The position numbers and the translations under genes are program-made. Positions 1 through 64,000 of a stretch of DNA of 64,000 bases are shown here, in pieces. This DNA is from the human T2T-CHM13v2.0 reference genome, Homo sapiens: NCBI RefSeq assembly GCF_009914755.1, contig NC_060928.1; one strand, given 5' to 3'. Each line of letters begins with the position of its first letter. Within the stretch, counting starts at the first letter, position 1. The notes under the pieces were generated by a model that searched no databases, was not told the DNA's origin, and was given only the letters and a program-made list of their open reading frames with translations.

Positions 1-390
1 ATGTGGCACATCTACACCATGGAATACTATCCAGCCATAAAAAAAGGATGAGTTCATGTCCTTTTCAGGGACATGGATGAAGCTGGAAACCATCATTCTC
101 AGCAAACCATCGCAAGGACAAAAAACCAAACACCGCATGTTCTCACTCATATGTGGGAGTTGAACAATGAGAACACATGGACACAGGGAGGGGAACATCA
201 CACACCAGGGCCTATGGAGGGGTGGAGGGCTAGGAGAGGGATAGCATTAGGAGGAATACCTAATGTAGATGACAGGTTTTGGGTGCAGCAAACCACCATG
301 GCATGTGGATACCTATGTAACAAACCTGCACGTCCTGCACATGTATCCCAGAACTTAATGTATATATAAATAAATAAATAAAAAGAAAAT
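1..390 (+). mobile_element. LINE-1 3' end (L1PA7/8-like): end of ORF2, 3'UTR and A-rich tail; continues off the left edge
   Basis: Contains 'ggaatactat...gctggaaaccatcattctcagcaaac...gggtgcagcaaaccaccatggca...cagaacttaa' followed by a (TAAA)/A tail at ~367-390. Confidence 0.92.
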
Positions 391-439
391 AGAAGGGACA
401 ATAAATACTCCGCACATAGTCTTACAAGTTAGTCATAGA

Positions 440-1355
440 ATCATTGATCATCAGACAAATGCAAATCAAAACTATAAGGAGATATCATCTCACCCCAATT
501 AAAATGTCTTTTATCCAAAAGATAGGGACCAATGAACACAAACAAGGTTGTGGAAAAAAGGAAATCCTCTTACCCTGCTGGTGGGAATGTAAATAAGTTC
601 AGCCACCCTGGAGAACAGTATGGAGGTTCCTCAAACAACCAAAAACAGAACTACCATATTTTCCAGCAATCCCACTGGTAGATATATACCGAAAAGAAAG
701 GGCATCAGTATATCAAACAGGTATCTGTATTCCCATGTTTGTGAATAGTACTGCAGCACTATTCACAATAGCCAAGAGTTGGAAGCAACCTAAGTGTCCA
801 TCAGCAAACAAATGGGTAAAGAAAACGTAATGTAGTATATATAGACAGGAGTACTATTCAGCCTTAAAAAAGAATGAGATCCTATCATTTGCAACAACAT
901 GGATGGAACTGGAGGACATGTGTTAAGTGAAATAAGCCAAACTTCACATGTTCTTATTCCTATGTGTAAGCTAAAAATTAAAACGATTGAATTCATGGAG
1001 ACAAAGAGTAGAAGAATGGTTTATCAGAGGCTGGGAAGTGTGGCGGGTGGCGGGTGGGGAGAGAAGTGGGGATGATTAACTGGGACAAAAATATAGTTAG
1101 ATAGAATGAATAAGATCTAGTATTTGATAGCACAAAAGGGTGACCACAGTCAACAGTAATTTATTGTACTTTTAAAATAACTAAAAGAGTATAATTGGAA
1201 TGTTTGTAACACAAAGAAATAATAAATACTTGAGGTGATGGATACCCCATTTACCCTGATGTGATTATACACTGTATGCCTGTATCAAAATATCTCATGT
1301 ACCCCATAAATATATACATCTACTTATACCCATAAAAATTAAAATTTAAAAAAGA
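440..1355 (+). mobile_element. Older L1 (L1MA-type) 3' fragment
   Basis: Runs from 'aatgcaaatcaaaact...tatcatctcacccca' to the L1MA 3'UTR 'gatagaatgaataagatctagtatttgatagcac...catgtaccccataaatatatac...aaaaattaaaat'. Confidence 0.85.
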
Positions 1356-1440
1356 AGTGCATCCCAGAGAGGTCAGGTAAGCAGGGAGACACCAGTAGGT
1401 GCCATGGTTCTAGACAGACACTGTCATAAAAAGTTCACCT

Positions 1441-1743
1441 AGCCAGGCGCAGCGGCTGACGCCTGTAATCTGAGGACTTTGGGAGGCCAAGGTGGGCGGA
1501 TCATGAGGTCAAGAGATGGAAAGCATCCTGGCCAACATGATGAAACTCCATCTCTACTAAAAATACAAAAATTAGCTGGGCGTAGTGGTGTGCGCCTGTA
1601 GTTCCAGCTACTCAAGAGGCTGAGGCAGGAGAATTGCTTGAATCCCAGAGGTGGAGGTTGCAATGAGCCAAGATCACATACTGCACTCCAGCCTGGCAAC
1701 AGAGCAAGACTCCGTCTCAAGACAAAAAAAAAAAAAAAAAAAA
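1441..1743 (+). mobile_element. AluS (AluSc-like), full length
   Basis: Dimeric Alu with 'tcatgaggtcaagagat' and 'cctggcaacagag' Sc-type diagnostics; poly(A); TSD aaaaagttcacct at 1428-1440 and 1739-1751. Confidence 0.93.
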
Positions 1744-1971
1744 GTTCACCTGTGGCAAATGCATTAGGTATCTAGAGTCCTCAATCCCAATGACTGGACA
1801 GAAGACTATGTAAACATTAAATCTCAAGTATTGTCCATAAAGATTGAGACTATGGACTTTGCTATCTTCTTACAGTCTGTCTTGTGAGGGAAAGGAGTGT
1901 CTCCAAAGTACATATTTTATTCAGTAAATACCAGTGAAATATCACTAATTCCTCCATTGAGATCTCATTTC

Positions 1972-2264
1972 TTTTTTTTTTTTTAATTATACTTTAAGTT
2001 TTAGGGTACATGTGCACAACGTGCAGGTTTGTTACATATGTATACATGTGCCATGTTGGTGTGCTGCACCCATTAACTCGTCATTTAACATTAGGTATAT
2101 CTCCTAATGTTATCCCTCCCCCTTCCCCCCACCCCACAACAGGCCCCTGTGTGTGATGTTCCCCTTCCTGTGTCCATGTGTTCTCATTGTTCAATTCCCA
2201 CCTATAAGTGAGAACATGCGGTGTTTGGTTTTTTGTCCTTGCGATAGTTTGCTGAGAATGATGG
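1972..2264 (-). mobile_element. Heavily 5'-truncated L1PA4/5-like 3' end (~295 bp)
   Basis: Poly(T) then 'ttatactttaagttttagggtacatgtgcacaacgtgcagg'; TSD ttgagatctc at 1957-1966 and 2265-2274. Confidence 0.93.
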
Positions 2265-3140
2265 TTGAGATCTCTTCTAACATCCTCTGGGCTATTAATT
2301 TTATCAGTGAAACTCTTTTTTTAACATTCATTATGCTAATTAAAGCTCTTGTGTTGATCAAAGAAAAAGATACAGAAGTACGTCTAATGGTACATCTGTA
2401 TAGTGCTGGAGCTGGGCTTCTTGATTACAGCACTAGCTGACCCCACTTCAGATGTGGATTTCTGATTAGGGTAACTGATAATACTTACAGTGCAACCTAA
2501 ATTTACTAATGCAAACATACATTCAACCCTGTCTTAAAGTACAGATATCATAATTCAAATCCAATAGGCAACAGGATATGTGAATATGGTGCTCAGGGGA
2601 AAAAAATCTGAATTGGGAATCTTTTTAGGAGTTTTATGGTTGGCATATTTATTTCCACCCTTTTTCTTTTATAATTTTCCTCTTCATCCTTATTTTGTGA
2701 ACTATTTCATATGTATCTTTATTCTTCCCTATAAGTCAGTTTAAATTCTTTTTGGACAGTGGAATGTTTAAATAAATATCAGTAAATAAGACTTACCCCT
2801 CCATATCATTTGTTTTAAATTTCTGCTAAGAACTATTTTTTCTGCAACTAACTTTTAAATTTTTAGTTTTTATAAGTACATAATAAATGTCGTGGTGACA
2901 GCTAATAGGACAGTATAAGGTTCCATCAACTTTACAAAACAGTTGATATTAATGATTTTTGTGACTGCTTGCTAATAAGTTCTTATATATAAAACCTGTG
3001 TGTATAGAGAAATTGATCTTAAGAGTTGGACTTGCTGTCAATGTAACCTGATACCGGCATAAAGATATGTCTACCTTAAAATTTTTGGTGGTTACTATTA
3101 TCAACCCCCAAAAAATAGTGGTAAAATATCACTAATTTTA

Positions 3141-3265
3141 TGACCTAAGCCAGTTTGTTTTTGCATAACTGGTGTTGATCAAAGAAAAAGATACAGCCAA
3201 CTGTATCTTTTTCTTTGTATATACAGTTGGCTCACACTTATGCAAAAACAAACTGGCTTAGATCA
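3141..3265. repeat. Nested inverted-repeat cluster
   Basis: 28-bp arms at 3141-3168 and 3238-3265 (27/28 complementary) enclose a perfect 16-bp hairpin (3181-3196 / 3201-3216, loop ccaa). Confidence 0.95.
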
Positions 3266-3416
3266 GATCACAGCTTACAACTGGCATTACATAAAATGCA
3301 AAAAGCCAAAACTAAACTCCAGCCACCCCGGCCCCAGCATTGTATTCCTTCTGGGGTTTTTCCTTAATTAATTAATTTTCTAATTAATTTACCTTGTCAT
3401 CTCTGAAAGAAAAAAT

Positions 3417-3540
3417 TGTTCATAACAGTTGGTAAAGAACAGTAAGGCAGACTTCATTCAGGACCATCATGATAGATATAGGGACCACTGCAATGGGGTT
3501 TTGCAGTGAAGGGCAGAAACTGGGCTCAACTCCAAAGACA
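3417..3540. mobile_element. Probable LTR fragment (ERV-type, subfamily not assigned)
   Basis: 'ggtaaagaacagtaaggcagacttcattcaggaccatc...gggaccactgcaatggg...tgggctcaactcc' resembles a recalled human LTR terminus. Confidence 0.45.
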
Positions 3541-3561
3541 ACAGAGAAAACTGGAGACAGA

Positions 3562-3690
3562 GGAAGGAAGGAAGGAAGGAAAGAAGGAAGGAAGGAAGGA
3601 AGGAAGGAAGGAAGGAAGGAAGGAAGGAAGGAAGGAAGGAAGGAAGGAAGGGAGGGAGGGAGGGAGGGAAGAGAAGGGAAGGGAAGGGAA
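3562..3690. repeat. (GGAA)n microsatellite grading into (GGGA)n/(GGGAA)n
   Basis: 5 GGAA + AGAA + 16 uninterrupted GGAA (3586-3649), then GGGA units. Confidence 0.98.
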
Positions 3691-4019
3691 ATAGAGAGGG
3701 GAATAGTGGGAGAAAGGAAGAAAAGAGAGAAAGAAATACACATTATTATACACATTAAATACACATAATAATCTTCCAATGAAAGACTGCTATAAAACAC
3801 AGATCTATAAATTCTGCTTCTGTATTTTCTATATAACTGTTTTTTAGCTGTAGCGAAAGTAAAGAGTGAGAGAGTCAGAGCTCTTCCTTCTTCTCCCCAA
3901 TCCCCAATTTCCTGGCATTGCCTGACACTAGGCAAACCCAGCCTGAAGCTCACAGACTCAGGAGGCTGGGAGCCATAGCCTGCAACAGGGTTCAAAACAG
4001 GGAAAGTACAAGAAATACA

Positions 4020-4700
4020 TCTGAGGGCAAGCAGTTCCAGATATGCTAGAGGAGAAGACAAATATTAATCAAAACCTTGCAAATATATTATTACAGCTTG
4101 TTCTAAGTTCTGGGAAGAAGGAAATGTATTTACAGACCCTGTAATAGGAGGCCCCATATCGTCTCGAGAGTCAGGGAAGTCTTCCTTAAGTGAGAGATGA
4201 TTCAATGGCTCCTGAAGTATGAAGCATATATTGACTAGGTGATGAGGTGATTAGGTAATACCTAATACTAGGTATTAGAGATGGAGAGCAATGCACATGC
4301 AAAGACAGCAAGAGGATCACGGAGTTTTCAAATAACTTAGAAAGTCAGTACAGCCAGAATGCAGAGTACTCTGTGGATAGTGATGCAAGATGCAACCAGA
4401 GATGTGGACACAGAGAGCCTTGCAGCCCATGGGTTAAGGGTTTATTCTATATGCAACAGAAAGTCACTTACGAGTTTTAAGCAGGGCAGGAAAGACATCA
4501 TCAATGTCTTGAGAACACTCCCAATGCTACAGAACAGTTTGAGCTGGGGCACATGTGGGTCTGGAAAGTCAAATGTAGCTGCCCTGGTGAGAAATAGAGT
4601 TGGCTTGATCTGGAGTGGGTAATGATGATGGAGAGAAGTTGACCTACTCTGTGTGATGAAGAACTGTGAAACCAATGTGTTGTTAACTGGGTCATTTACA
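4020..4700 (-). mobile_element. LINE-2 relic
   Basis: L2-like stretches 'agtcagggaagtcttcct', 'gcacatgcaaagac', 'gagttttaagcaggg'; highly diverged, boundaries approximate. Confidence 0.6.
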
Positions 4701-5001
4701 TGGAGAAGTTGCCTCGAATGGGAGCAGATCTAAACAGAAGAGGAAGACTGTGTGTCAGGGATCAGAAATGAATGTGAAGATCTGACCAGGTCAGAGAAAA
4801 ATAGTGGATGACAGTGACAAGAAGGTTAAAGGTCCACAGAGGGAGTTGCTGTGGAAGAATGAACCAATGGGGACAAAGTGCAGTAAGGTAGGCACGTAGA
4901 GGTGGCTTAAATACCAGATGAGCAAATGAGACAGGAGTGGGAGGTGAGGTGGAATTCAGTGACCTCAAAGGTCACAATGTAACTCTGGCTACAGTGGATA
5001 C

Positions 5002-5438
5002 TGTGATGTACCACCTCAGTAAGCCTTCAGGATTGAGGAGTTTATTCCCCCAACTGGTGGGAGTGCTGCTGACATTCTGTCCTCAGCTGCCAGCCTTCTT
5101 CCGGAACCACCTTGCATATAGACAGTCTTCTGCTCCCAGGGTCACACTGGCTTCCTGGGGAAGCCCACAGCCACTGACTGGTTGATGCAGGAATATAAAG
5201 GCCTCCACCTCTAGCCCCAAGTCAGAACAACTCCAAAGAGCCATACCAGCTTTAGACTCCCATATGGCTACCTGATGCCTTTGTTAAAACGACATCACAG
5301 CCCAACAACTCCCTTCATCCGATCTGCTTCTTCCCTTTCTTGGGTAATATTCTCAAGAACAGTCCCTAATGCTAATCTCAGAACAGTTCCTGCATGGTAA
5401 TCTCAGAGGCTGCTTCCAAGGGAACTCAACCTGTGACA
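5002..5438 (+). mobile_element. ERVL LTR16-like solo LTR
   Basis: TG...CA ends; 'cagccactgactggttgatgc', TATA-like 'aatataaa', terminal 'aatctcagaggctgcttccaagggaactcaacctgtgaca'. Confidence 0.75.
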
Positions 5439-5544
5439 CTAACATGTAATTCTTTCGGAATAGACTGAGACCCCAGAAGTCTCCCTGAGACCCAATGTGT
5501 TCACCACCTTTGGACTTTGTTCAAGGTTCCAGATAGAAAATGAA

Positions 5545-5745
5545 AATAATCACAAATATTTACCTAGTAATTACATGTGCCAAACAATGTACATAATGTT
5601 AACTAATTTAATCTTTACAACTTTATTTCACAGATAAGTAAACTGAGGCACAGAGAGATTAAGAAACTTGATCAAGGTCACACAACTAGAATATAGTGGT
5701 ATCAGCGTACAAACCCAGGCAGTTTCTGGTACAGGCAGCCCTTCT
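5545..5745 (-). mobile_element. MIR SINE
   Basis: MIR core 'cacagataagtaaactgaggcacagagagattaagaaacttgatcaaggtcacacaactag'. Confidence 0.85.
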
Positions 5746-6081
5746 TCTAATCTCTTCCCTACACTACCCCTTGTACAGTTGAGCTTGGTGAATGGTTGCT
5801 TTCACATGTTGTTAAATGTCCAGTCCCAGTTAGATACCCATGCTCTCTTTGTGAAACCATATTATTGGAAGCAAATTATAATATGTTTCCCATAAATAGA
5901 TCCCTCTTTCTTATTGTGTTCAATTTATGCTACCAATACTACTTTGCACTAATTAGAGACACTGACTAGAAGCTGGTGAAACAGACAGGCCTAGAACAAA
6001 ACATCTGTTGACCCTAAAGAAAGGGTAGTATCCAAGCAGATCATCAAGAAGCAAATTTGCAGAAACGTTAAAACTATTCTT

Positions 6082-6174
6082 GTGCTCACTTTGGCAGCAC
6101 ATATACTAAAATTGGAATGACACAAAGAAGATTAGCATGGCACCTGCACAAGGACGACTCTGTTAAAAAAAAAA
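6082..6174 (+). pseudogene. U6 snRNA retropseudogene, 3'-truncated (~U6 nt 1-77) with A tail
   Basis: 'gtgctcactttggcagcacatatactaaaattggaatgacacaaagaagattagcatggcacctgcacaaggacgac' matches the U6 5' part with substitutions, including the ACAGAGA box mutated to ACAAAGA; A10 at 6165-6174. Confidence 0.93.
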
Positions 6175-7206
6175 TGTTAACCTTCTGATTGTAATAAGTA
6201 ACAGGTAAAAGTGCATCATTTGTCAAACTCATGGCTAGAAGATATGGGTCACAGATAACACATTCTAAAGGCCAAGCAATCATGCAATTACCATGAGTTG
6301 ACTATTTCTTAAATTTCCTTCCTAGAAAAATAAAAATTTGACACAGTTCAATAAAAAAGAAACTAGTATGTCAAAAACAAAATAGTAAAGCAAACCTACT
6401 AGGAAACTCTAATTGGCTTCATCTTTCAGGGTCAGCTTCTTTTTGTGGCCAGGACAGGGTCCTAAACACATTCTTGGTTGTGTTTCTTATTCATTTAATT
6501 AAGTGAAAAATAAGTTCTCTTTTACACGTGTTTTCTTTTTCAGCCTCTATAGTGTGAAATAAACATGAAGCTGTCAAATAGAATAAACTGAGACAGGCTA
6601 AACTAATTTGCCACTGATGATAGTCATTATAAACAATCTGAATGCTGTTCCACCTCACTGGGATTTAAATAATCTGTCAAAGAGCTCTATATTCTAAAAT
6701 CTGCATATGAAATCAGGGAACATGAGGAAGAAATGAGAATAGTTAGTTAAATCAACAGAAATATCCTCATTCCTGACACGAAAATAGAAGAGTTTAATTT
6801 CTTTAAGAAGGGATTAATTTTTTTAAGCCCTTCTCTCTCTCATTCAAATGCCACCCCATGCAAACAATTATTGTTACTCCATTCCTTCCTCAATATTTAG
6901 GAATATTGCTCAGTGTTGTTAGAAAATTTGGTCTTTTTGGACTCTAGCCACGATGGCCAAATAGGAACAGCTCCAGTTTACAGCTCCCAGCGTGAGCGAC
7001 ACAGAAGACGAATAATTTCTGCATTTCCAACTGAGGTACCAGGTTCATCTCACTGGGTATTGTCGAAAAGGGGGTGCAGGACAGTAGGTGCAGCACACTG
7101 AGCATGAGCCCAAGCAGGGTGAGGCATCCCTCACCCGGGAAGCACAAGGGGTCAGGGAATTCCCTTTCCTAGCCAAGGAAAGGGGTGACAGACGGCACCT
7201 GGAAAA

Positions 7207-7389
7207 TCAGGTCACTCCCACCCTAACACTGCGCATTTCTGACTGTCTTAGCAAACAGCACACCAGGAGATTATATACCGCACATGGCTCAGACGGTCCT
7301 ATGTCCACGGAGCCTTGCTCACTGCTAGCACAGCAGTCTGAGATCAAACTGCAAGGTGGCAGCGAGGCTGGGAGAGGGGAGCCCGCCAT
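7207..7389 (-). pseudogene. L1 ORF0 homologue (antisense), truncated at 60 aa
   Basis: MAGSPLPASLPPCSLISDCCAS...RVGVT matches the primate L1 ORF0 N-terminus; a stop replaces the Arg of the canonical 71-aa ORF0. Confidence 0.85.
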
Positions 7390-7965
7390 TGCTGAGGCTT
7401 AAATAGATAAACAAAGCAGCCAGGAAGCTTGAACTGGGTGGATCCCACCACAGCTCAAGGAGGCCTGCCTGCCTCTGTAGACTCCACCTCTGGGGGCAGG
7501 GCATTGCCAAACAAAATGCAGCAGAAACCTCTGCAGACTTAAATGTCCCTGTCTGACAGCTTGGGAGACAGTAGTGGTTCTCCCAGCACCCAGCTGGAGA
7601 TCTGAGAATGGACAGACTGCCTCCTCAAGTGGGTCCCTGACCCCCAAGTAGCCTAACTGGGGAGGCACCCCCCAGTAGGGGCAGACTGACACCTTACACA
7701 GCCGGGTACTCCTCTGAGACAAAACTTCCAGAGGAACAATCAGGCAGCAACATTTGCTGTTCACCAATATTCGATGTTGTGCAGCCTCCTCTGCTGATAC
7801 CCAGGCAAACAGGGTCTGGAGTGGACCTCCAGCAAACTCCAACAGACCTGCAGCTGAGGGTCCTGACTGTTAGAAGGAAAATGAACAAACAGAAAGGACA
7901 TCCACACCAAAACCCCATCTGTACATCACCATCATCAAAGACCAAAGGTAGATAAAACCACAAAG

Positions 7966-8982
7966 ATGGGGAAAAAACAGAGCAGAAAAACTGAAAATTC
8001 TAAAAATCAGAGTGCCTCTCCTCCTCCAAAGGAACGCAGCTCCTCACCAGCAACAGAACAAAGCTGGACAAAGAATGACTTTGATGAGTTGAGAGAAGAA
8101 GGCTTCAGACAATCAAACTTCTCTGAGCTGAAGGTGGAAGTTCGAACCCATGGCAAAGAAGTTGAAAACCTTGAAAAAAGATTAGACAAATGGCCAACTA
8201 GAATAACCAATGCAGAGACGTCCTTAAAGGACCTGATGGAGCTGAAAACCATGGCACTGGAACTACGTGACGAATGCACAAGCCTCAGTAGCCGATTAGA
8301 TCAACTGGAAAAAAGGGTATCAGTGTTGGAAGATCAAATGAATGAAATGAAGTGAGAAGAGAAGTTTAGAGAAAAAAGAATAAAAAGAAACAAACAAAGC
8401 CTCCAAGAAATATGGGACTATGTGAAAAGACCAAATCTACGTCTGATTGGTGTACCTGAACGTGATGGGGAGAATGGAAACAACTTGGAAAACACTCTGC
8501 AGAATATTACCCCAGAGAATTTCCCCAATCTAACAAGGCAGGCCAACATTCAAATTCAGGAAATACAGAGAATGCCACAAAGATACTCCTTGAGAAGAGC
8601 AACTCCAAGACACATAATTGTCAGATTCACCAAAGTTGAAATGAAGGAAAAAATGTTAAGGGCAGCCAGAGAGAAAGGTCGGCTTACACACAAAGGGAAG
8701 CCCATCAGACTAACAGTGGATCTCTCAGCAGAAACTCTACAAGCCAGAAGAGAGTGGGGGCCAATATTCAACATTCTTAAGGAAAAGAATTTTCAATCCA
8801 GAATTTCGTATCCAGCCAAACTAAGCTTCATAAGTGAAGGAGAAATAAAATCCTTTACAGACAAGCAAATGCTGAGAGATTTTGTCGCCACCACGACTGC
8901 CCTAAAAGAGCTCCTGAAGGAAGCACTAAACATGGAAAGGAACAACTGGTACCAGCCACTGCAAAAACACGCCAAATTGTAA
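7966..8982 (+). pseudogene. L1 ORF1p (RNA-binding chaperone), 338-codon frame with a single premature stop
   Basis: MGKKQSRKTENSK...; TGA at 8353-8355; the frame continues without shift to ...LQKHAKL*. Confidence 0.95.
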
Positions 8983-9030
8983 AGACCATTGAGGCTAGGA
9001 AGAAACTGCATCAACTAACAAGCAAAATAA

Positions 9031-12872
<3,842 letters not shown>

Positions 12873-13083
12873 ACAATGAGAACACATGGACACAGGAAGG
12901 GGAACATCACACACCGGGGCCTGTTGTGGGGTGGGGGGAGGGGGGAGGGATAGCATTAGGAGATGTACCTAATGTTAAATGACAAGTTAATGGGTGCAGC
13001 ACACCAACATGGCACATGTATACATATGTAACAAACCTGCACGTTGTGCACATGCACCCTAAAACTTAAAGTATAATAAAAAA

Positions 13084-13122
<39 letters not shown>

Positions 13123-13834
13123 GTAAATAAAAGTTTTAAAAAAAAAGAAGGAAAATTTGGTCTTTTTAGAGCCAGCTACAGGCAAAATTATTAAACAAGA
13201 TGAGTTTATCTTTCAATTAAAAAAGTAGAGTACCCGGTGCTAATTAAGACGTGGTTAAATGTACAGTTTCAGAAAGTCCTGGGGAGAACTTTAAATTCTC
13301 TTAAAAATAAAATTCTAATTATATTCTATTTCTGAGAATATATTCTAGTGTAATCATCCTAAAGATGGAAAAAAACTTCATACACAAAGATGTTCACTAT
13401 GGTACGATTATTTATAACAAGAAAATATGAAAATAAAGCAAGTATCCAGCCATATGGAAATGGTTAAATAAAATACGATACAGTTCATGTTATTTCCCTG
13501 TGTGCTCCATCATATTTTATTGAGCTGTTTTAAATGTCAAGAGTTTTAATAACATTTGAAAATGCATATGTTATCAGGTTAAGTGAAAAGTAGCAGGTTA
13601 TGAAATTATATACATAACATGTTCTCAATTATGTTAAAACATGCAAAAATATGGTAAAAGGCAAATAGTAGTCAAGATAATTTTAAAGAAGTTAGAGGAG
13701 GAGGGGAATTTTACTGTTCTAGATATCGAGGCTTAATGTTAAGTTGTAATTATTAAAACTATGAATATTAGGGCAGAAATAGACAAACAGATCAATGGAA
13801 GAGAACAGACACTTTATTTATTCATTTTGTTTGA

Positions 13835-14130
13835 TTTTATTATTATTATTATTATTTTGAGACAGAGTCTCACTCTGTCACCCAAGCTGCAGTGCAGTGA
13901 CATGATTTCAGCTCATTGCAGCCTCAAAGTCCCAGGCTCAAGTGATCCTCAGCTCCCAAGTAGCTGGGACTACAGATGCACACCACCACACCAGCCTATT
14001 TTTGTATTTTTCGTAGAGACAGGGTTTCACCATGTTGCTCAGGCTGGTCTCGAACTCCTAAGCTCAAGCAATCTGCCCACCTCAGCCTCCCAAAGTGCTG
14101 GGATTACAGTCGTTAGCCACTGCACCCAGC
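13835..14130 (-). mobile_element. AluJ with (TTA)n tail
   Basis: Reverse Alu with J-type 'ctcattgcagcctcaa...ggctcaagtgatcc' and 'ctcaagcaatctgccc'. Confidence 0.9.
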
Positions 14131-14156
14131 AACACAAATTATATATGATATAATTT

Positions 14157-14250
14157 ATGTATATACACACAAACACACACATATACACATATACACATGT
14201 ATATACATATATATACACACACATGCATACATGCACACACTCACATATAA
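14157..14250. repeat. Low-complexity (CA)/(TA) repeat
   Basis: Seen directly: 'atatacacacaaacacacacatatacacat...'. Confidence 0.9.
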
Positions 14251-16694
14251 ATAAAGGTGGCATTATAATCAAAATAAATAACTCTAAAACATGGATTCCA
14301 AATGGAAATATATATGTAATTTATATCCCTACTTTATATTGTATAAAAAAATAAAATCCACATGGATTAAAATACTTAAATATAAAAAAACTCTGAAACT
14401 TTTACAGGAAAATATAGCCATATATCACTATGATCTGAGGGTAGGGAAAGATTTATTAAATGAGATACAAAAAGCCAAACCATAAAGAAAAAAGATTAAC
14501 AAATTCAATTACATAAAAATATAAAATCCCACATAACCCCCCCGCCCTTAAAAAATAAATAAAGTGAAAAGACAAGCAACTGACTGGGAGAAGATATATC
14601 AACAACTGTTTGTATTATATATTCAGGAATATATAAAGAATTTCTACAAATTAATAATATGAGAAACCTAAATTACACAAATAGAGAAAAAGGCTATTAA
14701 TAGGAAATTTGTAGAAGAAAAAACCCAAATTGTCAATAAACATATGAGAAGATGTTTAATCTCAATAGTAATCAAGGAAATGTGAATTAAAATCAGAGTA
14801 GGATCCTATTTCTTACATAAAAGAGTGACACAAGATTAAAAAGTCTAACAATATCAGCAGAGATGTTAAGAGATGGACATTCTCAAACATAGTTAAGGTA
14901 TTCTGGGAGACAGCTTGAGAAAGACAGCCCGACCAAGGTTCCACTTTGCTTTCCAGACAACCAGATACTGAGCTCTTGTTAATGGTGAGAATTTGACTGG
15001 TGAAGAGATTAGGGTATCTTTGGGCATGAGAGCTCTTAGCCCTCCTTTAAATCTTGCCACACCATCAACTGGCAACATGACCCCCAAGCAAGGCAGAGCT
15101 TCCTCTGCCTGCTTCTATGATGGAACTAGTTCTTCTCTCCCAGCCCTTCTGACCAGAGTCCCACTGTCCCAGTCAACTGAGTAAGCTGGAAAATAAGTCA
15201 GTCACCTGCCTTCTGCCTTGCAAAATCTAGACTAAAATTTTAATGGAATCCTTCTCAAGGCAATAATCTCAATGCTCATCCTTGGGTAACTAAGGGGACA
15301 GCCACCAGTAGCCCAATGGTACAGCACTAGACCCTCTGTTTCCACAAGATCCCAAAGGGGAGCAATTTGGAAGGGAGAAGAAAGGAAGGGAATCCACACT
15401 ATTTGGCATAATAATATAGTTGCCTGACTCTGTGGAAAGAATCACACCTTGCAAATTACAAAGCAGTTAGGGATGGGTTTTTTTTCTTTCTCCTTATGAG
15501 TTTAGACTGCACTCTCTCTCTGAGAATTCACGTGTACCCCTAAAAGGAATGTGTGTGTGTATGTGTGCCCACGTGTGCACAGATGCATGCCTGCATGTAA
15601 GTTCAGAGAATAAACAGGAGCAACTGCACTCATATTGCTGTGAGAGCTTAAAGAGGACACAAGGGGATTGCTTCCAAGATGGCCAAATAGGAACAGCTCC
15701 AATCTACAGCTCCCAGCAAGATCAATGCAGAAGAGGGGTGATTTCTGCATTTCTAAATGAGGTACCTCGTTCATCTCACTGGGACTGGTTGGACAGCAGG
15801 TGCAGCCCATGGAGGGCGAGTCAAAGCAGGATGGAGCGTCGCCTCACCCGGAAAGTGCAAGGGGTCAGGGGACTTTCCTTTCCCAGCCAAGGGAAACCAT
15901 GAGTGACTGTACCTGGAGGAGCAGTACACTTCTGCCCAATACTGCACTTTTCCCATGGTCTTCGCAACCGGCAGACCAGGAGATCCCCTCCCATGCCTGG
16001 CTCGGCACATCCCACACCGATGGAGCCTTGCTCACTGCTAGTGAAGCAGTCTGAGATCAACCAAGCGGGAGCTTGGTCGGGAGAGGGGCATCTGCCATTA
16101 CTGAGGCTTGAGTAGGCGGTTCTATGTTCACAGTGTAAACAAAGTGGCAGGGAAGCACAAACTGGGTGGAGCCCACTGCAACTCAGCAAGCTCTACTGCC
16201 TCTCTAGATTTCACCTCTGGGGACAGGGCATATCTGAACAAAAGGCCGCAGACAGCTTCTCCAGGCTTAAACGTCCCTACCTGACAGCTCTGAAGAGAGC
16301 AGTGGTTATCCTAGCATGGCATTCGAGCTCTAATAATGGAAAGACTGCTTCCTCAAGTGGGTCCCTGACCCCCATGTAGCCTGACTGGGAGACATCTCCC
16401 AGTAGGGGCCGACAGACACCTCATACAGGCAGGTGCCCCTCCAAGACAAAGCTTCCAGAGGAAGGAGCAGGCAGCAATCTTTGCAGTTCTGCAGGCTGTG
16501 CTACCCAGACAAACAGGGTCTGGAGTGGACCTTCAGAAAACTCCAACAAACCTGCAGCTGAGGAGCCTGTCTGTTAGAAGGAAAACTAACAAACAGAAAG
16601 GAATACAATCAACATCAACAAAAAGGACATGTACACCAAAACCCCATCTGTAGGTCACCAACATCAAAGATCAAAGGTAAATAAAACCACAAAG

Positions 16695-17731
16695 ATGAGG
16701 AGAAACCAGAGCAGAAAGGCTGAAAATTCCAAAAACCAGAATACCTCTTCTCCTCCAAAGGAACGTAACTCCTCACCAGCAAGGGAACAAAACTGGATGG
16801 AGAATGAGTTTGATGAATTGACAGAAGTAGGCTTCAGAAGGTTGATAATAACAAACTTCTCCAAGCTAAAGGAGCATGTTCTAACCCATTGCAAGGAAGC
16901 TAAAAACGTTGAAAAATGATTAGATGAATGACTAACTAGAATAACCAGTGTAGAGAAGAGCTTAAATTAGCTGATGGACCTGAAAACCACAGTACGAGAA
17001 ATTTGAGAAGTATACACAAGCTTCAATAGTCGATTCGATCAAGCACAAGAAAGGATATCAGTGATTGAAGATCAAATTAATGAAATAAAGTGAGAAGACA
17101 AGATTAGAGAATAAAGAGTGAAAAGAAATGAACAAAGCCTCCAAGAAATATGGGACTATGTGAAAAGACCAAATCTACATTTGATTGGTGTACCTGAAAG
17201 TGACAGGGAGAATGGAACCAAGTTAGAAATCACTCCTCAGGATATTAGCCAGGAGAACTTCCCCAACCTAGCAAGACAGGCCAACATTGAAATTCAGGAA
17301 ATACAGAGAATGCCGCTAAGATATTCCTTCAGAAGAACAACCCCAAGACACATAACTGTCAGATTCACCAAGGTTAAAATGAAGAAAAAAATGTTAAGGG
17401 CAGCCAGAGAGAAAGGTTGGGTTACACACAAAGGGAAGCCCATCAGACTAACAGTGGATCTCTCAGCAGAAACTCTACAAGCCAGAAGAGAGTGGGGGCC
17501 AATATTCAACATTCTTAAAAAAAAAAAAAAAAGGAACTTGCAACCCAGAATTTCATATCCAGCCAAACTAAGCTTCATAAGTGAAGGAGAAATAAAATCC
17601 TTTACAGACATGCAAATGCTGAGAGCTTTTTGTCACCACCAGGCCTGCCTTACAAGAGCTCCTGAAGGAAGCACTAAACATGGAAAGGAACAACTGGTAC
17701 CAGCCACTGCAAAAAACATGCCAAATTGTAA
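16695..17731 (+). pseudogene. L1 ORF1p remnant with multiple stops and frameshifts
   Basis: MRRNQSRKAENSK...; ORF pieces at 16629-16919 and 17118-17795; A16 run at 17517-17532. Confidence 0.9.
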
Positions 17732-17794
17732 AGACCATCAACGCTATGAAGAAACTACATCAATTAACGGGCAAAATAACCAACTAGCATCATA

Positions 17795-21615
<3,821 letters not shown>

Positions 21616-22062
21616 ACAGTGAGAACACATGGACACAGGGAGGGGAACATCACACACCCGGGCCTTTGGGGGATGGGGGGCTAGGGGAGGGATAACATTA
21701 GGAGAAATACCTAACGTAGGTGACGGGTTGATGGGTGCAGCAAACCACCATGGCATGTGTATACCTATGTAACAAAACTGCACGTTCTACACATGTAACC
21801 CAGAAATTAAAGTATAATAAAGAAAAAACAAAGAAATTGATTTAAAAACATGAAAAAAAAAAAAGAGGACACAAAAGAGAGACCCCTGTTCACCCTGGAC
21901 CACACTGTGAGTCTTGGAGTGCCAGAGTCCCCACCTCCATCTAGACAGTTTTATTGTACTTTAATCTACAATCGCATCTCCCAGAGTGGAGTGGCCACAA
22001 TTATTTTAGGCCCAGCCACTTAGCCTTGGGAAAACTGACTGCAAGAAGAAAGAGAAGAAGAA

Positions 22063-22785
22063 TGGTGGCTTAAGAAAACACTAACGTTGGCTGGGCACAG
22101 TGGCTCACGCCTGTAATCCTAGCACTTTGGGAGGCCAAAGCAGGCAGATTGCCTGAGCTCGGGAGTTTGAGACCAGCCTGGGCAACATGGTGAAACCCCA
22201 TCTTTACTGAAATACAAAAAATTAGCTGGGCATCCAGCGTGTGCCTGTAGTCCCAGCTACTCGGGAGGCTGAGGTAGGAGAATTGCTTGAATCCAGGAGG
22301 TGCAGATTGCAGTGAGCGGAGATCACTCACTCCGCTTTTTGAGACTCCGTCTCATAAAAAAGAAAAAAGAAAAAGAAAAGAAAAGAAACCACAAATGTTT
22401 CCTCTCACAGTTCTGGAGCCCAAAAGTCTGGAGTCAAGGCATCAGCAGAACAATTCTGCCTCCAGAGGCTTTCAGGAAGCACCCGGGCCCAGCCTCTTCA
22501 AGGCTTTGCAGCCATTCGCTCTCTTTGGCTTGAGGCTACATCACTCCAATCTCTGCCTCCATTTTCATATCAGCTTCTCCTCTCTGTGCAAAATCTCCTG
22601 TCTCTGTTTTAAGGACACATGTGACTGGATTCAGGGCCCACCTGGATAATCCAGCATAATCTCCCCATGTCAAGCTCCTTAGCCAAACCATATCTGCAAA
22701 AACATGTTTTCTTTACAAGGTAACATTTATAGGCTCCAGGGATTAAAATCTGACATCTTTGGTTAACTATTAATTGGCCTACTAC
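22063..22785 (-). mobile_element. MaLR MLT1-type LTR, split by an Alu
   Basis: 'ggtggcttaa...ctctcacagttctggag...aaggacacatgtgactggattcagggcccacctggataatccagcataatctcc...cctactaca'. Confidence 0.8.
22089..22387 (+). mobile_element. AluS (Sz-like) with altered right arm
   Basis: Dimeric Alu with (GAAAA)n tail; degenerate TSD aagaaaacactaacgtt / aagaaaccacaaatgtt. Confidence 0.9.
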
Positions 22786-24267
22786 AAGTACCCTACTGTG
22801 AAGAATTTCATTTCTTGATGTTTTCCTCGTAGACCCTCTTAAAGGTCATACTTACCACACAGATTTAAGTTTTCAACTCACACCCTTTAATTTCCTTTAA
22901 TTGTCCCACAACTTTCCAGCACAGTAAGTCAGATACACTCCTATCGCCCTGTGAGTGGTGTTAATAATGCAATGGAGAATAAAGGAAGACGGCAGAAATG
23001 GAAAGGATGCCTCGTCCTGATCAAACTCCCTGCTTATCCTACGGAGGGAAGCAGCCGTGTACCAGTGAGATGTGCCTAAGGGTTCCAGGCAGTGACCAGC
23101 AGCCACAAGGTGAGTGAGGGTCCACAGCAGAGCTGAAAGCAACAGAGAAAACACGAGATGCTAAAGATCATTTTCCAGGTTGATACCCCAGCAGTGGTTA
23201 CAAATAACAGCTTCCAATTTCCCACCCTAGGTCTGAGCAAATTGGCACTGGAAGGGGAGTACAGGTAAATTCTTATGTGGCATAAGTTTCCTAAATGGCT
23301 TCTAATAAAGACTTTTACTTTAAGGCTTAACCGCTTTAATAATAATATTGCTTCCATCCTTTTTTCCCCCTCCCAGTTCCCATCTCCCACATCTGTCTCT
23401 CTCTTTCTCTCTTTCTCCCTCTTTCTGTCTCTTCCTGTTTCTCTGTTTCTCTCTCACACACACACACACGCACGCACACACACCCCACAGCCCCTAGCCT
23501 CCTGCCAAAAACAGTTAAACAAGGCTATCCAAAATTATCCACTCCTGCCTCTCTTCTCACCACCACCCTTACAAGCATCACTCAGAACCAAAAGAAAAAA
23601 AAGTAGCTTGATCCCACACAATATGTAACCATGGAAAATGACTGATTGAGATATAGTGCATTATGTGTGCTGCCAATGGTGATACTGTAATAGTAAATTC
23701 ATCATCCTGACACGTTCCTAATGTCTGACACTGCTGTCCTATTATGTCCCATGCTACAGGGCTGCAACCCACATTGTGTAACTAAGGGAGACACATCACA
23801 AGGAACAGAGGAGCCTCACCCCTTACCCTCACCTAAATGCTCTATTTATCCACCACTTGCTGGTACAACTGGAACACTGCCGGGTGAGGAAGAGGAAGTG
23901 CACAAGGACAAGGTCAAAGAGGCACTAGCACCTGATTAAAATGGAAGCTAAATAGCTTTTCTCATCTCGGCTTTTCGAGGAGGCTCTCTGAGCAATGCCA
24001 TCAACATCAGCTGCGCCAGAGCTGATGAATAGGCCGATGGCAAAGGACTCTGTGAAGCAAAGGAGATTTTCCTGAATGATGCAGTTACTTGTAGACAAGA
24101 ATGACTCTCACCCCCTCAACACCAATGAGTTAATAGCCCACAGTAAGCCAGGGAGGTCAAGTGTCAAGGGAAACCCATACAGCCCACCCCTGTCCCTCCA
24201 TTACCCACCCCCAACACGGAAAAAAAAAAAAAAAAGAAACCACACACACATACACAGTAGTTTTTAA

Positions 24268-24488
24268 GTGTCCAATCTTTTGGCTCCCTGGGCCACAGTG
24301 GAAGAAGAAGAATTATTTTGGGCCACACGTAAAATACACTAACACTAATGACAGCTGATGAGCTAAAAAAAAAAAAAATCGCAAAAAAAATCATAACGTT
24401 TTAAGAAAGTTTATGAATTTGTGTTGGGCCACATTCAAAGCTGTCCTGGGCCACATGCAGCCCACAGGCGGTGGGTTGGACAAGCTTG
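24268..24488 (+). mobile_element. MER30 (hAT-Charlie MITE)
   Basis: 'gtgtccaatcttttggctccctgggccac...aaatacactaacactaatgacagctgatgagct...gggttggacaagcttg'. Confidence 0.9.
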
Positions 24489-24619
24489 TTTTAAATGATG
24501 ATCACAAAATACTTGTGTTTACTGAGCAAAACCCATTGTCTTCATTTGGGTTCTCTGTGACATTTGGTTCCCCTGCCACTCATTCTCTCAACAGACCCCA
24601 TGGCAACAATTCAAATGCA

Positions 24620-24910
24620 ATAAGATTCTAGAGGAGGCACAAGAAGCACTACCTCCAGTAGGTGAGTGGAAAGTGAGAGAAGGAAGAAAAGGCTACAAAT
24701 AAAGGCTGTGTCCTCAAGCAGTTACCACTGGGAGTGAATGGAGCTGAATCCTATGGGAAAGGGGAAATGGTATAAAACACCTACCTAGGGTGTCTGCCCA
24801 GAGAGGCAAGGGGGCTTGGGTATTTGTCCTCAGACTCCCATCACTCATTGGTTGAGGGCTCCTCCCTGGAGGGATTAATTTCTGAGCATTTCCAGTCTAG
24901 CACTTCCAGT
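24620..24910 (-). mobile_element. ERVL LTR33-like fragment
   Basis: 'caagcagttaccactg...tggagctgaatcc...gggtatttgtcc...tcattggttgagggct'. Confidence 0.7.
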
Positions 24911-27237
24911 TTGCTGTGGACAGGCCACTAATTCCAGCTTACTAGGTTCAATGCACATTGCCTCACAACAGTTCCCTAGGAACTACAGATTAAATCAGTG
25001 AAGTAGATGGCTGCTAACTCTAAATCCTAAAAACAAGTCATAGAAGATAAAAAGAAAAAAAAAAACAAAAATTCTGCCAACACACAAAACTGAAGTGCTC
25101 TGCTAAGGCTCATTTTCCAAAAGATGCTTCATTATTTTTGATAGTATTATAGTTCTAGGTAGCATGCTATGCACTTTGGATACTAGAAAGACTTGTACTC
25201 ATTGGCTTAATTTTGCACTAGAACAAGTGTAAGAGATTTTTCTCATGTTGCTCAAACAGCTCCATTTTCAGCTAGCCAATGTGAGGTTGACTGTAAAGGA
25301 AACTGTGAAAGAGACTAAGTTTGCTTTAGTGTTCTCTGTCTCCTCTCTCTGGCTCTTTCCCCTTCTCCTGGAGCTCCTTCCTCAACCATTAGGCACCCAG
25401 ACCCATTCCTGTCAAAAACAGCTATCAGGGAAAGTTCTGATATCAGTCATTTTTCCATAAATGCAAATGTATGCTCTCATTCATTCAACAAATATTTAAT
25501 AAGCAAATTATTTTAGGCTTGACAGTCTGCTGGATGTTGCAGACATGGAAGTATAACTTGAAGTCTGCACAGCATGATAGGTGCCAGAATGGAGACATGG
25601 ATTGGTATCAGAGTATTGGGGAGTTGCTGCTAAGAAGTGTATCTTCAATTAGTGATTGAAAGTTTTTGTCTCTTGTTAAATGCATTTCACACATCAGTAA
25701 ATAGGCAAAAAAGATAGGGGAATGGAAGGAAGCCCCACGCCCCTAATCCATAATCTTACATTGTAGCTACAGAGAAGTCAAGCATTTGGGCCATTTTCTA
25801 TCCCACCTACATATAGAGCTGGCCTGTGGCCATGGCCTGCAGAACAAATAGAAAACAAGCAGCAAACAGCAAAGCAAGCATCTGCTCCTGAAATTCCTGC
25901 TGTGCCTAAAGGATGTTTTTGAATTTGCTTGCATACGCCACAAAAAAATGAGATTTCCTATTTATATATGAATTAGACATTCAAATAATAATGCTCTCGT
26001 AGGTTATTATTTAATGTAGAGATTTCCTCTGTGTTTCTGCCTAACACCTGTTTGGTTTCCCTATCCCTGCATCACGTGTTGAAGAATCAGAGCCAAAGCT
26101 CTAAGAAAAGTATCTGTGCCCAGTATTTCTGCATCTGTAAAAGGAAGATAATAATATCTCACAGTGAAGTCAAGAGAATTAAATGAGACCATGTAAATGA
26201 CCTAGATCAACATCCGATACAAGGAAGGCAATCAGTAATGGGAGGAGTTTAGAAAAGCAGGTTTGGAGAGTTTATTTTTCCTAACAAGCTCCAGGCTTGT
26301 CTGAGAGATCACAATAAAATCTTATGCTGTGTTTTGTAGGTATAGTTATCCAGTGCTCACTGATTTCTTAGGAAGAAAATAAGCAGGCCCTTGAACACAC
26401 AGATGTGCTACAGGGGAGGATGTTCATCTAACTGCCTAACTGCAAGGAAAGCTCAGGTAGGCTGATTGTCAGTCAATAATCAGAGTCCAGGGACTGCCAT
26501 ATTGGGTTACACTCCAAACACAACTAAGAGGAGGATCCCAGGCCTTTGGCTTACACACACATGTGCACACACACACACACACACACATCCAACAAACACT
26601 TCTTAATTGGGTTTTTAAGTTTTATAAGAAATATTTATGTTTTTATGTTGTAAACAAACATGACTGCACCCCTTTTTGTTGGTGTAAATTGCAATGTTGG
26701 AATTATCTTCTATACCAGAAGAACATTTTATGTTTTACAAACCAAGAGGCAATGCCGTCAGTTCTTAAACAAGTGTTCTAATAGAAAGCCCAACAGTCTT
26801 TTTAAATTTTACATTTAACAATGTAAAAACCATTCATAGCTCAAGGCCTAGATTTACCCCAAGGGCTCATAATTTGCTAACCTTGTACTAAAAAGGTGAA
26901 GCTAAGAATTTCAACTGTTGTATTACTTTTCAAATTTCAATGCAAATGAGAATGCACTTCCTTTCTAATAGACATTCTCACCAAACAGACCAGGAGATAT
27001 ATTGTACTAGCAGTCACCCACAAAATATGGTCTGTAATTTCTAATATGGCTCTAGCCCCAAAACATATCCCATTTCCACCTGAAATGGCCCATCTACTGT
27101 TGCCTAGATCCTCCATTCCAAACTTCACCTTTTAGTACTAAATAATTCTTTTTTTTTTTAAGAAACCATCTAAAGGGACAATACCTTAAGTCACTAAAAT
27201 TCTAACAATAATTTTTATTTTCTCACATGGGAATCTT

Positions 27238-27532
27238 TTTTTTTCTTTTTTTTTTTTTTGAGACAGGATCTCGCACGGTCGCCCAGGTTGGAGTGCAGTG
27301 GTGCGATCTTGGCTCACTGCAACCTCCTCCTCCTGGGTTCAAGTGCCACAGCCTCCTGTTTAGCTGAGACTACAGACATGTGCCACCTAGCCCAGCTAAT
27401 TGTTGTATTTTTAGTAGAGACAGGGTTTCACCATGTCAGCCAGGCTGGGCTCGAACTCCTGACCTCAAGTGATCCACCTGAGTTGGCCTCCTAAAGTGCT
27501 GAGATTACAGGCATGAGCCACCGCGCCTGGCA
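27238..27532 (-). mobile_element. AluSx/Sz-like
   Basis: Reverse Alu; TSD tcacatgggaatctt 27223-27237 / tcatatgggaatctt 27533-27547. Confidence 0.92.
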
Positions 27533-27732
27533 TCATATGGGAATCTTGAACAATGTATGCAAAATAAAAGAACACCAAAAGAAGGGAGAGGGAACAAGTG
27601 TTGTTCCCAATGGAAATTTGGAATGTTTCCTAATTCCAGATCAATTTTTTTTTAAAAGGTTAGTGATGGGGCAGTGCTATTCTGATACATCTGCGTGTCT
27701 TACCTGCTTTCCCTAAGGGAAACACAATAAGC

Positions 27733-27958
27733 ATGTTAAGCATGCAGTCTCTGGAGACTGCATCTAGTTCTCACAAGCAGTATAAACTTGCGCAAGTCAC
27801 TGAACCTAAATGAGTCTCTGTTCAACTTTCTGAAAAATGGCAATAGTTCTAGGATTTATCTCAGAGTGTTGTTGTAACAATGAAATAAGATGCGTATATG
27901 AAGAACACTTGGAATAGGATTGGCCCATAGAGACGCAATGAGTGATAGCAATAATCGT
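27733..27958 (+). mobile_element. MIR SINE
   Basis: 'aacttgcgcaagtcactgaacct...ctgaaaaatggcaatag...gtgttgttgtaacaatgaaataagatg'. Confidence 0.75.
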
Positions 27959-27962
27959 TTTA

Positions 27963-28832
27963 ACAGTTGTTCTCAAATTTTAGTGCAAAATAATAAATAT
28001 AGAATTTGTTTAAAATTTCTACTTCCATCCCTACTGGAAATTTCTACTTCCATCTTTTCAGAAGGTCTGAAGTGGGGCCCAGGAATATGCATTTTAATAG
28101 GAATGTCGGATTATTTTGATGTCAATGATATAGGACCATACTTTTTAAAAAATAATGCCCTACAAAACAAATCAATAATGTTAAAAGTCAAAATAGTGAT
28201 CACCTGAGAGGATGTGGGAGACGGTAGTGATTAGGAGAAAGTTCAAGGAGACTGTAAGGTGCAGGTAATGGTCTATACCTTGGCCCAGGTGTCGGCTACA
28301 TGGATAGGTTAACCTTGTAATAATTTATCAAGTTGCACACACAATTTTCTGTATATGTTTTTTTCTTTAATAAAAAAATAAAAATATAAAACCACAACTA
28401 AAGTAACAACACAATCAAACCAGTGCCCTCTGTCTGTGGTTCTTATCTCTGACTGAATATTAAATTCATCTGGGGAATATATAACAAACATCCTTGCTCC
28501 AATGTTAATAAACATTAAGTCCACAACTCTCAGAAATTCCGATTTGATCAATCTGGTTTGGGGCCCAGCCATCAGTATATTTTTAAAACTCCTCACGTGA
28601 TTCTATCCTTTGCAGCCAGAGTTGAGAGCCAATGTGTTATATCAGCGTTCTCAAACCTTACCATACATCAGACTTATCTAAAGGACCTATTAAAATACCA
28701 ATGATTGGCCCCCCATTTCCGGAGTTTCTGAGTAAATGGGTCTAGGATAGAGCCTGAGAGTTTGCATTTCTAACACCTCAGGTAATGCTGATGCTACTGA
28801 TCCACAGAACACAGGCCACACTTTAAGAACCA
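27963..28832. mobile_element. Cluster of three MER5-type hAT MITEs (~27963-28150, ~28435-28632, ~28643-28832) with an L1M 3' scrap between
   Basis: Each shows 'gttctcaaa/ttcttatct' starts, a central 'ggtctg...ggggccca/agagcctgag...gcatttt' and 'cactttaagaac/gttgagagcc' ends. Confidence 0.7.
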
Positions 28833-29401
28833 TCGACTTTTACTTACTTCCCTAATAAGGTTAAACCTGTAACACCTAATCCTCTCTTCCTCATTCTCCC
28901 AATATTCCTTATCAATAAAGAGTTAATACTCCTCAAATGTTTAAAATCTATATCCCAGGAATAACTGCACTGTGTCTACAGTTATCACATGCAGGTAGTT
29001 CTGACATCATAACTTTTGGTTAAGCTAGCAAACATTCTTTCATTTGAATATTCATACATTCCATACACAGACATTAATGTGCCCCTAAAATGCACCACTG
29101 AGCTGTGTGCAGACCTGGCTTTCTAGTCCTCACACTAGAGCAAAACTCCTGAGTCTCATACATACAGGAACTATGTTGACTGCTGATTGCTGACTACACC
29201 ACGCCTTCTGGATTATTCTTGGGATAGCTATCTCTTTCTATAGGTGGACACAGCAAGAGGCACTGGAAGAATCTGGAGGTCCTTGGGAAATGAGTATCGT
29301 ACTCTCAAAAGAAGGATACACACACTTCTATACAAATGTAAAGGGTGTTCCTTAAATATTTTTAGGTGCTCACAACACATTTGTCCTGAAGGCTCCAGTT
29401 G

Positions 29402-29461
29402 GAACTTTACCTCTTACCAGAACTTTCCTCTTACCTCTCACCAGAACTTTACCTCTTACCA
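29402..29461. repeat. Short tandem triplication (18/24/18 bp units)
   Basis: gaactttacctcttacca / gaactttcctcttacctctcacca / gaactttacctcttacca. Confidence 0.9.
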
Positions 29462-30203
29462 GAGGCAGAGATTCCACTGTGAGAAATCTAGTGGCAATTT
29501 TAAAGACCACTCTCCATGTGTAGCCCCAGATAATACAATGCAGAACAATCATCAATCGTAATACAAGCATGACCCTTATATCATCACTCAAACTGATTTA
29601 CTCCTAAAAACTTTGCTCTGCACATTTTCATTCCCCCATGCCCTTTTTTTGTTTACATTACTTAAATTCTACTGGGAAGAAAGGCCTTGATATTGGATTG
29701 CAGAGCCCACGTAAAACATCTAGGCTATTGCATTTGTCAACTCTCAAGGCAGGTAGAGTAATTGAAGTCCATTTATAAAGCTTTTCATAACTCACTAGCA
29801 AGAATATAAACTGACAAGTTTAACAAAAAAGGAAGGGAAATTCTTAGGAAATTATATTCACTATGAATTCCCCCATGTTTCTAAAGACATTTCTATAAAA
29901 CAGAAAGCTTTGGCTCAGTGTCAGTTAATACTATAGCAATAAAACAAATCACCAATTTTCCTCAATTGTTACCGTCTTACTCTTAGTTTTAGAAAAACAA
30001 CTGCTTTACTTTATACCTTGCATCTCACTATCTCTTTCAACAGAATTAATGCTACGTGAAATCCTATGTGATCTGTACCCAATCTTATGAAATAACTGGT
30101 ATTCTAGGCAGAATTAAACCCAGCAATATGTAAAGAGTAAAACACTGTGTTTAAATGGGGTTTGCCCCAGAAACAAAAGGTTTAATAGAAAAGCAATCAA
30201 TGT

Positions 30204-30510
<307 letters not shown>

Positions 30511-31889
30511 TTACTATATTAACAAAAAAAAGGAGAAATACAGTATGATCCTCTCAACAAATACAGAAAAGGTATTTAATTAAAAATCTAAATTCATTCA
30601 TGTTAATTACTCTCAGCAAACTAGAAATAGAATGGAACTTCTTCAATTGATGTATGAAAAATCTTACTTAATGGTGAAAAACTGAATACTTTCCCCCTAA
30701 AATCAGAAATAACGATGGCTTCTCTCACTACTCTTACTCAACATTTTGCTAACAGTCCTAGCCAGTGCAGTAATGTAAGAAAAGGAAATAAAAGGCATGC
30801 CAATTGGAAAAGGTGAGGTAAATTTGCCTGTATTAGTAAACATGACATGCTCATGAACATAGGATATCCTAAGGAATCTAGAAAAAAGCCACTAGAAATA
30901 ACAAGTGATCTAGGAAGGTAGCAGGATACAAAAACAATACCTAAAATCAATTCTACTTCTATATTCTAGAAACAATTAGAAATTCAAATCTTAAAATACT
31001 ACCATTTATAATATCAAAAAATATTAAATAATTAGACAATTTTTTTAAAGTATGCAAGTCCTTACACTGAAAATAATAAAATATTGCTGAGACAAAATAA
31101 AGACCGAAAAAAATGAAGACATAACCTATATTCATGTCAGAAGACTCCATATTGATTAGACATCAGATCTCACCAAATTGGTCTATAGATTTTTCATAAT
31201 ATCAATCAAAATCCCAGCAGGCTTTATTGTAGAAACTGACAAGCTGATTCTAGAATTTATAAGGAAAAGTAAAAGACCTAAAACACCCAAAACTATTTTG
31301 AAAAATAAGAACAAAGTACTCATACTCTCTGATCTTAAGACTTAATATCCAAATGGGGAAAAGTGAACCTTGACCTTTACTTCACTAGTCACAAAAATTA
31401 ATTTGAAATGGGTTATAAACCTAAACATAAAAACAAAACTATAAAACTTCTAAAAAAAAAATACATTTATCTGACCAGGACTTGTAGGTACAATACATAA
31501 AGAACTCTTATAACTTTATAAAAAGAACACCAATAACACAATTAAAATGGGAAAAATATTTGAACAGAAATTTCACAGAAAGAATACATAGAATGCCAAA
31601 AAGCATATGTAAAGATGCTCCCCATCTTTAGTCATAAAGAAAATACAGTTAAAACCACAAAAGATACCACAACATCCCCACTCAAATGGCTAAAAATGTA
31701 AAAGACTGAGAATATCAAGTGTTAGCAAGGATATAGAGCAATTAGAACTCTCAGACATTGCTGGTAGAAATGTAAAACAATGCAGCTACTTGGATAAACT
31801 ATTTGACAGTTTCTTAGAAAGGTCAACATACATTTACCATGTGACTCAGGAATTCCTCTCCCAAGTATCCTTTAAAAGAAAACATATGT

Positions 31890-32170
31890 ACATTCTCACT
31901 TATTAAAAAATAGAATGAATAAGACCTACTCTTTGATAGCACAATAGGGTGACTATAGCCAATAATAACGTAATTGCATATTTTAAAATAACTTAAAGAA
32001 TGTAACTGGGTTGTTTGAAACTCAAAGGAAAAATGCTTGAGGGGATGGATACTCCATTCTCTGTGATATGCTTATTTCACACTGCAGGACTGTATCAAAA
32101 CATCTCACATACCCCATAAATATATACACCTACTATGTACCCACAAAAATTCCAAAAAATAATTTTTAAA
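31890..32170 (+). mobile_element. Short L1MA (MA1-3-like) 3'UTR fragment nested in the older L1
   Basis: 'tagaatgaataagacctactctttgatagcacaatagggtgactatag...aatgcttgaggggatggatac...tatgtacccacaaaaatt'. Confidence 0.8.
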
Positions 32171-32600
32171 AATTTATGAAAACACTGAAAACAAAACTTA
32201 TTTTTAAAGTACACATGGGTTTATAGCAGTATTATTAATAATAATAATAACGAAATGCTGAAAACAGCCCAAATTCAGTTACAAAAAAAACAAAAAAACA
32301 AAAAAAACAACTACTGTTCCATGCCACAACATAGAGGAATCTCTAAAACATTACACTGAGGGGTGAGCGGCGGCGGGTGGTGGGGGGACCTAACACAAAA
32401 GAGTGCCTACTTCATAATCCCATTCATACGAAACTGTAGGAAAGACAAATATGGTCTATAATGATAGAAAGCAGATCAGTGGTTGCCTAGGACTGGGATT
32501 GGGAGATGGTGGTTATGGGAAGGAGAACAGGGGGACCATTTGGGTGGACAGAAATGTTTTATATTTTGATTGTGTAAACATTTCTCAAAACTCATAGAAT

Positions 32601-35600
32601 AGAGACAGGCAGAGCCAGATGGCAGAACAGAACCCTCCAGCAATCATCCCCCAACAGAAACACCAAATTGAACAACTATCCATGCAAGAAATCACCTTCA
32701 TAAGAACCAAAAATCAAGTGAGCAATCACCATGCCTGGTTTTAACACCGTATCAAGGAAAGGGTCATGAATCAAGAAACAGAGACCAAAAAAAAGAGAAA
32801 GGGGCACTGAAAACAGTAAGAAAGACAGTCTTGCATGGCCCCTCACCCCAACAGTAGCCTGCAGAGAGAGAATCTCCAAGTACACAGGTACCTGGAGAAG
32901 GGAGGGAGCATTTAAACTACCCTTGGCCAGAGGGGAATCCTCTGCCCCAGGGTAGGAACCTGGGTGCCAGCCAGCTCCACCACGAGCTGACTAAAGAGCC
33001 CTGGAGTCCTGAATAAATATGAAAGGCAGTCAGGCCACAAGGACTGCAGTCCATGGGCAAGTCTGGTTGCTGCACTGGGCTGGGAGCCAGAGGAATTGGA
33101 GTGCACACAATCCATCAAGACAGTTGTGGTGGCCAAGGGAGTGCTTTTGTTGTTCTTCCCCCAACTCCAGGCAGTGCAGCTGGGGGAGAGACTTCTTCCA
33201 CTTGAGGAGAGGAGAGGGAAGAGTAAAGACGACTTCATCTTGCAACCTGGGAACCAGCTTAGACACAGTTAAAAAAGAAAAAGAAGAAGAAGAAAGAAGA
33301 ACCACCACCAGCACCAGCACCACCAAGCAGATTTCTGAAATGGCCCAATTCCAGGCCCTAGCTCCTGGACATCATTTCTAGATCCTTCCTGGGCCAGAAG
33401 GGAAGCTGCTGCCCAAAGAGAAGGACCCAGTCCTGGAAGGATTCACCACCTGCTAACTAAAGAACCCTGGGGGCTTGAATAAATACCAGTGGTAGCTGGG
33501 CAGTAGTTACCATGGGCCTTGAAGAAGACTCAGTACTGGCTTCAGATGTGACCCAGGATAGTCCTGGCTGTACTGGCCTTAGAAGTGTCTGCGTCACCCC
33601 TCCCCCAACTCCAGGCAGCCCAGCACAGAGAGAGAGAGAGAGAGAGACTCCTGTTTTGAAGAAAGTGAAGAAAAAGAATGAGAAACTGCCTCATAAGGGA
33701 ATTCTCCCCATCTTACCCAAGCCCACCAAGGCAGTAGAAGGCTACAAGAATAATAGCATTACTGGACATGGGGCGCCCTCTAGTGCAGATATGACTGCAG
33801 TGACCAAAGACTTAGATCATAACATTTAATTCCCTTTGAATACCTGGAAAGCCTTCTCACAAAGGATGGGTACAAAAAAGCCCAGACTGAGGGATTAGAA
33901 TAAATACCTAATTCTTCAATGCCCAAACATGCATGGATGAACATCCGCAAGCATCAACAACAAGCAAGAAAACATGACCTCACCAAATGAACTAAGTCAC
34001 CACTGACTAATCCCCCAGTGACAGAGATATTTGACTTTACAGAGAGAGAATTCAAAATAGCTGTTTTGAGGAAGTTCAACAAATCTCAAGAAAACACAGA
34101 GAAGAATTCAGAGAATCCCATCAGAAAAATTTAACAAGGATATTTAAATAACTTTAAAAAATCAAGCAGAAATTCTGGCTGAAAGCTTCAATTGACAAAC
34201 TGGAAAATACTTCAGAGTCTCTCAACAGCATAATTGATCAAGCAAAAGAAAGAATTAATGAATTTGAAGACAGGCTATTTGAAAATATACAGTCAGAGGA
34301 TAAAAAAGATTAAAAAAAGGAATAAAATATGCTTACAAGATTTAGAAAATAGCCACAAAAGGGTAAATCTATGAGTTATTAACCTTAAAGAAGAGGTAGA
34401 AAGAGAGATTGGGGTAGAAAGTTTATTGAAAGAAATAATAACATAGAACTTTCCTAATTTAGAGCAACATCAGTATTCAGGTACAAGGTCATAGAACATT
34501 AAGCAGATTTAACCCAAATAAAACTACTTCAAAGCATTTAATAAACAAAACTCCCAAAGGTCAAGGATAAAGAAAGAACCTTAAAAACAGCAAAAGAAAA
34601 GAAATCAATAACATATAAAGGAGATCCAATACATCTGGCAGCAGACTTCTCAATGGGAATCTTGTAGGCCAGGAAAGAATGGTATGACATATTCAAATTG
34701 CTGAAAGAAAAAAGAAAACTTTTATCCTAGAATATTATATCTAGCAAAAATCCTTCAAACATGAAGGAGAAAAAAAAATACTTTCCCAGACAAAAGATGA
34801 TAGATTTCATTGACACCAGACATGTCCTACAAAAAATGCTAAAGAGTATTCTTCAACCTGAAAAAAAAGGACAATAATGAGCAATAAGAAATCATCTGAA
34901 GGTATAAAACTCATGAGTAACAGTAAGTACACAAAAAAAACAGACTACTGTAACATTATAATTGTAGTGTTAAACCACTCATATCTTGAGTAAGACAAAC
35001 CAATCAAAAATAATAACTATAACAACTTTTTAACAGGTAGATAGTATTGAAAGATAGAAACAGTGAAAAGTTAAAAAGTTTTGGAGGGATGGTGTTAAAG
35101 TGCAGAGTTTTTATTTGTTTTCTTTTTGCTTGTTTATTAGTGGAGTGTGGTTTTTTGGGGTTTTTTTTTTGTTTTTTGTTTTGGTCACCAGAGTTAAGTT
35201 GTCATCAGTTTAAAATAATGGGTTATAAAATGTTTTTTGCAAGCAAGCCTCATGGTCACCTAAAATCAAAGACCTACAACAGATAGATTAAAAATAAGAA
35301 ATTAAAACATACTACCAGAGAAAATCACTTTTACACAAAGGAAGACAGGAAGAAAGGAAGGCCACAGAACAACCAGAAAACAAATAACAATGGCAGTAGT
35401 AAGTCCTTAACTATCAATAATGACATTGAATGTAAATGAACTAAACTCTCCAATCAAAAGACATAGAGTGGCTGAATGGATAGAAAAATAAGACCTCAAC
35501 TATATGTTGTTTACAAGAGACTCACTTCACCTATAAAGACACAGACTGAAAATAAAGGGGTGGAAAAAACATATCCCATGCAAACGGAAACCAGAAAAGA

Positions 35601-38600
35601 GCAGGAGTAGTGATACTTATATTAGATAGTGTAGATCTTAAGACAAAGAAGGTTATCATATAATGATAGAGGGGTCGATTCAGCAAGAGGATATACCAAT
35701 TGTAAATATATATGCACCCAACAATGGAGCACCCAGATATATAAAGAAAATATTATTAGTGCTAAAGAGAGAGATAGGCCCCAATACAATAATAGCTGAA
35801 GATCTCAACAACCCACTTTCAGTATTGGACAGATCATCCAGACAGAAAATAAACAAAGAAATATCAAACTTAATCTGCACTATAGACTAAATGGACCTAA
35901 TAGATATATTTACAGAACATTTCATCCAACAGCTACAGAATGCACTTTCTTCTTAGCACATGCATCATTCTCAAGGACATGCCATATATTAGGCAAAAAA
36001 ACAAGTCGTTAAAAACTCACAAAAATTGAAATCTTTCACCTGATCTTTGCCTGGTATTTACAAAAAAGAAAAGAAAATTGAAATAAAATGAAGTATATTC
36101 TCTGCTCACCATGGAATAAAACTAGAAATCAATTACAAGAGAAACTTCGGAAACTATATGAAAACATGACAATTAAACAGTATGCTCCTGAATGACCAGT
36201 GGATCAATGAAGAAATTAAGAAGAAAATTGAAAAATTTCTTGAAACAAATGAAAATGAGAACACAACATATTAAAATCTATCAGGTATAGCAAAGGCAGT
36301 ACTAAGAGGAAAGTTTATAGCAAATAAGTCCCTACATCCAAAAAGTAGAAAAACTTCAAATAAATAACCTAATAATACATCTTAAAGAACTAGAAAAGAA
36401 AGAGCAAATCAAACCTAAAATTTATAGAAAAAAAGAAATAATAAAGATCGGAGAAGAAATAAATGAAATTGATAGCAAAAGAATAATACAAAAGACCAAT
36501 AAAATGCAAAGTTGGTGTTTTGAAAAGATAAGTGAAATTGAAAAACCTTTAGCCAAACTAACTTAAATAAGAGAGAAGACCCAAATAAATAAAATCAGAA
36601 ATAAAAGAGAAGACATTACAACTGATAGCACAGAAATTCAAAGAATCATTGGAGGCTATTATGAACAACTATATGCCAATAAACTGGAAAACCTAAAAGA
36701 AATGGATAAATTTCTGGGCACATACAACCTACTGATTGAACCATGAAGAAACCCAAAATCTGAATAGGCCAGTGACAAGCAATGAGATTGAAGCCATAAT
36801 AAAAAGTCTCCTAGCAAAGAAAATCTCAGGACTCAATGGCTTAACTACTGAACTTTACTAAACATTTAAAGAAGAACTAACACCAATCCTACTCAAACTA
36901 TACCAAAAAAAAAAAAGTGAAGAGGAGGGACTATTTCCAAACCCATTCTACAAGGCCAGTATTACTGTGATACCAAAATCAGACAAAGACACAAGAAAAA
37001 AAGAAAACATCAGGCCACTATCTCTGATGAACATAGATAAAAATTTCTCAAGAAAATTCTAGCTAACCAAATACAACAACATATTTAAAAGATCATTATC
37101 ATGGCCAAGTGGGATTCATCCCAGAAATGCAAAGATGGTCCAAGATATGCAAATCAATTAACATGATATGTCATATAAACAGAATATGATCATTTAAATT
37201 ATCATTATCAAATAATAATATCATTTCAATTGATGCTGAAAAAACATTCAGTAAAATTCAATATCCATTCATGATAAACACTCTAAAAAAATGGGCAGTG
37301 ACGGAACATATCTTAACACAATAAAAGCCATATATGACAGACCCACAGCTAGTATCATACTAAACAGGCAAAAACTGAAAGCCTTTCCTCTGAGATCTGG
37401 AACAAGACAAGGATGCCCACTCTCACCATTGTTATTCAACATAGTACTGGAAGTCCTAGTTAGAGCAATCAGACAAGAGAAAGAAATAAAGGGGATCCAA
37501 ATTGGAAAGGAAGAAGTGACATTATCCTTACTTGTAGATGATATGATCTTATATTTGGAAAAAACTTAAAGACTTCACAAAAAAGTATTAGAATTGATAA
37601 ATAAATTCAGTAAATTTGCAGGATACAAAATCAACATACAAAAATCAGTAGCATTTCTTTATGCCAACAGTGAAAAATCTGAAAAAAGAAATCAAGAAAG
37701 TAATCCCATTCATAATAGCTACAAATGAAATAAAATATCTAGCAATTAACCAAAGAAGTGGAACATTTCTACAATGAAAACTATAAAACATTAATGCAAG
37801 AAACTGAAGAGGACACCGAAAAATGGAAAGATATTTCATGTTCATGTATTAGAATAATCAATAGTGTTCAATTGTCCATACTACCCAAAGCAACCTGTAG
37901 ATTCAGTCAATCCCTATCAAAATACAAATGACATTGTTCACAGAAATAGAAAAGATAATCCTAAAATTCATAATAACCACTAAAGACCCAGAATAGCCAA
38001 AGCTATCTTGAGCAAAAACAATAAAACTGGAGGAATAGCATTATCTGACATCAAATGATACTACAAAGCTATAGTAGCCAAAACAGTATGGTAGTGGCAT
38101 AAAAACAGACAAATAGACCAATAGAACAGAAAGCACAGAAATAAATCCACGCATCTACAGTGAGCTCTTTTGACAAAGATGCCAAGAACATTCATTGGAA
38201 AAAGGACAGTCTTCAATAAAAGGTACTGGAAAAATTGGATGTCCACATGCAAGAGAATGAAACTCTCGCCATATACAAAAATCAAATTAAATGGATTAAA
38301 GACTTAAATCTAAGACTTTAAACTATGAAGCTACTAAAAGGAAACATTGGGGAAACTCTACAGGACATTGATCTGGGCAAAGATTTCTTTAGTAATACCT
38401 CAAAAGCACAGGCAACCAAAGCAAAAAAGGGACAAATGGGATTACATCAAGTAAAAAGGCTTCTGCACAGCAAAGGAAACAATCAACAAGGTGAAGAGAC
38501 AACTCACGGAATGGGAGAAAATATTTTCAAACTACCGATTTGACAGGGGATTAATAACTAGAATAAATAAGGAATTCAAACAACTCAATAAATAATTTGA

Positions 38601-39600
38601 TTTAAAAATGGGCAAAAGATCTAAACAGACATTTGTCAAAGGAAGACATAAAAATGGCAGACAGGTATATTATAAAATGCTCAACACCATTAATAATTAG
38701 GGAAATGCAAATCAGAACCACAATAAGATATCATCTCACCCCAGTTAGAATGGTTATCAAAAACTAATAACAAATGCTAGTGAGGATATGGAGAAAGAAG
38801 AAGCCTCATACACTGTTGGTGGAATGTAAATTAGTATAGCCACCATGGAGAACAGTATGGAGTTTCCTCAAAACACTAAAAAAAGAGCTACCGTATGATG
38901 CAGCAATCCCACTGCTAGATTTATATCCAAAAGAGAGGAAATCAGTATATCGAAGAGACACCTACACTCCCATGTTTATTGCAGCTCTATTCACAATAAC
39001 CAAGATTTACAATCAACCTAAGTGTTCATCAGTCAATGAACAGATAAAGAAAATGTGGCACATATTACAAAATAGAATATTATTCAGCCATAAAAAATAA
39101 TGAAATCCTGTCATTTCATGTCAGTTTCATGGATGGAAATGGAGGACATTATGTTAAGTGAAACAAGCCTGGCACAGAAAGACAAATTTCACATATTCTC
39201 ACTCATTTGTGAGAACTAACAATTAAAACAATTGAACTCATGAAGCTATAGAGCAGAATGATCATTACCAGAGGCTGGGCAGGGTAACATGGGGGTGAGG
39301 GGAAATGGAGTGGGGATGATTAATGTGTACAAAAAATACATAGATAGAATGAATAAGATCTATTATTTGATAGTATAACAGGGTGACTAAAGTCATTAAT
39401 AATTTACCGTGTATTTAAAAATAACCAAAAGAATAGAATTTGAATGTCCCTAACACAAGGAAATGATAAATACTTGAGGTGATGGATATTCCATTTACTC
39501 TGATGTGTTTCTTACATATTGTATGCCTGTATCAGAACATCACATGTACCCCATTAATATATACAGCTATTATATTCCCATAGTAATTAAAAATTAAAAA
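32601..39600 (+). mobile_element. Near full-length L1MA-type LINE-1 (~7 kb), decayed
   Basis: L1M 5'UTR 'cagagccagatggcagaacag...caccttcataagaaccaaaaatca'; ORF1 relic ~33975-34880; ORF2 from ATG 35390 (RT '[13 protein letters not shown]...LVDD'); L1MA 3'UTR; candidate degenerate TSD actcatagaa / actcatggaa. Confidence 0.88.
36033..36073 (+). other. 41-bp A-tailed orphan insertion with 11-bp TSD
   Basis: ctttcacctgatctttgcctggtatttac + aaaaaagaaaag, between aaaattgaaat copies at 36022-36032 and 36074-36084. Confidence 0.75.
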
Positions 39601-41289
39601 TATACATACACACTCATGGAAGCATTTTATTGTATGTAAATTATACCTCAATAAAGTTATTTTTTACTTAAAAAGTTAACATTTTTTACATTTCTGACTA
39701 CATTTTGACACTGTTGGTGTAATAAAAAAGAAGCAATGAATATGAAGCATTGAATAAAAAGAGCTACCATCTGTGCTCAGCATTTGAAAAAGATTTTTTC
39801 ACTTAATTTTTCCATAAAACCAATGGCTTGACTTTATTTCTAGTCTCACTTGAGGGATGAGAAAAGTTGACATTATAATAAGCAGTGTGGTTGGCTTGGA
39901 AAGTCAGATCCATCGATCTCCAAAGTAGTCCATGCTCTCAGCACTACATCATGATTTTTCCCAAAGTAGGAAGACATTGTACCCTCAATATGCCAACAAA
40001 GAGGAAAATAAGTCGGTTTGTCACCTGGGCAGAGCAGGAACAAAATAAATCATCAAGAAGCTTTTCAGGGACCACTAATGTCAATAGACCATCAAGTCTG
40101 AACTGATGGAGCAGCAAATGTAATTATTGCACCAGGAAAATTCCAGTTTAAGATACTGCTTAATCTCAAAGGTACAAAGGTCCTTGTTATTATTCTCATT
40201 TAGAAGGAGAATTAACTTGCAAAGAAGGGCAGGCATTTTCAAAGAATAAAAACTATATACCAACTTTCCTCTCCCACTTATCTTGTTTACTAGAATGGTT
40301 ATGTTCCCAGCTCATCATGTTTTACAGGTGAATTCTTTCAAAATTTGAGGGACAGATAGTATCATATGAAGCAAATGGATCCAGCACCAGAAAGAACATA
40401 AGTAAGAAATGGAAAACAACCTCATGAATTCTAGAAAAGCAAATATAGCCTTAATACCAAAACTTCACAAAGATAGTACAAAAACATTTTTTTGGAAAGG
40501 CTAAGGGACAGGGAAGAAAAGGGAAGAGGAAGGAAAGAAAAGAGTGGAAGGAGACTTAGAAAAATTTCATTTAAGAGTATAAGAGTGAAATTACAAATAA
40601 AATGTTAGCAAATATAATTCAACAAAATATCATCTATGGTAACCAAATAAAATTAAGCAGAGAAAACAAGAATGGCCCAGTAATGAGAAACTTATGAACA
40701 CAATATGCTGTGACGGAAAAAGCCAAACAAGAAGATCCATAATTCACCATTTAATCATTTGCCCCAACTTGTCATTCATTTTTTTATCCTAATATATGAA
40801 TACATAGAAGTTACTGAAATACTTTCTTTGAATAAGGAAGAATATCAATTTATACTAAAGATGAAATATACATTTATAACATCAATAAATAAAACTCCCC
40901 AGCTGCCAAAAAGGCATTTAATAAAATTAACCTCCATGCCTGATTTCATTACTAGCTTTAAAATAGGACAAAAAGGAGAAAAGACTTTGAAGTGAAACAG
41001 ACCTAGGTCAAATAAAAACACCACCACTAACCTCATGTATACATAGCCCAGTGCTTGGCACATAATAAACACCCAATAAACGAAAAGTAATTTCTATATC
41101 AACCAACCAGCCAGCTTCATGCTTAATAAATTCTATAGGCATAATATTAAAATTAGGCACAAAATAAGGAAGCTTTCTATTACCAATATTTAGTATTATA
41201 TATATGAAACAAAAGTCATGAATGCAGTAAAGGAAAAGACAAAATTATCATTATTTGCAGATGAGTGGCTACCTTGAATATCCAAATAG

Positions 41290-41683
<394 letters not shown>

Positions 41684-42228
41684 GAACATAAATATTTTTT
41701 AATAAATAACATTCCAATATAGTAGTCTAATTAGATAATATAATCTTAAAACAGATTTTATTTACTATAGAAAGAACAAAAATTTTAAAGGGAAAATTTC
41801 CATGAGAAATACAAACATCATGAAAAAACAAAAATATTTATAGAATAATATTTGAGTAAGAATAGGAAAATTATGATAAATATATAAAGGCTTCCAAAAT
41901 GTATATTTGTATTTAAAATCCCAACAGGATTAAGGAGACTTTAAGTGTTCTGAAATTCATTTGAATAGAATAAACAGGTAAGAATATTTACAAACAAAAA
42001 TTTGTAAGTTACTGAACTGTATACATGTAAGCTCTCAAAAAATGTGCTGAACCAACTACAAAATTAAGGTAGTTAAAATAATATATATACAAATAATAAA
42101 CGGCTCATATGCCTAAATTCAAATAAATAATGAGAATTAGACCCTGTGGCCCTAAAACTTAGACCCTAAAAATTAAAAGTATGATATTGTAGTCATTATA
42201 AATCAAGAGAGAGGGAAAAATTTACTTA

Positions 42229-42568
<340 letters not shown>

Positions 42569-42680
42569 AAAATGTGAAAAACAAACTAATAGAGAATTCC
42601 CTCTTTTGCCATAACTATAATAATCTCCAGATGGATCAAAAAGTTGAGTAGTTACAGCTTGTAGCATAGAAAAACTCTAA

Positions 42681-42987
42681 GTGGGTGGAAGGGGAAGGTG
42701 CTGGGTGAGGGAGTGCTGATTCTGTCTGTCCCTTCTCTTCCTCTGCTGCAGGCAGAGCCTGGTCACAGACTATGTCTTACTGCACGTGCTTGTGAAGTAG
42801 CACCTGCCCCTGGAGTACCAGCTGCTGCTCATTCCTTGTGCATTCAGTGGAAACTGTCTTCCCTGCCCAATAGCCAGGCCTCAGCACTTGCCCTGTCCCT
42901 ACCTGCAGCCCTTTGCCCCCACACACTCCTCCAGGTCTCCTCCTGACCCCCAGCATCAATTAAGTGTGACAAACAGAAAAAAGAAAA
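42681..42987 (+). pseudogene. GC-rich retroposed fragment of an unidentified transcript (apparent short intron, terminal exon and poly(A))
   Basis: Non-TE-like GC-rich insert in an AT-rich L1 relic; TSD agaaaaactctaa 42668-42680 / agaaaaactataa 42988-43000; AATTAA at 42958-42963 about 13 nt before the A-rich tail. Confidence 0.8.
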
Positions 42988-44534
42988 AGAAAAACTATAA
43001 AACCTCTAGAAGAAGAAGGAATTCCTAAGCTCAAAAGCAATGAAGAAACAAGATCAATAGCCTTACTGCATAAAAATTGGAAATCTCTCCAAATCAAAAA
43101 AAAAATTAAAAGGCATGAACTGAGAAAAAATTAGCTTTTGCAGTAAATGATTAATCTTTTTACAACTTACAGGTTCACATATACAATACGATGAACCTGA
43201 CAGCCTTATAACAAATAAACAATCCACAAAAGAAACTGCAACTGACAAACCAACATTGGGAAATGTCCTAACAGAAATTAAAGAAATGCAAATAAAACTA
43301 CAGTAAAAAAGTGCCATGTTTTTTCATGAAATTAGCAAGTGTTTTGTTGAATAATAGTCCATACTGGCAACAATGTTGTGAACCTGATCTTTTTATATAC
43401 CCCTGTTGAAAATATAAATTGGCATAAACATTTTGAAAGTAATTTAAAATATTTATCAAAGGCCTATCATTCATTCATAACCTTTTACTCAGTAATTCCA
43501 TTTTGAGAAATTTGTCTCAGAGAAATAAATATAGGAAATGCCTTATGTGCAACGATATTCATTAGAGTATTTATAACAACAAAAATTTGAAGAAAAATCT
43601 TAAATACCCAATAATAATGAAAAAGCTAAGTAAATTATGGTTATACTAACTGAATGGAATAATAAGTAGGTATTTCAAATGATGAATGAAACAGTTAAAC
43701 ATGTTATCTATGGGAAGTAAAATTATAAAAAATTTTCATTTGGTACTTAATGCATTTCTAAATGTTTGAATTTGTTATATCTTTCCTGTTATAACAAGAA
43801 AAAGGATATAAAGATATTTCCATTTTGAAAATATAGTTGAAATAATAGTTACAAAGATTGTAATAAATAAAAGATGTGCTTGCTATCCTTTCATAAAAAA
43901 AATATCTGGAATGAAACTCCTCTAAACTCTAATAGTGTAAGTGTATATTGATGAGAATGTAGATTTTTTGTGTGTTTTCCAAATTATCTTTATTGAATTC
44001 AGCAAACATTTATTGAGATCCTAAGCAAAAGGCACTGACTACAACAAAGATGTATAAGGTACTGCATGTTGCTTATTAATGTGCATGAATTATTCTTATA
44101 ATATTCTGAACAGTCATGTTCTCCCTGCAAAAGAACTCTTAGGAAAAACTGTATGATCACAAACAATCTGCTAAGAGTTTATTATTATATAAGCATTGCG
44201 GTATAAAATTGTAATATCCATTTTCAAACGTGTGAGAAAATACTACTAAGATTTAATAATTTTAATTTACAGTAACAACTTCCAAACATCCACTCAATCA
44301 AATCTGAAAAAAGAGAGACAGAAATTTATTTCTATTTCTTCAGATCCCTGAGATTTAAACACCTACCTTGATCGCAGAAATTGAAAGCGAAAATTTTTCA
44401 GTGCTGGGTACATATAGTAAATATTTTCTACCAGCCTCAAAAGTGAATTTGAACTGAACATGTCCAGGAATTTTAATAAAATATTGACCAGTTTAGCATC
44501 TGACCAGCTGAAAGGCAATTTCTTCTGTTATCTT

Positions 44535-44690
44535 TCCTAACATTCATTCATCTGTTAAATTAAATGAGCTAGAGCATATAAAGCACTTAAAAGAGTGTCC
44601 AGCATATTGTAAGCACTCGGCAAAAGTTAAATATTACTTTTAACAATTTAACAAATATTTCTAAGCAACCACTATGCACCAGACATGATG
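44535..44690. mobile_element. MIR 3' half followed by an L2 tail
   Basis: 'catctgttaaattaaatgag...taaagcacttaaaagagtgtccagcatattgtaagcactc' then 'aacaaatatttctaagcaaccactatgcaccagac'. Confidence 0.65.
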
Positions 44691-46316
44691 CTTTTAATAA
44701 AGCACAGTTATGTGGCTGAAAAGCAGCTCTGAAGAATGGGAAATCCTCTTTTCCCTTCAACATGTTCCTGGGCCCACATCAGATCTCCACAATCAATAAC
44801 AAAATGTCACCAACAAATGTAGGCAGAATGTCCACACCATTGAAGAGGAAAGAGAAATATGTCTTTCCTTTGCATCTTCTGAAAAGGAGTGGGTCCTTGG
44901 TGTGATTGTTACCTGTCCACACTTGGAGCAATCAAAGAGTAGCCAGGAAACAAATATGTAAAAGCCAATGTGGTAACAGAGAAGGATGGTGAAGTCTCTG
45001 GAAATAATAGGGGGGGTTCATTGGCTGAATCTGAGGGGGCAATGATGACAGACTTGGTATTGTGTCTGCACAGACCATCCCCAACTTCAAGTTCTTTCTC
45101 GACCTCTCCTTACTGACTGCCTCCTAGGCAGGACTGCCTCCTTACTGACACATGCTAACTCATGGCTGAGTGACAGCTCAGAGGAGGAACAAGCCATTCT
45201 CTAAGACTCATAGAAGAAAAGGAGTATAAAGAAATCATTTGCAAAGGCTACCGGGATTGAACAAAAGATAGCTTTGCTAAAGAAAACCACATCAAATGTC
45301 ACTGAAGAGTAACCACAAATCTTAGTTAGAATCTATTTTCTAAGAGGAAGCAGATCCAAAGTTGCACATCTTAATAACCAATATTCATAAATAGCTACCA
45401 CCCTGCTTCCCTCCCTGCCCCACAAAAAAAAACACCCCTTAATAAGGTAAACACAAAAGTGCTTAACTGATAAATAAGAAAAACAAACATTCTGATTGGC
45501 ACCACAGGAGGTGAATTTGTGTTTTGACAGTAATAGAATCCAAAACTCTAAACAGTACTGTTAAAAACGCTTAAACAATTTTGTCAATTTCATGCTTCCC
45601 CTGCTTCATTACCACATTGCAAGTTGATTAGAGGAATACTACATATGTTTTTATTATAACACCAATAAATTTCTAGGTATTTAATTGCAGCTTAACATCC
45701 ATCTCTCCAATGAAGGCTGAGGGAGGAGAGGGTGAGCAGCAATGAGGTAATTCCCTCAGCAGCTTGGAAAGTGAGGGAAGCTCGAAGCACGCTAGAGGTG
45801 TTTCTCAGCCTCCTTCAGATATAACAGTGAACAGTGTCTTTCCCAGAAAAGGGAATGATCCTCTCTGATTCCTCAGGCAGGTTTCTGAAGTAACAGCCTT
45901 GCAGTTTCTCAAGCTAATATTATAAATAAAACATTAATCATTATTAACCCTGCCTGAAAAAAAAGAATGCTGTGCTAAGAAACAATCCACATTTTCCTGG
46001 GCCAAATTCAGAATTGTTTACTCTTAAAGAAAACTCTTTGTTCCTTTTACTGAGGTTTTCTGACTCAAGTAAAATCCTCAAAGAATCTTCAAAATTGAAA
46101 AATGCCTTGACTGTCAAGAACACCATAGTCAAATACTTGAGTAAAATGAAAACTTGTCTTAAGCTGCCAGACAAGCAGTGTCTTATATTATGTAGCCTGT
46201 AATGTAAAATGATGATGTTTAACAACTTGTTTAACTAAAGATTATTTCAATACACAAGACCCAATGCTCTGCCAATTCCTATCCAAACCCAGGAATTCAC
46301 TCTTAGGTTAAAAAAA

Positions 46317-46395
46317 TATATATATCTATCTATATATATATATACACACACACACGCACACACACACACATATACACACGCACATACATGTATAT

Positions 46396-46442
<47 letters not shown>

Positions 46443-46477
46443 CGCACACACACATACATGCATATATACATATATAT
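46317..46477. repeat. Compound (TA)n/(CA)n microsatellite
   Basis: Seen directly. Confidence 0.95.
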
Positions 46478-47759
46478 CTCCTTTAGGAGACACTCAAATC
46501 ACCCGCTTGGCTTTCTGGTCTTCCAGTAAGTGAAATCCTGATAATCATGAAGAAACAACAATGACCACTAGGCACTTGTGCCTAATTTACCTAACAATTT
46601 AAACCTTGGCACTGACAAGTTCTATCTATTATTGATTTTAAAATTCCTCATTATTATAGCCCCTCCAGGTGACATTATTCTTTGCACAGCAAAAGTCATT
46701 CAGCGGTGTCAGAAAGGGTTGACAGGTCTGAAATTACACTGCACATTTGCTCCTTAAGAGTATGCAGTGGTCATGCATTTCTTGTTAGGAATGTAAAAAC
46801 ATAAGCATGCATAAAGAGGTTAGACAAAATGAGTTCATTTATTAGTCAGCTTCACCAGCCCTCCAAAGAGGCAAAATAACTTAAACTCACACAACACCTT
46901 TCATGCATTATCTTCAGAGCAGCAGAATTCAAATCTCATACACTACAGCAGGAAAAGTTTCACTAATTTCAATTACTATTATTTTAACCTCTTCTGAATG
47001 GATGACTCAGAAAAAACAAAGACTAAAGTGATAAATTAGACAGAAAAACATAGCCACAAACAAAATATCTTCAACTTTCTAGTTCAGCAAATAAGATTAT
47101 AATTTATACTAGTATCATGTTTTATAGTTTACTAATAACACTTAAATATATTACTGTATATTTGATTCTCACAACAGCCTACTTAAGATAATATTAGGTC
47201 ATCCTATAAAAATTATGGAATATTATACAGTGAGGCAAAAGAATAATGTAGAACTAATGGGATGGAAATATATCCATAACATGTTGAATGTAAAATGCTG
47301 GCTTCAAAACAGAATGGATTTCTTGGTCCTATTTTTATAAAAAGATGTATGTAAATATCTATATACAGATATATATACACATCCATATACATACATACTT
47401 GCATATGCATATATAAAGAGAGATAATGGCTAAAAAGAAATCAACCAATTGTGGTCTCTGTGTTATAATTACTATCTTTCCTCTAGTTTATTTTATCTTT
47501 TGATATTTCTGCAATGAATATGTATTACATGTATGATCAGGAAAAGATAATCATATGATGAGGTCATCTTATTTTTCTCAATAAGAATTTTTTTTAGTGA
47601 ACTTCAATAACTACAGCTTAATACCATGGAGAAATGGGACCTTTGAACTGCTTTTAAAACAAGCATTTCTGGAAATATCAGAGTTCACTGAACCTTACAA
47701 TCATCCATAGTCTTAAGGTCTGCTAGTTAGGATAATCATCACAAAATATACATTGAGTG

Positions 47760-48420
47760 ATGTCTTAGCATGAATCCTTCAGGAAGCAGAATTTGAGGTA
47801 AGAATTAAAGTGCTAAATTTTTATTAGGAAGTTGCAAGCCCAAAAAGGCTTCAGTGAGAGGAAAGGGAAGGGACGAAAGGAAAGATGTGAAGCAATGCAT
47901 TGCTGCGTCACCTAGGAAGGTGGAACCAGCCACCAGCCAGTTCACAACAATCTGCAGAGACACAACAGCTCACTCAACAGGAGTTCACTTGGTACAGGGA
48001 CTTCTCTGTAATTGGCTACAAGAAGAAACCATCCTGGAGCAGTACAGTAAAGGAAAAAAAGAGGAAGGCTTATTTACCCAGTTCTCTATTGTCTCCAGTG
48101 TCTGTTAATCAAGTTCCATTTGGAACTGACCATCTCACCCCTCAGAACCTTCTCAGGAGGCTAGATCCCATGCCTTGAGCAGTATTGTAGCCAAATATGA
48201 GAGTAAAGAAGCAATTCCATGCAGGTGGGGCCCAGCATTTGCATTGTGAGTGCTAAACAGAGCCAGAGCTTCAACTCAGATTCCAAAAAGCAAAGGAACC
48301 ACCAAAGGTGGCAGCACTGAAATGAAGGTGACTCCTTCAAGAGAAGGAGAGTCTTCTCAATGAACTTGAGAAAGGGTTAAAGGTTTATTGAGAAAGGCTT
48401 AAAGGCTTATGTCTAATATA
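47760..48420 (-). mobile_element. Probable ERVL-type LTR relic
   Basis: 'tgtcttagc...aggaagcagaatttgagg...tttattaggaag' start typical of reverse ERVL LTRs; subfamily not assigned. Confidence 0.5.
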
Positions 48421-48459
48421 AATGTCTTGCTAGTTCTTAGAAATAGTTGGTCATTTTGT

Positions 48460-48936
48460 TACTTTTTAGTTAATGCTGAAATGAGTTAAGACTTTGGCAA
48501 ACTGTTGGGAAGGCGTGATTGTATTTTGAACTAAGGCAGAGGTTAAAAAAGTTTGGAGGGCTCAGAAGAAGACAGAAAGATGTGGGAAAGTTTGGAACTT
48601 CCTAGGGACTTGTTGAATGGTTTTGACCAAAATGCTTATAATGATGTGGACAATGAAGTCCAGGCTGAAGTGGTCTCAGATGTATATGAGGAACTTCTTG
48701 GGAACTGGAGAAAAAGTCACTCTTGCTATGCTTTAGCAGAGACTGACAGAATTTTGCCTCTGCCCTGAAGATCTGTGGACCTTTGAACTTGAGAAAAATT
48801 ATCTGAAATTGGAACTTATGTTTAAAAAGGAAGTCAAGCATAAAAGTTTGAAAAAATTTGCAGCCTGACAACGTGATAGAAAAGAAAAACCCGGTCTCAG
48901 GTATTTCTTTATAGCAGTGTGAGAACAGATTAATAC
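48460..48936 (+). mobile_element. Rearranged MaLR (THE1/MST) internal fragments plus LTR 3' end
   Basis: 'gtttggagggctcagaagaagacag...gaagtccaggctgaagtggtctcagatg' (internal) and 'tctcaggtatttctttatagcagtgtgagaacagattaataca' (LTR end). Confidence 0.85.
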
Positions 48937-50057
48937 ACTCCTGCTCCAACTAACACATCCCTGGGGACAGGGTGGTAAGAAAAAAGTAGCAACATCTATA
49001 TCAGGAAAGCAAAGACTTCCTCCAAAACCCTCAGCAGACCTCTGTTCACTTTTTATTGGCAAAATAGTGTCAGAAGGCCACACCTCTGTAAAGGTAAATT
49101 GAGAAAATTAGCATTCCAAGCTCCATAGCAAAGGAAGTAGATGTTGGAAGACTGCTGAACGTACCAATCTAGATAATATCCTTCAAATACCTGTTCCTGA
49201 CCAATGAATTCCTATGGTCAGCCAGACCTGGGTCTTAATTTTTCATCTCAGTGTCAGGGGACAGCAGTGTTCTGTGATCAACTCAAGGACCACATGAAAT
49301 AGAACTGCCACTCCCAAAAAGACTAATCTTACCAAAGAAAGGTATAGAAAAGCACCCTGGAGAGAAATCATTAGCATTACCACAATGATTACAAAGATCA
49401 ATAAAATACACACACATATGCACACAAACACAGACACACACACACACCCAAGCTGCAAAAAGTTGACAATTATTTAAAAATCACACCATTAATTGTGTTT
49501 CTCTTGTAGGGTAGAGGTACAGAGAACAGGATCACTTTCATTTCTTTATGCAGCTCCCAAAAATGGTTGAAAAGTTACAGGTGGTTTTTTTCTTTTCTTC
49601 GGCTTTTTTTTTCAGTATCTTTTAACTAACAAAGAAAATTTTAAATTATTGGTAGTAATGTGATAACAAACCAAATTTTGTTAAAGGAAGAGATAGGATT
49701 AATCCAGATCTTTTAAAAAATGATGATTCTACAAATTATCATCATGAGGCAATATTTATTAGGAAGGGTATCAAAGAGAACAAAAACTGGATAAAGAAAG
49801 AATCATGAATAATGAAAACTAATCTCTCCCATTTAGTTTTCCCTACATCTGTCTGGATGAAATTACACCTACTAAATATTGACTTTGCTTCTAAGGCATG
49901 TGACATATTTTATTTGACATAGATCACTGCATTTAACCTTCAGGTAAGGATGGAGCCAGCACATCTCACTCAGTGACACAGAAGAAAGTGATGCATAAAG
50001 AGGTGAAGTGATGAATCTGGGCTCAATTTTCACATAGTAATTGCCTTATAGATCCCT

Positions 50058-50071
50058 CTGCCACCTACTGG
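50058..50071 (-). promoter_or_regulatory. Candidate CTCF site
   Basis: Minus strand CCAGTAGGTGGCAG matches the CTCF core CCASYAGRKGGCRS at every position; motif only, no occupancy data. Confidence 0.5.
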
Positions 50072-50134
50072 GAGGCCTGGGCAACTGAGTTTGCTGTGGC
50101 TGCTTTGCAACCAGTTTATATTCCTACCCAAAGA

Positions 50135-50520
50135 GAAAGGGTCCTTCACCTAGGGCATTGTGAACCTGGATGAGGAAAAGATTATCTTTTTTTCACAAAC
50201 CCCGAACTTAAGTTTCTTTCCATCATGATGCAGGGCACAAGCCACAGTACTTTTAGCAGCGCCTATGAATTTGTCACCCATCAAAAGCCCAAAGATTTCC
50301 ATGTCACATCACATTGTTGTTGGTTCCTCACCACATCATTTACAAACATCTCTACTTCAAAATCACAGCAGCTATTAGACCTACTGTAATATCACCAGAT
50401 TTCAATAAAATTGGTTTTCTTTGTAATCCTATATATTTCATTTGATGCATCCAAAAACATTCTTCTGACTTCCAAAGGAATCCATGGCACCAAAAAAGGA
50501 AACAAATATCAAAATCCTCT
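50135..50520 (+). mobile_element. Charlie4-like hAT DNA transposon relic
   Basis: 'tcaataaaattggttttctttgtaatcctatatatttc...tgcatccaaaaacattcttctga...ccaaaggaatccatggcaccaaaaaagg'. Confidence 0.75.
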
Positions 50521-50995
50521 ACATAGAGGTATCTCAAGCACTGGGGCATCTGTAGAAGCCTCTGAAGACCTTCCTAACAGCTTCCTTAGGTCTCAGGGGA
50601 AAAAAAAAAACACTTTTGTTTCAGGCCTGCCCTGGTGTGTGACCACAAAACATCAGACCTATGGCTTGGGGTACAGGTTTGTCCTGTGTTATAAACACAA
50701 TGAATCAAGTCTCAAATCTTCATTTGGTGCTTTTCTTCTTCCAGAGGGTCTCTCAAGAGAACCCTCTACTCCCACTGCTCTCAGGGAGCATCACACATTG
50801 ACTGGGTCACACACAAAGCAACTGCCATTTCTCCAATGTAATCACAGACACTGCAGCAGTACAATAGCTCACACTCAACATTCCAAGACACAATCAATAA
50901 AACTAGAAGCCATGTGAAAAGGTTAAAACCTATCAGTATTTCCTCTTTACCTGTTGAAATACGCCCTTCCTAGAGAGAAAATTACAGGTATTTCC

Positions 50996-51248
50996 TTTTT
51001 CTCCCCAGAGATAAGGGCTCTGTCACCCAGGCTGGAGTGCAGTAGCACCATCATAGCTCACGGCAGCCTCGACCTCCTGGGCTCAGGCCATCCTCCCGCC
51101 TCAGCCTTTCAAGTAGCTGAGACCACAGGCATGCACAATATGCCCGATTAATTTTTTTAAGTCTTTGTAGATGCAGGGTCTGGCTGTGTTGCGCAGGCTG
51201 ATCTTGAACTCCTGGCCTCAAGCAATCCTCCTACCTTGGCCTCCCAAG
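50996..51248 (-). mobile_element. AluJ, slightly 5'-truncated
   Basis: 'tcatagctcacggcagcctcgacctcctgggctc'; flanked by ggtatttc on both sides. Confidence 0.88.
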
Positions 51249-51723
51249 GGTATTTCTTCTACTACACAAATTAGCTGTCACTTTTGGTGTTTTCCTATGG
51301 GTTTTGAAGTCAAACAGAACTGGTTTTGAATACCAGCTCTTCTACTATCTACTATGAATGACCTCAAGCAGATATCCTTCCTGAGCTTTGGATTTTTTCA
51401 TCTGCACAACCTTCAACGGTTTACACATTCATTCATTCATGCATGCATTAGCCAGTAAACACTTTTTCACTATGTGCTATAAGCTGTCTCTATGAAGGTC
51501 CTTAACAGATAATACAGAACAGAAGGAACTCAAATAAACCAATATCACACTGTGTGAACCTGTGTGAACTCTCAAAACCTGAACCTTGAACTCTCAAGAC
51601 AAAAATCCACAAATCATTCAGAAATAGTGGGCTCATTTCATTTTGTCTCAGAAGTTGGTATATGACAAAACAGGGTTTCACAGCAGCACAGAGCAGATAG
51701 GGAGGAAGGGGATTAAAGATTCA

Positions 51724-52054
<331 letters not shown>

Positions 52055-53020
52055 TTAGGACAGCCACTCGAAGAGAGACCTAGCCAACATAGGGACATGG
52101 GCTAGGTACAATAAAAACAATGTCAGTTATTGAAACAAAGGTCCACCAAGGAAGTCTAAGAGAAGAGTGGAGGAGGGCTCTCAGCACGTGGGTAAAAATA
52201 GCAGCTACAAATGCAAGGGAAAGAAAAGAGTGACATTACAACATTTGCCCAGGATAAAAGCAGAGCCTTCGTGACCTAGCTCAGAAGCCAAGGCAGGGTA
52301 CTGGCTCTTGGGAAAAGGCTTGGCAAGAACAAGGCAAGTTAAGAGGTACCAGAGCTGACAACCAGAGCAGGTAGGTGATGCACCCAGGAGTAGACAGGAT
52401 GAGGCACAGGGAGTAGAACTGGAGCCCAGTAGTTACTGGAGCATGAAACCTGGGCTTAGAGTCAGCCAGTCTAACAGAAGCCCAGAGGTGGATCCAAATC
52501 CCAGGTTTAGGAAAACGACTCATGCTAAGCAGAAAGTAAGGAACCCAAGACTACAATGTCCTGCCTCCATGATAACTGGCTTTGAACCTGGGTCAGGATG
52601 AGCTTGGTAGGTAAGAGGCTTCCGTGGTACCAGCCATGAAGCACCAGAAATGGCAAAGCAGAAGTGATGATGGGAAGGGGTTGAGCCAACCAGTGGTTCA
52701 ACTTTAAAATGTGGTCAAGAAAAGATGCACATGAGGCTCCCTGATTTTCCTAGTCCACTTACTCCCAATCAAGGTCCTTCCTATGTTGGAAATATCTAAG
52801 CACCCAAAGGTCTACTGTGTCAGGATTTGCCAAGAAAACGCATTAGCCTGATTACAGCGTGAAAGCTTTTAGAGAAGCTCTGTGTTAGCGACTAATAGAT
52901 GTTGCCAAAGAATACCCTGTGAAAAATATTAACATATCAGAGATGAATCCATTTCAAAAAGCAATTTCTCCTCAAAATTAGCACACAAAAATAATGAGAA
53001 GTAAAATAATTTATGTCTAG

Positions 53021-53376
53021 TGATATGGTTTGGCTGTGTCCCCACCCAAATCTCATCTTGAATTGTAGCACCCACAGTTCCCACGTGTTGTGGGAGGGAA
53101 CCGGTGGGAGATAACTGAATCATGGGGGCAGTTTCCCCCACATTATTCTTGGGATAGTGAATAAGTCTCATGAGATCTGATGGTTTTATAAGGGGCTTCC
53201 TCTTTCACGTGGCTCTCTTTCTCTCTTTGCCTGCTGCCATGTAAGATGTGCCTTTCACCTTCCACCATGACTGTAAGGCTTCCCCACCCACGTGGAACTG
53301 TGAGTCCATTAAACCTCTTTCTAGTTACCCAGTCTTGGATATGTCTTTATTAGCAGCATGAGAACAGACTAATACA
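53021..53376 (+). mobile_element. THE1-type MaLR solo LTR
   Basis: 'tgatatggtttggctgtgtccccacccaaatctcatcttgaattgtag...gaacagactaataca'; 5-bp TSD tctag / tctaa. Confidence 0.93.
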
Positions 53377-53451
53377 TCTAAACTTAAACAATTTGGGTAA
53401 AACGTTCGCAAACCTGAATCACGAGTTTGTACTTTAAAAACTCAGCCTACC

Positions 53452-53754
<303 letters not shown>

Positions 53755-54136
53755 CTCACTCAGCCTACAATCCTTCCCAAGGCCAACCAACATCCTCTGT
53801 TATGACAACCCAACCTTATACATCATGCCAAGCAATTTCTTAATATTTTTATTGTGATCTTTTTATATGACAGGCCAAAGTTGAAGATGTCTTTTAAAGT
53901 TGGGTGGCCTTCATTTCAAAGAAGGAAACGTTGAAGTTTCAAACACATGCATTACTTTATCACAAGGAAATTACCAACTTTAAAATGGTATGTCACTGCA
54001 CTACAAAAAGAGTGGAAGGTAGTATGCAGAAATGAACATATTTGTATAAGGCTTCTGAGATTACGGTAATTTTAAATTTTTTCAAAAATGTTTTTCTAAT
54101 TTTTCTTTAATGCTGTTATATTGTCTTTCCAAGAAC

Positions 54137-54586
54137 ATATATATGTGTATATATATGTATATATAGATATATACATATATATGTGTGTGTATATATGTAT
54201 ATATAGATATATACATATATGTGTGTGTATATATGTATATATAGATATATACATATATGTGTGTGTATATATGTATATATAGATATATACATATGTGTGT
54301 GTATATATGTATATATAGATATATACATATGTGTGTATATATGTATATATAGATATATACATATGTGTGTGTATATATGTATATATAGATATATACATAT
54401 GTGTGTGTATATATGTATATATATACATATATGTGTGTATATATGTATATATATACATATATGTGTGTGTATATATGTATATATAAATACATACATATAT
54501 ATGTGTGTGTATATATGTATATATAGATATAAACATATATATGTGTGTGTATATATGTATACATAGATATATACATATATATATAT
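54137..54586. repeat. AT-rich minisatellite, ~12 units of ~30-40 bp
   Basis: Unit approximately atatgtgtgtgtatatatgtatatatagatatatac with variable AT/GT counts. Confidence 0.95.
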
Positions 54587-55274
54587 TCAAACACCCTACT
54601 TTCCTTGACTTAGTGTGAATTAGAAAATTGACCTGATCTAGCCTATGATGAACTATACCATGTGATACCAACACCATAACTTAATTTCAAGTTACTTGGC
54701 CACCTTTGCTGTTTATTTTAGGCTCTTGTTATTTATTCACCACTAAGGAGTTCCTTGGACTTTGTTGTATAAATGCTCCCCTAAAGTATTTTAAAATAAA
54801 AAAATTTTTTAGAGCAAAATTCCCTGGCAATTGTATAACATCCCCATACACACACTTCTTATGACACTAATACTAGAAGTCACTGAAGGTGCTATGAGGG
54901 ATCCCTCTGGGACTGCAGAGGGGGCCTTCACCTGACCATCACATCTGAGAGTCTAATAGCAGTACTATTATTTTCCTTTAAAGGAAAAATTTACCTTATG
55001 TTCAGAGAAATATAAACTTCTGTTTGATTAATACAGCAGTCCCCAGAGCTTTCTCCTTCTAGCGTGAAGTTTAGGCTGCTGGCCAAACATGTAAGCTTAA
55101 ATTCTAGAACCCCACATAAAAATGTCTATTTGTTCTTTCAAAAATGAAAATCTTTCCAATCAAAAACTGATTTGGGCAGTATCTGCACTTGTAATTGGCA
55201 AATAGTAAAATGACTACAGTAAAAGTTGCTTTCTAATTTGTAATATATAACCAAGGATATTAAGCAAGCATGTC

Positions 55275-55745
55275 TGTTATATGTTAAATTGTCTCTCCCA
55301 AAAAGATATGTTGAAGTCCTTACCCCTGCTACCTGTGAATGTGACCTTATTTGGAAACAGGGTCTTTGCAGATGTATTCAAGTTAAAGATGAGGTCATTA
55401 GTGTGAGCCCTAACCCAGTAGTCCCTAACCCACTGCTGTCCTTCTAAAAAGAGGAAATACCATATGAAGAGAGACACACAGGAAGCTTGCCACGTGACGA
55501 CAGAGGCAGAGATTAAAGTGCTGTAGCTAGCTGCAAATCAAGGAACAGAAAGGATTATTTGCAAGCCACCAGAAGCCAGGAAGATGCAAGTAAGGCTTCC
55601 CCTCCACGTTTCTGAGGGAGCAGGACACCGCTGGCATCTTGGTTTCAGACTGCTAGCTTCCAGAACTATGATACAATAAATTCCGTTATTTTTGAGCCGC
55701 CCAGTTTGTGCTACTTTCTTTCAGCAGCCTTTGGAAACTAATACA
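55275..55745 (+). mobile_element. MLT1C-like MaLR solo LTR
   Basis: 'acctgtgaatgtgaccttatttggaaacagggtctttgcagatgta...gccaccagaagccagg...ggaaactaataca'. Confidence 0.88.
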
Positions 55746-55909
55746 ATATTTCTACTTCATGCCATTTTTCTAATCTATATGAGATTCTTGGTCCACTTTT
55801 CCTTGAAAGTATCTTGTTCATTCAACTATACTACAGTTGGAGTGCTAAAGAAAGAACCTCATATAATACATGCAATGAATGGGTTTAGTATTTAATATGT
55901 ATAACAAAT

Positions 55910-56099
55910 GGTCTCTGTTGCATTAAACAGGGATGCATCATTAAATTTTAATTTCACATAAAGAATGAACAATTTTATAGTACAAGTATGCCCCAAATCA
56001 TGCATAGGGCAGACTTATATTAAAAATTATTCATTGTTTATCTGAAATTCAAATTTAACTGAGTGTCCCACATTTTATTTGTTAAATCTGGCAGCCCTA
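55910..56099 (+). mobile_element. MER53 palindromic hAT MITE
   Basis: 'ttattcattgtttatctgaaattcaaatttaactgagtgtcc...aaatctggcagccct' with the mirrored left arm. Confidence 0.8.
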
Positions 56100-56779
56100 T
56101 ATACTACTTCATGGATGGAAAGCCTGTTTCTGGAACATTGACTTACTTGCAATTTGTTTCCAGTCCTTGAGCCAACAAGACAAGCTACCACATTTTGAGT
56201 GCTACACAGCCTATTTTCCCTCTTCAGGTTCAAGTTCCTCCAGTTTAATTTGTGGACACTGTTAAAAATTATAGATGGATGATGATTGCTACAGCGAGTT
56301 TGCTTTGGGTAAGCACCATGACATCCATATAGCTTTTATAAAATGCTACACAATCAATAAAAAGAAATTAGAACCATCAATTCTAAGTGTAAAGATGTAA
56401 TCAGCTTGCAGGGGCATTTTCAATTCCTTATTTCAATATTGTGACCAGCATTAGACTATAAAATGAGCACGAAAGGAATTTTTAAGCTTTTAACCATCAC
56501 TAAATTAATTATTTTTTACAAAAATATAATAGATCCCTCCATGGATAATGCTGTTATTATGAGACTTTGTAATCTGCTACTTCAATCTGATTTCTTATTC
56601 TCCCCAGACCACTGCTCCTTCATCTGTAAAATGAGGGAGAGAGAAGACACAATTCAGGGCCCCTGTCAGGATTCTGGAGTTTGCCGCAGGCTTAGTCTGC
56701 CTTCTTCTCTGTCTATTCCCTTTTGTCTTCCCTCAGAGGTGACCCCACCTCCCAGCGAAGTTCCTCTTCCCTAGGGTGG

Positions 56780-58380
56780 GAGAAGGCCTTTTCAAGCATA
56801 GCAGAAACCACAGAAGAAACTTATTAAATTTGACTGTGCACATCAAAAGACTCCATGAATAAAATTAGAAGGCAAATGACAAACTGGAAAAAATATCTGC
56901 ATTGTAAAATATAGAAAATTTTTAACATGCCAAAACAACTTGGACAAAGGACATAATTTACATACATATGCACACACACACGCACACACACACACAGAAA
57001 CAATAAACATGAAAATATGTTTCATCTATTGGTAATTAAAAAAACATGAGTTAAAGAAAGGACCATTTGCCTATCAAATTGACAAAATTCTTTTAAGAAA
57101 ACAACTCAATGTTAGAAAAGTGTACTTTTATATACTGCTGCTGTGTAAGGTGATACAATCATTTTAGAAACCAATTTAGCAATTCATATAAAAGGTCTTA
57201 AAATATACAAATGTTTTGATTCATCAATTACACTTCCAGGAATTATGTTCGAAGATTCAACTAAGACCTCATTCTCTATATCATTGGCAACAGAAATAAT
57301 TTGGAAACAACCTGAATTCATGTTTGATTCAACGAATTATAATACAACCATATGGTGGAATACTATGCAGCTATTAAAAACTATGTGATACAATGAGACA
57401 AAGTCTAACACCAGTCAGAGTGGCTATAATTAAAAAGAAAACCTAACAGACGCTGATGAGGTTGTGGGGAAAAAGGAATGCTTATACACTGTTGGTGGCA
57501 GTGTAAATTAGTTCAGCCATTGTGGAAGGCAGTGTGGCAATTCCTCACAGACCTAAAGACAGAAATACCATTCCACCCAGCAATCCCATTACTGGGTATA
57601 TGCCCAAAGGAATATAAATCATTCTATTTTAAAGATACATGCATGCGTAGGTTCACTGCAGCACTATTACAATAGCAAAGACATGGAATCAACCTAAATG
57701 TCCACCAGTGACAGACTGGATAAAGAAAATGTGGTATATATACACCATGAAATACTACACAGCCATAAAAAATAATGAGATCATGTCCTTTGCAGGGACA
57801 CAGATGGAGCTGGAGGCCATTATCCTTAGAAAACTAACACAGGAGCAGAAAACTAAATATTGCATATTCTCACTTATAAGTGAGAGCTAAATGATGAGAA
57901 CACATGGACACAGAGGGGAACAACACACAGGGGGTCCTTTCAGAGGGTGAAGGGTGAGAGAAGGGAGAGGATCAGGCAAAATAACTAATGGGTACTAGGT
58001 TTAATACCTGGGTGATGACATAATCTGTATAACAAACCCCCGTGACACAACTTTAACAGAAACCACAAACATGCACTTGTACCCTTGAACTTAAACAGTT
58101 TTTTAGAAAGCATGTGATAAAAGAGTACTTAATGACACAAAATATTTTCATAGTATATTAGAACATTTCAAAGCAGCTCACCAACAGTATGATCCCATTG
58201 TTCTAAAAGAAAATATGTATACATAACACATATCTCTAGATAAAAGAATAGAGGAATATACAAAATAATCATGATAAAAGTTAAGTATTTCTAGGCAGTG
58301 GGATTATGAGCTTTTTCCCCCTACTTTCCAAGTTTTCCACAATAAGCTGTACTACTTTTTCTGTTAAGAAAAATAAATAA
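56780..58380 (+). mobile_element. L1ME-like relic interrupted at 57391-58105
   Basis: 'aggcaaatgacaaactggaaaaaatatctgc', 'ccatttgcctatcaaattg', 'ggaatactatgcagctattaaaaa'. Confidence 0.6.
57391..58105 (+). mobile_element. Truncated L1 3' end (L1PA13-16/L1PB-like)
   Basis: 'gagggtgaagggtgagagaagggagaggatcagg...aataactaatgggtactagg...acccttgaacttaaa'; flanked by atgtgata on both sides. Confidence 0.85.
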
Positions 58381-58784
58381 CAAATACTGTATTTCCTAAT
58401 TCATTTATCTTGTCTTAAAACCTGCCCTTCGTTGGGCTGCAGTTGGTTAATCTAATAAACCATGCCTGTTAATATAGTGGTTTGTAAAATAATGCTTTAA
58501 CCTAGTGAACTACTTTCTAATGCTTCTTTGCAAAAAGCAGAAATCCCAGTTCGAACTAGATTAAGCCAAAAGAGGAATTATAAAAAGTAAGGTCACATAA
58601 GAATATTGAAGATCTTACAATAAATAATGTGACTGGGGTCACAGGGAATGAAAGTTTCCAAAAGAAGAGCAAGTTCCAGAAAAGAGAAGGCTTGCTAGGA
58701 AAAATATAAGAGAGACCCACCGCACCAGTTAAAGCACAGGTTTCATTAGCAGGGCACTGAATAGTTTCTCCGGTGAACTTCTAG

Positions 58785-59290
58785 TCTTAGACTGGTTCCC
58801 AAATAGACTCTGAGGTGGAAAGTTCAGTGTTTTCAGGAGCACTCTACTCTCCACCTCATCTGTAAGGAGGTGAGCAAGCTGCTTCACCTGCAAGGAGGTA
58901 AATAAGCTGCTTCACCTGTAAGGAGTTAAATAAGCTGCTTCACCTGTGAGGAGGTACATAAGCTGCTTCACCTGTAAAGAGTTGAATAAGGCAGGAGGGG
59001 GCAGAAAGAGAAGCTGATAGCAAAGCAGTTGCAGCTGAGATGCCAGCCCATCTACAGGAAGCTCTAGGTTGGGATGGCCCTGCAGAAGTTGCTCCAAATT
59101 GAAGCAAGCAGGTAGATGTTTGTACAGCCACATTAGCCAAGAGGAGGCATAAGCTTGGGTGAGGCAGTTACCTGCAGCCGAGGCAAATCACAGTGAAGGA
59201 CACAGCTGTGAGCCTGGGTGTCCCATCCTCTTAGCAGTCACGGAAGTGCCAGCCCTGAAGAGGGAAATGGGTTGGGGCACCACAGTGTGT
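58785..59290 (-). mobile_element. LTR16(C)-like ERVL LTR with an internal 28-bp tandem array
   Basis: 'ggaagctctaggttgggatggccctgcagaagttgctccaaattga...ttgggtgaggcag'. Confidence 0.7.
58857..58990. repeat. 28-bp minisatellite, 4.8 copies
   Basis: Consensus cacctgtaaggaggtaaataagctgctt; units start at 58857, 58885, 58913, 58941, 58969. Confidence 0.95.
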
Positions 59291-59424
59291 CAATATAGTA
59301 TAGCAGAAGTGATCTCACTCCCACCTCCCTTCCAAAAGCATAGTAATGAGAAACTTAAAATATTTCAAAGGTATAGCAGTGCTCAAAAATAAAATAAGTT
59401 TATCTGTGACCCAGAAAAAATCTA

Positions 59425-60460
<1,036 letters not shown>

Positions 60461-61207
60461 GAAAATGTAAATATGGGTAGAAGTATGTAAATAAATGCTT
60501 ACCACCTAACATTCCATCCGCCAGATAAATCACAATTTACAATGTGAAACTGTACAATATGGTCCCCACCTTTTTAGGTTGGCATTTAAGTTCTTTCCAG
60601 TTCTTGCCATTACAAATTATGTAGTGACAACACTTTCCATGTTTTGTCATTTTTTAATAGATTTATAGAATTGAGATCCGAGGACTAGTTTTTAATCTTC
60701 TCAGCCTTCCTCTCTGCAGATGAGTTCCTTTTTTCCTTCTGGCAGAGTGGCCAATGAAAATCCCCAGGGTCAGGAAACCATCTGATAATGGCACTTCAGT
60801 GCCTCAGTCTCAACACTTGTTCATTGGAGACTTCCCCGACTCTCCATGCTAAAATCTTCATGCTCAAAAGAGGGAAGGAGAGAAGGAAGGAGCTTCTGCC
60901 CACAGGGGCTGTTACTCTTAATCACTCATTCAACAAACTTTTATGGGAAACTATTGAACATCGTGCTAACAGTGTTTCTTCTACCACAAAATAAAATATT
61001 GCTTTCTCCTAGAAAGTATACAAGATTTCATGATATACCTTTTGTGTATTAACATCAGTCCTCACTCCATATTCCTTTTTTTTTTTTTTTTTTTTTTTGC
61101 CTCTTTTTCACCTATTTCAACTTTCTTTAACCATACTGCATTGTGGCATACCTTAAATTCTTTCTAAGACAAAGAGGCGAAAAAGTACATTAAGATTATA
61201 CCTGTAC

Positions 61208-61290
61208 ACTGGGTGCAGTGGCTCATGCCTATAATCCCGGCTACCCAGCCTAGGCAACAAAGTGAGACCCTGTCTCTTTAAAAATAAAAT
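61208..61290 (+). mobile_element. Internally deleted mini-Alu (~80 bp)
   Basis: Alu head 'ctgggtgcagtggctcatgcctataatcccggctac' fused to Alu end 'ccagcctaggcaacaaagtgagaccctgtctc' plus A-rich tail. Confidence 0.8.
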
Positions 61291-61299
61291 AAGAGAGAA

Positions 61300-61810
61300 T
61301 ATTTGTATACCTAGGACTGTGTTAAAGTAATACCAAACTTAGAGTGATTTAAGCAATAAAGACATCTAATTATTTCAAGTCCGACAAAATCTGAAGGCAC
61401 GTAGCTCAAGAATTGGTCCAGCAACTTATGGTGTCATCCAGGACCTAGGCTCTTTCCATCTTTTTGCTCTGATATGCTCAGCACATTGGGTTTTCATCCT
61501 TTGGCTGATTGTCTCAGGAAGTAAGATCACTGCAACAACTCCAAATACCATGTCCTCACACCACAGGGCACAGAACAGGAAGAGAAAAAAATGTCCTCCT
61601 CATATAAATCTAACAGGGAGAAAGGTCTTCCCCAAAAACATCCTGGAAGAATTCTTTTTACATCTCATTGGTCAAAACTGAGTCATATAAATACGATTCA
61701 CTGTTGAGAAAAGGAGAATCTGTAATTTTCAGCTTCACTTAAGAGGTGTGTTTTCCAGAAGGGAAGAGGTAGTAGAAAATGTTTACTGAGTAGACAACCA
61801 AGCATCTGCT
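61300..61810 (-). mobile_element. Old MLT1 (J/K-like) LTR relic
   Basis: 'gtcatccaggacctaggctctttccatctttttgctctg...tacatctcattggtcaaaactgagtcatat'. Confidence 0.65.
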
Positions 61811-62289
61811 ATGGATACAGGATAGATGGATGGGGTTGGGGTGGATAGATAGGTGAATACATACATACATACCTATATATAGATAAAGTCTTTTTCTAAA
61901 ACTCTAAGGCCCAAATTTCTACCTTCGAGATTTCTATCAACTATGTATCACACAGCTCATAACATTCACAGGCATTCTGCCTCACCCACTCCCTTCTCTC
62001 TCACACACAAGGAAGCCTCAAACTTCCTGCAATATATTTCCTAATATTTTTATTTCGACATTGTCATTGATGCAATACGTAATTGTTCTTTGTTGGGTAT
62101 GGTTGACACTCCCCAGACATATTTACAAAATCTCATTCCTCGATAATACACCCTTTGTTAAATAACTACTAAATTGTCTGGAAGTCTAATGAGTCACCAT
62201 GAATAAGTTGCTATATGTAATTCAGTAAGAAAAAAAATCCAATAAGAACCTTAATATTTAAACAGAATTATAAAATACCTATTTATTAA

Positions 62290-62650
62290 TATATATATTC
62301 GCTACCATCTGCTAACCACTTTCATATTCATTCTCCTATTTAATCTCCATGATGACCCTGTTCAGTTAGCATCATTATTAGCATTTTACAGATGAAGAAA
62401 TAACTACTTATTAAAATTAAGTGACCTTGGCCAGTCACAAATAACAAAGGACAGATCAAGACTTTAACCCACTTGTCCAGAGACATTATACCAATTACTT
62501 TTTGGTTCTACATTAAGTAGGAAAGAATCCAGTGATTTCTCATATTTTGCTATATGCCTGCATTTTTAAGAATTACGAGACTTTAGGCAGATCACTTAAA
62601 GTCTCTGTGGTCCTTAGTATTTTGTTCTGTAAAATTAGGGATGTGAGCAG
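62290..62650. mobile_element. Two MIR relics (- at ~62290-62480, + at ~62560-62650)
   Basis: 'cattttacagatgaagaaa...aagtgaccttggccagtcaca' and 'gactttaggcagatcacttaaagtctctgtg...tctgtaaaattagg'. Confidence 0.7.
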
Positions 62651-64000
62651 GTTAAAGGTACCTAGCCACTAGGATAGCAACCTGAAGACAAGGATCTTCA
62701 ACAAATCTCTGAGCCTTACCTGAACAATGTTGGAACAATTACCACTGCCATGATTCCTTTTCTTCCAACCCCTACCCCCAACATGGTTTTACTCATTCAT
62801 ACATTTATTCAGAACATACTTATGAAGCACCTGCCATGGGCCAAGAATTTTCAGGGGAAAAGGTAAAGAAACAGGAATAGAGTTCTTCCCTTATGCCTAA
62901 GACTTCACTGCCAATAACTTCACCCCTGCCCAATTTCATGGAGAGACTAAAAGTGGTAGATTTCTGAGGATTCTTTGCGTCCTAAAAGGCCAGGAATCTA
63001 TGACTTCAGACATGATAAATCAAATTAAGAGAGTGATCGTAGGAAAGACAGACCTATAGAGAGAGAAATAATCAGGGAAACGGAGAGACCAAAGCCAAAA
63101 GTAACAGCTCACTCTGTTTCCCATTAACACTTCCTCAGATAACACAGAGCATTTGAACAGGGTCCAGGTAGAGCCAGTACTTTCACAGACCCAAAAGTGG
63201 CCCCATCCTGTCAGCCACAAGTCCCCACTGGCCCATTGTGCCTTGCTCACTACATTAATTCCAGAGCCTTATGGTCTGCTCACAGCTTGGATTACGGGAC
63301 CTGCCTAGGACCTTGGGGGCAGCCCTGCACCAAGGCTTTGAAATCCCAGATTTCCCAGTGGCAAAGATGGGTGGTGATGAATGTTTATGACTCCAAAGGA
63401 CCACTGTGAAGATTAATGACTTGTGTTTTGCAAAGAGTTTTTAAATCCCCAGATGAGAGCTGCTCATACAGCTGGCTTCTGCATGATTAGCATTTGCTTG
63501 CTTTAAATTGGTTACTACTGCCATATTTCAAGACCCAAAAAAAAGACCCAGATTAAAGGCAATGCCCAGGAGCCCACTGATAGCTTTTAGATTGTACTTC
63601 CCCAGAGGCTGATGAGCTGACAGAGATAGAACACTCCTATTCAGCACCACCTTTTGAGAGATACATTGCATCTTTACTTTCAGATGTGGGATCAAGAGCA
63701 TAAAAGTCACATTTGAACTAACATCTGATGTCTCCCTTGATACCATGCTGCAGACACTGTTAGGTTTTTGGAACATTTCCAGGCTAATAGCAAAATGATT
63801 TCTTATGGGACCATCAGAGGGGGAAAGACTGAGTAGAGATTTATCTTCCTACTTAGAAAAATAATTAGTAAATAAGTTTGAGTGATAATCACAGAAAATC
63901 CAAACTGGTTTAAAACATGTGACTTCTAACGATCTGTAAATTGATAAGAAACTGTATTTAGAATCGGATTCTCCTTAAAAAAAAGAAAAAGAAAAAAACT

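What the first reader, a model, noticed from the sequence alone, without database searches (positions are those of the whole stretch)
42668..43000. Retro-insertion that appears to begin exactly at a 5' splice site: intron + last exon + poly(A)
Seen: a ~307-bp GC-rich insert splits an old L1 relic, with a 12/13 TSD (agaaaaactctaa / agaaaaactataa), a poly(A)-signal-like AATTAA and an A-rich tail. Its first 71 nt (42681-42751) read like a complete short intron: GTGGGT at the first base, G-triplets, branch-like GCTGAT (42715-42720), a pyrimidine tract and CAG. What follows reads QSLVTDYVLLHVLVK*HLPLEYQLLLIP in one frame. Established: L1 machinery retroposes cellular RNAs in trans, and processed copies normally lack introns. 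Inference: the template was an incompletely spliced RNA, possibly a splicing intermediate cleaved at the 5' splice site (intron plus 3' exon), or an intron-retaining mRNA or orphan 3' transduction truncated there by chance. The insert also supplies a portable acceptor + terminal exon + poly(A) cassette on the + strand. I could not recognise the parent gene.
Basis: partly seen in the sequence, partly recalled or inferred. Interest (0 to 1): 0.8.

Follow-up and report, generated by a model that had tools for sequence, protein, structure and literature searches.

The report
Truncated CENPT retrocopy keeping its last intron
This is a dead, roughly 300-base reverse-transcribed copy of the tail end of the centromere gene CENPT that still carries the gene's last intron and starts at or very near that intron's first base, an ordinary kind of genomic fossil with one curious detail that a single old copy cannot explain.

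Summary
Window 42681-42987 is a 307-bp GC-rich insert with a 12/13 target-site duplication, an A-rich tail and an AATTAA hexamer. It splits an old LINE-1 ORF2 relic.

The parent is CENPT on chr16, the only other match in the genome (83% identity). Its last exon encodes CENP-T residues 522-561. The insert is the parent's last intron (83 nt in the parent, 71 nt here), then the last exon and 3'UTR, ending at the parent's poly(A) site. The intron/exon boundary is exact: 42751/42752.

So this is a short, 5'-truncated, semi-processed (intron-retaining) pseudogene made by L1, which is a known kind.

"Begins exactly at the 5' splice site" cannot be settled. The first ~30 nt are G-rich and full of indels. 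A pair-HMM gives intron +1 a posterior of 0.18-0.39 and +5 a posterior of 0.26-0.71, with the rest between -6 and +18.

The most likely origin is chance truncation of an intron-retaining CENPT RNA. A splicing-intermediate template stays possible (about 0.12) but unproven.

I found no evidence that the insert works as an exon/poly(A) cassette. Interest is low to moderate.

The parts
42668..42680 (+). Upstream copy of the target-site duplication, AGAAAAACTCTAA
   Evidence: It maps to the same L1 reference bases as the downstream copy.
42681..42751 (+). Copy of the last intron of CENPT: 71 nt here, 83 nt in the parent. The G-rich 5' part is 42681-42712, with uncertain alignment. The branch-like GCTGAT is at 42715-42720, followed by a pyrimidine tract and CAG.
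   Evidence: The 3' 39 nt (42713-42751) align without gaps at 36/39 identity to L002 1771-1733. The BLAST HSP reaches 42697.
42752..42873 (+). Coding part of the CENPT last exon (CENP-T residues 522-561 plus the stop position). It is now broken by an in-frame TAG at 42798-42800 and a 2-nt deletion near 42856.
   Evidence: the parent exon equals 7qoo_T 522-561, 40/40 residues, E 2.7e-21; frames; alignment, 106/122 identical.
42874..42976 (+). CENPT 3'UTR copy, ending at the parent's poly(A) site (...AAACAG). The hexamer AATTAA at 42958-42963 corresponds to the parent's AATAAA.
   Evidence: 86/103 identical.
42977..42987 (+). Remnant of the poly(A) tail, AAAAAAGAAAA. It has no counterpart in the parent locus, where AATATTCTGC follows the cleavage site.
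42988..43000 (+). Downstream copy of the target-site duplication, AGAAAAACTATAA
42583..42667 (+). Upstream flank: old LINE-1 ORF2 relic in sense orientation
   Evidence: 42583-42671 aligns to window 11882-11971 and to 20622-20712; that reference encodes ORF2p residues 927-1068.
43001..43685 (+). Downstream flank: continuation of the same LINE-1 ORF2 relic
   Evidence: 42991-43014 aligns to 11960-11983, and 43393-43685 aligns to 12464-12761 and to 21205-21503.

Best explanation
The insert is a short, 5'-truncated, semi-processed pseudogene of CENPT. A polyadenylated CENPT transcript whose 83-nt last intron had not been removed was copied by LINE-1 target-primed reverse transcription. Priming was at a T-rich nick in an older L1 relic on chr4. 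Only the last ~316 nt of the RNA (intron + last exon + 3'UTR) ended up in the DNA, flanked by a 13-bp target-site duplication.

The copy stops at or within a few bases of the intron's 5' splice site. The most likely cause is ordinary 5' truncation, either because the reverse transcriptase fell off or because the template was already shortened. That it happened to land there is probably coincidence.

The copy has since decayed (K2P 0.153 to the parent, an in-frame stop, a frameshift, AATAAA changed to AATTAA) and has no function.

Shown: the parent, the boundaries, the retained intron, the poly(A) at the parent's cleavage site, the TSD, and the L1 relic target.
Inferred: the L1 machinery, the intron-retaining mRNA as template, and chance as the reason for the 5' end.

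The confidence given (0.75) is for the whole statement including chance truncation. That the insert is a CENPT retrocopy with a retained last intron I hold at about 0.97.
For: - Only two places in the 3.1-Gb assembly match the insert: itself and chr16 73623941-73624233 on the minus strand, 83% identity over query 17-296.
- That locus reads ...KPEDLELLMRR / 83-nt GT..AG intron / 40 codons + stop / 3'UTR with AATAAA. The 40 codons are identical to CENP-T residues 522-561, the C-terminus of a 561-residue chain.
- The intron/exon boundary is colinear without gaps: 42751 aligns to L002 1733.
- The A-tail starts right after AAACAG, where the parent sequence continues differently.
- The 12/13 TSD brackets exactly this unit. 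Both copies map to one site of the L1 ORF2 reference.
- The bottom strand at the TSD start reads TTTTTCT/ATG, a T-rich L1-endonuclease-like site (read).
- No other piece of the 3.3-kb CENPT locus is in the window: 1 HSP only.
- Literature, passages read. Semi-processed pseudogenes that retain introns are a recognised class (PMC4151081). GENCODE curated eight in human (PMC3491395). 654 short (<=300 bp) mRNA-derived pseudogenes with TSD and poly(A) were reported, with truncated templates proposed (PMC2831318). CENPT is a documented producer of stable polyadenylated intron-retaining RNA (PMC13561874, PMC12487819); I did not see which intron.
Against: - The 5' end lies close to the 5' splice site: most posterior mass is within -6..+9, and +1 is one of the two best placements. 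Under random truncation a 15-nt window has a prior chance of only a few percent (my estimate).
- I could not show that the last intron specifically is retained in CENPT RNAs.
- I could not date the insertion against other primates or see the ancestral intron sequence.
Confidence: 0.75

Rival explanations
1. The template was a splicing intermediate. The idea is a polyadenylated CENPT RNA that had passed the first catalytic step on its last intron. It would be the intron plus 3' exon, either as a lariat intermediate that the reverse transcriptase read through or after discard and debranching to a linear RNA. The cDNA would then end at intron +1 because the RNA ended there.
For: - Intron +1 is one of the two best placements of the first base (posterior 0.18-0.39 over five parameter sets).
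- The whole intron 3' of that point, the exon and the normal poly(A) site are present.
- No microhomology between the TSD end (..CTAA) and the parent bases before +1 (..GGCG). This fits a run-off end rather than a microhomology-joined truncation (read).
- From recall, not from a call: discarded lariat intermediates are exported, debranched and degraded in yeast.
Against: - The placement is not resolved. +5 scores as well or better (0.26-0.71), and 0.03-0.14 of the mass (summing the rows printed above 0.01) lies in the exon.
- The branch motif GTGCTGATTC is identical in both copies, so there is no read-through scar. This does not count against a debranched template.
- Such intermediates are short-lived and rare compared with intron-retaining RNA (established knowledge).
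- It is a single case picked post hoc.
- None of the papers listed reports a retrocopy of a splicing intermediate. I saw listings and some passages only.
Confidence: 0.12
2. Non-random truncation caused by local features at the intron start, not by splicing chemistry. Examples are a 5'-to-3' decay intermediate stalled at the G-rich, structured intron, or reverse transcription ending at a U1 snRNP-bound 5' splice site of a retained intron.
For: - The first 40 nt of the intron are G-rich and can pair with the pyrimidine tract. MFE is -26.7 kcal/mol for the parent intron and -28.2 for the insert copy, with the helix starting at +8 and +5 respectively.
- The +5 placement would fit an end just inside a bound or structured 5' splice site.
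- Terai et al. propose that short pseudogenes arise from templates truncated before reverse transcription (PMC2831318).
Against: - The parent intron folds no better than shuffles: z +0.89, and 161 of 200 shuffles fold at least as well. The insert copy is only marginal: z -2.05, 7 of 200.
- G-quadruplex-aware folding chose no quadruplex.
- There is no direct evidence for either stall.
Confidence: 0.08
3. Orphan 3' transduction. In this reading an L1 sitting inside CENPT in sense orientation read through to the CENPT poly(A) site. The copy was then truncated so severely that only transduced sequence remains.
For: It would explain efficient mobilisation in cis.
Against: - 0 HSPs to two L1 blocks of the window in the 10 kb fetched. 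These cover the CENPT 3' end and about 9 kb upstream in the sense direction, and contain only Alu matches.
- A transcript from an upstream L1 would still need the same coincidence at the 5' end.
Confidence: 0.02
4. Not a retrocopy at all: either a member of an interspersed repeat family or a DNA-level duplication of the CENPT 3' end.
For: None found.
Against: - Only two places in the genome match.
- No Rfam family covers the insert.
- An A-tail not present in the parent locus starts at the parent's cleavage site, and the unit is bracketed by a TSD.
Confidence: 0.01

Closest known systems
Semi-processed (partially spliced) pseudogenes, e.g. mouse preproinsulin I, the TMF1 insertion in CYBB, and the eight GENCODE 'partially processed' pseudogenes
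   Same: An L1-type retrocopy of a cellular mRNA that kept a parental intron, with poly(A) and TSD (PMC4151081 passages; PMC3491395 passage).
   Different: - Only ~300 bp long and holding a single intron, so it cannot be said whether the other introns had been spliced.
- Its 5' end lies at or next to the retained intron's 5' splice site.
- CENPT does not occur in the one supplement file of PMC3491395 that was held and searched.
Short (<=300 bp) mRNA-derived pseudogenes of Terai et al. 2010
   Same: Similar size, derived from the 3' end and last exon of an mRNA, a TSD of about 13-15 bp, and a poly(A) tract (PMC2831318).
   Different: - Contains intron sequence.
- Not found under CENPT, C16orf56 or a recalled accession in the 2 supplement files that could be searched. 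One further file was not searchable.
Classical processed pseudogenes made by LINE-1 in trans
   Same: Parent on another chromosome, poly(A) at the parent's 3' end, TSD, a T-rich target site, and decay by stops and frameshifts.
   Different: The defining lack of introns is not met.

Membership tests
L1-mediated processed pseudogene / retrocopy | Sequence matches the transcribed part of a parent gene located elsewhere | tested here: met
   chr16, 83% identity; CENP-T 522-561; 82.7% over 295 columns
L1-mediated processed pseudogene / retrocopy | Poly(A) tail attached at the parent's 3'-most transcribed nucleotide | tested here: met
   homology ends at ...AAACAG(AA), 13 nt behind the parent's AATAAA. 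An 11-nt A-rich run absent from the parent follows.
L1-mediated processed pseudogene / retrocopy | Flanking target-site duplication of 5-20 bp | tested here: met
   13 bp, 12/13 identical. Both copies map to one site of the L1 reference.
L1-mediated processed pseudogene / retrocopy | Lacks the parent's introns | tested here: not met
   The last intron is present at 42681-42751. It is therefore filed as semi-processed.
L1-mediated processed pseudogene / retrocopy | T-rich L1 endonuclease-type nick site on the bottom strand | tested here: inconclusive
   The bottom strand reads TTTTTCT/ATG at the TSD start. This is T-rich but not the recalled TTTT/AA consensus. The tail/TSD border is ambiguous.
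Semi-processed (partially spliced) pseudogene | Retains at least one parental intron inside a retrocopy | tested here: met
   The 3' 39 nt of the intron are 36/39 identical and ungapped, and the exon boundary is exact.
Semi-processed (partially spliced) pseudogene | Other introns removed | not testable with these tools
   The copy holds only the last intron, and no upstream CENPT sequence is in the window.
Retrocopy of a splicing intermediate (hypothetical class) | 5' end exactly at intron +1 | tested here: inconclusive
   Posterior 0.18-0.39 for +1 against 0.26-0.71 for +5. Local alignments start at L002 1816, 1808 or 1793, depending on scoring.
Retrocopy of a splicing intermediate (hypothetical class) | Scar (mismatch or deletion) at the branch adenosine if a branched template was read | tested here: not met
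   GTGCTGATTC is identical in the insert and the parent. This is not required for a debranched template.
Retrocopy of a splicing intermediate (hypothetical class) | Recurrence: further retrocopies that start at intron +1 | not tested
Interspersed repeat family | Many dispersed copies | tested here: not met
   2 places in the whole assembly.

The most novel reading that the evidence does not exclude
The insert may be a fossil of a spliceosomal first-step product: the CENPT last intron still joined to the last exon, already polyadenylated and cut at the 5' splice site. On this reading, discarded and probably debranched splicing intermediates reach the LINE-1 machinery and can be written back into the germline. 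Retrocopies that begin at intron +1 would then record failed second-step splicing.
Probability: 0.12. Interest if true: 0.7.

Novelty: new member of a known kind. Interest (0 to 1): 0.3.

Why it matters
As it stands, this adds one unannotated pseudogene fragment, a CENPT retrocopy absent from the RefSeq table supplied with the finding. It also illustrates that short retrocopies can carry introns and are missed by intron-loss-based pseudogene finders.

It would matter more if the 5' end truly marks a 5' splice-site cut. Retrocopy 5' ends could then be mined as a natural record of splicing intermediates that escaped the spliceosome. L1 trans-mobilisation would also be shown to sample uncapped RNAs. 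One ~15%-diverged case with an ambiguous alignment cannot carry that claim. It gives a concrete, cheap genome-wide test.

Tried and rejected
- Rfam scan of 42000-43600. Only Alu/SRP-type matches upstream and chance snoRNA-level hits; nothing in the insert.
- Whole-genome DNA searches with each flank and a protein search with a flank frame. These found only the window itself, plus one E 9.1 hit, so they could not name the flanking repeat.
- Pfam on 10 flank and insert frames. One sub-threshold chance match (InvH, E 0.022, 15.7 bits against a cut-off of 27) and 0 families for the other 9.
- PDB searches with two flank peptides. 0 matches. The relic is too decayed, and its L1 identity had to come from collinearity with better-preserved copies in the window.
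- A Pfam accession recalled for the L1 ORF2 C-terminus is not in the library.
- Hairpin or G-quadruplex as the cause of the 5' end. The parent intron is not more stable than shuffles and no quadruplex was chosen.
- Source L1 for a 3' transduction in 10 kb of the CENPT locus. None found. I asked for 17.6 kb and received 10 kb.
- Supplements of PMC2831318 and PMC3491395 searched for CENPT. No occurrence. One file of the former could not be searched.
- Two PDB calls failed on frame or coordinates. The first was corrected. The second, on the penultimate exon, was dropped as unnecessary.

Full report
**1. The observation**

- AGAAAAACTCTAA lies at 42668-42680 and AGAAAAACTATAA at 42988-43000, 12/13 identical.
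- Between them is a 307-bp block, 42681-42987. Its GC content is 0.51-0.62, against 0.26-0.39 on either side.
- The block starts with GTGGGT. It has GCTGAT at 42715-42720, a pyrimidine tract and CAG at 42749-42751, AATTAA at 42958-42963, and an A-rich run at 42977-42987.
- With up to one mismatch, the 13-mer occurs only at these two places in the window. Shuffles give 0.48 matches, and 11 of 100 shuffles had two or more somewhere in 64 kb.
- The informative point is that the second copy sits exactly behind the A-run.

**2. The parent**

A search of the whole assembly with 42681-42976 finds two places: the window itself, and chr16 73623941-73624233 on the minus strand, 83% identical over query 17-296.

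Read on the minus strand, that locus shows, in order:
- an exon ending ...KPEDLELLMRR;
- an 83-nt intron (GTGAGAAGG...CTGCAG, L002 1815-1733);
- 40 codons and a stop;
- a 3'UTR with AATAAA, with AAACAG 13 nt behind it.

The 40 codons are identical to residues 522-561 of human centromere protein T, the end of a 561-residue chain (7qoo_T, E 2.7e-21). The parent is therefore CENPT.

Comparing the whole 3.3-kb locus with the window gives one HSP only, L002 1499-1793 to window 42978-42697. No other part of CENPT is present.

**3. Anatomy of the copy**

| Part | Window | Parent / alignment | Source |
|---|---|---|---|
| Intron 3' half | 42713-42751 | L002 1771-1733, no gaps, 36/39 identical | |
| Coding part of last exon | 42752-42873 | 106/122 identical | |
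| 3'UTR | 42874-42976 | 86/103 identical | |
| A-rich tail | 42977-42987 | none; the parent continues AATATTCTGC | |

- The coding part carries an in-frame TAG at 42798-42800, where the parent has CGG, and a 2-nt deletion.
- The homology ends at AAACAG(AA). The A-rich run then follows.
- Overall K2P distance is 0.153 over 264 sites (24 transitions, 12 transversions).
- With recalled neutral rates of about 1.1-2.2e-9 per site per year and both copies drifting, that is roughly 35-70 million years. This is an inference, not a tool result.

**4. The target**

The flanks were too decayed for genome-wide DNA searches, Pfam or PDB searches. They do align collinearly with two better-preserved repeats in the same window.

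| Query segment | Copy near 11.8-12.8 kb | Copy near 20.5-21.5 kb |
|---|---|---|
| 42200-42247 (42204-42247 for the 20.5-kb copy) | 11811-11862 | 20555-20602 |
| 42583-42671 (42583-42672 for the 20.5-kb copy) | 11882-11971 | 20622-20712 |
| 42991-43014 | 11960-11983 | not aligned |
| 43277-43302 | not aligned | 21087-21113 |
| 43393-43685 | 12464-12761 | 21205-21503 |

- The end of the upstream flank and the start of the downstream flank overlap on reference bases 11960-11971. A target-site duplication must do exactly this.
- The reference copy at 11825-12271 encodes LINE-1 ORF2p residues 927-1068 (8uw3_A, E 1.2e-82).
- The single alignments are weak, with scores of 17-20 against shuffle maxima of 17-22. 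The collinearity is what counts.
- The bottom strand at the TSD start reads TTTTTCT/ATG, a T-rich site of the kind L1 endonuclease nicks (read; the consensus is recalled).

**5. Where the copy begins**

This is the crux. The first ~32 nt of the insert face 44 nt of the parent intron. Both stretches are G-rich with repeated GAAGG and GGTG units, and at least 12 nt of net indels separate them.

Local alignments under five scoring schemes start the homology at different places:

| Schemes | Window start | L002 start | Meaning |
|---|---|---|---|
| 1 | 42684 | 1816 | last exon base, so 42685 = intron +1 |
| 2 | 42684 | 1808 | intron +8, which puts 42681 on +5 if extended without gaps |
| 1 | 42697 | 1793 | — |
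| 1 | — | — | ran on into the flank and is not meaningful |

I then summed over all alignments with a pair-HMM. The 3' anchor was fixed at GTGCTGATTC. The prior was uniform over 55 parent start positions, from 25 exon bases upstream of the splice site to intron +30. Five parameter sets were used.
- Intron +1 gets posterior 0.18-0.39.
- Intron +5 gets 0.26-0.71.
- Exon positions -6 to -1 get about 0.03-0.14 together (sums of the rows printed above 0.01).
- The rest lies at +3 to +18.

So the copy begins at or within a few bases of the 5' splice site, but 'exactly' is not demonstrable from the modern human parent.

Under the two placements that score best in local alignment, the GT at 42681 is not the parent's GT. 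The +5 placement also turns a parental CpG (GGCGG) into GGTGG, a change my model did not favour but biology does.

**6. Mechanism**

The parts add up to target-primed reverse transcription of a polyadenylated CENPT RNA that still contained its last intron. Such copies are a recognised class.
- A review describes semi-processed pseudogenes, including a new TMF1 insertion that kept intron 7 (PMC4151081, passages).
- GENCODE curated eight partially processed pseudogenes in human (PMC3491395, passage). CENPT does not occur in the supplement file searched.
- Terai et al. reported 654 short (<=300 bp) mRNA-derived pseudogenes with TSDs and poly(A). They proposed that long mRNAs are truncated before or during copying (PMC2831318, abstract and passages).
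- CENPT itself is a documented source of long-lived polyadenylated intron-retaining RNA in human pluripotent cells (PMC13561874; PMC12487819). A retained or excluded intron event was also validated in mouse Cenpt (bioRxiv 10.1101/2022.09.06.506502). The passages I saw do not say which intron, and an 83-nt intron is unlikely to be the one probed by FISH. This only shows a general propensity.

**7. Why the copy ends where it does**

- Chance truncation. A priori this has only a few percent chance of landing in a 15-nt window (my estimate). The case was, however, picked because it looked like this, and the number of intron-bearing short retrocopies in the genome is unknown.
- A splicing-intermediate template would put the end at +1 by necessity. 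The likelihood gain is large: posterior 0.18-0.39 against about 1/N for N possible ends. But such RNAs are rare and short-lived. The branch motif shows no read-through scar. I also found no report of such a retrocopy among the papers listed, where I saw listings, starts of abstracts and a few passages only. I put this reading at about 0.12.
- A structural or protein block near the intron start is possible but unsupported. The parent intron folds no better than shuffles (z +0.89), the insert copy is only marginal (z -2.05, 7 of 200), and a quadruplex-aware fold chose no quadruplex.
- An orphan 3' transduction is disfavoured. There are no L1 matches in the 10 kb of the CENPT locus examined.

**8. 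Function**

Nothing suggests the insert acts as an acceptor/terminal-exon/poly(A) cassette.
- The hub's table lists no transcript across it.
- The hexamer has changed from AATAAA to AATTAA.
- The region is a decayed L1 relic between genes.

**9. Verdict**

The parent is CENPT. The object is a new member of a known kind: a short, semi-processed, 5'-truncated pseudogene.

The splice-site start is consistent with the data but unresolved. It is worth a genome-wide tally rather than a claim.

Noticed in passing
window 42271-42560 (TSDs about 42255-42268 and 42560-42573): An Alu on the + strand with an A-rich tail, flanked by its own direct repeat AAAATGTGAAAAA. It sits in the same L1 relic about 110 bp upstream of the CENPT insert. 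Rfam reports it as SRP-like and as mir-1268/mir-3135/mir-619-like below gathering scores. The relic pieces on either side are collinear with the L1 reference.
   Followed up: partly
window 10977-12861: A much better preserved L1 with long open ORF2 stretches of 110-179 codons. The stretch at 11825-12271 matches human ORF2p residues 927-1068 almost residue for residue. It served here as the reference for the relic.
   Followed up: partly
window 20555-21503: A second L1 ORF2 piece, collinear with the relic and with the copy at 11.8-12.8 kb.
   Followed up: partly
L002 1815-1733 (minus strand) and window 42681-42751: The short CENPT last intron is split into a G-rich 5' half and a pyrimidine-rich 3' half that can pair with each other (MFE -26.7 and -28.2 kcal/mol). 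For the parent this is no better than composition-matched shuffles.
   Followed up: yes
L007 about 6700-10000 (chr16, upstream part of the fetched CENPT locus): A dense cluster of Alu-like matches in both orientations, 20 HSPs to the window's Alu. GC drops from 0.55-0.58 to 0.46-0.52 across this part.
   Followed up: no
L002 1-1400 (minus-strand display, just behind the CENPT poly(A) site): GC-rich sequence that looks like exons of a convergent gene on the opposite strand, starting within a few hundred bases of the CENPT 3' end. Not identified or tested.
   Followed up: no
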